From assembly GCA_051294905.1 (NCBI GenBank), contig CM119371.1, positions 13,456,001-13,520,000 of the forward strand: a DNA stretch of 64,000 nucleotides, given 5' to 3'. This DNA comes from Botryllus schlosseri. Its lineage: Eukaryota. Of this stretch, positions 1 through 64,000 are shown piece after piece. The position numbers and the translations under genes were made by a program. The notes beneath the pieces are model-generated. The model was not told where the DNA came from and did no database searches. It saw only the letters and a program-made list of their open reading frames with translations. How positions within the stretch are numbered: position 1 is the first letter of the stretch; each line of letters opens with the position of its first letter.

Positions 1-379
1 ACTTTCATCGTGCTACAAAATGAACGCATGTCAGGCGACGTAGATACACGTACAGTCGTGGTTTTACAACGCCAGAACACGAGGGACGTATGCCGGAATT
101 GCGACAAAACCGCGAAAGAACATAACGTAAAAGTAATGAGGTGTAAGAACTGACCACAAACAACGAAAACGCAGGGAATGTAGGTATAGCTATCACATAC
201 CACAATTAGGGGGAATAGGTATTGCAGCCGAACACAGCATAAAGGACACAAACAACGACAATGCAGCCTATGGAAGTAGCTATCACATACCACAATTTAA
301 CGTAGCTATGGATGGAAAATACATAACAGCTTAAAAAAACGTTGAAGGCGTTGATCAGAGAGAGGACGTAGTTTATTTT

Positions 380-687
380 TGTCCTTGATGTTTTTGCGGC
401 ATATACACCGACTCATGATACACATACACACGATCTGCGCATATGCATACCATGAGTGCATGATGTGCATATGCCGCCGGACAAGGAAGTGCAGATATAG
501 CCTTTACGACTTTCTAAGTCATGCACCACCCCTCCATGCTATTCCAATAATGCATGAGCGCCAAGCAGGGCAGCCATGGATACCAGTGTTACTAATCAGG
601 TATTTGGTCTGACTCGGCCGGGAATCGAACCCACGACCTACCCGATCAAGAAGCCGGACGCTTAACCATTACGCTATCTTGTCGGCC
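380..687 (-). mobile_element. tRNA-derived SINE
   Basis: A box TAGCGTAATGG and B box GGTTCGATTCC; second copy at 62772-62875; 3' boundary approximate. Confidence 0.7.
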
Positions 688-834
688 ACAGCTACTTAAG
701 TAAGGGAATGTATTGGCTCTGCACTACGTATTGGTCGTCGTTACCATACAATTCCTACAAGACAAGAATGTTGTATTCCGAAATCGATAGCGCGTTTCAC
801 TGCGCTTCGATTGTCCAATTGTTAGCGAATAGTG

Positions 835-1297
835 CATGAGGCAAATTAGTTTGCGCCTCACCTGGCCATTGTTTCTCTGCGATGGCATTCTCTGTAATAA
901 AGCCGAATATCACCTTCATTGGTGATTTTGAGGGGGTTCTGGTGCTCTGACACTGTTAATATTTGGATTTTCGGAATCAGTGTGACGATAGCAATTGATT
1001 GATACCAGTTATTATGAATTCCGAGTTATTTATGATGAATTGCATCGTCGCAGGTGAGGCACGACACGTCCATGCCTCACCTGTGCCTCACCTTTCCTTT
1101 CGCGCTGTATTTTTGAATAATAATTATATAAATTGATGATGTTGGCTGAAAAATAGGTTCAAATTTAAATATTTATGAACATCGATGTAAAACACCAATA
1201 ATCATCGACTCATCAAGGGTTTTCACAATTTTCACTTACTCACCCAGACGACAGGTGAGGCACTGCCTCACCTGCCTCATTGGACCGCACGTCACTG
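835..1297. mobile_element. hAT-type MITE remnant with AGGTGAGGCA subterminal repeats
   Basis: Terminus CAGTGACGTGCGGTC (minus strand at 1297) and several direct and inverted TGCCTCACCT motifs; left end eroded. Confidence 0.5.
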
Positions 1298-2974
1298 GCT
1301 ATCCCCGATAAAGTACAGAACGTGGGCACCAAACCGTGTAATCATTTGAATAGACTTAATCCTGAGGCTTCCAATGTAAAAGTACCCAGAGAGAAAGACA
1401 CAGAATTGGCGTGTTGCTCACACTACATCAATTCCAGTCCAAACGCAGATTCCTACACCGATATGGATGTGTTGGATTGAATACTTCTGTAAAGTCACTT
1501 GGTATTTATTAGGGATTTTAATATTTACCGTATTGTGGTCTGCCTTGGTGTACTTGCTTCATCGGGTGACGAATTTCATTGTTTTTATATGAAATGGTTT
1601 CATTGAGCGAATAGAACTCGTAATGTCTCGAAATGTGTCGGTGGGGATCTGGAAATCCACGTGTTCTTTGAAGGGGAGTGTTTTCTTCTAGAGTGATCTT
1701 CAAAGTAGAACTTAGTTTTATTATCACAGCAGGCGGCTTAGCAAAAGGCTGGTACCAGGTTTTGCATTACCACAGCTGAATTTTAGCCAGGGGCGGTCGA
1801 TAAATTCCGCTTTACTTGGGTGCTGAAGTAGCTATGTACTATACTATGTAGCAGTGTACTATACTACTACTATGTATGCAGTTATATTTTTGACCAATAT
1901 GTTTTAGCCAAAACTACATACATTTCTGTGTGCAAAGATTGGTTTTGCGATATGTTTGCAATGCTGATATGAGTGAAATTGTCATAGCTACAGGCAATAT
2001 AGCATGTGTGTGTTACGCAATTGGCCAATTTACGTCAAACGCATCATGCAATCCTGAATGTAACCTTTGACCATCTAGATTTTTCTACTGCAATGTATAC
2101 TAGTGCCATACAGGTATATTTATAGAAGCATTTTTCCTGGTTACAATCGTCAAATTTTTAGCGGCTTTGAGACGACTCGAATCGTGACTTGACCAGATTA
2201 AACTTGATTAGATGACTTGACTTGAGTAACTTTGCAAAAATAATTTGACTTATTAGAGTTACAAGAGTGTGCATCAACTTAATTTCAAGTAGGCTACTCG
2301 GTGTCAACAAAGTCGCTGTCCCTCAAAAGTAATGGTAAAAAAGTATTCACAGTAATTTTCTAATTTTGTAGAAGTAGCGATCTACAAGTAGTTAAGAAAT
2401 TTATTCGATACATGTTATGTTCATATCAATGTCTATTGACTCGAAGAACTTTTAGCGTGTCTGTTATCACGATAAAGGACACAACAAAGTTAGATTCAAA
2501 ACAAGATAGCTAATGATGACGTAATAATGTAGAATGCGTAAACAGCATGAATGGAAACTGAAGAATAGCAACAATGCAGCGTATAACAGGTGTTTGGTCT
2601 AGGGATGGTGTGAACGTGAGGTTCACGTTGGCGTTCTGTGTGTGAACCTCGGGAATTTAGAGATTCACGTTCGCAAACGAACCTTGGTAGGTTCTGCACG
2701 GCGAACCTTTTTCATATATTACAATTTCCCACGCCATTATAACATCTTTGATTGATATTTATTGCATTTCGACTGCGGGCCGCTCCATGCATAGCACTGG
2801 CAGCATAACAAAATCAACACTAGACTAGCATGCATAATTGCATATGACAATATCAAAAATTTTACTTGCTTTGTTACAAAGTTTGCTCGAAATATCCAGT
2901 TTTCCGTTTCTGAATATTTAGTGACTCTCTGCTGTGAGCTTGACTCGCAATCACACAATATCAGGAGCGAAATA

Positions 2975-3571
2975 CTATAGATAACTGACCTACGGTTAGA
3001 TGCGCATCACATGATTCACGGTCGAGTGATGCTGCAGTCGCAGATTTGTTGTCGCTTCATAGCAGAAAAAGCAACGTAATTGCTAATCCCATAGATGACG
3101 ACCCGAGCGCTCAAATTTATTAGAGTTGGTATTATTCAAAAGCTACAGTCGCGTTGATTCTGATAATATACATTACATTTTCATCAAGGCAATGGAACCA
3201 CCCCGAAATAGCCTTCAAAGTCTGAAAATCGGCATTGTTCTAAACAATCGCTACGACGCAGCACAGTGACAATAACGATGGTCCTTGCGTGGTTGCGATT
3301 GTTTACAACAATGCCGATTTTCATACTTTGAGGGGTATTTCAAGGGGTTCCATTGCCCTGATCAGATTTTGATCTATATTATCAGAATCAGCGCGACTAT
3401 AGCTTTCAAATAAGACCAACTTTATTAAATTTAAGCGCTCGGGTCGTCATCTATGGGATTAGCAATTACGTTGCTGTTTCATGCTATGAAACGACGACAA
3501 ATCTGCGACTGTAGCATCACTCGACCTTGTATCACGTGATGCGCATCCATCCGTAGGTTAGCTATCTATAG
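2975..3571. mobile_element. Foldback (palindromic) MITE with ~285-bp arms
   Basis: Whole element is an imperfect inverted repeat, with GAAATAC at both flanks; related element at 38500-40165. Confidence 0.8.
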
Positions 3572-3649
3572 AAATACGCTGCAGTTAGCGAATGATGCTT
3601 ATCCAACCAATCAATGAAATTCATATAAAAAATACACCATTGTCTAATG

Positions 3650-4347
3650 CAGTGGTTCCCAACCTTTTTGTCTTCATTCCCGACTTCATATTCCTGTCTT
3701 GGCAATCTGAACCTCAGAAGATAAATACCATCCCGCAGGAAAAAAATATATGCCCGTGAAGAAATACCAATTTGAAATTGTGTGCGTCTTTTAGTTTAGT
3801 TCGCATGGGCGATTCTATATTTTTTGATATAGCAGACAGGAGGTAACGAAATAACATCATGCTACGGAGTCATAACTACGGGCCCTACAATTTCCAAGAC
3901 ACCTCCCTCAGCTCTACCTGTAAATCTGATTACGTGAGCAGAGAGAGGATAAAAATTGATAGCAAGATATATGAAATTCCCGATCATATTGACCGATTCC
4001 ATAATGTATTATAGAAATTTTTCGCGCTTAGCGCGTTTAGGCGAGAAAAACTGACTCAGTAAACGGCCCCCAAAGTAGATGATAAGTAGCGGTAAACAGC
4101 GTGTAGCCTGAGGGGGTCTGGGGGTGAATCCCCACACAAGTTCGATTTATCATCATATGGGGGGGGGCAAGACCAACGTTTTTTTGGGGGGGGGCAACGA
4201 AGTGCTGTTACGGCCCTGATTACACCTCACATGGGCCAAATACGTGATTATGACGTCATGAATGATGGAACTTGAGTACAGGTGGTACGCGAGCACTGCA
4301 TAAAACCGCTAAATGGTACGTGGGTGGAAAAAGGTTGGGAACCACTG
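3650..4347. mobile_element. hAT (Buster/Charlie-type) MITE
   Basis: TIR CAGTGGTTCCCAACC; imperfect TSD GTCTAATG/GTCTATAG. Confidence 0.7.
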
Positions 4348-4669
4348 GTCTATAGGAATAGATATCTTGTTTGAGGCCAAGATCGGCATCATTCCTGGTT
4401 CGTGAACATCACCCGCACCTCAACTCCTTCCAACGGGTCCGCCCGCCCGAAGATGTTTAAATATTGTTTACGGGCCCTAAAGTTTCCGGTAAATCTGATA
4501 ACGTGAGCATAGAGGACAAGAAATTGATAGTAAAATATGCAATTTCCGATCCGATTGTATCATGAATTATCAAAAATTTTCGTGCATGGCGCTGGCTCAC
4601 TAAACAGTGCAGTTAATTTCGTGGCAAAAGCGAACACTGTGATGAGGGGGGCGGTTTATCACCCTATGA

Positions 4670-6368
4670 CAGGGGTTCTCAACCCGCGGCCCGCGGGCCG
4701 CATGCGGCCCGCAGACGGTTGTTTTGTGGCCCGCGACATCTTTCATTACAAGCGCAATTGCTACTGGCACGATATTGTTACATATTACTTTAGCTACTTA
4801 ACTTTCTTATCGCACCGTCTCTGTCTCGTTTGATTACTCATTCGTTGACGTGTTCTGGTTTCTTGATATGTGCTCGCGTGTAGATTGTTATTGTTTTGAA
4901 TCAATTTTCGGCTGGACTCTGGTTTAAGACAATTCTGTTGTGTTGTAGGCCTACACTTTTAAAGTGTTTCACTCACCGCGAATGGTTTGAACAGATGCAA
5001 GAACAAGGAATGGTAAATTAAACGGCGGAACTTGGTTTGTAACTCAGAGTGAAACAATCAATTTGGTTTCTCAGATATAAATGGAAAACCGATTTGACAT
5101 ATTTGTCGAAGATCAGTTGTCGTAACGAAGCGTAGAAGCATAAAATTATATCACGGCAGTTTCTTCTGAAGTTATACGTATTGCCTGATGTTAGGAAAAT
5201 TATTGCTAGCTAGGTGTCAATCCCACCAATCCATATTTCGAGGCATTGTTAAAATTGTCGACGATGTTACAGAAGCATGGTTCGAAATTGCTCGGAATAT
5301 CGCTAACTCCATGAAATCTGCCAGAGAACGTGTCAATTCAATAAAACTTTAACACACTGTGCGAATATTCCGGAAGTTAACAGCAAGGACAACATCACCT
5401 GACAAATTTTGAAGCTACATTTGTCTGATTCAACCGTGACCAGAAGAGTAACAGCAATGTCAGTTGATCATTCATCGCATCTTGTGAAATACGTTGCCGC
5501 GTAGCCTACTTTAGCCTAGCATCGGACGAACCCACTGACATTGCATAGCTAATTATCTGCTGGGTGCTTTTTATCAGAGTGGAAATGCTGGCAGGGCAAA
5601 TGCGGGGAGGGGCCAGCGAAAAGCATCAACTTAACAAAGCTAACTTTTATCTGTATGACTATTGCGTCGCAGTGGAATCAAAGTGTATGAAAATTTTTCA
5701 ATGTTTTCCGGCCATATCTTGGCCACTGTTATGTCTGTGTCATTAATTCAAAGTTAATCAGGGCCAATATATGGCTGAAAGAAGATGAAAACTTCACGTT
5801 AAGTCAATTTTCTCAAAATGTATAAAATGGACATAAGTCACTTTGATTCCATAGCGACGATTGGTGAAGGCCTCCAGTCATGGAAGGAAAGGAGTGGGGT
5901 TGATTGCTGGTTTGTTCATAAATGTCCCGAACGCCAGACTTCTTCTCATATCACTGAGAGCTCAAAGTGATAAGGACCTCTGTAACGAAAAAGTTACCGT
6001 AATTTTTTACTTGCCCACTCACGCATTGAAACAGAGAGTTCGGTTCTCTCTCTGGTTGGTGGAACGGTTTGAAGGTGCATAAACGACTTGGAAACTAATG
6101 CAATGCACGCTTAATGACGAGATATACTTGCGCCGCTGGAAGATAATTATTATTCTCACAAAAAAACTGCAAACATACGAACTCGGTCCATTAATGCTTT
6201 AGAATGCATAAAAATGTACCAAACGCCCGTGTACGACTGGTAAATAGGCTACGGTAGCCTAAATTTAATAGTAGCCCACAAATACATGAAAAAATAATGA
6301 TCTGCGGCCCGCAGCGTCTTTTACTGTTAAAATGCGGCCCGTTATACAAGGGAAGTTGAGAACCCCTG
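4670..6368 (+). mobile_element. Internally deleted hAT Buster-family transposon with transposase relic
   Basis: TIR CAGGGGTTCTCAAC; perfect TSD CCCTATGA; remnants INGKPI*HIC, LHLSDSTVTRRVTAMS, YFSLASDEPTD. Confidence 0.88.
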
Positions 6369-6956
6369 CCCTATGAGAACCCAAAACGCAAGTTTTTGTA
6401 TGTGTGCTGACGAACTGCGGCTTCGTTCCTGCCGACGGGTATACGCCCGAAGATGTTTAATTATTATTGGGCGGTCCCACGTTTTCAAACACACGTCGCT
6501 CAGCTCTACCGGTAAATCTGATTACGTGAGCAGAGAGAGGATCAAAATTGATAGCAATATATATGTAATTCCCGACCATATTGACCGATTCAATCATGAG
6601 TTACTGAAATTTTTCGCGCTTCGCGCGTCTAGGCGGGAAAGCTGACTCAGGGGAACGGACACCCAATGCAGATGTCAAATTGCCGCAAAAAGCGGATAGG
6701 CAAAGGGGGTCTGGGGGGCCCCCCAGAAGTCCGGTTTATCACCCTGTGGGGGGCCCAAGGCCAACGTTTTTTTTTGGGGGGGGGGGCTGACGAAGTGCTG
6801 TTACGGCCCTGTTTATACTCCCAATTTTATATAGTGCGGCGCGGATGGATTAATGTGTTGAATGCGCCCCGTGAGCTAAAAAGTTCGCCCACCCCTGCTT
6901 CTAGTAGTTTGGAGCCGCACCGAAAGCAATAACTTCTAAAACCGCACCGAGTAGAG

Positions 6957-9351
6957 CAGGGATGGGCAATTATTTTCCTTCGCGGGCCAAATGAGAAATA
7001 TAAATACGTTGGCTGGCCGAGTGAAAAAATTTAGCTCTGTTCTCCAACGCATTTTAATTATATTTCTAAATTACATTGATAATAAATGCTGCTCAGTGAA
7101 TGAGTTGATATTAGGCAATGAGGAAGTGATGGTTAATTAAAAAATATCTACTATAGCTATCATGATTCGAACCAATGTTAAACATGATACATATCAGCTA
7201 TCTTTAAACACCTATCCACGTTCGTCTATTAAAACTTCAAAACAGTGGTTATCAAACTATTTTAGGCACACTTCCCTTTATGATAGTGAACAATTTCGCG
7301 CCCAGTTATCACGATATCACAAATATTAAAAAGTGTAACTGGAATGATACCAATCCCCACGGATAGTTTAATGGGATGGAATATGATATGGCTGTTGATA
7401 ATAGAATTGTGGAATATCAAATTCGGACAATACACAGAGCAACAACTACAAGCTGGAGGTATATCGCGCGAAAAAATGTTCAATAAACTTCGGCTTCGCG
7501 CCACCCTTCTAGTGCTTTCAGGTCTCCCAGTTCGAGGACCGCTGCACTGAAATGTATATGCACTAGTAGTACAAAGCTTATTTTCCCGAGCAGTGTGCAG
7601 TAGGGTTAGTTCGGATATCAATAATTTTCACTATCCGGATAATGGATATATCCGGATATTTGAAATTTAGCTAACCGGTTAACCGGATAATGAATGGTAA
7701 GTGAGATAATCGATTTCACGAGGTCTGCATGAAATATAGATCGCAAAATCATTACGCAGTGTTAATGTAGATTTATACGTACACGCGCAGTACGAGCGAA
7801 TACGAGAAAAATCACGCACATTTAATGTTCACTACTTCTGCAACTCGCTCCTTATAAAGTACACTGCATCAATAGCATTCTGTAGCCGGGACTGGAGTTT
7901 TGTAATGAGTCCACACGTATTAAATCTATATGCCCTTTCTGCTTCCATAAAATGGGCTGAATATACTAAGCAGCGCTTCCTTTTTGCCCATTCTTGTGTT
8001 TAGGTGTCCACTGTCCAGTACTGTAAGGACGAGTAGTTGATACAGGAATTGAGGCCGACATGATAGCTCGCTCTAATTCCTCCATGGGAAATTCACATGA
8101 TCAGGCCCGTAGCCAGCGGAAAAATAAGAGGGGGGTGTTTTAAATAAAAGAGGGGGTTTCGATTTTTTTTTAGAATTTAGTATCGGAGGAAATTAATTAC
8201 GCTTGCACGCACGAACATGTTTGCGAAATGCGAACATTCGATGTCATTAAGTTACGCGATGTCACTCATTAATCACAATCGCTGATCATAATAGTCTTAC
8301 TGGCATATTGTCTCCAAGTCGCCAAGAGATAGGAGTCAACGCATGCCAGGCCCGAGACTCGATGGTTACGCCAGCGATGATATGATATCGTTCGTACCAT
8401 GCCTATTGCAGATGCGATCGTGTAGGCCAGCGATAATATCGTGAGCACCAAGCCAATGCAGGTGTGATTATGTGGGCCAGTGATGGTATAAAGTCCATAG
8501 AGCCTATTGCAGATGTGATTCTGCCAGCGGAACTATATAGGCTTGTTGAAGACTCGAAAAATCAGGCCAGCAACGATAGCCGAGTCGCGGCAATCAATGA
8601 CCTAATTTGGCGATCTTCACAGCGGGAGATTGCGTCGCGTTACACACTGCATTGACGTATCGCGCTAATTGGCGACACGGTTCTCGCTAATTGGCCGAGC
8701 GCAACACTGATAATACGACTTATTGAAGTTTCCTAAAAGTGTAAAACGCTTTATTACCGATACTATTTTATCCGGTTAACCGGCAGATTTATATCCGGAT
8801 ATCGGATAATGAAAAAACCTGCGGTTAACCGTTATCCGGATAATCCAACCCAAGTGTGCAGGATAGCCTTAATGTTGAGCGAAGCTTGCAGTTTTTCTGA
8901 ACATCGCCTTCCCTTGACCGAGTTTTCTTTTTTTTTGCATGCCCGGTAATAGTTTGTGGGTGATAGTTATGATGAGTGATATAGTAATCGAGAGCACTGA
9001 TTGACTGGTTTTACGAATTAGGGATTTGGAAACATATCAAGTCACAAATTGAAACACATACCGTTTAACGCGTATGTGACAATGTCAACAAAGAAGGTTT
9101 GAACTAAGCTATATGGAAAGAGTGATTGCTTGTGACTTCAATTTCTACTCACACTTTGCCTTTACATTGAATCTGGATTACGCATGCCAGGTTACGTAGG
9201 CAGCTTAATCGTGGCATATTAATGATCAGACTTCAAACTAAACGAATTTCCTGGCCATTTGATACAGCCTATGGTTTTGCTCAATCAAAAAGCAAGTTTT
9301 TTGTTTTGAATTCCAAGCAACCTTTCGCGGGCAGCACTTTGCCCAGGTCTG
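6957..9351. mobile_element. hAT MITE carrying nested insertions
   Basis: Termini CAGGGATGGGCAA / TTGCCCAGGTCTG; perfect TSD GAGTAGAG. Confidence 0.8.
7601..8853. mobile_element. hAT (TAGGG-terminus) element with ATCCGG/AACCGG subterminal repeats
   Basis: Perfect 8-bp TSD GTGTGCAG. Confidence 0.8.
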
Positions 9352-9359
9352 GAGTAGAG

Positions 9360-9957
9360 TTTCCTTTCACAAATCCTACAACTTTGTAGAGTACTTTCAG
9401 CACGACTGACCGTTTCCTGACCATTTCACCCTTTACATTTCATTCAATTCTTCACCACCAAATTTTAATCTCTTTGCAAACCCATGAGATTGAAGCCAAA
9501 AATGAAAGCGAACTGGTATATTTTCATATGGAAATGCTACATAATGGAAATCAGAAATTATACATTGAACAAAATCAGCATCATAGAATGACTGGATGAC
9601 TAGCAAAATAGCTAGAAAATTTTTTCGCAACGTTAGGAGGAACCACCACTGGAATGTACAACGAAAAGATCAACGTTGCGTTCACCAAGGAGTAAACGAT
9701 TTCGACCTGAACTGAAATACGCCCGAGAATATGTAAACGGTAGAGGAGGATGCCAAAAGCCATCTACACATGTCCAGTCCGACATAGTCGATTAGCATAA
9801 TGTATCTAGGCTGCGTTAGATGTCGATCAGGATATGGTCCCATTCAGATATAAGATAGAGGGATGGTTTCTTTGCCGAGGAACATATCTGGTAATGGTTG
9901 TATTCGATTTCAGAAGATTCCTTCATCAGTTCAGTACGGAGGAAGATTTTCCAATGC
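9360..9957 (-). pseudogene. Polycystin TM4-TM5-like exon remnant
   Basis: PRYIMLIDYVGLDMCRWLLASSSTVYIFSGVFQF...TQR*SFRCTFQWWFLLTLRKNFLAILL; cut at 9359 by a hAT insertion and resuming at 6956 (LLGAVLEVIAFG). Confidence 0.45.
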
Positions 9958-10534
9958 CTTAAAAAAATATATGTGAGCAATAAATTCAAATAAGTATTTT
10001 TTTTACTATTGCCAAGTAATAAAACAGCGATATGTCACATTTTTGTATCTTGACAATCCCGGAGATTGTGCTTTGGTCAACACAGAACACTAAGACAAGA
10101 ACAACCCATGCCGACGAATAAGCCGTACCAAAAACTACGGACCTTAGTATAACAATACATGGCTTGACATAACACAGCTCAGAGCCACTGGGTTGGAGGC
10201 ATGGCTGAGTTTGACAAAATCACAATGAACGGTACCTATAAACAGGACCTGAGAAGGACTGGGGCATGATGATTCGAGTAGGCTACTCGAATCTGAACTG
10301 AGTACTAACTAATGATTTGAGTCAAGTAGTGAGAGATCATTTTTTTCGAGTACTGAAATGACGCCTCCCATGCTACAAAGAGTTGATTTATCAGCAAGAA
10401 TATAGTTTCGATACCATTTTCCACTGTGGAAGGCTGTAAGCCTTGATTGGTCATATCGCAGCATACAAAACGTCTAGTAAAAGGCTACGCACATTGGTGG
10501 AGATGACATATTTGTGAAGTTGCGATCAACTCAC

Positions 10535-10927
10535 AACTTTGTTACAAAGTGCAATAAAGAGCTACGGTCGAAACTTAACATATCATTACTCATACTGGCG
10601 TGACGGCATACTGAGTGATACCCGACGCTCAATACTTGAATCAGCATCGAATCCCTTATGTAAACGATTTTGCTCAGACCTAGTGAAAAATAAAGACGAG
10701 ACCGCGCTTGTTTCAATGTACACAGCAACTTCTCTTAATCATGTGGTGTTTTGTAAAGATGAAATATTAATGAACCGAACGGATGGCCAGCGGCGCATAC
10801 GCACGTCGCACAGCTATGATAAATTCACTGAACCTCCAGAATCTTGCTTTGGTGTTGTCCCCACAGACCATTCTAGCAACCTCGCCAGCACAGATTGCTC
10901 TGCCAGATGCCAAAATCTCATGCATGC
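10535..10927 (-). pseudogene. PLAT/LH2 domain exon remnant
   Basis: HEILASGRAICAGEVARMVCG...FIIAVRRAYAPLAIRSVH, frameshift, then T*LREVAV...GFDADSSIERRV; tttgtag acceptor and gtgag donor. Confidence 0.5.
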
Positions 10928-11849
10928 CTACAAAGTACAAATTACGTAATTTGTTACTATAATTATTATTGAGAGAGATTATTTCATACCGGAAAACACG
11001 TGCCAACTCCTTTCTTACTCATGCACCTTTCTTCATATCTTAGGTCTCGGCATGCTTGTCTTAACGGAAGTCTTTTATACTCTTGGTAAATTGCAAGGTG
11101 TTCCATTGAATGCGATGACATCATCCTAAAATTCATCGGTGTATAGGAGGTGGGGATGAGCATATTAACAACAGAATTCAATTTTAACACACCAGATGCA
11201 CGTAAAGCGTAATATTATCAATATCGCTAAATGTAGAGCAAGATTTATTTCAACATTACCAAGCAAAGTCAAAAGATGTTCTTTTTCGTTTTAAAACCCA
11301 AAAAGATATCCAGAATGATCATTTCTTTACAAATCAGTTGTGTGTTATAATAGATTCACATATGAATAGTTATAATAGTTATTATCGAAAGTAAATTTTT
11401 CATACCGGACAACACACGTTGACTTCTTTCTTACTCATGCACCTTCGTTCACCTCTTAGATTTCAGCATGCTCGTCTTAACCGAAGTCTTTTGTACTCTT
11501 GCTAACTCCATGGTGTTCCATTCAATGCCATGATATTATCCTAGAATGCATCAGGGTTAGGTGGTGGCGCTGACCACTAAGCATTAACAACAGGAATCAA
11601 GTAGAAAACGCCAAAGCATTAGAGAGTAATATTATCAAAATCACTAGTATAAAACAATGATGAGCAACTTCTTCAGTTGGCGGGCCTGATATGGGAAAGA
11701 GGTACTTGGCAGGCCGGATTCCCAAACAAATTCCGATGAGAAGTCAAAAGATGTTGAGTGTTCATTCTGTTTCGTTTCAAATTTGAAAAACATAACCAGA
11801 ATGATCATTTTTTTTACATAGAAGGAAATCGTTTGGTTATATGTTATAA

Positions 11850-12670
11850 TAAGAGCGATTTTTGTTGACATGACAAAATGAGTCAATATTTTGTCAAAAT
11901 TTAATTGAATTGGTCAAAAAATGTCAAAATTGTATACAAAGTCAAAATTGTTTTGACCCCTGCATTTCATTTGTATCGTAGATTTTGCAATGTCAATGAA
12001 CTCGTTATTAGATATTTTAAAGCTTGTAGCCTACTTTATAGGCCTACCGTTGTATACGGCCAATTGTCTGCTCATTGTGAATCATAAACGGTCAAATGAA
12101 ACAAATGGGTTGACATGGTGTTATGGTCAACGTAACGTAATACCCTAACTGAAGCAAGACTGATTAGGCATTGCATGGTTTTTATATCAAGAAGCGCATG
12201 ACATAAAATTGTGATTCAGACAACATGGTCAGAACGAAGCAACACGGCTTGTCAGCCAACAACTGCAGCTGTTGAACGTTTTTTCTCCATTCTTGGCAAG
12301 CTACTTAGTAAGGACAGAAGACACTTTCTAACCGAGAATGTAGGAAAGTATCTTTCGTCGTATTGCGACAAATTTAAATCATTTCTACCATAATACATTA
12401 TGTAACTACTAGAATTCTTCATAGGCCAGATTTTGTTAAAATAAAGTTTTTTCATGCAAAAATTTGTCAAAAACGTTTTTTCAGGCCACACTACTTCGTA
12501 AAGACAGACAGTTCCAACCAGAAATGTAGATAAGTACAACACAATTTAAAATTTATGGGCGAAAACACCTAATTTGCATACGCGAGTCCAACACTAATTT
12601 TTTTTAGATTAAAAATGTCAAAATTTTGATTTTTTTTAGGTCAAAATCTTACGTTTTTGAGGTCAATCTT
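11850..12670 (+). mobile_element. Copy of the ~800-bp hAT family
   Basis: [18 protein letters not shown] remnant; flanks GTTATAAT/GTTACAAT. Confidence 0.75.
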
Positions 12671-12839
12671 GTTACAATACATTCACAAATAAATATTCCA
12701 TTATGTGTTCACCAAATGCATACTAATGACGGATGATACCATAGCTAACTGATTGATATCAATGGCGAGGACTAGCTATGTAATATAGCCATTGGAAGAA
12801 CATAAAGTAGCGTGTAAACAGATCAAGAACAAATCTTAC

Positions 12840-13105
12840 CATGGATAGAGTTACCACCTGATATGAATCATTCTGATTCAAATTGGATACCCGGTGACAG
12901 TGTTCTGAAAGTCTTTTTGAACTTATGATTCATCCTTGGTAGAGATGTGGTACGAAATCTTGAAATTAGTCTTCGTCATCTTCATATTTCCATGTTAGAG
13001 CACTAAAAAAATAACTACAGCAGCAAAACATGTCTTGACAAATAATGTTTGATATATCTCTGGTGAAGAGAAGCAATTCCAGCAAAATATCAGTATTTGA
13101 ACAGA
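12840..13105 (-). pseudogene. Polycystin TM1 exon remnant
   Basis: NIICQDMFCCCSYFFSALTWKYEDDED* resembles the TM1 end Y...W...DxxD; gtaag donor at 12839. Confidence 0.45.
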
Positions 13106-15101
13106 ATAAGACTCTTACAAGCCCCATGTTTTGGTATGCCCAAAGAGTCGATCGAATGCTAATCTCTTTCAAGTTGAGAGGAAAAGGACACGTTATGGTA
13201 TGCCCAAAGAGTCAACAGAGTGCCGAACTCTTTCACAAGCCCAGTGTCACGAAGAAGACACATTTTGGTAAGCGCAAAGAGTCAGCAGAATGCCAATCTC
13301 TTTTACAAGACCAGTGCCGAAAAGAAGGTGGCACATTTTGGCATGCACAAAGAGTAGACTGAATGCCAATCTCTTCTACAAGCCCAGGGCCGAGAAGAAA
13401 AGAACTCGTTTTGGTATGCCAAAGAGTCAACTGAATGCTGATCTCTTTTACAAGCCCAGTGTCACGAAAAAGACACATTTTGGTATGCGCAAAGAGTCAG
13501 CTGAATGCCAACCTCTTTTACAAGACCAGTGCCGAGAAGAAAGAGACACATTTTGGTATGCGCAAAGAGTCAGCTGAATGCCTATCTCTTTTACAAGTCC
13601 AGTGTCGATAAGAAAAAGACACATTTTGGTATGCGCAAAGAGTCAACTGATTGCCGATCACTTCTGCAAGACCAGTGTAAAGAAGAAAAGACACCTTTTG
13701 GTATGTATAATGAGATTTTTCAGTACTATCCTCTCATGCAAGCAAGGTGTTACAAGGAAAAGTAATGGAGCAAGGAATATTCAAGGCACCACTGCAGTAT
13801 TTGAGTGTGTTGTGCCATAGTCTCCAAGTCAAGATTTATGAGGAACAGACACATTTTGGTATGCGCAAAGAGTCCACAGAAAGATAATCTCTTTTACAAT
13901 CCCAGTGTTGAGAAGAAAAGGACACGTTTTGGTATGCCCAAAGAGTCAACTGACAGCCGAACTCTCTTGCAAGCCCGATGTCACGAAAAAGACACATTTT
14001 GGTATGCACAAAGAGTCGGCAGAATGCTAATCTCTTTTATAAAACCAGTGCCGAAAAGAAGGAGACACTTTCGGTTTGTGCAAAGAGTCGACTGAATGCC
14101 AATCTCTTTTAGAAGCCCAGTGTCGAGGAGAAAAGGACACGTTTTAGTATGCCAAAAGAGTCAACTGACTGCTGAACTCTTTTTACAAGCCCGGTGTCAC
14201 GAAAAAGACACATTTTGGTATGCACAAAGAGTCAGCAGAATGCCAATCTCTTTTACAAGACCAGTGCCGAGAAGAGACACATTTTGGTATGCACAAAGAG
14301 TCAGCTGACTACCAATCTCTTTTACAAGTCCAGTGTCAATAAGAAGAATACACATCTTGGTATGCGCAAAGAGTCAACTGATTGGCGATCACTTCTGCAA
14401 GACCAGTGTTAAGAACAAAAGACACCTTTTGGTATGTACAAAGAGATTTTTCTGTCTCATTCTCAAATTCAAGCAAGGTGTTATAAAGAAAAGTAATGGA
14501 GCAAGGAATATTCAAGGCACCGCTGTGGTATTTGAGTGTGTTGTACCATAGTCTCCACATCAAGATTTATAAGTAACTGACACATTTTGGTATGCGCGAA
14601 GAGCTAGCTGCAGACTCGTACAAACTACTGGATTTTCAAAAAGCGCAAATAGAACTACAACTACTCACTTTTCAAAACTAGCAACTACAACTAAAACTAG
14701 AACTACTCAATTTTCAAAACTCTTAACTAGAACTGAAACTAGAACCAACGACATTTAAAAATGAATACACCGCACAGTACAGTGCAAACTTTCGACTTAG
14801 CCCGCCAACGTACTTTCTGCTTCTCATTCTCAGAAAATTAATTGCCAACCTCTGGCGTAGAGGTTCCCAAGTCCTTGAATGTTAAGACCCGTACTGAACT
14901 GGATTTCATTCTCCTAGGCAACACATTAATTTTTATTTTATCGGAAATATTATACCTAGAATCGACTTCTTAAAACGACGGGGTTTCGAGTTTGAAATGG
15001 GAGAGATTTCGACCCCAAAACTCACCCGTTGGGGACGCCACTGTTTGGACTGATGACTCAGAGCTAGTAATGGCTGCACGTGCACAAACCTCATTAAACA
15101 G

Positions 15102-15209
15102 CTTCTTGGAGGTAAGGAACATCAATATACAATTGACTATTGCTGACGATTACCCCTGATGAGTGTCAGCCGAAAATATTCGGGTTCATTTCAATATGAA
15201 CATACTATT
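15102..15209. mobile_element. 108-bp PLE-type insertion (inverted tail plus forward hammerhead)
   Basis: 17-bp direct repeat CAAACCTCATTAAACAG at 15085-15101 and 15210-15226. Confidence 0.75.
15142..15185 (+). ncRNA. Minimal type-I hammerhead ribozyme, family A (intact)
   Basis: ACCC-CUGAUGA-G(UGUCAGC)C-GAAA-AUAU-UC^-GGGU; palindromic stem III AAUAUU; upstream GCUGAC pairs with loop II GUCAGC; predicted cleavage after 15181. Confidence 0.8.
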
Positions 15210-16169
15210 CAAACCTCATTAAACAGAACACCGGTATATCGATTCAGGCAAAACGACGGTACCTGCTTTCTATTTGTTCGGCAACTAATATGTTTTTCAA
15301 ATGTGAAACTAGAACTAGCACTACTTACTTTTCAATATCCGCAACTAGAACTACTCACTTTTTGAAATCCACAACTAGAACTATTAAAAAAAAACGTTAG
15401 TCGACCATCAAGTCTGGTCAACTGAATGCTAATCTCTTCTACAAACCCAGTGTTAAGAAGAAACAGACACGTTTTGGTATGCCCAAAGAGTCAACTGAGT
15501 GCCGAACTCTTTTACAAGCCCGGTGTCACGAAAAAGACACATTTTAGCATGCACAAAGAGTCAGCAGAATGCCAATCTCTTTTACATGACCAGTGCCGAG
15601 AAGAGACACATTTTGTTATGCGCAAAGAGTCGACTGAGTGCCAATCTCTTTTGCAAGTCCAGTGTCGAGGAGAGAAAGACACATTTTGGTATGCGTAAAG
15701 AGTCGACCGAGTGCCAAACCCTTTTACAACCCAGTGTAAAGAAGAAAAGATACCTTTAGGTATATAAAGATACCTTTAGGTACATTTTTAATAAATCATG
15801 CTTACTCTCAATAACAGCGGTTCTCAAACTTTTTCAGACAAGCCCCCTTTATGATAGTGAAAAATTTCGACCCCATTATCATCATATCACAAAATGTAAC
15901 CGAATGCTAGCAATACCAACAGATAGATAGTTTAATGGCATAGGTTATGATTGTTGATGAGAGGAATCTCAAATATAAAATTCCAAGTATAGACACAGCA
16001 ATAAGTTTAAATTGTGGGTAAATCGAGTAGGCCTAGAGTGCGAAAAATATTTTCAGGTGACCACAGCTTCACCCGCTCGCCCTTTCCCCCAAGAGGGGCA
16101 CGCCACTTAGTTTGAGAACGACTGCTCCAATTTAAAAATCTTATTTTTTTCTTCGTTTTTCTTATATAT

Positions 16170-16368
16170 ATATCGACTGTAGCAAGAAACCGAACACCAG
16201 CAAAAACAGAAAGATGCGAGCGTTGTACACTATTGAATGAGGTGTGACATAATACTTGGGGTGATAGTATCTTTTTCGCCGAGTCTTCGATTCAGAATTT
16301 CTTTCAAAATCTTCGGCACGCACTTGAACAACGTTCTTGATGCAGTGCTTGATGACTTTAGGTCACAG
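16170..16368 (-). pseudogene. GPS (GAIN autoproteolysis) motif remnant
   Basis: SACRRF*...QRSHLSVFAGVRF; HL^S-x-F-A-G matches the GPS cleavage consensus, and the R codon CGC is one change from Cys TGC. Confidence 0.6.
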
Positions 16369-17804
16369 CTAAGTCGTAATGAAGAAGTGTTTTTGGAAAT
16401 TGATTAAAATCAAAATTCATAAATATGAATGCAAATAATTCGACTTCTTGCATAGAGGGCAGTGGTTCTCAACACTTTATTCGACACGCCCCCTTATTGT
16501 CATATCAAAAAATATTAAAGAGCAACCTTGACCCTTTCGCCGCGGGTGGATCCTAGAGGATCCATGCACAGTTTTTCACAAACACGCTTCAATCAATTAA
16601 CGACATCTTGCGTTGTAGGGGTCATAAACAGTTACAATGATCATCTATAAATAGCGTTTGTCGATAGGCATACGACCAGCTATATATAACCCATTGCCTT
16701 ATGGCATAACCTGTTCAAAATGCAGATTGAATACAGAAAAACGTTTCCCACAAAATACAATGTGTAGCTCAGTTCGCCTGAATGAACGCTAATCTTATAA
16801 TTCCTTATATCTTCCGTTCTACACGTCGTAAGCAGAGTTGTCGTTTTAGAGTAGTTGTTGATCGCAAGAGTTCATTGCAACCATAATATCGGGAATTAGT
16901 TGGATAGAACACGCTTCAAATTTGTGTGAAATAAAGCAATATTCTGTTACATGAAAAATGCCGCGCACGTATGAGCATTGCCGCATAAGGCCATATACAT
17001 TCACTTACGATTGTCTTATACAGTTGAATGTTACACACATAGTCAGATGCAGTCCATAACACTTCAACAAGATCAGTATCACGAAGTTTGGTCTTATATA
17101 ATTTACACGACGCCAGTGCTAAACACTGCAGACATGGGTGTGTAAGTTGGCGCGAGTGTATGGTACTCGCGCCTGTAATAACAACATCATACAGACAGTT
17201 GAATCATCCGTTTTATATGTTATACGAAGTTACTGTGGACTTCATTGAATAGATGTTGATCATATGCCCATATACTGACGAACCTGTATCGGACATTCGA
17301 TGTGTAGAACACGTTTCAAATTGATATGAAATGAAGCAACAAGAGAAATCGCGCGCCTATGAGAAGTGTCAAACTAGGCAATATATTTACTTACGATGGC
17401 CTTGTGCAGTTGCAAATTGAACATTTTGTTAGTTATGTACGATCAATAGTATCTATAAGATCAGTAACATGGATTTGGACTTATATAACTGGACCAGGCA
17501 AAGCCAAATAAACACGAATTACATCGCGCGTTGCCTCTATCGCGATGACGTAATCAGCGGCGGCCGTGAGTAACGCTTATAACGAAAACTTCCCAGTCGC
17601 GGTGCGCTCGGCTGCGTAAAGATTTCAAGCTCAGTAATGTCTTGTTTGAATGCCGAAATTGATATGTAAGACAACCACGTGGTCATTCACCATGGGAAGG
17701 ATTATGTATCACGTCATGTGAAAACGAAAAACAAATTTCTCTTTCACTTTTGAGAAATCGCGTAGACTGGTTTCAATATCATCGTCACCTCTCTCGCCTG
17801 AGCC

Positions 17805-17885
17805 TTCCGAGTAGCTCAGTTGGTTAGGCTGCTATTTCCTGATCACGGCGATATATTGGGCGTCGGTTCAAGTCCCGTTGTTCGC
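17805..17885 (+). mobile_element. tRNA-like pol III head (SINE or tRNA pseudogene)
   Basis: A box TAGCTCAGTTGG and B box GGTTCAAGTCC; no closing acceptor stem. Confidence 0.55.
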
Positions 17886-19926
17886 GTTTAATGAACTTTT
17901 TGGTTGATGCATTAAAATTTGGCCCGGAGGCCGACCGAAAAAATTTCCAGCTGGATATCTTGTTACACATAATCATGTGCAATGATAGCAAGTAGCTCAT
18001 GAATATTTTAGGGTTTTGGTGCCTAATCCCTTTTTACTCACGTAATCAAAAGACATATGCTCATTGAGTAGCCCAAGTCCAATCCAGTAATGGAATAAAT
18101 GATAGACCAATTAGAATATTCACAGAAAACTGTGGTACTAAAACAAACAATGTGATGTAAATACGTTAAAGCAGCTTACCTATATGGGTCAATGGCTACG
18201 CATCAAGGCTGCAAGTATCTGCAATCATTTCTAGTCAGTAGCAGGACTCATCTTTATATACCACTCTTCGGTCGGGGACCTTTTTCATCTGAAGAGCAAT
18301 ATTTGCCCATTTTTCTTTCCATTTCAACTCTCAAAGAGCAATACATGTCAATCAACTGTTACATCACAATTGAAAATTTGTGATGTCATGGTAGCACCTA
18401 TACAATCTCACTACATGGGATTCATCGTGTTGCGCCTCATTTTATCTGTAAAAACTCGTACTAATCATGCTTGCATAACCTAATTTGAGCATGTGAACCT
18501 CGAGTTACGAGAACTTGGCTTTGTAATGATCCTCCTTTTAAATGCAGGAACCCATGATCACGTGCGTAAGTGGAGCCAAACATGGTCACTACAGCAGTAT
18601 ATACCTAATGTATGGTGTGTTACATCAGTGACGTGGGGTCGGGGGAAGCAAGTGAGTCAGTTCGTCACCTGTCGCCACGAAAATTGTGAAACCTTCAATT
18701 GCCATTGGTATTTTCTATCGATGTTCATGAATGGCCAAATTTTAAACATTTTCCTTCCTAAATCAGGCGATTTGCATATTTAATATTTGAAAATAAAGCC
18801 TGAAACGAGAGGTTATGCACCGACGGGCCAAGCTTCGCAGTTGATACCGTAATCCATCGTAAAAGCTTACAATTTATATAAACTGATAATAATAGAATGT
18901 ATGATGATTAATTGCATGTCGCAACGATTCCGAAAATCTAAATACTGCTCGACTTCACAATTATCCAAGTATTTGGAGGAAACATATAACGCTACGTCAC
19001 ATGCCTACATATTATCGCCGGTAGTACAAAGCGACTTATCATTCAAGCTAGCTATGGCATTGTTTGATATTCGAGTTTGTAATTGAGAATGTCACTTATT
19101 CCACAGCAGTTCATTTCGCGCTGTAGATCAGGAAGACTGCATATTTAGTTGATAACTTCGTTGTCATATGGACGATGCCAAGTCTGCTATTCTCTTTCAT
19201 CAATCAATGTATCGTGCAATCCAAGATTTCGAGTCGGGTACATCAAATTCGTGAGCGATATTGGTCGCCAGCGCGACAGCAACTTAAATTTGGGGATTTT
19301 GAAAAGGGGGGTTTGAGCCCCTAACCGTGATGACGGCAATTGTCTTTACCTCTCACAAGACATGTTTATACTGTCACGAGAATAATTATTTTGGTCGTGA
19401 TGAAAATTAACTACCAAGTTGCTGCAATATTGATCAATTCAATTAATTCAATCAACTGCACAGAAACCAACTTCAAGCTCACCTTTATGCTGAACTTGTA
19501 GTGGACGGTCCTCACTATCTTCGAGTGACTAAGGGCTTCCAAGTATATGTAGTACACAACCTGTAATCAAGATACATATTCAAAACACCCCCCATCATGA
19601 AAATGGCTCGGTTCTAATTTTCTGATTGGACTTTTTGAAGAATATCAGGTCATTTTTCAAAGACTATGAACCACCAGGGATACGAAGTCAGAAATGAAGG
19701 TACCATTCGAAAGCAAGTTTCCGGCCCTAACTAATAAATTCACCTAGAAGTAAGTTTGAAATCTTGAAAAATTTATCAGTTTATAATCTGAATGTGACAT
19801 AGGAAATCACACATTTCAGTATGGCAAACCAGCCCCACTACTCTCCTACAATATATGGACATGAAGAGCTTCTTGGAGGTACAGAACTTCAATATACAAT
19901 TAAATAGTATATTCATATTGAAATGA

Positions 19927-19970
19927 ACCTGAATATTTTCGGCTGACACTCGTCAGGGGTAATCGTCAGC
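19927..19970 (-). ncRNA. Hammerhead ribozyme family A (one stem I mismatch)
   Basis: Same core CUGACGA/GAAA/UUC; the stem I 3' strand is AGGU. Confidence 0.7.
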
Positions 19971-20012
19971 AACTAGTAGAGAATTGGAAAGAACATTGTA
20001 TATCAACTAGTT

Positions 20013-20056
20013 GCTGACGATTACCCCTGACGAGTGTCAGCCGAAAATATTCGGGT
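20013..20056 (+). ncRNA. Hammerhead ribozyme family A (intact)
   Basis: CUGACGA 20027-20033, GAAA 20043-20046, UUC^ at 20052, stem I ACCC/GGGU. Confidence 0.82.
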
Positions 20057-20936
20057 TCATTTCAATATGAATATACTATTTAATATATGGACATATAATA
20101 ATGTATGCGATGACTGTACACTATAAAAAAAACAGAAATATGCCGGGGTTGTAAACTGTTAAAAGAGGTTTGACATGATATTTGGGTCGAATGTACCTTT
20201 TTTTCTGGACCTTCAATTGAGCGGTTCCTTCAAAATCTTTGTCAGATAACAAACTTTCTTCACACAATGTTGATGCCTTCTGGTGTCAGAGACCATTGTC
20301 AGAATGGAGAGGTCATTGCGAAAATTGTCTGTAATCAACATTGCTCAATATGACAACAGATATTTCTGCATCTTGTATATAACGGAAATCGCTTACATTT
20401 CATAACAACTGATGAGAGATAATATGGCATTATTTTCGTAATTGCCACGGCAAGAAACAAAATACAATCCTAAATTGATTTCACTATGCCGATTCTACTC
20501 ACATTATCAAAATACATATGCTTACCGAGTAAATCCAATTCATCATTGGCATAAAAAATACACCCATTGAAATCTTCACCGAAAACCGCAACACTAATCC
20601 AGAGCAATTTCATGTGCATATTTCCTAACAGGTCGCAGTAGGATGCTATTTATCAAGTCTGAAAGTATCTGCCATTTCTTATATGAATTTCAAGAAATGA
20701 AGCATATATCAGTAAAAAATTTCATTTTTCATTTTTCATAAATCATGATATTCTAGGGATGTGTACCAAGCTAATATTGTGTCGTCGGAAGCTAAGTAGC
20801 GGTTATAACAAATTGTGCCTGTGTGAAAGGTGACCATGACCATTCACCACTTTTGATTGCAAGCCCTTATGTTACAACCGTTGAATCGTGAATAGGGCTA
20901 TTATTTTTTGACATTTTTTGACATTACCAAAAACTA

Positions 20937-21780
20937 CCGTAATTTTCCATGTATAATGCACAAAATTTTACCGATTTTTTCCCCTAAAATAGGGGGTGCG
21001 TATTATACATAGGTACAGCAAGCCTTGAAAAAAAATCTTTCGATCAAAAACTTGAAATCACACCTTTGTTCATGCTTGTTTAAATCGAGCATCACCTCTA
21101 GCCATTGGGCCCGGTAATTCGTATTATAGAGTGTAACGCGCCGCGAAATAGAGAAGTGTGTTGCCAATTAACGAAAGCGTGTTTCTAATTAACGAGAGTC
21201 GTCTGCAAAGCACGCGATCTCTTGCTGAGTTGGTTTGCCGTTTGTATGCGAGCGAAATTAGGTCGCTGATTGCTACAAGCGTGCGTGGCAATCCATGTTG
21301 ATTCATCGCGTCAATGCCAGGCCTCAACAATCGCATACCCAAGAGGCCATGTGCGCAAGATATAATCGCTTGCGTAATCAGTCGCATCTCCAACAGGACT
21401 GGTGCGTCCGACATAACCGTTAGTCTGAGCATCTGTAATGTAATGTAATGTAATGTAATAGGCCACGTGCGCAAGATGTCGTGTGTCGCTAGCCTGAACT
21501 ATCGCGTCGCCGACCTCACAGGCTTTGGCTACTATCTACTCTAGTTTAGAGGCAATGCCGTTAATTGTATTATGATTAGCGATCATTATGTCATGATTGT
21601 TCGACAGTGACATAGCAAAACAGAACAACATCGAATACTAAACCGCAACTATTCATGTACTCATGCACTGCGAATACAGGATGCGTACTATACATGGGTA
21701 CAGGCTTTTTCCCAGAATATACACGTCATTTCAAGGGTGCGTATTATACATGGGGGCGCACTATATTCGGAAAATTACGG
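20937..21780. mobile_element. pogo/Tigger-type (Tc1-mariner superfamily) MITE
   Basis: TIR CCGTAATTTTCC with TA TSD; inverted copy at 25225-26010. Confidence 0.85.
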
Positions 21781-23339
21781 TAGTCAAAGTTATAGCGTTA
21801 GGTCAAAAAATTGTCAAAATTCAAATTGTTTTTGAAAACTGCATTTTATTGGTATCATAGAGGTTACACAGTCGGTGAACTCTTCATTTGATATTTTACA
21901 CCTTGTCAAAAAAATCGCCCCAGTTATGACTAAAGCCGGACCAGCACCTTCACCGATAACAGATATTCAATGGATAAGACCAAGAAAGACGACATCTGCA
22001 GGCTACAAGATATATATCAATATTGTTACTCTAGCAGTCGTAGACTGTAGTTTTCTGAGTCCCTCCTACCATGTGACATCACGAAAATTGCTGATACTTC
22101 TACTTCCGACGGCCGATAATGATTGTTCTTTCAAAGTGTGATGTTGACCCGATATTCTGCCAGGCTCAAGTTAAAACATCGCACTAACTTGCATGAGGAC
22201 TTTGTCAATTGTTTGCAGATTATTGTAGCATTAACGCTACTTACTATAGTCACGGATTCACGCTGTTCGGCCTACATACAGTAAGCAGAATTTGAATTAT
22301 TCCAAGTCTCGTTTGAATACATCTAGTGACGGAGTCGTTTCTCAAAATGTCAAACTGCCATTATTTTTAAAGAACACAATTTGCCTGGGTGTTAAATGCA
22401 GATACATTTTTAAAGAATCTGCAGTCATTTTGTCCGGTCAAATTAACCAGCATTCATATAGCGACTTCACTATACGCAGGTTACTACATCAAGAAATAAT
22501 ATCCTCAACTCACTGACGAAGGATATTCTCCAAATCCATAAATGCTGAGTCCTTAAAATGGTGCGGCTGAGCGAAATTATGCATAGCTCTTTCCGTGTCA
22601 CTTTTCACACACCAATACAGTGATGCTAGAATGTAGGCATCTCATGCAGACGTCGTCTGTCCACGAAAAACGCAGATGAAGTATTGAGCATTGGAAAATT
22701 GCTAACATTTGGCGAGCACAGAACCAGATCTAAATTGTGACCGTGATAATCAAAAAAAAATTCTTATCAAGCTTTGAACTGATTTTTTTATTCATGGTCA
22801 AGTTCAAAGTCATCAGTGTGGTAATTATAAAACCAAGGCACAGAACTCGTATAGCTTAATGGCAAAAAATATATATTCCCAATCCTATGAATCAGTGGTT
22901 CTCAAAGTGGGGGGCGTGAAAGCATCTGAGGATAGGCGTGAAGCCGCCTGAGAGAAATTATGTTGATACAACTCGGAATGAGTTCAATTTGTACTGAAAC
23001 TTCCACGTTCCAACAATGAAAATAATCTTAATTATATTTCGATTTTAAATATCATAATTGTGTTGTACCATCCACACACTGATGCTAGATTTTGACTGAT
23101 ACCTGAACGTGCAATAATCAGAAGATGTCTCTGAATGAAGTGTAATGGTGATAGATGTGCCATTGGTTTATGATTTAGCGTATGGTTAGGTATGTTTGAG
23201 CTAAGCTCGGGTAAGGTAATATAAGGCATTAGGCACAAAAATCGCAAAAATATCCATGTGCTACGCGTTACCATTGCATATGATTATGTTCAAAAGAATA
23301 CTTAACTGAGAAATATTACGTCCATCACTTTATGTATAG

Positions 23340-23760
23340 TCCGAATTCCCTATTTGAGAAAGTGTCTAACACCCAAAACACCTTCCATGCCAGCAAATAT
23401 TGTATTGGAATTGCAAACATTCTGGATGAACTTTTAAATATTTTCTGATATCACAATCGCGATCACGATCAGTATCATCAAATGGGGCACGTCGGAAAAG
23501 GTTTTCTTTGTTTCTCTTGTATGCCAAGTTTCTGGTATCAGCTTGTGTAACTCCCAGAATTTCAGCACACGTGTGCATTGATTTAGTTGTGGCTAAAGCA
23601 GTTTTGAAGATGTTGGCCAATATAAGGTATTTTGGGTATAAAAAAATGTTGCAACCAAGTTTTCTCTATGTCCCCGAGGCCGTGTTTACGATGACGTATA
23701 ATACATCTTTAAGACCACTTACTCGGAAGAGGTGTACAACAGTACAATACGAAATTAGGA
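23340..23760 (-). mobile_element. Decayed hAT (Buster-like) transposase fragment
   Basis: LPSK..., ATTKSMHTCAEIL and APFDDTDRDRDCDI resemble the PSK / HTIAE / PLSxxTxxRRI motifs; hAT TIR at 22893. Confidence 0.4.
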
Positions 23761-25224
23761 CAATTTAACAAAATAGGCTATTGATTTCAACCAGATTTTT
23801 ATGGCAACGAAAAAATGAGGTTTCATTTTTGATCAAATATTTCGGATTTACATTGCAGCAGTGCCGGCCTAGCCAGCTTACTAATGCAATTGATGGCAAA
23901 CTTGAACAAATAGCTAATTATAGTTGAGTAATTTAGGCTAATTAGAGCGATATGTCGGTAATCTAATTTTAATTTAAATTCATAAATGTTTTTCTTCCTC
24001 TAATTCTAAATCTAATCTAATCTAATTTCTGGTTTTCCTGAAAATGTTACAGAACTGTAAACCGGTAAACGTTTGCTGTACAGACATTTGCCATTCTCAA
24101 GCTTTTGAGAATGAACTCTGGTTTAGCGAGTTCGTGAATTCAAATTCCAATCTAATTTAGAAAAACCTGTATAGTCTTAATTTAAAAAAGCTGAAAATAT
24201 TTTAGTCAGCCAAGTCTGCTTGACGATAGCGGTATCTCAAACTATGGCGTTATCTGAAGTTTGTTTGATTAATTGACACATTACATGCCAATTAGAATCA
24301 TATTCAAATTACAAATACAGGTTTGTACAAAACTCGCTTCAAAACGCCAACCCTTTATTATTAAATCAATTCAATCTTCAACTCCATTCAAAATGTAATC
24401 CAATATACTCAACACCTTCAGAAGAGCTGAATTTTTCTGCTACATTGGCAGAAAGATGAAGGCTCACCTTCAAGCTGTCATTTGATAGAGACAACAATAG
24501 CAATATGTATGGGATGTCCCGGCCTTCGTAATCTTCCTTATCATGACGATATTCTTCCGAGTCAATGCAGTCATTGACCTAAACATAAAATCACATGTAA
24601 AGACACATATTGAAGAAAAGGTTTTTAGTAGTTATAAAGAAATATTTAAAAACTAGATATTGATCAACTAATACCTGAGGTCAAATTAGGTCAAAATTGT
24701 AGTGTTAGGTCAAAATATGTGAAAATTGTAAACAAAGTCAAAATTTTTTTACAACCTGCATTTCGTTTGCGTCGTAGATTTTGCACTGCCTGGGAACTTA
24801 TCATTTGACATTTTACAGCCTGTTGCCTACTTTATATGCCTCCGTTGTAGACAGCCCATTGTCTGCACATTGTGACATTCAAATAAAACAAATACGTTCG
24901 CATGGTCTTATGCTCAACGTAGCCTACCGCAAAATCCTAACTGAATCAAGACATCGCTTGGTTCTTATAACGAGGAAGGATAGACACTTTCTACACGAGA
25001 ATGTTGGACAGTATATTTCGTTTTACTGCAACAGATTTCTTTATTTCTACCATAATATGTGATGTAACTACTGGAGTTCTTCATAAGGTCAGATTTCATT
25101 AAAATCAAGTTTTTCGGTAAAAAATTTGTCAGTTTTTGAGTCAAAAAAGTTTTTTCAGGATAAACTTCTTCGAAAGGCAGACAGCTTACCATAAATAAAG
25201 ATAAGTAGTAAATCTCTAACATTA

Positions 25225-26010
25225 CCGTAATTTTCCAAGTATAGTACGCCCCCATGTATAATACGCACCCTTAAAATGGCGTGCAAATTCTGGGGAAAAG
25301 CCTGTACCCATATATAGTACGCACCCTGCATTTCAGTGCACAAATAGTTGCAATTTAGTATACGATGTCATTCTGTTTTGCGATGCCACTATTGAACAAT
25401 CATTATACAATTACCGGCATTGTCTTTAAACGATAGTAGATAGCAAAGCCTGCGAGGCCGGCAGCGCGATAGTTCAGGCTAGCGACACGACATCTTGCGC
25501 ACGAGGCCTATTACAGATGCGATTGGTCAAGCCAAGTTAGCCAACGGTTATGTCGTCCGCACCAGGCCTGTTGGAGATGCGACTGATTACGCAAGCGATT
25601 ATATCTTGCGCACGTGGCATGCTGTATATGCGATTGTTCAGGCCTGTCGTTGACGCCATGAATTGGCGAGGATTGCCGCGCGTGTGCAGCAATCAACCAA
25701 TTACCTAATTTCGCTCGCGTCAAAACGGCAAACCAATTCAGCAGACCGCGTGCTGTGCAGACGACTTCCGTTAATTGGCAACATGCTTCTCGTTTATTGG
25801 CCGCGCGTTACACTGATAATACGAATTACTGGGCACGATGGCTGTGAAATTGATGCGCGATTGGAAACAATCATGAAGAAAGGTGTGATTTCAAGTTTTT
25901 TATTGAGGGAGATTTTTTCACGGCTTGTTGTACCCATGTATAATACGCACCCCTCTATTTTAGGACAAAAAATCGTGAAAATTTTGCGTATTATACATGG
26001 AAAATTACGG
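25225..26010. mobile_element. pogo/Tigger-type MITE, second copy
   Basis: TIR CCGTAATTTTCC, TA TSD, nested in the hAT element at ~24680-26146. Confidence 0.85.
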
Positions 26011-27884
26011 TATGTGGAAAAACACCTGATTTGCATTCGTTAGGTCAAAATGTGTTCAAAATTAAGTTAACCAAGGTCAAATAATGTCAAAATTTTGATT
26101 TTTTTGGTCAAAATCTTCTATTTTCAAGGTCAAAAAAATTGCCCTACCAATAACTCAGGCCCACAAAAAAAATCAAAAGGCATCATATGCTAAATCGATA
26201 CAGGGGTATGTCAGGGACGCTCAGTCCGAAAATGTTATCAGTTTGAGCCGAATTGGCACTAATTTTTCAGATATTGCTTCTTCCTACACAAACCATGAAT
26301 ATATCTCTTATATTGAGTAACATTGGTCATATCTAGCTTGTGAGGTAGCATAAGCCTCAGACTAGTTAATATCTTCCAACACTATCATAAGCACTGCAGT
26401 GTACCAAAGCGATGATATAGTAACTTTTATACTGAAAGACATGAATTAGAGGCTATTTTGCTGCATAGCCAGCTCACCCCAATTAGTACTCCATTTGAGC
26501 TGCAATAAAACAGAAAAATGACTGATATAACCTGCTCAAAGACAACATATTCTATTGAACTCAGGCTGTGTCCCACGTTAACATTTTCAGAAATTCTAAT
26601 TCATGGGTGTTCAAGAATATTTTATAAAAAGGAGCGATACAGCAAGACGTAGACAGGGCCATAATGACTCGGATTTGTTTCGACATCTGTGACCGGTACA
26701 CGATAAACACTTAGCCATTAAATATATGAGCTTTCACCAAGACAGCTTACAAAGAGTACCTTGGCACTTTTGGAGATCAATTCAAATGCTGGGGACCTCA
26801 TGCAGTCTGCAAGCATTACACTGAAACTTTGCTCGTGTGGACTCGAGGAATTGAGTCAAATCGATGAAATTTGGAATTGCCGTTGTTATGCCCGAGCCAG
26901 AAAACCAACATGATGATTTTAAATTGAAAGAAGAGAGAAGGAAGAAGCAAAGTTATTGTAGTAGGAAATTTTGGATTTGAAAAGATACCTGAATTATCAA
27001 CGAAATACTCACATAACTTCGCTTCTACCGGTTGGAATTGTGTTAAATTTGCTTTGCATTGTTTTTGTAGACAACGTATAAATTTTATGGGGAGGGGGGC
27101 AGTAAACTTTGAAAAAATTATTTTGAAATATTTTATAATAAATTCTAAATTTTAGATCTGTAACAGCTTCACGATTACCGGATGGAATTGATTGAAATTT
27201 GGTGTGCATCCTTCATTTATGCAACCGGACGACTTAATTACCTAGCAACCAAGATTGGAAGCTGTTAAAAAAATTTAATTTTCAAAAATTCACCAAAATA
27301 TGAACAAAATGTAAGGTTGCATTAAAAAATGCAGCATACCAAATTCGACTCCATTCCAAGCACTGGCAGTTGTCCAATTCCAACGTCAAGTTTCGATCAT
27401 TTGACAGAACGTACCGTCATATTTCTGGTGACCAATTCTGATCAAGCGCCGTGTACCAGGCAAGAAGGAAAAGCGACACTTCTTTATGTGTTTCATCTTG
27501 AAAAGGGCCTGCAATAGAGTTTAAGCAAAGACATCACAAATTGATATTAAAATCCATTATGAGACTTATTCGTCGAAAATTGGTAAGCCATAGTTAATAT
27601 AATTTGCATATGAATGCTTGCCACATAGAACGGAGAGGAAATATGTTTTATAAGTGATAGTCAATATCTGGACCTTCTTTTGTCCGTTCAATGTGAATGA
27701 TTATGAAACGTCACAAGCTTGTTGTAAGTTTCCTCAGAATTTATCCAATTGTTTTTTCCGTAATGTGGGAGTGTCTATATAGCAAGATAATTACTACTTA
27801 TAAGTCATTATTGTCGGCGAATATCAATCATTTGAAGAGCTTCTTGGAGGTGCAGAACTTCAATACACAAGTATATTCATACTG

Positions 27885-28250
27885 AAACATTACAATAACA
27901 ATCAATTTTCCATAGTTCCTCGTGGTCGTTCTCTTCTTCATTTAAAGGTTCTTGACTCAACCATTATAAAGCTGCTAAAGCCGATCCTCTATCGCCAGAA
28001 GGAACATCTCTACACGCTGGGAATCTTCCATTAGTGTTGTTTTGTCAATCGGCTGTTTTACAGCTGATTTTGTGTGCGTTGTACCGTAACCGTGCGTTGT
28101 TTACTGCCGCTCACGACTCTGTGTACTTGTCATTATTACGTCACAAAGACAAAATTCCTTCTGTATTTCGAACTTGGCTAACCTCATTTACTGGCGTTCA
28201 CTCCTGAAGAGGGCCAGTCGAAAAGCTTCGACTGGAATAAATTTGCAATA
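27885..28250 (+). mobile_element. 3' fragment of a Penelope-like retroelement (GIY-YIG C-terminus plus pLTR with hammerhead)
   Basis: 27885-28034 reads KHYNNNQFSIVPRGRSLLHLKVLDSTIIKLLKPILYRQKEHLYTLGIFH*, matching the F-x-I...L-x-x-L-[ED]...I...P-x-L terminal motif of PLE endonucleases; followed by a hammerhead and AATAAA. Confidence 0.75.
28190..28236 (+). ncRNA. Hammerhead ribozyme family B in a Penelope-like pLTR
   Basis: UUCACUC-CUGAAGA-G(GGCCAGU)C-GAAA-AGCU-UC^-GACUGGA; palindromic stem III AAGCUU; upstream ACUGGC pairs with loop II GCCAGU; AATAAA follows. Confidence 0.78.
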
Positions 28251-30766
28251 TGAACGTATTGTTTGCTGCAATAATGGTTATATTGCAGTGGATTCACGCT
28301 GTTGGGCCTACTGACAGTAACAATAATTTGAATATCCCAAGTCTCGTTTGCAGATGCCTAGGCCTGGGCCAAAGTTGTTCCTGATGTTGACAAACGACCA
28401 ATTTTATTTTTAAACGACAAAATAGGCCAGCGGTTTACGCAGAATTAGTTGCAGATAATTTTCAGGTATTTTGTCAAGTACAATGTATCAGTATGCATAT
28501 GGCGACCCCATTATATGCAGGTTACTACGTAAAGAAATAATATTATCAACTCACCGACAAAGGATATCATCGAAATCCATAAGCGCTGCGTCTTGAAATG
28601 GGTGTCTCAAGTAGACGCCATCTGTCTGGAAGAACATGCTGATTAAGTATTGAAAATTTGCAAAAATACATTTGGCGGGCATACAAAAGGCTGAAAATAC
28701 TTCAAATAAAGTCGAATCAAGCTTTGAAATGAATTATAATTCAATTTCAAGTTCAAAGTCATTTTTGCAAACAGTTTTCTTCTTTTCAAAGCGCTCAACT
28801 GAGACAATTGTATACGCGAAGCACAGAGCACGTATGGCTGAAATTCGAAAAAGTGACGGTCTCACACCTCTAATAACGAAGTGTTTTATGGCAGACTTGT
28901 AAAACTTGAAAATTTTCAGTTTCTCCAAATTAGATTAGAACTACAGCTAAAAGTCTTTTCCAAATTAGAGTAAAGTAGGAATTCTAGTTAAAGTAGGTTA
29001 CAAGATCTAAAATGTCAAATGAAAATTCACCGACAGTGCAAACGTCTACGATACAAACGAAATGCAGGTTGCAAAATAATTTTGACTTTGTTAACAAATT
29101 TGACAAATTTTTTGACCTTACGCTACAATTTCGACAAAATTTTGACAACTTAGGACTTGTCAAAAAAAATGGCACTAGTTCTGACAAATTCAATAAGTAA
29201 TAAAGTAGAAACAGTAGGCCTAATAGTAATAAACAACTACTTGAATAAGTTGTGTATTATTTACCATGAAACCCAGTGGAGGGCCGGACCAACTTCCTTT
29301 AATCATCCTGAAGCTGCAAGTCCAAGGTACATGAGCTCGTACGATAGATGCTGTTGCGAAACGTTCATCCCGTCTGATAACCTGTGATGGTATACAGCGA
29401 GTTGGGGCGTCTACGGATAGCGGCTAAAAATATACTTAACTGGCAGTATAGCTGAGAAGCACGTCCTGGGTGACTAGCAGTTCCACAGACATTCATTGCC
29501 TTTTCCACGAGCTTGCGGAACAGCGTGTAACTTTTAACCAATGAAGAAATATTCATTAACAAGTGGACGTTAAATAGGGTGTAGAAGCTGCCAAGGACTT
29601 ACGTTAATAAAATATAGTGAACTGAATTGTCAGAGTTGGAACGACTCGAGTCCTACTCGAGTCACGATGGCTTATTGATGACTCAACTTGACTCGAGTTA
29701 TTTTTACAAATGCATAAAATAACTCGACTCGAATCAAGTCATATGAGTCGAAACTAGGACGGCCGAGAATAGCGACGTCACCACATTATTGGTATTACGT
29801 CTATCAGTCCTAATACTTGGAAAATAGCAGGGTTGTAATGACTCGACTCGAGATTTTCTGGTGACTTGACTTGAGTCATTCTCTTGAAAAGGAAAAATGA
29901 CTCGACTTGTACTCGAGTCATTGCGCACGACTCGGACAAAGTCATATGACTCGAGACTAGGTCTACCAAGACAGGCATTTCCTTGTAATTTCGAAGAATA
30001 GTAAAGTTATCAAACCATTATGATTTCGTCGATCAGTAGTCAGGACCGATGCTTGAAAATGCTACCAGAAACTGTTAGAAGTGAGAAAAATTAAGATATT
30101 ATCAATGCAAAGCAATCGATATCACCAACCAGAGTTGAAAAAAGTGGGTTTTACATGACAGTATCTGGGAAATGAACTGTCAACACAATGACTTGGACTC
30201 GGACTCAATTCAAAACACTATGACTCAGACTGAAAACTCTACTCCGTGACTTGGAATCGGACTTGACTCGGTGATGAATTGAAAATGACTCGACTTGACT
30301 CGAGTCAAAACTATAGAAGTGAGACTGACTTGTGACTTGGTTACAATCCTGCTATAGGCCTAATACGAATGCAAGCCATTTTATATCACTCGAGCAGAGT
30401 TGAAAGAGTGGGATGGACTGGAGTGCACTCAAAACTGAACTGTGAACACAATGACTTGTATGCAGATTCAAATTTGAAATTTGGATAATTTGACAAAAAG
30501 TACCTGGTGGCAAATATCGTTGCATTGTCATCATCAAAAATCGTGTCCCAGGCATGAAAGGAGAGTGATGCTTTTCCACGTGTTTCATCTTGAAAAGGGC
30601 CTGCGATAGAGTTTCGACAAAGACATTACAAATTGACAATATAAATATTCATGAGACTGATTCACTGGAAACTAGCCAATCTCACAGTTCAGTAAGATTG
30701 CTATTTTAAAATTGGCTGGCTTTAAATAGCCCTACTACTCAGCAAGTAAGAGGTTGTGGAAACCAG

Positions 30767-30768
<2 letters not shown>

Positions 30769-30796
<28 letters not shown>
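30769..30796. repeat. (TA)n microsatellite
   Basis: Visible AT dinucleotide run. Confidence 0.9.
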
Positions 30797-30801
<5 letters not shown>

Positions 30802-30802
30802 T

Positions 30803-31500
30803 TAGGGTGAATTTTTGGACATTTCAAAATAAGTCAAAATTGTAGCGTTAAATTTTTTGATCGAAGTCAAAATTATTTTGCAACCTGCATTTCGTTTGTA
30901 TCGTAGATGTTTGCACTATAGGTCAATCTATCATTTCCATTTCACATCTTTTAACCTACTTTATAGGCCTGCCGTTGTACACGGCCCATTATCTGCTCAT
31001 TGTGAATCAAAAACAGCCAAATGAAACGAATAGATTTACATGGTGTGATGCTGAGCGTACCGCAATATCCTAACTAAACAAGACTGCGTGGACATTGGTT
31101 CTTATATCAAGAAGCGCATGATGAAAAATTGTGATGTAGACAACATTGTCAGAATGAAGCAACACGGTTTGTCACCAGCAGTGTACGCACAACTTCAGTG
31201 CAGGCAGCCAACAACTGCTGCTGTTGAACGTTCTTTCTCCATTCTTGGCAAGCTACTTAGTAAGGACAGACACTTTCTACCCGAGAATGTAGGAAATTAT
31301 CTTTTCTTGTACTGCAACAAATTTTAATTATTTCTATCATAATGTGTGACGTAACTACTGGAATTCTTCATAGGTTGATATTCGTTAAAAAAAAGTTTTT
31401 TCATCTAAAAATTTGTCAGTTTTCAAGCCAAATAAGTTTTTTCAGTCCAAACTACTTCGTAAGGACAGACAGTTCCAACCAGAAATGAAGGAAATTAGTA
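30803..31500 (+). mobile_element. Copy of the ~800-bp hAT family with the best-preserved coding remnant (31088-31327)
   Basis: [31 protein letters not shown]. Confidence 0.78.
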
Positions 31501-32009
31501 GTGGAGTCGTATGATTGTAATTTTGAAGAATAGTAAAGTTACCACACTATTGGTATTTTGTTAACTAATACTGGTACTAGAAAATGCGTTCAGAAACTGT
31601 GAGCGAGGAAACTTAGTATAGGCCTATTATGAATGTGAAGAATTCAATATCACCGAGCAGAGCTGTAAAAAGTGGGCCTAACAAAACTTCAACTCGTAAC
31701 TGAACACGTGAACAGTCCGCACAATCACTTGAACTCGAGTCATAACCGCCCACTTGGACTCGGTGCTAAATTGAAAATGACTCGACTTGACTCGAGTCAA
31801 AACTATAAAAGTGAGATTGTCTTGCGACTAGGACCCTTGCGACTTGGTTACAACCCTGTCGATACTTCCGTGAAACATGGTTTTTACTCCATGTCGATTT
31901 CGCGTCTACATTATGCACTGGGCAGATTTTTGCTAGTTCCAAATGCTTAGGGAAGCACCCTAGTTTGGAAAACATATTGGAACATAAGATATAGATTCAT
32001 GTACTATAC

Positions 32010-32715
32010 CTGCAAGGAGTTGATTTGGGATCTGGTGATGTCATGCTAATTTCCAGAACACAAGAGAGTAGATTATATATTCAACTTCTGCTGGTGGTGA
32101 TGATTTGAAGAACGCGAACGTGCTGAACCTTGTGAGGTATGCTGTCGGACTGATTGCAGACGCCGTGTGGGATTTCGACATTGCATTGTCTTGCTCAGTC
32201 ACCGCCACATTGATTTCTGAATCCAAAGCAATCTGGTTCAAGTAATAGATTAATGTTTGCACTGTCACATGCAGGGCGCATTATCAGAATTTGCTCATAA
32301 TATCCAAGTAGAGGCCAATACATAGAAATCAGATATTCTTCAGTACGGACAAAAATTAGCTAATTTGAAGTAGTTGGCAGTTGAATCTAGACCACCGGTT
32401 CCTAACTAACCGTACGCTGAATTCGAATGAACATCAATTCACAAAATAACCGTCCGAAATTCATAACGATTAGATTACTTCAACGAACTTGTGCGGAAAA
32501 TCCAGAATTACAGTAGCGTGCGAAATTCGCCAGTCCTTGCTGATACGAGCCAATATATCAATTGATATAATTTACGGTGGGCCGACGAGCTTACTCAACT
32601 CATCCTGTTGCCAGTCTAAGGATATTACCTCGTACAACAGGTGCCGTGTGATTATGTGTGCCACGGACACCGATTCAATGCTGTCTATTGAGGGCTGGTC
32701 AAATCGAGCATTAGC
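32010..32715 (-). pseudogene. C-type lectin plus SUEL/galactose-lectin-like exon remnant
   Basis: RCPWHT*SHGTC/YEVISLDWQQ ... SDG ... NRWSRFNC, then ACDSANINLLLEPDCFGFRNQCGGD*ARQCNVEIPHGVC; donor gtatag at 32009. Confidence 0.45.
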
Positions 32716-32735
32716 CTAAGCTAGGAAGCTTCAAG

Positions 32736-33675
32736 CAGTGTTGGGATCAAGTCACTACCTTCGAGTTACGAGTCATTTCGAGTCATTGCACATTTTGACT
32801 CGAGTCAAGTCAAGTCAATCGCTTTCGAAGGTGACTCGAGTCAAGTCAAGTCACTCGAATTTCGGAGTCAAGTCAAGTCAAGTCACGAGTCAAGTCACAA
32901 TTCAAGTCAAGTTGCCTTTTCGAAGTATGAGGCATGTTTACGTCATTGCATTTTGCTAGCTGTCTGAAATACATATTGAGTGGTTATTGATTCTGGACCT
33001 ATGAACGAATATAGAGTTAAATATATACGCAAGAAGGCGCTTTATTGATCACATATACGTAGAAATGCTCAACTACGTTAGTAATTGCATAGCCAGAGAT
33101 TATAGTTACCAGCCAAAATAGAGAATAGAGAAACGAATTGATAAGATGTGATACATTACTCATTTACAAATTGATATGATACAATTCCAACCTTCGCACT
33201 ATATTGGAATTCAATTTCAATAAAGCAAAAGGTTTGGTTAAGTTAAGAACAGAGAACAGAAATAGACATTTTGCTAAGAAATTACTTTACTATACTAGTT
33301 TACGACAACGTAAGCTGTAAGCTTCGATCACTTCGTTTGCGATCAATTTATTTGTGAGAGAACAATGGGGTCTCAGTAAAACGAACGATCATTGAATGAT
33401 TGGTCGCTCTCATAGGTTACACCACTCACCAGCATTTCGCGTACAATCCGAACACATGCAAGATACAATGATTTTGATCGACATCGATTGCTTGATGACT
33501 CGAAATTGACTCGTGAATTTTGCTCCAAGTCACGAGTCAATCCGCATTTTTTATACGCCGAGTCAAGTCAAGTCAAGTCATTTTAGCAAAGTGACTCGAG
33601 TCAAGTCAAGTCATACGAAAAAGGTGACTCGAGTCTGACTCGAGTCAAGTCATGACTCGAGTCATCCCAACACTG
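32736..33675. mobile_element. hAT MITE with GTCAA/GACTCGAGTC subterminal arrays
   Basis: TIR CAGTGTTGGGAT; perfect TSD GCTTCAAG. Confidence 0.88.
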
Positions 33676-33964
33676 GCTTCAAGATGTGCCAAGTATTTGA
33701 ATGCCACTCATTAACACATTATACTTAGTAAGAGTAACTTTAAAAGTCAAAATACGTACACCTTTTTGTGACTTTATGAAAGATAATGCCACTTACACAT
33801 CATCCATAATAACAATTTCGTGCTTTGTGTCCATGATCGTTTCATCGTGCTTTGTGACAATGCAGTCAATGCGCAGGCTAAAACATAGTAATGTCGTTGT
33901 CAAGAGTGACGGTAGCATTATGGTATGTGGTAAGCCTAACTGATTTGGACATAGGCATCATTGA

Positions 33965-35624
33965 TAGGGCTACCATACGTCCTTCTTTGGAAGGATTTGT
34001 CCTCCTTTTTCAGGTTTTTGAAAATGTCCTCTGAGGACGCATAAATGTAAAATGTCAAATTTTTTGAGAATTTGTCCTCCTTTACAGCTTTTAGAGTCAA
34101 GGAATGGGCATAAATGGCGCTATATAGGAAATTTGTGGTTCGAACGAAAGAGACAACCTCAATTTTTTAGTCGTGAAAAATTCACCATTTTTTTCCGAAT
34201 TCTACGTCTGATATGACCCTGATATGACCAATCAAAGTTTGAAGGCTTCCCTAATGGGGAAGGCAGTACACAAAGACAATGTCAAGCTGATAAAAACTCT
34301 TCAGTAGTGAGAGCGTATAGAGGTTGTTGCCTCAATTTGGATTTGAGTACTCGAATTATTGAGCTCATTCTCAACTACGGTATATAGTGCGTGCTATAAA
34401 CAGATTCATATTCTGAAAGCGGTTCTAGAGTTCCACCCGCTCACCCCGTTAGCTAAATCTATAGGCTATATAGCCAAGAGCCTACGAGAACTGCGGCTTA
34501 TACCGGTGCGCATAAAATCAGAAATAGTCGGGTGTTGCACTCGACTTGAAAGAGGTTTGATATATTACTTGCGCTATCACTGTACCTTTTTCCGTCGGCC
34601 TCTATTTCATCACATGTACGTCTGTCTACGACGATCGAACCGATTATTTCCTCAACAACTTGAATTTCCCAGCGTTAACTTCATTTGACCGACTATCGCA
34701 GATCAACTGGGAACTAGCGACCCACGTTCCGGCGTAAGTGATTTCAGAAATCAGCTGACCTGCTGAGACACTAGTGTTGTTTTATGGGTATTGGGTATTC
34801 ATCCATGGCGATTGGCGAACATGCCGAGCCGACTTTATTAATCGCTTACGAAGTTATGAAATGCTATCGCCGACGTATACGAAAAAATTAATCCAATATA
34901 CGTACCCTGATCTTTTCATGAAATTTTTCATAAATCAAGATTTCTTTTTAGACATTGACTATTCGTCAAGTACATTGGCGTGACGTCATGTACGTAGCGA
35001 ATGGTGTGCTACGTCATAGTCGCTCGGAACGCAGTTTTACGCCATGTAAGATGTAACGTAACAGGCGAGTCCAAGAAGTGTGCCAGAACGATGGGCGGTG
35101 AGAAAACCCGGGCCAAAAGGGACTGCTCTTATGCTAGGGTTACCATATTTTGTAAATCCGAAAAGTGGACACTTTTTCAAAATCTTCAGACTTACAATAT
35201 TGGAGTAAAATCCTGAAATAATTGTAAATTTTTCCCGACTTTGCAATCGGTTGACTATAAAAAAATGTCATCATTCCGGCTCAAATCCAAAATTACCGTC
35301 TTTCTATGAGACTTTCCGTGGGTTGACTATAAAAATGTCAACTTTTCCGGCTCAGCTCCCGAAATACCCGCACGGCGTTACTTCAGTGCTGATTTACTGT
35401 ATCTCAGTCGAATTTTACCCCATATTTAGCCAATATTCTCAAAAAAGAGGACATTTGGGCGTCCTCCGAGGATACTTTCAATTAAGCCACAAAAGAGGAC
35501 AGATCCTCTCAAAAGAGGACGTATGGTAACCCTACCTCTGAGGGACGAATTTTCAAAAAGGAAGACATTTTCGATTTCCTGAAAAAGGACAAATCCCCCT
35601 AAAAGGAGTATATACCGTATCCCT
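33965..35624. mobile_element. hAT-type element (TAGGGYTACCATA termini) with a nested related MITE at 35135-35534
   Basis: TAGGGCTACCATACGTCC at 33965, TAGGGTTACCATA at 35135, GGACGTATGGTAACCCTA ending at 35534; GTCCTC/GAGGAC repeats; TSDs not resolved. Confidence 0.55.
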
Positions 35625-35936
35625 ACCCAACTAGAAATGCTCTTTTCTTAAAATCTGCAACCAACTACAACTAGATAGATTCCTAGCTTGCTAAAGTTCG
35701 ATCACGCTCCTCATTAACACCAGCTAACACAATATTGAAATTAACCCACATATATATAATGCGCGAGGGTAGTAATTGGAATTGCAAGAAAGATCAGAAA
35801 CCATATCAACAATAACGTATCAAAAGGAACTGCATGATTACTAGGATGGCACTATATTTTCTAGTTTAAATCCGCTACGCAGGTACTAAATCTTCGACAC
35901 AAAACGCCCTTTCCTGGACTCGGCAATCTGGTCTAG

Positions 35937-36065
35937 TCATCGCAGAGTGACAAGCTCCTCGGAAGAGGTGGGATGTATAGCGACGCAACTGTCGAAATCT
36001 TGTTTGGTGGCGCCCATCTTGATCGCGACGCCAAACCCTTGCAGCATTTCATCACAGCCGTTACC
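35937..36065 (-). CDS. GSR: GSR exon 8 ([11 protein letters not shown]...[12 protein letters not shown])
   Basis: ttccag acceptor, catalytic His-Glu motif HPTSSEE, TGA stop. Confidence 0.95.
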
Positions 36066-39000
36066 CTGGAATATAATAGAGATAAATAGGTGTGTAGCAA
36101 AATTGTAACCAAGTCACAAGGCAGGGTAATGACTCGAGTCCCTATTTTTTGACGACTTGACTTGACTACAGTCATTTTCTTGAAAATGAAAAATAAATCG
36201 ACTTGGCTTAAGTCAATTTGTGTCTTGACTTGTACTCGAGTCATGTGACTTGATCCGAATCAAGTCACATGACTCGAGACTTGGTCTACCAAGAAAATCA
36301 TTTCATTGTAATTTCGAGGAATAGAACAGTTATCACTAGGGCGTTTTTTTTTTTGACATGTCACAAAAAAAGTCAAAATTGTAGAGTTAGGTCAAAAGTT
36401 GACACTTTTTTGCAACATGCATTTCGTTTGTATCGCAGATTTTGAACTTCTATTTTATAGGCCTACCGTTGTAGACGGCCTGCCCGTTGTGATCATAAAC
36501 ATTCAAATGAAACAAATAGGTTGACATGGTGTTATGCTTAAAGTACCGCAATATCCTAACTGAAGCAAGACTGCGTGGGCATTGTATGGTTCTTATATCA
36601 AGAAGCGCATGATGAAAAATTGTGATGTAGACACCATTGCCAGAATGAAGAAACACGGTTTGTCACCAGCAGTGTACGCATGCACAACTTCAGTGAGTCA
36701 GCCGTTCTTTCTCCACATTCTCGGCAAGCTAATTAGTAAGGACAGACACTTTCTACCCGAGAAATGTAGGAATGCATCTTTCGTTGTACTACAATTTTTT
36801 AAACTATTGCTACCATAATGCGTGATGCAGCCTAACTACTGGAATTCTTCATAGGGCCACATTTCGTTAAAATAAAAGTTTTTTTTCAGGTAAAAATTTG
36901 TCAGTTAATGAGGCAAAAAGTATTTCATCAGGCCAAGCTACTTCGTAAGGTTAGTCAGTTCCAACCAGAAATGAAGACAAGTAGTACAATTCTAACATTA
37001 TGTGGGAAACACCTAATTTGCATACGTTAGGTCAAATTTGGTCAAAATTAAGATTGAGGCGAAAAATCTCAAAAATTTTATTTTTTAGGTCACAATTTTC
37101 CGTTTATTAGGTAAACAAAAATCGCCCTAGTTATCACACTAATATCATTTCGTCTACCAGGACTGATACTTGAAAATGCTACCAGAAACAGTTAAAAGTG
37201 AGGAGAATAAGTATATTATGAATACGAAGCATTCGATATCACCTTGTAGAGTCGTAAAAAGTGGGTTTCCTCGGAACAGAACAGCAAACACAATGACTTG
37301 ACTCGAAGTCGACCCCCTACTCACCGACTCGGTGGTGAATTGAAAATGACTCGACTCAACTCAAGTCAAAAGCATAAAAGTGAGATTGATTTGTGACTCT
37401 GAACCTGGCGACTTCGTTACAACCCTGGCACAAGGTTCACAAGTTTATTGTATTTTTATTGTTCAATTTTTTTTTTTTTTTTTTTGACGAAGTCAAGTTA
37501 AGTCATTTTCAATTAACCGCCAACTCTATGTCAATATTAAACGATTCGAGTCCGAGTCGCAGTGTTGTGACTCGAGTCAAAGTCATCATGTTCAGTTTTC
37601 AGTTCAATCTGGTTCAACGCCGTTTTTCAACTCTGCTCGAGTGATAGAGAATGTCTCTCATCCATAATATAGACATTTAACTCAGTCTTGAAGGGGCACT
37701 GCACTCTAAAAATGCTGTGGTCTCAAATTGAAGGGCAGAACGAAATAAAAATTTTGGCCGCAACCGTTACTTCAGAACGCCACCATAATGGAGCTGCAAT
37801 TTATTGAAATTTCGATAGCAAGATAACGCTCCAGCAGTCACGCAGAGATTAAACTTTATATAGTTGTCGGCCGATGCTACGAAGGAAATATATCGTACAC
37901 GCCCTATGTCCTAGGGAAATAGAATACACTTGGCCCAATTTTGACATAAATCTTCTGACTGAACATCTTCCGTTGAACGCGGTATCTAAACCATCTTGGC
38001 GACATATTTCCTTCATAACATCAGCTGACAACGATATAAAGTTTGATCTCTGCGTGACTGCTGGAGCGTTATATTGCTATCGAAATTTCAGTAAATTGCA
38101 GCTCCATTATGGTGGCGTTCTGAAGAAAACCGCTGCGGACAAAATTTTCATTTCGTTTTGTCCTTCAATTTGAGACCACATCATTTTTTGAGTGCAGTCC
38201 CCCTTTAAAACAGAGTCTGGCCTTATTTTTCTAGCATCACGACTGATAGACGAAATACCAATTATGTGGTAACTCACTATTCTTCGAAGTTACAATGAAA
38301 TGTCTGTCTTGGTAGTCCTAGTCTCGAGTCAATACAAAAATTGACGCGCGTGGAGACATTTTCCGCATTTGAAAAAATGACTTGAGTCAAGTCGAGTCAC
38401 CAAAATTTCGCGACTCGAGTCATTACAGCCCTGGTACTATTTCTAGCTGCAGTTTTGCATATTCGAAATCCCATTAGTTTGTACCAGTCTGGGTTCAACC
38501 GTAGATAGCTGACCAACAGATAGATGTAGGCTCCAACTCCCATCGTCATGCTTGCATACCGAGAGGTCTGCTGCTAAGCAATTGAAAAGCAGCATGATTA
38601 ATAGTCCTCCAGCTGGCTACCCGAGCACTAAAACTTAGTAAAACTAGTCTTGATCGAAAGTTAACATCGCACTGATATCGAAAATACAGATTAAAGTCTT
38701 GTCAGGGTAATGGAATCACCCCGAAATAGCCCTTAAAGTATGAAAATCGGTATTGCGCCAAACAATCGCTCGATGCAATTGTTCATTGTTATGGTCATGA
38801 TGCTGGAGTTTCCCGTGTTTCGGAACAATGCCAATAATGAGACTTTGAGGGCTATTTCGGAGTAGTGCCATTGCCCTGACTGAATTCCAGGGTTGTAATG
38901 ACTCTCAAAATACCGAAATGACTCGACTGAAGTCCAAGTTGAGTCATTGCGCACGACTCAAATCAAGTCATACGACTCGAATCTCAGAAGACCAAGACCG

Positions 39001-42000
39001 ATATTTAATTGTAATTTCGAAGAATAGAGAAGTAATCACACTGTTGGTGTTTTGTCTATCGGTCGTGATGCTAGAAAAATAAGGCCAGACTCTGTTTTAA
39101 AGGGGGACTGCACTCAAAAAATGATGTGGTCTCAAATTGAAGGACAAAACAAACCTATCGGTACTGTTACTTGAAAATGCGACCAGAAACTGTTGAAAGT
39201 GAGGAAAATTAGTACATTTGAAATCCGAACCATTCGGTGTCACTAAACCGAGTTATAAAAAGTGGATTAACAAGACTTTAAAGGGGCACTGCGCTCTAAA
39301 TATGATGTGATCTCAAATTGAGGTGCAAAAAAAAAATTGGCCGCAGCCATTTTCTTCAGAACGCCACCATATTGGAGCTGCAATTCATTGAAATTTCCAC
39401 AGGACCATCACACTCCAGCAGTCAAGCACAGATCGAACTTTATATCGCTGTCAGCCGATGTTATGAAGGAAATATGTCGTGCACGCCAAGGTGGTTTAGA
39501 TACCGCGTTCAACGGAAGATGTCCAGTAGGGCTCTTCAAAAATGAATACACTCTTCTTTCTTAAAGAAATAGAATACACTAGGCCTGATTTTGACATAAA
39601 TCTCCTGAGCATCTTCCGTCGAACGCGGTATCTAAACAACCTTGACGTGCACAACATATTTCCTTCATAACATCGGCTGACAGCGATATAAAGTTCGATC
39701 TCTGCTTGACTGCTGGAGTATGATGGTCCTGTGGAAATTTCAATGAATTGCAGCTCCAATACGGTGGCGTTCTGAAGGAAATGGTTGGGGCCAATTTTTT
39801 TTTTGCACCTCAATTTGAGACCACTTCATTTTTAGAGTGCAGTGCCCCTTTAACCTGAAAATGAGCATTCAACAGAATGGCTTGGTATTCGGGTCATAAT
39901 ACCATGACCCGAGTCAAAACCATAAAATTAAGATTGACTTGTGACTTGGAGCTTTGTGAATTGGTTGCAGCTCTGCGCATAGATTCTAATTCGTATTTTC
40001 GGAATCACAGTGACACTAGCTTTCGATCAAGATTACTTTTATTAAATTTTAGCTCGGATCGCCAGCTATAGGACTACCAATTTATGCTTCTTTGAGATCA
40101 GTCAGCAGTAAACCACTGGGTATTCAAGCGTGGCGACGGCAGTAGCGCATCTATCAGGAGGTTAGTAATATATACTATACACAGCAAAAGTTACTCCGAG
40201 AGACAAAATTACCTGCATATGGAGCCCGACAACTTTCTCGCCAGGCAGAGAGCAAACCAGCTTCATGAGGCAACGCGTCTTTCTTTCGGTCATCTGATGG
40301 TACATGGGCAGGAAATTGGTTTTGTAGATCTGATAAATCAATAATAACGGCATTGAAAAAGTGCCAAGTCACATTCGAACATACAATAAAGTAGGTTGCT
40401 AGCCAGTGGGTCGTTGTGCTATGTCAAACCAATGATGTCACTAGGCCAGTGCTTTTCAACCTGTGTGACGGTTCGCACTGGTGCGAATGAAAAAAATTGC
40501 AGTGCGAATGACGAGCATGGTGCGAACGGTGCGAATGAAAATTCCGGATGAGTGCGAATGACGAAGATGGTGCGAACGGTGCGAATGAAAATCCCGGATG
40601 AGTGCGAATGGAAATCGTTAATAATAATAATTGTTAATTTTTCTGACCCGGAATAATTCAAATAAACCTTATAGGAAATTCAAGGGCAGTGTAACTTTTG
40701 TTGTTGCATGCGACGCAATTGTAAAAACTTGTTCAACTTACAACGCACGACTAGTCGTAGCTCTCACAAGCCGTAGTGAATTAATATTTTCGAACTGTAA
40801 TTATTAAGTAATCAAAAGCCTGGTTTGGAAGCTGCATGGTGTAGTGGCGGATATACCGTACCGTATATCAGCACGTCTGAGCCTTCGACAGGCTGGGAAA
40901 ATGACGTTAAATTGACTTTCTGCTTACTTTCGCTAAAAAATCATCATACTTCCGTAATACCTGTTCGATTAGTGCGAGGTAATGATAGTAGTAAATGCCC
41001 TCATTACAGACTCCCATTTGCAGGTTACTGTAACGCAAGTTTTACCCCTTTAATGGTTATTGAAGTATGGACTGCAAAAGGTATAATTTTGGCTCGACAT
41101 TCGACACAGTGCCAGAGCTAATATGTATGTAATATTTGTTTAATTTATGCAAAAATTCTGCTATAGTTTTTACAAATCCAAGGTCACGGTGTTGGGTACT
41201 GGAGCGAATAAGCGAGATACGCAGAAAATATGGTTTTATCATGAGAATTCATGATAACATTTGCCCGACTGGTTTTTCTGGAAAACATGGTCGAATACCG
41301 TTGGGATGAACTACTGTAGGGACTATGGATGTGCAACGAGCGAGTTCAGGTCTATGAGACTCGTTCATTTCGAGGGCAACCCCTTCTGCGTCGGGTCACA
41401 TGACGACGGAAAGTTTTGGTCATCAAACGGCTGCTAAAGTGCGGTGCCAAAACATAATCGTCGACAAAACCTTGGCCAAAAAATGACCGATACTGCATAG
41501 ATGGCCAAACCATTTGATATGGATATGCTCCATTGTCGGCACGGAATAGTCCCGTTCTTGCAACTTGAGTAGAGCAGGGCTGTCAAAATCAACTGACGTC
41601 GCGGACGGAATTCAACACTTCAGATCGCTCGCGTGCCGCACCTAAATTCGCCATTCCCAAAATACCTCAAAATCCATCCCTTATTTTTCATTTGAATACT
41701 CCATTAACCAGCGTATATACACAATAGTGTTTTATATTATATTACGGATCATAGGGGTTCTATTCTATAGCTGCACCTTTAATTCGCAAACAGTGGAATT
41801 GGCAATATTATGATGATTGGCGGATGAGTGAAGTTATAAGCCTATAAAGCAGTATGGCTCTAACGATTGTTTAAGTTGGCATATTTCTATGCTCCCTTCG
41901 CTTTAGTGATATATTGGCATCAACCCTGCAAATGCGTTGTGAGGAATGGAAACACGGACGTTGGAATTTGTTTCATAGTATTATATCGCGAATCGAGTTT

Positions 42001-45000
42001 CCTAGAGTCTGGAGACCTCTAATAAATATATTTTTCATGTAACTTGCATATCAGGATTCTTGGCGTTTTCCCATCTGCGAATAACTAGTCTTTGGTCAGT
42101 GAAATGAGTTCGCAATTTCTTGCCTTCTCCGAATTGGGTGTCAATGTCAGCGAACTGGTGATAATGGTGACTAGAAACCACAAAACCATAGTCTGGTGGT
42201 TATATTGTTACCTGTAAACATGCTCGACATGTGCTATCTTGAAGGACCATTTCATGGAGATATTTCCTACTAAAAATCTCAACATATTTTAGAAATGTTC
42301 TGGATATGACATGCATCTTTCAATCTATACTCAGAATTGCTTCGCGGGCCGGATGAAATCTCCTGGCGGGCCGTATGTTTGACACCCCTGGAGTAGACAG
42401 TAGTACAACTGCCACACGCAAAGGAATTTAATTCACCCTAATTTGAAATCGCGTGCGTCAGACATATTTTGTAGAGCTGTGTTGGATAGAATTGTGGTGT
42501 GAGCGTTCTGTTTGTCATACATGTCCGTTAAATAGTAGCATACAACTGTAATATTAAAAATGAATTCCTTTACATGGGTGAGGATCGGGTCGCGAGGTGC
42601 CACAAAAACTCAAATTTTGGTGGCAGTCTAAAATCTGCTTTAACGTTATTAAATTGTCATGAATTCTCAAGTTTGATTGAGCTAAAGAGCAGAACACTCA
42701 GTATCGTGAGTTTATTTGCTCTCACCACATACTCGCGAGACAGAAAATGGGAAATCGAAAAAAATGTGGAAGCAATGTTTCATAAGGTAGCGAGCTCTGA
42801 TGTCCCTACTCTCCTTGATCATTTGGACCTTATTCCCCAAGTTATAAGGCACAAGCAGGTGGGTTTTTCACACTTTCGACATACTGGAGCCTCCTAGACC
42901 TTTTTGTCAGCTCTCAAAATCGATTTTTCTCCAGCAAGCATTTTTCACTATTGAAAAATACGCTGTATGTTGGATAGGAGTGCAGAACATACTTCAAGAA
43001 CTGGCCATCAAAGCACTTGTAGAAGGGTTTAGTGAAATAGTTGAAATCAAAACGAGCGAAATTAGTAGCCTTTTTATTGTTTTTAATGAGACACTTAATA
43101 GCTTAAGATACACAGTAGCCAATTTGTTGCACATCTGAGCAAATAAATGTTGTCTTTTCATCTTATTTTTGTATAACAATATTCGGTTAGTTTGTGCGAA
43201 TGAAATTTATTTTACAAAAAAAGTGCGAATGAAGCTGAAAAAGGTTGAAAAGCACTGCACTAGGCTATACAGCTCCAAACACGGTTGTAATGACTCGACT
43301 TCAGTCAATTTGTGTATGGACTCGACTTGTACTCGAGTCACTGTGCACGACTCAAACCAAGTCATATGACTCGAGACTAGAACGGCCAAGACAGACAGTC
43401 ATTGTAACTTCGAAGAACAGTAAAGTCACCAAATCATTCGTATTTCGTCCATCAGTCCTGATACTTGGAAAATAGGGGACTGAGGGAAACTACGATATTA
43501 TGAATGCGAGCCATTCTATATCACTGGAACACATTTGAAAATAGTGGGTTGAACCGGATTGAACTCAAAACTAAATAGTGAGTACAATGACTTGGACTTG
43601 AGTCGCAACACTATGACTCGGACTCGACACTTCACCGACGTGGACTCGGTGATGAATTGAAAATGAATCGACTTGACTAGAGTCAAAACTATGAACTATG
43701 ATTGACTTGTGACCCGGAAACTTGTGACTTGGTCACAACTCTCTATAGCAATGTTCACAACACATAACGATAACCAAGGCCACATTATGCCACAACACCG
43801 AACTGACTTTTCAAACATCACCGAATGTATCAACTGGAACAATCAAATCCTATAATAACACAGGTCAACAAATCTCAAAATTATAGTAGGTGGGTGACAT
43901 AAAACTGATTGAATTAATGCCACGTGATTTGAGTATCTAGGTCAGTGGTTTCCAACCTTTTTCGACCCATCGCATCCTTTTCAAGCTCAACACCGATCCT
44001 CGCCCCCCAAATTTTGTGTACAGAAAATTGGGCATACAAACTATAATCACCGGCGGGTTGACTAAAAAAAAAAAGGTCAACTTTCCGGCTCGAAGCCTAA
44101 TTTGACACTTTTGTAACCAAGTTTCGGTGGGTTGACTAAAAAGAAAAAAAGGTCAGCTGTTTTGCCGCGTCAGCGCCCCCCTATCGCCCCCTTCGCTATT
44201 TTCGCCCCCTTTGTCCATTTTTGCCCCCCCTATCGCCCCCCTAGACCGCCAAATCACCCCCTGGGGGGCGATATCGCCCACGTTGGGAACCACTGATCTA
44301 GGTAAATACTTATATACATGACTGCAGTATATTTATGTGCATGATATCTGTGAAAGTCTGTAACTATCATAAATCTGTTACCCCTGAGTATAGTGCTGTT
44401 ACTGTATTTTGATTTTTAAAAGAGTCTTCTGTGTGTAAAAATAACAAGTAGATTGGATTTTTAAACTTTATAGTACGACTAAACCGATTTTCTATCTAGT
44501 CATTACCGCGAAAATGGGAGATTTGGGGAAAAATAGCCCCATGGGTTATCTCCACAACAAGAGCCAATTTGAAAAAAACTAAGGTCATATTCAGAATCAG
44601 TGCTCTTGAGAACCCCCAAAACCGCTCTTACTTTGTTTGCCTGAAAATATGTGTTGACCAGTGTAATCCCACGAATTTAATATCTTCCAACATTTTGCCA
44701 ACAATTTCAACAAGGACTTGCAAGGGAATATAAGCTTACGCCTTACCGTTCTAGGCTAGACCGGTAAATGTATTCGGCGTCTGACTATTGCTAAATTGAT
44801 ATTGATCAGGATGTAACACTGGTTTCCATACTGGCTATCTATCACTTGCTATACATATCATCCAAATGGATCCCGTACGCCTGCTAGATGTTTTACATCA
44901 GAATAAAATTTGAATAAAATAGTATTGACAGTGGCTAACTCTTTAATCATTCAATATAAAATCTCGGAATTAGAAACATTTCTACTGCAATAACCTCACT

Positions 45001-48000
45001 TCTAGCGGTTAGAATTGAGCCAAATTTGGTGTGCATTATCTTTACTGACAGCTTAACAGTATTATGGGTGAGAGAAAAAATTTGAAATTCTATTTTTAAT
45101 ATGATCTTCAAAATTTTCCACTGCAAAGAATCTCGCTTCTACTGGTTGGAATTGAGCCAAATTTATTGTGCAGCGTTGTTTTAGCCAACCTAATAATTTT
45201 ATCAAGTAGCAAGTGAAATTCAAAAAATAAAATTGATTTTGAACAGACCTAGTACGCACACAGAAAGGGAACCTCGCGTTCATACTATCCCTAATAAATA
45301 AGTCTCGAAATTTGACTAGCATCGGAACAATTCCCACGTAGTCTTCTGGATCTTACCAAATCCGAGAGAATCACCCACCTTCACGTTATCGTCGCCGAAT
45401 TTTTTCCTGGCTTCCGCCTCCGTCAAACCGACCGTGCCGATAGGAGGGTGGCTAAACACCACTGTAGGAATGTCGTCGTAACTCAGCTTCAAATCAGTCT
45501 GCCCGTCGAACAGTCTGTGGAAAGATGAAGTGAATGAAAAACATGCAATTTCCTTTGAGATTTTCAGGGTTGTGTCTGGCTAATTCCATTATAATTTAGC
45601 AATTCTAATTCTTGCTGTACAATTAGACTAATTAGACTAATTAGAACGAAATGCCGATAATGTAATCACTAGGGCAATTTTTTTACCTAAAAGACAGAAG
45701 ATTTTGACCTAAAAAAATCAAAATTTTGACGATTTTTTGTTCTTCAAAAACTAAATTTCACCAAATTTTGACCTAACGTATGCAAATTAAGTGTTTTCCC
45801 ACATAATGTTAGAATTGTAGCCTACTTATCTTCATTTCTGGTTCGAACTGTCTGTATTTATGAAGTAGTTTGGCCGGAAAAACTTTTTTCACTCAAAAAC
45901 TGACAAATTTTTACATGAAAAAACTTTAATTTTAACGAAATCTGGCCCTATGAAGAATTCAAGTAGTTGCATAACGTATTATTGTAGAAATAATTAAAAT
46001 TTATTGTAGTACAACAAAAGATACTTTCCTACATCCGCGGGTAGTATGTCTGTCCTTACTAAGTAGCTTGCCAAGAATGGAGAAAGAACGTACAATAGCA
46101 GCAGTTGTTGGCTGACATCACTGAAGTTATGGGTACACTACTGGTGACACCGTATTTTTTCATACTGACAACAGTGTCTACATCACAATTTTTCATAATG
46201 CGCTTCTTGACATAGGCATGCAATGCCCACGCAGTCTTGCTTCAGTTAGGGAATTGCGGTACGCTGAGCATAGCACCATGTCAACCTATTTGTTTCATTT
46301 GAATGTTTATGATTCACAATGAGCAGACAATGGGCCGTCTACAACTGTAGGCCTATAAAGTAGGCTACAAGCTGCAAAATGCCAAATGATAAGTTCACCG
46401 ACAGTGCCAAATGTACGATACAAACGAAATGCAGGTTGCAAAAACACTTTGACTGAGTAACAAAATTTGACATTTTTTGACTTAACGCTACAATTTTGAC
46501 AAAATTTAGTAATCACCATCTATTATCTGGTTTCCATGAAAATGCTAAAAGAGAATGCGCAACCAGCCAAGCTTGGTGTACGTATGCCATTTTCACGCTT
46601 ACAAGAACGAATGCTGATTTCATGCAAATTAAACTTGACTTTGGTTGTATGTCTGTGCGAGGCAGAATCAAATCAATTTCCAGGTTATTGTGAACCAGGT
46701 TATTGCGAATTCAGTGAGTGTAATTTCAATCAAATTACAAAAAAAAACTGTAGCTTTATAATTCTAATGCTAATAATTCCAATTTAAATTGGAAGAGCTG
46801 AACATTTTCTAGTTATCCCACTCTGCCCATACCTAGTCTAGACCAGTGGCTTTTAACTGCCGGTCCATTAGGGTGGAGTGAAAAATAGAAAATGTCCAGA
46901 TATTTGGTGCCAAATAGCAAATAAATAAATTCCTATCATAATTTCGGGTTCGTACACCTTCGTACCTGAGTGATTCGATCATGCGGTCAAAAGATGTCAA
47001 AATTCTGATTATTTGAGGTAAAAAAATCGCCTTACTGATAACCTTGGATATATTCGGCCGATCTTCAAAAGACATGAGACTACCGCTGTATGTGAATTTA
47101 CCTATGAGCCAGTTTCCGTCCAGCGGCAATGGCAACGGGGGTGAGAAGGGCTTTCCCCTGCACGTCACCCACAGAGTACACGCCCGATACGTTTGTGTTC
47201 TGGTAGTCGTCCACTTTGACATTCTGGTGCGCGTCGAGCTCAACGCCGACCTTGTCAAGGCCTGAAAGCGATAATTTAAAATCAATGAAACGGAGTGGTA
47301 TAGAGCAGTCTGAAAAATGAAGCTATTTATAGATTAAGGATGTTATGAAGCAGACTGTTTTATGTTATCATGATGCAGTGGTTCTCAAACTGGGGGCGTG
47401 AAAGCGTCTGAAGGGGGGCGCGAGGCTGCGATTTACTCCAGTATTAGTTATTGCTCTGTGTATAGTCCTAATTTCATATTCTCCCATCAACAGTCACAGC
47501 CTTCCATGCCAGCAAACTATCCGTTGGTATTGCTAGCATTCCGGTTTCATAATTTGTGATACGATGATACGGGGGCCGTATCTAAATAAGTTTGAGAGCC
47601 ACTGTCCTGATATATTCAAAGACAATGTGTGACAACCAGAGGTCAGTAACAGAGGAAATAATCAAAGAATTGCGAGGTTGCCAACTCTGCATTTTATCAA
47701 CTGGCTAATTCTTGATGCATTAAAGTCCAATTTGAACCAATTTTATATCGACCATGCACCTTCAAAGTGTACTTTTTCTTATTTTTTATTTTGGTAAAAC
47801 AGAATGCCACATGTATTTTTTTATTTTAAAAACCGGCCCTCTCCCCGATTCTTTTCCCAGGTAAACATTTTAGTCAAGAGCGAAACAGTCACTGTGAAAA
47901 CATCACTGTAGCGCAGAATATTTATTTCAAACGTTTCCCCCATGCGGCGCCACCAAGTGACAAGAAAATCTCAAAATGCATCAACTTTGGAACCTCTGAA

Positions 48001-51000
48001 AATTTTTCAAAATTTTTTTATGAACTCAGAATTCAGAAAAGAATAACATGTGTAAATATTGGACAATTCTGAGGGTATGCATTAGAAGTGTCAAAAAAAA
48101 GCTAAGTATTAATGGAATTAGTATGTAGTTTCACCCAAACTAGTCTAAAACATATCAATTAGGGTATGAAGTACAAGTAGGGCCAAAAACCAATTCGAGT
48201 ACTTCATATTGACATATTGAGTGACTGACTAACTCTGGTCAGGAGAGACTTGAAAATAAAAATTTGCTAGTGCTCAACAAGGAGTAGATTTGTACCGATA
48301 TCGGAACTAGGCTTTCTTCCAATCGCCCAAAGGAGACATTCGACGTCCGCTTCCACAGTTTCGCCAGAGGGCTCACTCGATTGAATCATCACCTGCATGC
48401 AAAATATGTTTTCATACGCACAGTCATAGTCAAGTCTGCAGTTATTGAATGAGAATAGCCGAGTCATGCTGCACTATTGATAATTACTATGAAGATAAAT
48501 GAACAAATATTTGATTGGATATTTAAAAATGAAGGTATTTCCCGGAATTATGCACAAAATCGAATTATTTGCATGATTTTGGAACCAGAAAAAGGTAATG
48601 CTTACATAACCTAGCTTGTATGATATATTCATTTCGAAATGAACCAAAATATTTTCGGCCGACACTAGACAGACAAGACTGTGTCAACAAAAAAATTTCG
48701 TGTACCATCTCAAAATAGTGCAGACACTCTGGTATTTGACATTTCATGCTGGTGACGTCATATTTTGTGATACGATTGTTGATATACGATGTTCTTTTGA
48801 ATTCTCTACTAGTTGCTGACAACTACCCCTGACGAGCGTCTGCTGAAAATATTCGCGTTCATTTCAATGTGATATAGGCTACCATTCAATTGTTTACCGG
48901 TACTGCAGTTCTGTACCTTCAAGAAGCTCTTCAAACCTAGTTTGTGTAAACACTCACTTACAAATACTGTTAAGGACCAGGATCAACGAGGCTGGATCAT
49001 ACCATTTTTGGCACGAAAATAACATTACGGCTGCTGGCTGAATGAACTAAGAGCTGCAGTGTTCCATTCATACATTGGAACTCTCAAGGAGTTTTCTGCA
49101 TTGTTCTTACAGCAGTAGACTATTGGTCGAGCTACCATAAGCCACGTGAGCAAAGAGAAATTTCGCCATGATGAAGAGAAATCGACCTGATATGGATGCA
49201 CCTCTGCCGACATTAACAGCAGAAACTTCAGCTGTACCAGCATGAACCATGATATATTTTAAAGAGCTTCTTAGAGGTACACCACTTCAATATACATATT
49301 CATCGAAATTCGATATCCATCGAAACGAACCCTAACATTTTCAGCTGACACTCGTCAGGAGTAATCGTCAGCAACTGGTAGAGAATTGGAAATAACATTG
49401 TTTATCAACGATCGTATCACAAAATATGACGTCACCGGCATGAAATGTCGAATACCAAAGCGTTCAATGTACTATTTTAGATGCTACACGTACTCCATTC
49501 AGAAGTCGCCAAAGCGGATCATTAATCCGCAACATGGTTTCATGAAGTTCAAGCGGGTATCCCTCTACCGCAAACCTATCAAAATGGTACTAAGTCGATG
49601 TAAAAATCATCTGATAAGACTGCCAAACAAGATTTTGTTGTTAAAGCAGCAACGTAACATATTGCCACATGCAAATTGGCATTGCAAACTTGGTAACACA
49701 AACCAACGTTTTCAATGGCGGTCTAAAAATCAATAATTTGCTTGTAACTTTTTCTGCACATTTTATAGACAAAGTTCTATGGAAGTGAGATGAAAACATG
49801 TTGATCCCGCAGATTTTAAGCCCAAAACTGGCATTCCAGCATAAGGGGTTATCTAGCTATCTATCTTAGAAATTAGCTATTTTTGGCTCACTCGGTGGAA
49901 TTGTCCGGTCACTAGAGGGTGCAAAAATCTGAAATCATGATAGAAGTAATTCATTGGAGATTTGGGATCAAATGTCAGTGTTACATTTTGAAATCCAAAT
50001 TTTTCTTTTTTTTTACTCTACCCGAATAGCCTACCCTATTCCCAGACTTAGGTCCGGCACAGGTATGAATTCAACTTGACAAATGCGAAAGGCTTGGTTT
50101 TAATGTGATAGCGATAGAATTGAACCAGGACCTAAGGATTGGAAGACCAGTGCTCTTACTACCGAGCTACGATCGAACAAATACGGAGCAACAGCTTGAC
50201 GTCACACTCAGTGCAATATCTTACAGTCATTTTTCCGCCGCTTTTTTCTACTTTCTTCACGTGTGAGAACTTGTGAACTTTTATGCCGGCATCTTCCATT
50301 TCTTTCGTGACGTTTTCGCTGATCATCGAGTCGAAATTTCGGAGAGCTTGATGTCTGAAGAGGAGTCAGCATTACTCAATTGCAAGAAAAACTCTCGATT
50401 TACAAAACATGCTATAACTACATCAAGCGGAAGTAGAAAATGTAAGGCGTAGAAATAAAAAAATGTAGATTTGGGAACTTTGGTTGACACCAGGGCTGTA
50501 ATGACTCGACTCAAGTCCGACCCGAGTCGCTAATTTTTGATGACTCGAGTCAATTTTGTTTTGACTCGACTTATACTCGAGTCATTGTGCATGACTTTAA
50601 CCTAGTCATATGACTCGTGACTAGGAGAGCCAAGTCAGGCATTTATTAGATTTCGAAGATTAGTAAAGTTATCACATCATTGGTTTTTCGTCTATCAATC
50701 CTGATACTTGGAAAATTGGGTCAAAAACTGTTAAGACTGAGGAAAATAATGATATTATGATTAGGAATGCGAGTCAATCTATACCACTCCAGCAGAGTTG
50801 AAAATAGTGGATTGAACTAAAAACTGAACAGTGAACATAATGATTTGGACTCGAGTCAAAACACTATGACTCAGATTCGACCCTATACTAGGTGACTTGG
50901 ACTCAGACTTGACTCGGTAGTGAATTGAAAATTACTCGACTTGACTCGACTCGAGTCAAAACTATGAAAGAGAGATTGACTTGTGACTTGGAACCCTATG

Positions 51001-53118
51001 ACTTGGTTACTTGAATACTGTACTGTACATACGCAATTACGCATTTTCCACTTCATTTTCAACTTGCTATTACAGACATACATGCTTGCCTGCTTGTTTT
51101 GTTCGGGGTTCAATCTATAGCACGATTTACAAACCATGTTACAGACCTTCTAATTATAAGATGTGTTTCGCATCCCAGACCGTTGAAAATTCCAGCCATC
51201 TCCACGGCGATGTATCCCGCACCGACGACAATGGCTTTCTTGGGAAGGGCTTCAAGTTCGAAGAAACCATCACTTGTGATTCCATACTGAGAAAAAAATT
51301 ATTTTATTTTCATGCAAGGAAGTCGCAGCATTAGGCCTAAAGAATAAATAATTGGTACAAGAGTCACTCATTGATCATGGATTAACGCTAAAGGTAAACA
51401 GATAGGTTCACACAGTCCATAAGTAGTACTTGCATTTTGGCAGATTCATGTAATTTACCTTGATATCTTTGAGATCCACAGCTAAATTACGAGATACCAG
51501 TAGGCCTACAAATTTGTATAATAACAGGAGTGGACAAAATGGTAAGAAAATCGTATTATCGGGCTTTGGGAAATTTCGAATACCAAAACTTCATAGTTTA
51601 TACCAAAATATATATAAGCCACTGCTTTAATCAGAGTTCGTTCAGACTTCAAAACAAATTTGTACCAAAAATGATTGGATGGCATTCCCTTCAGGACAAT
51701 GCTATTTATTTTGCAATGGATAAATAGTATCATCAATTCTGACACACGCCAGATACGATCGTCCAATTAGAAAATACACACATTGTATTGAATTGTGGAA
51801 GAGCAATCCGCCTGACTTGGCAGTGTCTAATACACAAATACAGTTCCGGAGGTACATAACTTCAATATCCCAACGAACATTATGTTCTTATTGGCAGAAT
51901 TATTCCGCTTCAAGTTTTTTGACTGACTGTTATTAGGAATGAATATCGGTAAGTGTGATTAACCAAATTCAAAATATAGGAATACTTTTTTCATTGTATC
52001 GTCTAGGCCTAGGTAACAATGACATGCAAACAGGGTCGGGAATTGCATATCATATCAAAATGTAAAGGTAACAGTATAACTGTAGTAAATTAGGCTCTAA
52101 AAATAACGGACTAACATAACTAGGGTGTCTGATATTGAAGACTACACCAAGTCGTTTCGACACCTTCCTATCGTTCATGGTATCGCAGTCTTGTGCTGTA
52201 TTGAAATGATGAAATTATTAGCAATAAATCGAATTTGAATTGCTTGTGGGGTTCTCTTTTTAATTAAAATGTAATCAAGAATCCAACATTATGCACCTGC
52301 AACAGCCTGCTGCTAGATGGAACGGAACTCTATACTCTGTGAACATATTATTAATGTTGTGTTGTTATTGAGGTATTCAGTATGTCAATTTGTCAAATAC
52401 AATTTGGTTAACGCCTTTCGATTTACTGACACTCGCTCCTGATTAGAGTGCGTCGAAAAGACGAAAAGCTGACAGAGGAGTAAATTTTGCAAAATGAATA
52501 TAATGTTTGTAGCAATATCTAATATCCTGATTTAATATTATCAAATAACCAACAAGCCTAAGATCACAGTCAATCCTGATGTCAACACAGAAGTATTAAT
52601 CTCACCTGCGCTCCAGGTATTTCGCCTTCTGACGGTATAACAGGATATCCCCCAGTGGCAATCAGGATATGGGGAGCTGTGTATTTTTTCCCTGCCACAG
52701 ATATTATCGGATACGGATCTTTCTCCCCAGTGAAGACGCCGTGACCCAAAATCTTTTCTACTTTCGCGTTGCCGAGCATCGTATCGTAAACTCCGTTCAA
52801 GCGTTGTATATACGCGTCGCGCCGGTCTTTGATGGCTTTCCACGTAAATTTCGGCTTCCCCGACAATTCAAAACCATAGTCCTTAGCGTCGTGCAGCGTT
52901 TCGGCAATTGAAGCGGCCGAATACATGATTTTTTTCGGCACGCAACCGACGTTGACGCAAGTGCCACCCAATCGTCCGTGCTCGATTACTGCGGCTTTTA
53001 CGCCGAACTCTGTGGCCCGCCTTGCGCTGGCAATCCCACCCGAGCCAGCACCCAATACCAAGTAATCAAATTTGGTAACGTTAGACATTTTTCTGATAGA
53101 TGTCAATCCACGAAGCAT
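35937..53118 (-). CDS. GSR: Glutathione-disulfide reductase, 8 exons: join(53118-52606, 51286-51147, 50354-50225, 48392-48296, 47261-47102, 45514-45379, 40329-40213, 36065-35937); 1422 nt, 473 aa
   Basis: FAD motif GAGSGG, redox motif [18 protein letters not shown] motif [10 protein letters not shown] motif [19 protein letters not shown] and C-terminal [12 protein letters not shown]. All introns are GT-AG and the phases (0,2,0,1,2,0,0) join into one open frame. There is no C-terminal Sec/Cys tail, so this is GR and not TrxR. Confidence 0.96.
36337..37129 (+). mobile_element. ~800-bp non-autonomous hAT (Ac-type) family retaining the transposase C-terminus; other copies at ~11850-12670, 24680-26146, 30803-31500, 45670-46508 (-), with fragments at 20892-21921 and 29000-29170
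   Basis: TIR TAGGGCG; TSD GTTATCAC; sister copies encode [18 protein letters not shown] (hAT dimerisation motif). Confidence 0.85.
37692..38204. mobile_element. Palindromic Kolobok-like MITE
   Basis: AGGGG...CCCCT termini, TTGA/TTAA flanks, long inverted arms. Confidence 0.75.
39282..39849. mobile_element. Palindromic Kolobok-like MITE
   Basis: Perfect TTAA TSD, AG...CT termini, ~250-bp arms; empty site CCTTTAACTG is seen in uninterrupted host copies. Confidence 0.82.
40213..40329 (-). CDS. GSR: GSR exon 7 (IYKTNF...KVVGLHMQ)
   Basis: tatcag acceptor, CAG|gtaat donor, MKLVC and VVGLHM motifs. Confidence 0.93.
40447..43257 (+). mobile_element. Decayed hAT Buster-family transposon in GSR intron 6
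   Basis: TIR CAGTGCTTTTCAACC; perfect TSD CACTAGGC; GTGCGAA repeats; C-terminal relic [29 protein letters not shown] (~42965-43055). Confidence 0.85.
41575..42390. mobile_element. hAT element nested in 40447-43257
   Basis: Termini CAGGGCTGTCAAA / TTTGACACCCCTG; TSD GAGTAGAG/GAGTAGAC. Confidence 0.75.
43943..44295. mobile_element. hAT MITE with CGCCCCCC repeats
   Basis: TIR CAGTGGTTYCCAAC; perfect TSD ATCTAGGT. Confidence 0.85.
45379..45514 (-). CDS. GSR: GSR exon 6 (LFDG...[12 protein letters not shown]...NVK)
   Basis: ttccacag acceptor, AAG|gtgggt donor. Confidence 0.93.
45670..46508 (-). mobile_element. Copy of the ~800-bp hAT family in GSR intron 5
   Basis: Perfect TSD GTAATCAC; reverse complement of 36337-37129. 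Confidence 0.82.
47102..47261 (-). CDS. GSR: GSR exon 5 (LDKVGV...[14 protein letters not shown])
   Basis: tttcag acceptor, gtaaa donor, GDV and [10 protein letters not shown] motifs. Confidence 0.94.
48296..48392 (-). CDS. GSR: GSR exon 4 (VMIQ...[14 protein letters not shown])
   Basis: tgcag acceptor, G|gtaca donor, LLWAIGR motif. Confidence 0.9.
48815..48858 (+). ncRNA. Degenerate hammerhead family A
   Basis: Core CUGACGA/GAAA/UUC retained; mismatches in stems I and II and in the pseudoknot. Confidence 0.55.
49329..49372 (-). ncRNA. Hammerhead family A variant, sense to GSR intron 3
   Basis: ACUC-CUGACGA-G(UGUCAGC)U-GAAA-AUGU-UA^-GGGU; the substitutions give G-U wobbles. Confidence 0.6.
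50000..50170 (-). mobile_element. tRNA-derived SINE fragment in GSR intron 3
   Basis: Minus strand GTAGCTCGGTAGTAAGAGCAC...GGTTCAATTC. Confidence 0.5.
50225..50354 (-). CDS. GSR: GSR exon 3 (HQALRNFD...GGKMT)
   Basis: cttcag acceptor, gtaag donor, LRxFD motif. Confidence 0.92.
51147..51286 (-). CDS. GSR: GSR exon 2 (YGITSDGFF...HLIIR)
   Basis: ttttctcag acceptor, AG|gtctgt donor, GAGYIAVE motif. Confidence 0.93.
52606..53118 (-). CDS. GSR: GSR exon 1 (MLRG...EIPGAQ)
   Basis: ORF 52582-53118; donor CAG|gtgag; in-frame TAG upstream of the first ATG. Confidence 0.95.
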
Positions 53119-53441
53119 CAGACGCTGAATGAGCTGCTACGATACGGGAGCCAAATAATTCAAGCCAGGCTGAAGCAAATGATGATGAGTAACGATGAGT
53201 CTGCAATGTTTGCAAATGCGTGAGTGACCGAAAGTAACCTTCTATCAAAACCTCTTGCCATTTACAAAAACAAATTGAAAGCAGACCACCGAGAGTGCAG
53301 TGCACTGAGCATGCCTGACTAAATACATCGTTTTAGTTGAATAATTACACTAGTTGTAGCGAAATGTCAGTAATATAACCCTAATGTAATATTTGAAATG
53401 CTTCTTAGCTCAAAGTTTCATTTCAAATCCGAACTAATTTC

Positions 53442-53992
53442 CAGGGTTGTAATGACTCGAGTCACGTTTTTCAGATGACTCGACTTGACTCGAGTCATTT
53501 TCTCAAAATACGGAAATGACTCGACTCGAGTCAATTTGTGTATTGAATCGACTTGAACTCTAGTCATTACGCATGGCATGACTCGAACCAAGTCATATGA
53601 CTCGAGACTCAGAAGGCCAAGACCAATGTTTCATTGTAATTTCGAGGAATAGTAAAGTAATCACATTATTGGGATTTCGTCTATTGGTACTGATACTTGA
53701 AAATGCGTCCAGAAACTGCTAAAAATGACGAAAATTAGTAATTATAAATGCGACCCATTCGATATCACCAAACAGAGTTATAAAAAGTGGATTTAACAAG
53801 CCTTTAACTGGAAACTGGACAGTCAACATAATGACTTGGACTCGACTCGAGTCATAATACCATGACTTGGACTCAACCCTCTGCTCGGTGACTTGGACTT
53901 GACTCGGTGGTGAATTGAGAATGACTCGAGTCAAAACTACCAAACTGAGATGGACTTGTGACTCGGAGCCGTGTGAATTGGTTACAACCCTG
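53442..53992 (+). mobile_element. ~550-bp GACTCGAGTC-rich hAT MITE; about ten copies (29828-30351, 31490-31858, 36105-37427 split, 37480-38433 -, 38888-39970, 43282-43743, 50490-51010, 55656-56219)
   Basis: TIR CAGGGTTGTAA; perfect TSD CTAATTTC. Confidence 0.9.
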
Positions 53993-55655
53993 CTAATTTC
54001 TGGTTACCCCAGTTAATTTTAACAAACCAACACACCACGAGATTGCAATATAATGAAAAGATAGGACGGTGCCTAAACGACTTGGAGTAGTCTTTTAATC
54101 CGACACCCACCTGGGCCAACAGCCATGCTCATGAGAATGAACTGTAATTTGATGTCATTTCGATACACCAAAAGACTGCGATACGATGAAAAGAGAGGAG
54201 TAGGAAGGTGTCGAAACCGAGTGGTCTTTGAAATAAGACACCTGATTCAAGCTTTGGCGAAATCAGTAATTCCAATTGTGATCTAATTTTGAAAAAAAAA
54301 AACTGTTTAGATGTAGTTTTAGTCCAATTTTGAATGAACTGTGTAGCTATAATTCTAATATAATTTGGAAAGGCGGAGAACTTTCTATTTGCCCAAATCC
54401 ATCATGTCCAGTATTAAGGCTGGGAAACAGAACGTACTCAATTTCCTGACCCCCTTATTAGATGGGCGGTGAGAATTCATATCCTTGATATTTTCGCAGC
54501 AGCTGACAACCATGCCATCTGCATCCACCAGTCTACAATACAACACATCGCCTGGGATGAGTGATATACGCTCATTGCTTTTCTGAAAAATTCCATGCCA
54601 TCACCCTACCACTCATATAACGAACATGAACTGGGTATGACTGACTCCTGTCTGATCAAGCTACAAGTTGATTATCATCACACAGTGGAATTTGAGTTAA
54701 CAGTGTTGTTATCGAACATAAAAATTTACACTTACGGAAAAATAACATGGCAATATTTCAACTCGAAAGGAATGTTGACCGTACATCAGCAAATGATAAG
54801 GTAATCATTAGCCTACTAGTTATCAAATAAATTGTGGTATGTTTCAAAGTGGCAAAATCCCGCTACAAATATTCAATCATGTCTGGTAGAATAAACAAAA
54901 TGCAATGAACAAGCACCACATAATATTGTCTTGTATAAAGCGTTTATCAAAAACAAAAATATACTCGGTGACTACTTTTACGTCAGGTAACATTACCTTG
55001 ACGAGGGAGAGCCCTGGTAAATAGCATATGAATGAATAAAAGAATATAGGCGTATTAAGTACATAGTTGATGAAGCTTGCAGCCAAAGAATGAATTTGAT
55101 AGCAACACATTTTATTAAACAATACTCTCATTATTAAATATGATAGATTAAAAGTTCAAAGGATGAATAGGCAAGCAGTTATCTAGATTAATGGTCGGGT
55201 TGGTAAATTAACTCATCAAAGAACACTACGGCTCTGCACAAATACTAGCCAATTCGAAAGTTGGACGAAGTTAAGATCAGTAAAGATGAGCAATGGAGCA
55301 TGGTTTTGAATTTGAAATTTAGGCATAATTTCAAATTCCAGATTTGAGCTCATGTTACAGAAAAAAAATAATACGAGTCAGCACAGCACATGACACAAAT
55401 GGAATTCCGGGGTGGATATGAATATGCCGTAGATCAGGGACGGGCAAAATACGGCCCGAGACATGATTTCGAGCAGTCCGCAGACAGATTTTGCTCTTAA
55501 TGATTAGGCTATATGGCCGGCGATCATAGTCTTCGACAATTCTCTACTACTTGCTTACTACGTCAAATTGTAGTGATTGTAGGTTAGATTTCTTTTTTTC
55601 TGGACACAAATAACAGTTCTTTGTCTTATTCTCTGTGTCCTACATGCAGCCATAG

Positions 55656-56219
55656 CAGGGTTGTAATGACTCGAGTCACGATTTTCAGATGACTCGACTT
55701 GACTCGAGTCATTTTCTCAAAATACGGAAATGACTCGACTCGGAGTTAATATGTGTATTGACTCGACTTGGACTCGAGTCATTGTGTATGACTCGAACCA
55801 AGTCATTTGACTCGAGATTCAGACGGCCAAGACCGACGTTTCATTGTAATTTCGAGGAATAGTAAAGTAATCACACTATTGGGATTTCGTCTATTGGTAC
55901 TGGTACTTGAAAACACGTCCAGAAGCTGCTAAAAATGACGAAAACTAGTATATTATAAATGCGAACCATTCGATATCACCAAACAGAGTTATAAAAATTG
56001 GATTTACCAAGCCTTTAACTGTAAACTGGGAAGTCGGCATAATGACTTGGACTCGACTCGAGTCATAATACCATGACTCGGACTCGAACCTCTGCTCGGT
56101 GACTTGGACTCGGACTTGACTCGGTGGTGAATTGAAAATGACTCGACTTGACTCGAGTCAAAACTATAAAACTGAGATTGACTTGTGACTCGGAGCCTTG
56201 TGACTTGGTTACAACCCTG
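55656..56219 (+). mobile_element. GACTCGAGTC-rich hAT MITE copy
   Basis: TIR CAGGGTTGTAA; TSD AGCCATAG/AGCCACAG. Confidence 0.9.
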
Positions 56220-56930
56220 AGCCACAGTTCAGAGAAACACAACTTTGATCGACCGCATTGACTGCAACAGTTCTGGAAGTACATTACGTTAATAAATTAA
56301 TTATATCCTACTGCTTTGGTCTCTATGCTTCACACTTGAAGTTTACATTTAATGTGATTAATCCTTGTATAGGTGGATAAATACGCGTTTAATGTATCGA
56401 TTCAGGAATCCGGCCCGCCGACTGGAGAAGTTGCCCGCCTCTGCCATAGGCCTACTCGATAATCTCTACGTCAGGAGTCATCATAGCAGTAGCCCGCAAG
56501 AACCAAACGAGTCACCCGCGATCGCAGTAGTAGATATCCAAATGAGAGATTTGAAAGTCGAAACGGAGAAGGGTGTCATATGAGCAACAGTTGAATATGG
56601 GTCAGTTGACCCTAAGGAACATAGGAACGCAGTTTTCAATCATAGCGTTGCTCGTCTTTGAACACACGGAGGCGTAACGGGAATCTAGTTGATATTCCAG
56701 AGTCTTGGCTCCGAGATGGACGCTGGTGTGAGTCCTGGTGAGAGAGAGTCTGTCCAAGGTAAGGGGCGAAAAGCCTGCGTAGTGCTCTAAACGTCTAAGT
56801 GCAAAATTCCAACTGAGCACAGAAAAACGGCAGGAGTAACTGGTAGCCCGTCGCATTAATCAGCAGGCCCAAGATGTTGCTCTTGGTTTCAGAAAGGTTG
56901 GCAACACCTGGCCTACACCTTTCTTACGAT

Positions 56931-57638
56931 TCAAACATTTTTTCCACGAAATAATTCCTTTATATCCTTTGAATCTGCACAGTCAATCGGTGTATCACCA
57001 CTTTCGTCGACCGCATTTGGATCAGCACCGTTTTCCAACAAAATTTTAACGATATCTTTATAACCGCATAGCGACGCGTAATGTAACGGAGTCGATTGCT
57101 CGTTATCAACAGCACTGACGCTGCATTTATGGTTCAGTAGAAACCGTGCCACCTCTAAATGTCCACGATCACACGCCCAGTGTAATAATGTCCTACCGTC
57201 ATTATCATGAATGGTACAATCACAGTCTTCAAGTTCTTTCAATTTGGATACATTGCCATCCTTGCATATTTGGAACAAGATATTTTCGTCTGGAATTACA
57301 TCATCATTGCTGTCATCAATCATGCGGCTCACTGATTTACCAGACATTGATTTTTTCTCAGGTTTACAGTCCCACGTAGGATCCAAACTCCGCAATTTCA
57401 TCACATATTCGCTTTTAGCTTGTGATTCCGCCATCGTGCCAAGGTCGTTCCATGCGTTCCATTTCTTTCGTCCTTGAAAATCAAACAGTCCTGGCTTCGG
57501 AGCGTTGCAGGGTCCGATTGTCGCCTGTTTGAACCTGGCGTAAAGGTACAGTAGACCATCAGCATCGAGTTTGTCTGCAATACTAGGCAGATGGTCCGCG
57601 GCGGATTGGAAATATTCGGAGTCTTCAGATTTTTCCAT
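56931..57638 (-). CDS. ACBD6: Acyl-CoA-binding domain plus ankyrin-repeat protein (ACBD6-like), 235 aa, single coding exon
   Basis: ACBP motifs LLYLYARFKQAT and KWNAW, followed by ankyrin repeats GRTLLHWACDRGH and STPLHYASLCGY...GADPN. Confidence 0.92.
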   Translation of the reverse strand: MEKSEDSEYFQSAADHLPSIADKLDADGLLYLYARFKQATIGPCNAPKPGLFDFQGRKKWNAWNDLGTMAESQAKSEYVMKLRSLDPTWDCKPEKKSMSGKSVSRMIDDSNDDVIPDENILFQICKDGNVSKLKELEDCDCTIHDNDGRTLLHWACDRGHLEVARFLLNHKCSVSAVDNEQSTPLHYASLCGYKDIVKILLENGADPNAVDESGDTPIDCADSKDIKELFRGKNV

Positions 57639-59850
57639 CGATAAATCTAACGTTTATGAGCAATGTTCTGCAAAAATCAATGGCCGGTGAAACATCACAC
57701 ATGATAGCCATGCAACAATGAACTTCGACAATTTAACAATCATTTTACCATGAAATAAGGACACAGCAACATACATATTCCAGAGTTGGATCTGAGCATA
57801 TTGTTTCGATAACTTTGGTCAATCCATTAAATCGTAAATGACAACATAGGACTGTAGAAGGAAAGATACTCCACTGGCAGTGCTGGACAGAAAACAGAAA
57901 AACAGCTTCGAAACACAAAAATAATTATATAGATTCCACAAACCAATTCACACCAGATAGACAGCCTCTGTGATTGATACAAATGTAACGGTTTAATTTC
58001 CGGCATGCTTAGGTTACGAATTTTAGTAGGCTACTCGAAACCTAATTGTGACAGGATTCAATTACTAGGAGTCATTTACTTACTTAATCAATAGCATACA
58101 AAGCATATTTCAACACAGAAGCATGTAACTGAACTATAAGAGAAACCAGAAACTTCCTCATGTATAGTCTATCATAGTTAAGTGTAGGATACACAGGGCA
58201 ACAAATGCCAGCAGTGCAGTATTCTCATCATGCATCATCAGTATAATTACGTTTTCCATCAGCCTAGATCGACAAGTAGGCTACTATTTAGCAAATGCTA
58301 CAATCATGCACGGCGCACAGTCAATTTGTACAAGATGGCACAAAATCACTGTTCGTTCTTATGCAAATGCCCAGATTGGTCACTCATGTCTTTATGCAAA
58401 CGATTTTCTGTTGGCACTACTAATTCACTAAAAATGCTTGTATTCGCTCAGAATAGAATGACTAACTACTGGATATTGTCACAGATCTGAATCTTACACA
58501 GCCTCTAACCTGTACCCTAATCAGTAACGGTTCCTTCAAGTATTCTGGGAGCATTTGAAGACTGATGAGATGGAATGTCCCAAACACTACCTCCAAAACG
58601 AAATACAGAACATTGGCAGTCTTGTTTATGACGTGTTATAATACAAACTCCCATTGACAGCAATGGCATCAAAGCCAAAAACAGTGATGAAAGATTGTCA
58701 ACAATAATGTGTCTCGGACTGAGATTTTCATAGGACAACATGCAATGGCAGTGATCATGATATCTTACAGCAGCAGTTACCGAACTCTCTATAGATGGTG
58801 GTCCGGGCCAACTCAAGCACGGGTAATTTTAAACCCAGTTTCATGAGCATCACTAAAAATAGGTCAATAATATCAAAATAGACACCAGTAAAAAGTTTGA
58901 AGGAAAAATTCACCCACCTAGGAAAAAAAACGGACGTCGAAATGTCACTGTACAAAAAGCTTATGGAAAGCCAAACAGACCAACGTCCACCATCAAGAAC
59001 CGCCGCACCACATTGAAACATTTACAAGCATGTGAAACAAAAATGGTGCGCATCAGCTGAAATAAGAGGCACACCAATTTACTGCCCACATCGTCCACAG
59101 TGCAACACACACACTGTCAATTTGCGGATGCACTTTTGAGGCAACTCAAAAGCCACAGTGAAAAAAACATTCACTAACCGCAATCTGCGGAAGTGACAAT
59201 AACAAATCTCACGATCGATTCAACCGTTGAATAGTTTAAAAGTTCAACATTATTTTGAAATGTCCGCGGTTCAGTGACAAGGTCAGTTCAAGCCTTATCT
59301 GCTTTGAATAATATAGAGTCTCCAAAATTCGACACCCATTTCGACAAAGCACTAGTAAATCGGCAGAAATTACCGTTTCGCTATCATCATTTCAAAAGTG
59401 AAGCTTTGAGACTTCAATATAGCATTCAAAACTAATTGCAAGACACTATACACCTTCACAGAGTCACATTTCCGAGTCGCGATAAACACAAAGCTTATAG
59501 TTATGGTCAACCATTCAAAACCTTTTGCCAAGTGTAACCAACATATGATTTTCCTTGATATCTTATAAAAGGTACATAATTGACCATTGGAGCTTGCTCT
59601 TATTGGGCATTGAATAGTGTATGACGTATGACATTATTGTGAGTGGCATTGAAACACTGAACTGCTAGTTTAATGCTCAACTCGGTATCGAATCACGTAT
59701 GTACCCGATCAGCATTAAATGAGGTAAGCTAGTATCACGTGTTAAAATTAACAACACCATACCAATATCGCAAAATGGCGCTAACATGAGTTCACGGACA
59801 AATGTACGAACGAAATGAAGCGTGCAACATCACCGGCACATGAAAATCCC

Positions 59851-61050
59851 TCAATCGTCGAACGCGATATTCCTGAAGAGATGGCTCATGCTCTCGCCGT
59901 GGTGAATCCGGCGTATGGCTTCCGACAGCATAGAAGAGATGTCGACCGTGCTGATCTTGCTGCACTGCAGCTTTTGCAACTCGTGCGGCACCGTGTTAGT
60001 TACGACGACGCCATCGATAATGCTTTCTTCGAGGATTTCCGGTGCGTGCGATGATAACAACCCGTGTGTCGCCATGACGTAGACTTTGCAAGCGCCACGC
60101 TCTTTAAGCGCGTCTGCCGCCGCCACAAAAGTTTCCATGTCATCAATGATGTCATCAACGATAATAGCGATTTTACCGCGTACATTACCGACCACGTCAA
60201 TCGGAGGCTTCTCTTTTGCCGTCAACGGCGGTATGTACATTCCTACGTTGGTGGTGGATATGTTGCGGTTTCTAGAGGGGACATTGTCGGGAGGTCCTAC
60301 ATCTTCCACCTCATCTACGACTACATCGTCAGGCAATTCCAGAACGGGAGACCACGCCTGTCCTATATCTTTCCATTGCGAGTCGGGGTCGTTTTTAATA
60401 GCGAGGGGCGGCGAATTACGCCCGTCGGCTCGGTCGGAATCAGCCTCTTGAGGCTCTCCGTGGATTACAGCTATTCCGAGACGCAATCTCTCCGCGAAAG
60501 ATTGCGCTTTGCGTGCCGAAGCTGGTGTCTTTGCGACAATGACTGCGTTGCGGAAATCGGGAATATTTTCCAAAATGTGCTGAATCAAAAATGGAGACGC
60601 CCGCAAATTGTCGACGGGTATGTCGAAAAATCCTTGTATCTCGCGCTGGTGAAGGTCCATCGTGATAACATGGTCCAAACCGGACCTGCATAGCAACGTG
60701 GCGAGCAGTTTAGACACTACAGATCCTCGTTTCCTCATCTTGCACTGTTTCGAGTAAGGCAGGTAAGGTATGACTCCAATGATGCGATGCGCGCATGAAG
60801 TTTTGCAAGCATACGCAATGATCTGCAGCTCCATGATAGCGTCGTTGACATCCTTGCTGCCAGTTTGCAATATAAAGACGTCTTTACCTCGGACAGATTC
60901 CCCCACTTCCACTCTAGACTCGCGATTCGACCTTTGGTATACGGTGCAATTCCCCATACGTATGCCAAGGCGGCTCGCCACCGATCTGGCCAGGTCAGGG
61001 TGGGAATTCCCAGTGAACAAAAGCATCTCTCGGGCACAGTATGAATTCAT
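59851..61050 (-). CDS. PRPSAP: Phosphoribosyl pyrophosphate synthase-associated protein (PRPSAP1/2-like), 399 aa, single coding exon
   Basis: PRPS fold with PAP-specific features: [29 protein letters not shown]...KEKPP insertion, DDIIDD in place of catalytic DDMADT, C-terminal [14 protein letters not shown]. Confidence 0.93.
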
Positions 61051-62771
61051 GGTAAGTTTGTTTACTCGTAAGTTGTTAATTCATAGTTTGCTGAAACAAT
61101 GAAACACATAATAATAAAAGTGTGCCATCAAGCCCATCATCATTGCTTTGGTCATATAGGTTGACAGTAAATTTGGCATCAAAATGTAACCACTATTATA
61201 ATATTATGAAAGTGATTCATAAATATTGTAAGCCTACTAATACATTCGAAAATGAATCTTTCACTGAATACGGTATGAGCGCATATTGTTGCATATGGCA
61301 TTTGTTGAATTCGGCACCCACAGCACTTGACATATGATTGTATTTGCGGTTAGGGTTCAAGGTCAAGGATTAGGCCCCGCCAAGTGCCAAATCCACTGCA
61401 TGGTAATAGCCTAATAGGGTTACCATATTTCGAGATTCGGAACAGAGGACAATTTTCAAAAATCACAAAAGTTACGGTACAAAGTCGAACAAAGTAACGG
61501 GTACCGGTAATTGGAAAATGTTTACTTATATTTAAAATACTGACTAATAAAAAAGTCAAATTTTTCACGGTCTCTAATTCAGATTGTTACCGGTATGTCA
61601 TTCATACTTTGCCAAGTGGCTTGAGTTTCACTTTTGAATCTATGAATCTATGAATTTGAATCTATTCATTTCAGTTAACAGTTGCAAAACGGTTCGAATT
61701 CGACTGAAATATACCTGATATATTGCCGATGGACAGGTCATAAGGTTCCACCATGCACTTACACAATTGCGGATCACAATGCACTTCACCGCACCTGCGG
61801 CTGCAAATCATCCACTATAATTTTGCGATAGGAACACTTCACCTCGTATACTGGTCTGCAAGTCGAGCGGACAGCATGGTCGCAATTCCGATTCCTAAAA
61901 CACGACAGTCGCAAGTAACACCATGACACCATTTAACCAAACAAACGTTGCAATTGACAGACGTTTGCGACAATTCTTTCAACTCAATAAACCGCGCCAC
62001 AACGTGCGTACCTCTTGCTGCAAATGCGCATCAAACAAGTCACGTGTCGAGCTGTTCGCTGAGGCTTTGTGGATAGAAAGCGTTGACTACTCGCTTCGTC
62101 GCTCGAAGCGAAAGCCGTACTCGTGTGAGCAGACTGATCACACATTTATTTCCTATGGGAAATGATGATGAAACGCCGGTGGTAATAATGCGACGGCAAT
62201 ACCTTACATTCCGTAACTGAATGCAGACATCGATAAATTCTAGGATATTGCCAAACTGTAGCACAGCGGTTCTCAACCTTTTTGTCTTCGCGGACCCCTT
62301 TTGGACTGTCACGGACCCCCGCGGACCCTCCTACCCCCGTCCCAAGTTTTAGTTCAAATTTACCTCAATTATCGTGCAATCGACATCTGTCTTGTGCAAA
62401 GGATAATAGCTGTAGGCTAGTGATAAACAGCAACAAAATGACATTTCGTGAAAATAACATCATACTTTTTATGTAGAAATTGCGTTGACTTTCATTATTT
62501 CAAAGCAAATTCTGCAACTGCACTCCTTGAAAGTCGTGGTCGTGTCCTGAAAATCCGAACCTTCGATTTGATATGAACTAGTGCCGAAGATCCATTTCCA
62601 GTAATATAGGTGCACCATGGCGTAACGCGTTACGCTTCCAACGACACATTTGGGTATGATCGCAACTTCGCAACAAATATGGCACCAAAATTTGACTAAC
62701 AATTTTTTTAGTGAACATAGCGTCAAACCGCAAGCGCCAAGAGATGAAATGAGCGCCAAGTGGGGAAGTCA

Positions 62772-62875
62772 CGGATACCAGTGTTACTAATCAGGTCTTT
62801 GGTCTGACCCGGCCGGGGATCGAACCCACGCGGCCTACCGATCAAGAATGCGGACCCTTCGCCATAACGCTACGG
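62772..62875 (-). mobile_element. tRNA-derived SINE head (same family as 380-687)
   Basis: Shares GGATACCAGTGTTACTAATCAGGT...GATCGAACCCACG with 578-687. Confidence 0.7.
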
Positions 62876-63633
62876 CGGGAGCAATGGGCAGCTATTCTCA
62901 TTAATATATACCCAAGGACCAGCTCTTGGTTTCAAATGGGTTGTTGGAAATTGACATATAGTCTTCAGGGGTATTGATGAATATAAGTTGAGCTCACAAG
63001 GTGTTTTGAGTGAAAAAAAAGTATGGGAACCATCGGTGTACCATATTCCAAACTTAAGCATTTCCATGTACAAATGCAGTGTACTTTCGAGACTGCAATT
63101 TCACCACCTTACAGTCAAAAAACCAAAATTAAAAACCCATGGAAAATTGTCTTTGTAACCAGCTTTCATATGATACCCTACTCGCTTGAATATTTTTTAT
63201 AGGGTTTTGAACAATTAGCATTCTAAATTGTGTAACGCTTGACACTACACCGCATATAGCAGGGGTCGCCAACTCAAAACGGGTCGCGGGCCATTTTCCA
63301 AACTTCGTTGAGGCCGCGGGCCGCATGAATTCGATATCGATGTAAAATAGGCAACCACGTTCTAAAATTCTTCGTCAGCACAACGGTGAGCTATCTAACA
63401 TAGGCGATGGGCATTTTTGACCACAAAATAAATAATATTTCATTAAAGGAATACAAATACAACAAAAATCATTATCACCAATTATATTTTATTTTGAACT
63501 GTGAGCTGTGCAGTGTGCACGACACTTGGAAACGCTTTTCAGCAACTAAGGAATCGATATTGGGACTAGCGAGGTACGTTACGAGCTGAAAGACCATCTC
63601 CACGGAAAGCTTGATCTTGTGGGAATCCTAAGC

Positions 63634-63934
63634 CAGCGGTTCTCAAACTTTTTTTAGACACACACCCCTTTATGATACTGAAAAGTCGTCATATCACAAA
63701 ATGCAACCAGAATGTTAGCAATCCCAACGGCTCGTTTGATGGCATGGAAGGTTATGGCTGTTGATAACATAATTCTATAAGATGAATTCCAGACTATAAA
63801 CATAGCAATAAGTATGAAATAGAGGGAAATCGCGCGGAGCGCGAAAAAAATTCATTTGAGCGCATCTCCGCCTCCCCTTGAGATGGTTTCGCACCCCCAC
63901 AAGGGGCACGCGCTCCCCAGTTTGGGAACCACTG
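63634..63934 (+). mobile_element. ~300-bp hAT MITE family (also 7243-7544, 15815-16124, 47376-47604 -)
   Basis: TIR CAGYGGTTCTCAAAC and shared interior CCCCTTTATGATA...TCATATCACAAAAT. Confidence 0.7.
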
Positions 63935-64000
63935 CTCTAAAAGCCGTTTTCTATGCGTCTCGGTCTTGGCAGTGCTTGGGCCATTGCAAGTCGAGACGAT

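Follow-up and report, generated by a model that had tools for sequence, protein, structure and literature searches.

Two short insertions in a stretch of the Botryllus schlosseri genome (64,000 nt of contig CM119371.1, positions 13,456,001 to 13,520,000; hereafter the window) are very probably dead-on-arrival, 5'-truncated copies of an autonomous Penelope-like element (PLE) retrotransposon, and they carry a motif that, judged from its letters, is a type-I minimal hammerhead ribozyme of the PLE kind.

Two inserts and their probable parent element

Reading of the sequence and a script re-check placed insert 1 at 15102-15209 (108 bp), between exact copies of a 17-mer (15085-15101 and 15210-15226), and insert 2 at 19863-20081 (219 bp), between exact copies of a 13-mer (19850-19862 and 20082-20094). 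In control flanks taken 100-400 bp farther out, the longest common word was 4-6 nt. The two inserts are built alike from an end in inverted orientation and then a hammerhead in forward orientation: the first part is the reverse complement of one common end (...AAGAAGCTCTTC), and the last part is a forward copy ending in ...TACTATT(T), 29 nt 3' of the predicted UUC cleavage site. This confirmed the inverted-plus-forward build and the flanking target-site duplications (TSDs) given in a preliminary description of the same DNA.

We assigned the arms by BLAST against a 2,692-bp parent unit, of which the two inserts represent the last 75-145 nt and whose sense strand is the window minus strand for the tail arms. 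In insert 1, the tail arm (15102-15134, minus strand; unit ~2658-2691, 87% over 38 nt) comprises only the PLE tail, its truncation falling at the tail boundary, and the tailless arm (15136-15209, plus strand; unit ~2578-2653, 94% over 78 nt) holds a hammerhead motif at 15142-15185 on the plus strand, found by motif regular expression and entered as a row of alignment A3, with predicted cleavage at 15181/15182 and U at N7, a CpG-to-TpG change. The tail arm of insert 2 (19863-20007, minus strand; unit 2548-2692, 98% over 145 nt) contains the end of the 3' UTR, a hammerhead, the start codon and the tail; its hammerhead copy, located at 19927-19970 on the minus strand by alignment to the unit, has A for G at position 1.1 (window 19930), a CpG-to-CpA change. 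The tailless arm (20003-20081, plus strand; unit 2575-2653/2656, 98% over 82 nt) carries a second motif at 20013-20056 on the plus strand (motif regular expression; the same DNA as L001, a row of A3), with predicted cleavage at 20052/20053, and the two arms form an inverted repeat (I23) of 82 nt that is 98% complementary.

Matches to these sequences across the genome had one fixed end in common followed by a variable extension, and their interior was a ~2.7-kb unit, 97-98% alike among copies, which occurs in tandem at a spacing of 2,692-2,693 bp on contig 16. An open frame of 859 codons spans the unit junction and starts with an ATG 54 nt before the unit 3' end, so that the frame is complete only with a (partial) copy upstream. 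This frame matched Pfam RVT_1 (E = 7.8e-9, 36 bits, cut-off 29.6), and its C-terminal 179 aa gave a weak GIY-YIG match (E = 0.021, 15.6 bits, below the 22.6 cut-off); PF01541 appeared in the precomputed matches of 2 of 120 homologues among those listed. The element protein had 646 relatives at E <= 1e-10, ~830-860 aa in length, and in the PDB weak reverse transcriptase (RT) matches only. The tandem arrays and attached RT frame that the preliminary description had proposed to look for were both found, and they show two features by which PLEs are recognized, namely tandem or partial-tandem units forming pseudo-LTRs (pLTRs) and an RT domain within a single long ORF. Its claim of high copy number was borne out by at least 2,852 hammerhead-bearing ends in the 495-Mb genome, counted as exact 34-mer matches, against 0 in a reversed-pattern control.

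BLAST of the unit against the whole window also recovered the further copies that had been noted near 27833, 48700 and 49262. The first is a solo fragment at 27834-27887 on the minus strand, comprising the tail plus ~20 nt (unit 2632-2692; 82% over 61 nt), for which a boundary repeat search gave no clear TSD. An older two-armed insertion follows, with a tailless arm at 48624-48672 on the minus strand (unit 2599-2647), a tail arm at 48674-48932 on the plus strand (unit 2441-2692) and a decayed TSD of ~13 bp, of which 7 nt are exact and the longer imperfect match was judged by eye. An older single-arm copy with a tail lies at 49262-49499 on the minus strand (unit 2457-2691; 85% over 241 nt). The possible copy near 51845 corresponds to a match at 51849-51893 on the minus strand, perhaps a decayed tail fragment, and this match is weak (78% over 45 nt, E = 0.001).

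The preliminary description had interpreted these copies as a distinct non-coding, retrozyme-like or non-autonomous element. A ribozyme-bearing retroelement of that type, with short masters of its own and mobilized in trans, would explain why the copies are short, non-coding, numerous and equipped with a ribozyme motif, and one locus (C1:37767500-37769400) does hold an internally deleted unit of 359 bp in tandem, the layout of animal non-LTR retrozymes. However, every window copy proved to be a collinear 3' terminal subset of the RT-coding unit, none was in tandem, and the deletion junction of the 359-bp unit was seen four times, all at that single locus. In addition, the inner break points differed in every independent locus examined, which indicates that there is no short master copy. 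As described in a preprint (Li et al. 2026, 10.64898/2026.07.22.740005), animal non-LTR retrozymes are likewise non-coding, and their type-I hammerhead comes from the pLTR of PLEs, but they consist of tandemly repeated units that each contain a hammerhead, whereas the window copies are solitary, variable in length and without a family of their own. We therefore consider an independent non-coding element very unlikely. The inverted arms and TSDs might also suggest a DNA transposon or a MITE bounded by terminal inverted repeats. This is a practically negligible alternative, considering that the arms are unequal, with an extra end of 30-40 bp on one of them, that they represent the 3' end of a unit coding for an RT, and that TSDs range in length from 11 to 17 bp.

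Insertion anatomy and a proposed mechanism

We characterized the anatomy of insertions in an unbiased sample made up of the 100 exact hammerhead ends that come first on contig 1. Head-to-head (-,+) pairs within 3 kb numbered 19 and took in 38 of these ends, whereas (+,-) pairs numbered 0. Of the 19 pairs, 15 bore the exact tail on a single arm, 1 had it twice and 3 had no exact tail, and the outer ends of the tailless arms clustered at unit 2647-2668, with one at 2635. Boundary TSDs measured 11-14 bp, with a mode of 13, in half of the two-armed loci (10 of 20), compared with 3-10 in the controls; that of insert 1 measured 17 bp. TSDs were 74% A+T against 60% for the window.

An adjacent inverted 5'-truncated copy together with a 30-40-bp tail at one end, a further feature by which PLEs are recognized, is thus present, and Craig 2021 (PMC8557442) describes the same combination for PLEs, along with 5' truncation. 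The insert anatomy is the published insertion signature of PLEs (Craig 2021; Frangieh 2024), and the suggestion that the inverted-plus-forward build reflects PLE integration agreed with both this literature and the orientation of the pairs. It also follows that the novelty falls away which the preliminary description had made dependent on the copies not being 5' truncations of an already described autonomous PLE: they do derive by 5' truncation from an autonomous PLE, though not from one matched to a named, described family.

Canonical EN+ PLEs (Penelope/Poseidon, Neptune, Nematis), as described in PMC8557442 and PMC11167929, resemble the element in having a single ORF with the RT followed by a C-terminal region that is GIY-YIG-like (putatively so in the element), tandem pseudo-LTR units, heavy 5' truncation and an adjoining inverted truncated copy, as well as AT-rich targets, a one-sided tail of 30-40 bp and a pLTR hammerhead near the ORF start. 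The element differs from that of Anolis (PMC11167929) in the position of the predicted cut, 14 nt before the start codon rather than 26 nt after it, and in its RT start sites, at ORF +54 and ~+20 rather than +111-118.

From this anatomy and published PLE biochemistry, with both-strand priming deduced from the genomic ends, we propose that a nuclease would cleave both strands of AT-rich DNA with a stagger of ~13 bp, and that both cut strands would then prime reverse transcription, starting inside the RNA at either of two nearby sites (unit end 2692 or ~2647-2668). The two short cDNAs would extend toward one another and be joined, and the product would be a pair of inverted arms whose 3' ends face outward, with an extra tail of 30-40 bp on one of them and a flanking duplication of 11-17 bp. 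Such a course is consistent with Frangieh 2024 (PMC11167929), in which both strands were cut and extended, cleavage was AT-rich, and two neighbouring internal RT start sites accounted for the tail.

In an alternative course, one first-strand cDNA would snap back and copy itself, with no two separately primed cDNAs. In favour of this, the arms abut or overlap by a few nucleotides, and of 17 pairs, 9 had their inner ends <=31 nt apart (permutation p = 0.02) and 5 had them <=15 nt apart (p = 0.12), in a sample that had been chosen by likeness to a short two-armed query. Self-copying should, however, give the tail to both arms and not, as in the 15 pairs above, to one only, and extension on both strands has been seen in vitro with another PLE (Frangieh 2024, PMC11167929); we regard snap-back as unlikely and prefer two separately primed cDNAs.

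Inversions are also known from L1. In twin priming, each of the two cut strands primes a cDNA and the two cDNAs are united head to head, the two parts being different segments of the element, whereas here both arms span one segment and so give an inverted repeat.

The hammerhead motif and its predicted fold

The core letters CUGAYGA, GAAA and UUC were found in the inserts. The hammerhead occupies nt 64-107 counted from the unit end, so that arms longer than ~110 nt (~75 nt for tailless arms) carry it. In the full element, the predicted cut lies just upstream of the start codon, as given above. The hammerhead layout is common to five PLE families in the genome, in which core, stem I, stem III and core covariation are kept, in agreement with its preliminary identification as a PLE-type hammerhead.

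In all 11 aligned sequences the core CUGANGA...GAAA...UH occurred in order, positions 3 and 8 were C-G in six, U-A in four and U-G in one, and G10.1-C11.1 was G-C in ten and G-U in one. Stem I has 4 bp, of which three change on both sides, with 96.9% of cells paired in A3, and stem III is a palindrome of 6-8 nt, so that action as a dimer is presumed. Stem II would consist of the G10.1-C11.1 pair alone: A9 and G12 are only 9-10 nt apart, and no hairpin stem II was found between them in the aligned sequences. Instead, a 5-6-bp pseudoknot is predicted between the 7-8-nt loop II and a segment that lies 4 nt 5' of stem I, and five of the six pairs between loop II and the 5' flank showed compensation. 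Over the whole of A3, 118 of 120 cells were paired (98.3%) and 10 of 15 pairs had changed on both sides, counts made on the sequences from which the structure was derived and which are related by descent; 0 of 500 shuffles reached the observed pairing, and slid controls paired in 23-44%. When three metagenome relatives were added, the pseudoknot, C3-G8 and G10.1-C11.1 jointly paired in 97.7% of 88 cells.

Across the whole window, Rfam gave no hammerhead at the gathering score. When the two inserts were searched in E-value mode, the proposed check against Hammerhead_1 gave no match, the only hammerhead hit being RAGATH-1-hammerhead (15.1 bits, E = 4.8), and no hammerhead model scored below E = 1. 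Spurious miRNA matches appeared on the insert arms in the same mode. In the genome-wide family search, only 73 of 70,463 candidates were scored, an uninformative fraction. Minimum-energy folds did not exceed those of shuffles (z -0.3 to -1.1) and differed among families, and RNA reads showed no end pile-up at the predicted site, the full element having near-zero depth in the libraries. In one set of 31 sequences, 18 came from a family B relative that is abundant and whose core is destroyed, indicating that the motif is not needed for the spread of every lineage; the hammerhead was also dispensable for PLE insertion in vitro (PMC11167929).

The minimal size of all three stems, the lack of an Rfam match or thermodynamic signal and the free decay of the old window copies would fit a chance resemblance or a decayed relic without a conserved fold. 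Yet in the five families and the metagenome relatives, stem I, the pseudoknot, the palindrome and C3-G8/U3-A8 have been maintained by compensatory changes, and G10.1, C11.1 and the core letters vary little or not at all, which makes such a resemblance highly improbable. The predicted fold is well supported by this covariation.

Metazoan PLE minimal hammerheads, as described in Cervera & De la Pena 2014 (PMC4209133), share with those described here the type-I form, the 4-bp stem I, G10.1-C11.1, a very short palindromic stem III implying dimers, a U3-A8 covariant and the pLTR location; variants with a small palindromic stem III are mentioned there. The rows of its printed structural alignment that we compared have a hairpin stem II of 3-8 bp, whereas here six of the 9-10 nt between A9 and G12 would pair with the 5' flank, and its descriptor (stem II 3-7 bp, loop 3-10 nt, 'gaaannuh' 8-9 nt) does not fit a 1-bp stem II and a G12-H17 distance of 10-12 nt. 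Hammerheads reported in 2011 (PMC3088659) have a similar pseudoknot of 4-6 bp holding stems I and II side by side, and a one-pair stem II was active in vitro, but they are mostly bacterial or phage-borne, type II and monomeric with a normal stem III, whereas the present motif is type I, eukaryotic, PLE-borne and of dimer type in stem III.

One PLE lineage may possess a hammerhead subclass, possibly undescribed, in which a pseudoknot replaces the stem II hairpin, a suggestion that we make tentatively from aligned sequences. The lineage comprises at least five families in the genome plus environmental relatives at 57-64% protein identity. Its candidate traits are a pseudoknot segment exactly 4 nt upstream of the 4-bp stem I (spacer G-N-U-N in the families of this genome), a palindromic stem III of dimer type and a distance of 14-24 nt from the predicted cut to the start codon, whereas more distant PLE relatives on metagenome contigs retain the hairpin as printed. 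Lunse et al. (2017) reportedly also dealt with the minimal hammerheads of metazoan PLEs.

Implications for annotation and PLE biology

For annotation, small TSD-flanked inverted repeats of this type should be masked as PLE fragments; annotating them as a MITE, as microRNA-like hairpins or as a new element would be a mistake. The motifs escape Rfam and the standard descriptors because a covarying pseudoknot would take the place of stem II, and this pseudoknot points to the upstream nucleotides that cleavage constructs need. For PLE biology, the family offers a large, young and clean set of insertions, whose genome copies directly display two RT start sites, one tail per insertion and a stagger of ~13 bp, and the picture of insertion read from this genome agrees with that obtained in vitro for a vertebrate PLE.

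Parent element of the two inserts

The preliminary description had reported two insertions with an inverted-plus-forward build between long direct repeats, and this architecture was borne out: insert 1 (15102-15209, 108 bp; hammerhead at 15142..15185, plus strand) is bordered on either side by an identical 17-mer and insert 2 (19863-20081, 219 bp; hammerheads at 19927..19970, minus strand, and 20013..20056, plus strand) by an identical 13-mer, whereas control flanks shared words of 4-6 nt at most. In both inserts a shared end (...AAGAAGCTCTTC) comes first, in reverse-complement orientation, and a forward segment comes last, which carries CUGAYGA, GAAA and UUC before terminating at TACTATT(T).

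We searched the 495-Mb assembly containing the window with insert 2 and found that its first 144 nt were common to most of the 85 matches listed, which then continued. Pairwise BLAST of the fetched loci revealed one fixed end and lengths from 146 to >598 nt, often with a flip into an inverted copy. Past the fixed end, the repeat was 97-98% identical between copies and occurred in tandem at a spacing of 2,692-2,693 bp, giving a measured unit of 2,692 bp. One tandem array of this unit contained an 859-codon open frame with a match to Pfam RVT_1 (E = 7.8e-9) and, near its C-terminus, a weak match to GIY-YIG (E = 0.021, below the Pfam cut-off). A database search returned 646 protein relatives at E <= 1e-10, mostly 830-860 aa in length and on contigs of ~2.7-3 kb, and a PDB sequence search with the element protein gave weak RT matches alone. 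The frame has its first ATG 54 nt upstream of the unit's 3' end and crosses the unit junction, so that each unit needs at least a partial upstream copy, as known for Penelope-like elements (PLEs; Cervera 2014, PMC4209133).

BLAST against the unit confirmed further copies at 27834-27887, 48624-48932 (two-armed) and 49262-49499, while another suspected copy yielded only a weak match (51849-51893). All pieces of the PLE in the window were collinear subsets of its last 252 nt. At the extreme stands insert 1, whose tail arm (the arm reaching the unit end) contains nothing but the tail. The old copy at 48624-48932 is built likewise and has a decayed target-site duplication (TSD) of ~13 bp. Tandem arrays and an attached RT frame, which the preliminary description had proposed looking for, were present, but its reading of a retrozyme-like, non-autonomous element is not supported, because the copies are collinear 3' subsets of a coding unit with inner break points that vary by locus. 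The inserts were accurately described and are ordinary PLE debris.

Other repeats share the window. A satellite-like array at 13138-15729, with units of ~72 and 143 bp (repeat families D1, D2, D4 and D5), is broken between ~14572 and ~15398, and insert 1 sits inside that gap. The region 29700-56250 is populated by numerous divergent copies, 60-90% similar, of a different repeat in which GACTCGAGTCA-like words abound (repeat families D3 and D6-D19), and within this region lie two inverted arms of 252 nt that are 93% complementary (39278-39529 and 39602-39853).

Head-to-head pairing and two 3' end classes

The architecture of the inserts is the published PLE signature, for which Craig et al. 2021 (PMC8557442) list strong 5' truncation, partial tandems, an immediately adjoining inverted 5'-truncated copy and a tail of 30-40 bp at one end. 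As an unbiased sample, ordered by coordinate, we used the 100 exact hammerhead ends that come first on contig 1. These ends formed 19 head-to-head (-,+) pairs within 3 kb and no (+,-) pairs. Of these pairs, 15 had an exact tail on a single arm, 1 had it on each arm and 3 had none, compared with a one-tail share of at most half expected if the arms chose their start sites independently (P for ≥15/19 at 0.5, ~0.01), although mutated tails may escape exact matching. Because one-tail pairs exceed the share expected under independence, these results suggest that the two RT start sites are coupled within a single insertion event.

Break points were mapped in 30 loci fetched with the insert 2 query, of which L004, L012, L021 and L022 were set aside because they repeat other loci. 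Tailless arms had their outer ends at unit positions 2647-2668, with one at 2635, indicating a tail of ~25-45 bp. The inner break points varied between loci. TSDs of 11-14 bp (mode 13) bounded 10 of 20 two-armed insertions; the remaining 10, most of which are older or have ill-defined ends, gave no TSD above the control level. The TSDs were 74% A+T, compared with 60% for the window. Arm-length symmetry was considered as proof of snap-back and rejected, since arm lengths correlate weakly and the sample is biased. One two-armed insertion recurs at L017, L018, L021 and L022 (contigs 4 and 1), with identical break points (2398-2687, 2523-2659) and flank, and appears to sit within another repeat or a segmental duplication.

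One locus, L075 (C1:37767500-37769400), contained an internally deleted unit of 359 bp, in which positions 1-154 are joined to 2478-2692. It is tandemly repeated in each of the two arms of a single head-to-head insertion. Animal non-LTR retrozymes have this layout. The deletion junction occurs four times in the genome, all at L075, and multimers of an otherwise absent deletion would fit either a small circular RNA copied by a rolling-circle mechanism or several rounds of local re-insertion.

The tails of families A-D of the genome's PLEs have a 12-nt word in common, AAGTTCTGTACC (for example at 19879-19890, minus strand), despite only ~51% identity between the nuclease regions of families A and B. 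When followed by a base other than the T of family A, this word had 1,476 genomic matches, compared with 227 for the reversed control. We regard AAGTTCTGTACC as a candidate recognition site for the RT start.

A short hammerhead common to five families

Rfam searches detected no hammerhead in the window or the inserts, so that the proposed Infernal check did not recover the motif; in a whole-genome search with Hammerhead_1, 73 of 70,463 candidates were scored. The A9-G12 interval is only nine nucleotides, too short for a normal stem II. A second PLE family was fetched 4.86 Mb away and further families were reached through the tail word, and one hammerhead layout proved common to all five families A-E. 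It consists of a 5-6-nt upstream segment, 4 nt, the 4-nt 5' strand of stem I and YUGANRA, followed by G, one nucleotide, a 5-6-nt complement of the upstream segment, 0-1 nt and C, and then by GAAA, a palindrome (AAUAUU, AAGCUU or AAGUCUU), H and the 4-nt 3' strand of stem I. Family E is represented in the window at 28190-28233 (plus strand), with a perfect 6-bp pairing of upstream segment and loop II, the AAGCUU palindrome and one broken stem I pair. An ATG lies 20 nt past the predicted cut and no tail is recognisable; this copy is probably old.

In an eight-row alignment of the motif, 98.3% of 120 cells paired and both sides had changed in 10 of 15 pairs, values that 0 of 500 shuffles reached and that compare with 23-44% pairing in slid controls, bearing in mind that the structure was derived from the very sequences scored and that those sequences share descent. 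Among 78 metagenome loci of PLE relatives, six (57-64% protein identity) carried the short form with other compensated sequences; in three of these the motif and the ORF match are on opposite strands, again the mark of inverted arms. With three short-form relatives added, and subject to the same shared derivation, the pseudoknot, C3-G8 and G10.1-C11.1 jointly paired in 97.7% of 88 cells, with 6 of 8 pairs compensated. A minimal hammerhead with a hairpin stem II was found in 15 of the 78 loci, 14 of them at 30-38% identity; the other, L151, carries it on both strands within the ORF match of a 68% relative, where a second, different PLE seems to have inserted into the first as a truncated two-armed copy. 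When four family representatives were folded thermodynamically, the z-scores ranged from -0.3 to -1.1 and the structures disagreed, though the method is uninformative for a pseudoknotted dimeric motif. The earlier ribozyme call is supported by covariation, as a predicted fold.

In the rows examined of the printed PLE minimal hammerhead alignment, stem II is a hairpin of 3-8 bp, and the published descriptor sets a minimum of 3 bp (Cervera & De la Peña 2014, PMC4209133), whereas the short form has only 9-10 nucleotides from A9 to G12 together with a pseudoknot. A text search of the main text of that paper did not find the word "pseudoknot"; among hammerheads generally, pseudoknots that link loop II with the stem I side are common, at ~40% (2011 report, PMC3088659). 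The short-form motif is thus a combination of known features that may already be in print, and the arrangement of its stem II and pseudoknot makes it a modest variant. A non-circular permutation (Eckert & Weinberg 2023) was rejected, as the core strands stand in ordinary type-I order.

Position 1.1, just 3' of the predicted cut, was mostly A in tail arms and G in tailless arms of the insert 2-query loci, and we considered this A as a footprint of ribozyme cleavage. The 100 unbiased ends on contig 1 had G in 96, A in 3 and C in 1, and we attribute the A to hit selection and CpG decay instead; among 2,852 copies genome-wide, the near-equal CpA (60) and TpG (70) variants are the pattern given by CpG deamination after insertion. 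RNA reads from three raw-read runs and one contig run were aligned to the tandem junction. Depth lay on the last ~180 nt of the unit, on both strands, and 69-98% of reads continued into unlike sequence, indicating that they stem from truncated copies embedded in other transcripts. Depth was 0-3 along the initial ~450 nt of the next unit, and at this depth no site with many molecule starts or ends was reported.

Ribozyme role and proposed mode of insertion

Relatives of family B with a destroyed core were abundant, making up 18 of 31 sequences in the tail-word set (L046, L048-L056, L059, L060, L063, L064 and L066-L069; contig 1, 0.29-3.7 Mb). They have lost one A from UUGAAAA, their CCGAAA is replaced by A-rich sequence, and all carry identical sequence past the point where the element usually ends. 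This lineage has spread although its ribozyme is not intact. Together with insertion in the published in vitro system without hammerhead cleavage (Frangieh et al. 2024, PMC11167929) and with entire PLE clades without the motif, as reported by Craig et al. 2021 (PMC8557442), this lineage limits the role of the ribozyme. In the element of the inserts, the ribozyme would cleave a tandem transcript in dimeric form, by way of its palindromic stem III, with the predicted cut falling between unit positions 2624 and 2625, 14 nt upstream of the next unit's start codon.

The Anolis PLE cleaves and extends both DNA strands, uses two adjacent internal RT start sites whose spacing equals the tail, and favours AT-rich DNA for cleavage (Frangieh et al. 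2024, PMC11167929). In the proposed mechanism for the Botryllus schlosseri elements, the two target strands would be cut in a staggered manner ~13 bp apart, reverse transcription would begin at two internal start sites, with priming on each strand, and the two short cDNAs would then be joined.

Follow-up and report, generated by a model that had tools for sequence, protein, structure and literature searches.

Can a hammerhead ribozyme do without a hairpin for helix II and without a foldable stem III of its own? This question is raised by a window of 64,000 nt from Botryllus schlosseri (the window being the whole stretch of DNA analysed), in which the preliminary description noted two families of hammerhead-like motifs, A and B, differing in sequence and alike in geometry. 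Both families read in the window as they had been described. The order of the motif is a hexamer, 8 nt, CUGAnGA, G, a 7-nt loop, C, GAAA, a 6-nt palindrome, H and the 3′ strand of stem I, and in both families the upstream hexamer is complementary to loop positions 2-7. The pairing GCUGAC:GUCAGC with palindrome AAUAUU in family A, and ACUGGC:GCCAGU with AAGCUU in family B, are confirmed by reading the sequence, and the lone G-C pair, the 7-nt loop II and the 8-nt spacing from hexamer to CUGA are identical in the two. Family B is represented by one site, 28190-28238 (+), and family A by five other sites, with the layout GCUGAC, GAUUACCC, CUGAYGA, G, U, GUCAGC, C, GAA, AAUAUU, C, GGGU. The parts of the family B copy, the family A copies and the more decayed relatives are collected in Table 1.

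One point requires correction. The family B copy of the window is slightly decayed, as the 3′ strand of its stem I reads GACUGG at a place where its relatives (L036, L045 twice, and L057) have GAGUGG or GAGUCG. This leaves one C.C mismatch in stem I and gives rise to a competing 9-bp hairpin.

Table 1. Positions of the motif and its predicted parts in the window (standard hammerhead numbering; bits are scores of the covariance model built from 97 copies).
Feature	Position	Strand	Remark
Family B: ACUGGC hexamer, putative 5′ strand of the pseudoknot helix replacing helix II	28190-28195	+	complements 28213-28218; covariation
Family B: 8-nt GUUCACUC, its 3′ part CACUC being the 5′ strand of stem I	28196-28203	+	pairs with GAGUG in L036, L045 and L057
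Family B: CUGAAGA, hammerhead core C3-A9	28204-28210	+	
Family B: G10.1	28211	+	
Family B: single linker nucleotide G	28212	+	
Family B: loop hexamer GCCAGU, putative 3′ strand of the pseudoknot helix	28213-28218	+	
Family B: C11.1	28219	+	geometry of 28211-28219 agrees with RF03152 consensus positions 25-77
Family B: GAA, G12-A14	28220-28222	+	standard hammerhead numbering
Family B: palindrome AAGCUU, stem III formable only between two copies	28223-28228	+	
Family B: C17	28229	+	cleavage predicted between 28229 and 28230
Family B: 3′ strand of stem I, GACUGGAAU	28230-28238	+	
Family B: remnant of the element's start codon	28250-28252	+	ATG context CAAUAUGAA common to the full-length element in L031
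Family A copy	15138-15197	+	77.0 bits
Family A copy	20009-20068	+	77.4 bits
Hexamer of the copy at 20009-20068	20013-20018	+	
Core of the same copy	20027-20033	+	
Loop hexamer of the same copy	20036-20041	+	
AAUAUU of the same copy	20046-20051	+	
C17 of the same copy	20052	+	
GGGU of the same copy	20053-20056	+	
Family A copy, head-to-head with 20009-20068	19915-19974	-	74.3 bits
Inverted repeat around the head-to-head pair	19899-20084		188 bp, 90% identity
Family A copy, decayed	48811-48870	+	54.3 bits; loop GUCUGC, C11.1 changed to U
Family A copy, decayed	49317-49376	-	58.7 bits; C11.1 changed to U, AAUGUU for the palindrome
Old decayed B/C-type copy	52421-52488	+	32 bits; core mutated to CUGAUUA
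Old decayed B/C-type copy	51895-51954	-	19.9 bits, E 0.01; core lost
Family A fragment, 5′-truncated	48647-48666	-	18.3 bits; retains loop onward
Doubtful covariance-model match	53337-53375	-	15.1 bits

A motif with so short a core could be a chance resemblance, that is, a core-like word beside an accidental complement. Such words do arise by chance. The pattern CTGANGA-N(5-15)-GAAA has seven matches in the window, against 2.32 ± 1.51 expected, a number reached in 1 of 100 shuffles, and six of the seven are the hammerhead motifs; the remaining one, at 9908-9929 (-), is an unrelated chance core word. Core words inside the open frame of locus L031 are of the same kind. So is a putative family D (loop GUGGACU; L033 and L034), which we rejected: it has no partner hexamer, no palindrome and no stem I, and is a chance core word inside another repeat. 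The numbers in the genome are of another order. In 495 Mb, the pattern Y-N14-CTGANGAG-N7-CGAAA has 8,128 exact matches (4,129 + 3,999) versus 12 (5 + 7) for the reversed control, and 676 + 592 of the 8,128 have A at the first hexamer position.

To follow the hexamer:loop pairing across copies, we aligned 97 distinct copies, identical rows having been collapsed. They come from the window, two tandem loci, one metagenome family, 30 loci (L001-L030) collected by a pattern with an extra stem III base, a set enriched for 7-nt stem III variants, and 40 places selected as non-family-A from the matches with A at the first hexamer position. Excluded were family D, the window match at 9908-9929, the in-ORF core words of L031 and L032, and the metagenome loci outside family E and L185. 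The collecting patterns fixed CUGANGA, G10.1, C11.1 and GAAA and put no constraint on hexamer or loop, with the exception of one base in the genome-wide patterns. Therefore, while the hammerhead features CUGANGA...GAAA, H17, G10.1-C11.1 and A15.1-U16.1 are present in the six good window copies and in families A, B, B′, C, C′ and E, the conservation of the core and of G10.1-C11.1 is true by construction. A covariance model built from the 97 copies recovers all six window motifs at 54-77 bits.

The claim that the two families supply compensatory-change evidence for a real fold is upheld by this alignment, in which 87.8% of the cells of the hexamer:loop helix pair, versus 18-32% in controls with the strands slid against each other. 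Every one of the six pairs is changed on both sides in at least one copy of the 97. Pair 1 occurs as AU (53 rows), GC (29) and UA (9); pair 4 as GC (76) and AU (5); pair 5 as AU (65), GC (15) and GU (11); and pair 6 as CG (78), UG (7) and UA (1). The covariation score of the whole structure is 0.391 versus 0.203 ± 0.011 in shuffled alignments (none of 500 as high), and it is at most 0.102 when the partners are slid by 1-3 columns. Between 6 and 16 cells per pair are unpaired across the 97 rows, which is the expectation for decaying dead copies.

Since the copies are related by descent, the shuffle statistics overstate the significance, and a count by lineage is sounder. The pairs to be counted are GCUGAC:GUCAGC in family A, ACUGAC:GUCAGU in family C, ACUAAC:GUUAGU in the young family C′, ACUGGC:GCCAGU in families B and B′ (with G.U intermediates present), ACUGGU:ACCAGU in the single copy L060, and UCUGAC:GUCAGA in family E of another organism. 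Counted in this way, four of the six pairs carry double changes, five or more in all, drawn from a handful of subfamily lineages in essentially two organisms. In nine rows, one per subfamily, picked after seeing the data, all 54 of the 54 pseudoknot cells pair and four of the six pairs are doubly changed.

Stem I covaries as well. Its closing pair is CG in 35 rows, AU in 20 and GC in 12, and four of its five pairs are changed on both sides among the 97 rows; the variants include ACCC/GGGU, GUUCGCUA/UAGCGAAU, CACUG/CAGUG, CACUC/GAGUG and AUCCC/GGGAU. In stem III, the central pair goes from UA to GC with the palindrome kept, so that one of three pairs is changed in the nine chosen rows.

The second organism was found by scanning metagenomes with the pattern CTGANGAG-N7-CGAAAANNTT, which gave at least 118 matches. 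Of the 118 listed, 35 form one repeat family, family E, mostly at contig ends, which reads UCUGAC, GAUAUCCC, CUGAAGA, G, U, GUCAGA, C, GAA, AAGCUU, U, GGGAU. Among the first 80 loci listed, 21 copies of this family have a flank that reaches the hexamer; 20 of them carry the perfect complement UCUGAC:GUCAGA at -14, and the remaining one, L126, has one U.G pair in the helix. The unrelated matches behave as chance predicts: 6 of the 83 listed from the metagenomes have any pairing hexamer within 30 nt, with G.U allowed, where about 5.8 are calculated, and 4 of 43 pattern matches in viral contigs have one within 45 nt. At -14, no hexamer complement occurs in any of these 83 + 43 listed matches. Among the 83, only a single copy, L185, resembles a relative; it has a hexamer at -16 with two G.U pairs and may be a relative or a chance match.

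Taken with the genome counts, the complement at a fixed position, the covariation of the helix and the lack of any such complement at -14 among the unrelated matches listed refute a chance resemblance, which we dismiss with near certainty. Judged from sequence, the pairing of the hexamer with loop II is a real, selected helix, placed exactly at the position of helix II. The check that had been proposed, to collect copies genome-wide and build a covariance model, thus finds the helix covarying among subfamilies and in a second organism, and the proposed replacement of stem II by a pseudoknot is supported by this covariation, by the position of the helix and by a core that is the same as in the published PK/RAGATH-1 hammerhead.

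In architecture, comparison shows the motif to be a type I hammerhead cut down to some 50 nt, with a stem I of 4-8 bp. The hexamer lies directly 5′ of the stem I strand, joined to it by 0-4 nt; in family C, stem I takes up the whole of the 8-nt segment that follows the hexamer. The linker nucleotide in loop II is U, A or G. Helix II itself consists only of G10.1-C11.1, extended by the 6-bp helix that loop positions 2-7 form with the 5′ hexamer, with the one loop nucleotide bridging back across this helix. Since no nucleotide intervenes between the 3′ strand of the hexamer helix and C11.1-G12, the helix stacks on G10.1-C11.1 in the place of helix II, and since the hexamer is joined to the stem I strand by only 0-4 nt, stems I and II are held side by side. 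This join replaces the loop-loop contact of other hammerheads. Both the replacement of helix II and the tie between stems I and II follow from the sequence taken together with the crystal structure of the PK hammerhead (PMC11300833). The computed energies of the pseudoknot helices range from -4.1 to -8.5 kcal/mol.

The same pairing admits a different reading, in which the hexamer and the loop form an ordinary hairpin with CUGAnGA in its loop, as an inactive or regulatory conformer or as an element recognised by the reverse transcriptase. Without stem I, the pairing is indeed a plain nested hairpin, and such hairpins are seen in the minimum-free-energy folds of C and C′ copies; these folds cannot represent a pseudoknot and return competing hairpins, so they decide nothing. 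As reported for another PLE (Penelope-like element), the ribozyme needs protein, its catalytic mutants are without effect on insertion in vitro, and reverse transcription starts close to the ribozyme (PMC11167929). In addition, RNA reads span the predicted site uncut, as described below. Against the hairpin, the 3′ strand of the helix meets C11.1-G12 in just the way that helix II does, and the G / 7 nt / C geometry is the same as in the crystallised PK hammerhead. Stem I, which turns the fold into a pseudoknot, also covaries, and the complete hammerhead core is retained in divergent subfamilies and in a second organism. We consider the hairpin reading unlikely.

With the pseudoknotted hammerhead as the preferred fold, stem III poses a separate problem. 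A 6-nt palindrome, be it AAUAUU or AAGCUU, leaves no loop, so stem III can form only between two copies. Cleavage after H17 would then take place only when two copies meet, either within the transcript of a tandem array or with the aid of the element's protein. We infer this dimer dependence solely from the inability of a 6-nt palindrome to fold on itself, in agreement with what is reported in PMC4209133 and PMC6765202; dimers through a palindromic stem III have been proposed for newt and PLE hammerheads (PMC4209133). The computed self-duplexes differ in strength: AAUAUU of family A, at -0.2 kcal/mol, is very weak, and AAGCUU has -4.3 kcal/mol.

What, then, carries the motif? The most informative locus is L031, where copies are spaced exactly 2,778 bp apart and thus mark tandem units, each with an open frame of 853 aa. 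This frame matches RVT_1 (E 7e-10) and, at its C-terminus, has a weak GIY-YIG-like match that is below the cut-off (Pfam E 0.0023). A reverse transcriptase with a weak GIY-YIG match corresponds to the make-up of an endonuclease-bearing PLE. The motif sits in the 216-nt spacer between the ORFs of the tandem 2,778-bp units and precedes the start codon by about 20 nt: the cut is predicted at 1056/1057, and the ATG lies at 1076. Cleavage there would release an ORF RNA with a short leader from longer transcripts. The layout agrees with published PLE structure, namely partial tandems, inverted 5′-truncated copies and a tail of 30-40 bp (PMC8557442), and a hammerhead at the start of the ORF with reverse transcription initiated internally (PMC11167929).

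A search with the element's protein gave 54 listed matches, in direct and inverted arrays, of which 36 are full-length, stop-free and 99-100% identical; with 53 of 7,882 first-look candidates scored, the number of intact ORFs is a lower bound, at least 36. From these near-identical frames, the young family C′ looks recently active. Most copies of the motif have only 75-190 bp in common, often in a head-to-head arrangement. The arrays of L031 terminate about 40 nt past the predicted cleavage site, and insertions are 5′-truncated and end at this point, so that nearly all of them retain the motif. This accounts for a copy number of more than 8,000 in the genome. Around 30 copies, and in four ORFs of the window, we found no reverse transcriptase among ORFs of at least 120 aa within 1.5 kb; the same survey returned one rve, one DEAD and one PALP match, and host genes. 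These 30 copies are truncated insertions.

Whether the motif cleaves was approached through RNA data, three raw-read runs and one contig run being compared with L031. The reads of the three raw-read runs extend over L031 from about 750 to about 1130 and so cross the predicted cleavage site. No pile of read beginnings or ends appears at the site or elsewhere, in libraries not designed for capturing such ends. Since 89% of the placed reads of the bulk run continue into unlike sequence, most of the reads must derive from truncated copies embedded in other transcripts. Loose read ends at 1097 and 1099 mark the 3′ ends of truncated insertions. Moreover, insertions span both sides of the predicted site, reaching about 40 nt beyond it, so that the RNA that was copied must have been uncut at that hammerhead.

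These observations give some weight to the view that the motif is the relic of a working hammerhead that no longer cleaves here and is carried along by its position in the 3′ terminal segment, which is always copied. The predicted site is without read ends, the palindrome duplex is weak, PLE hammerheads have been reported with low or protein-dependent activity (PMC4209133, PMC11167929), and dead, truncated insertions make up most of the roughly 8,000 copies. However, the compensatory changes between subfamilies, in the pseudoknot as well as in stem I, show selection on the fold in active master copies, and the motif is perfect in the youngest family, in which at least 36 ORFs are intact and a recent double change has given ACUAAC:GUUAGU. 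To a mere relic we accordingly give little probability. Uncut reads and a weak palindrome would fit the low, dimer-dependent or protein-assisted activity that is reported for PLE hammerheads. In sum, the explanation that we hold to be probable is that of a type I hammerhead carried by a PLE, with a pseudoknot for helix II and a stem III shared by two copies, which would cleave when the two meet.

How new is this? The novelty implied by the preliminary description was too high, as a pseudoknot helix II and a palindromic, dimer-forming stem III are both in print. The motif combines these two known tricks and is not a new kind of ribozyme, and ribozyme chemistry as known is unchanged by it. What looks new is the combination in an animal retroelement without helix IV, together with the minimal size, the abundance and the invisibility to current descriptors. 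In the literature covered, which does not include the likeliest source (Lünse, Weinberg & Breaker 2017), we found no description of a pseudoknot helix II in PLE or retrozyme hammerheads. With slightly less than even confidence, we suggest that animal PLEs carry an undescribed hammerhead of about 50 nt, in which helix II would be made with a 5′ hexamer, helix IV is missing and stem III could form only between two copies, and that the spread of hammerheads in eukaryotic retroelements has been underestimated. If this is true, non-canonical hammerheads may be present in PLE lineages for which the lack of a canonical one is listed. The use of a pseudoknot for helix II would then extend to an apparently active animal retroelement, and, with no extra hairpin, the layout would be among the smallest of natural hammerheads.

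The more than 8,000 copies in one genome escape the standard tools, as Rfam scores fall below threshold and the descriptor for minimal hammerheads needs a stem II hairpin. Run on the whole window, Rfam gave no hits at gathering scores, and no hammerhead was among 12 hits with E up to 10. On short loci, the model RF00163 scores 16.6 bits against a cut-off of 34. RF03152, the RAGATH-1 model, gives the family C′ motif 18.8 bits against a cut-off of 56.3, with only model positions 25-77 aligned, and the score is low because positions 1-24, the extra hairpin, are unmatched and stem III positions are deleted. PLEs reported to be without canonical hammerheads could be re-examined by a concrete rule, namely to look at -14 for a hexamer complementary to loop positions 2-7. 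A pseudoknot-aware descriptor would read: hexamer, 8-10 nt, CUGANGAG, N, complement, CGAAA, 6-nt palindrome.

Among known systems, a pseudoknot that compensates for a short stem II was described by Perreault et al. (2011, PMC3088659), who reported that a stem II of one base pair is tolerated if stems I and II are held by a 6-bp pseudoknot, that deletions and mutations of the pseudoknot cut activity, and that a compensatory mutation restores it. Their pseudoknot joins loop I to the 3′ tail of a type II hammerhead from a metagenome, and is a tertiary clamp beside stem II rather than a replacement for it. The non-circularly permuted types SGC, CSG and GCS of Eckert et al. (2023, PMC10085705) have in common with the present motif a join of a few nucleotides between stems I and II and pseudoknots made by core stems. 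These types reorder whole blocks of the core, whereas in the motif here the blocks follow one another as is usual for type I (C, G, S), and the displacement is confined to the distal portion of the 5′ strand of stem II. By eye, the nematode Naiad consensi of a published supplement can be read as permuted hammerheads of type CSG.

Another known system is the minimal hammerhead of PLEs, which depends on dimers and has a palindrome for stem III (Cervera & de la Pena 2014, PMC4209133). Both are of type I with a short stem I and have a palindrome instead of a foldable stem III; both lie in a repeat flanking or between PLE ORFs, the GIY-YIG match being weak in our element; and both occur at very high copy number with many sequence families per genome. 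They differ in helix II. In the published consensus it is a hairpin of 5-8 bp, usually with an extra nucleotide between A9 and G10.1, but here it is one base pair plus the pseudoknot, with nothing extra before G10.1. Since the published search descriptor requires three or more base pairs in a stem II hairpin, it cannot find the pseudoknot form, and the word pseudoknot is absent from the text of that paper. It is also reported that some PLEs carry a hammerhead core that fits no stem/loop descriptor (Craig 2021).

In helix II, the motif resembles RAGATH-1, or PK hammerhead (RF03152), whose discovery is credited to Breaker and co-workers and in whose crystal structure a 6-bp pseudoknot helix fulfils the role of helix II (PMC11300833). 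The RF03152 consensus at positions 25-77 consists of stem I, CUGAUGA, G, 7 nt, C and GAAA, followed by a long stem III hairpin and then stem I again. Common to both are the type I order, with the pseudoknot partner followed by stem I, CUGAnGA, the loop, GAAA, stem III, the cleavage site and stem I, and the lone G-C pair that closes a 7-nt loop, which with an upstream strand forms a 6-bp helix replacing helix II. In RAGATH-1, the pseudoknot partner is provided by the loop of helix IV, an additional hairpin 5′ of helix I, and an A-rich linker to helix I forms a triplex (PMC11300833). In the present motif, the hexamer is instead a single strand, with 0-4 nt between it and the stem I strand; an inspection of families A, B′, C and E showed no conserved complement next to the hexamer that could make a helix IV. 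Stem III is a long hairpin in RAGATH-1, but a 6-nt palindrome here, and the host is an animal retroelement. Lacking the hairpin helix II of the PLE minimal hammerhead as well as the helix IV and hairpin stem III of RAGATH-1, the motif departs from each neighbouring family in one defining feature, and it works like a union of the two.

In the window copy of hammerhead family B, a G-to-C change in the 3′ strand of stem I creates a 9-bp hairpin, CCAGUCGAA/UUCGACUGG, which would compete with the ribozyme fold. Among the hammerhead copies collected first from the same assembly (L001–L030), with a pattern that enriches for 7-nt stem III variants, there are sizeable subfamilies whose stem III segment is AAUAUUU, AAAUAUU or AAGCUUU. 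In these, position 17 is U and the first pair of stem I is mismatched; they may be active variants or decay products.

Features of the window
Feature	Position (nt)	Strand	Remarks
Satellite-like array	13100-15760		period ~70-73 bp; flanks family A copy 15138-15197 on both sides
Head-to-head inverted pair of hammerhead-bearing ends	19899-20084		
9-bp hairpin in the family B copy	28213-28235		
LSU rRNA-like fragment	56524-56889	+	eukaryotic LSU positions 1457-1888; 48.6 bits, cut-off 50
ACBP/ankyrin-repeat ORF	56931-57653	-	adjoins the LSU rRNA-like fragment

Element ends that bear the hammerhead often lie in head-to-head inverted pairs, and 6 of the 30 loci L001–L030 carry a divergent pair. Whole arrays of Penelope-like elements (PLEs) also occur in inverted orientation (C11:890699-905424 of the same genome). 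Such inverted pairs and arrays are typical of PLE insertion structures. In L153, a single copy of the metagenome repeat family E, the similarity to the family runs from the hexamer to exactly the predicted cleavage site. This boundary could reflect insertion from a cleaved RNA, or it could be a breakpoint placed there by chance.

At L031, a locus of tandem PLE units, five reads of the RNA run X22 carry loose letters resembling a template-switch oligo just before position 879, in the inter-ORF spacer. Because of these letters, RNA 5′ ends are putatively placed near L031:879, with the hexamer of the pseudoknot following about 137 nt downstream, which suggests that transcription starts within the spacer.

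Hammerheads of another arrangement may be present in nematode PLEs. In Eckert 2023 (PMC10085705), type-CSG is known from two metagenome sequences only, and the word-stem “nematod” is absent from the text. Four nematode Naiad consensi in the supplement of PMC8557442 have 3′ ends that, read by eye, appear to be non-circularly permuted hammerheads in the order C-S-G; the paper labels them only HHR_core or HHR_half_core. Stem I of these putative ribozymes covaries among the four (CCUUA/UAAGG, GCUUA/UAAGC, UCUUA/UAAGA and AACUCA/UGAGUU), and stems II and III likewise covary.
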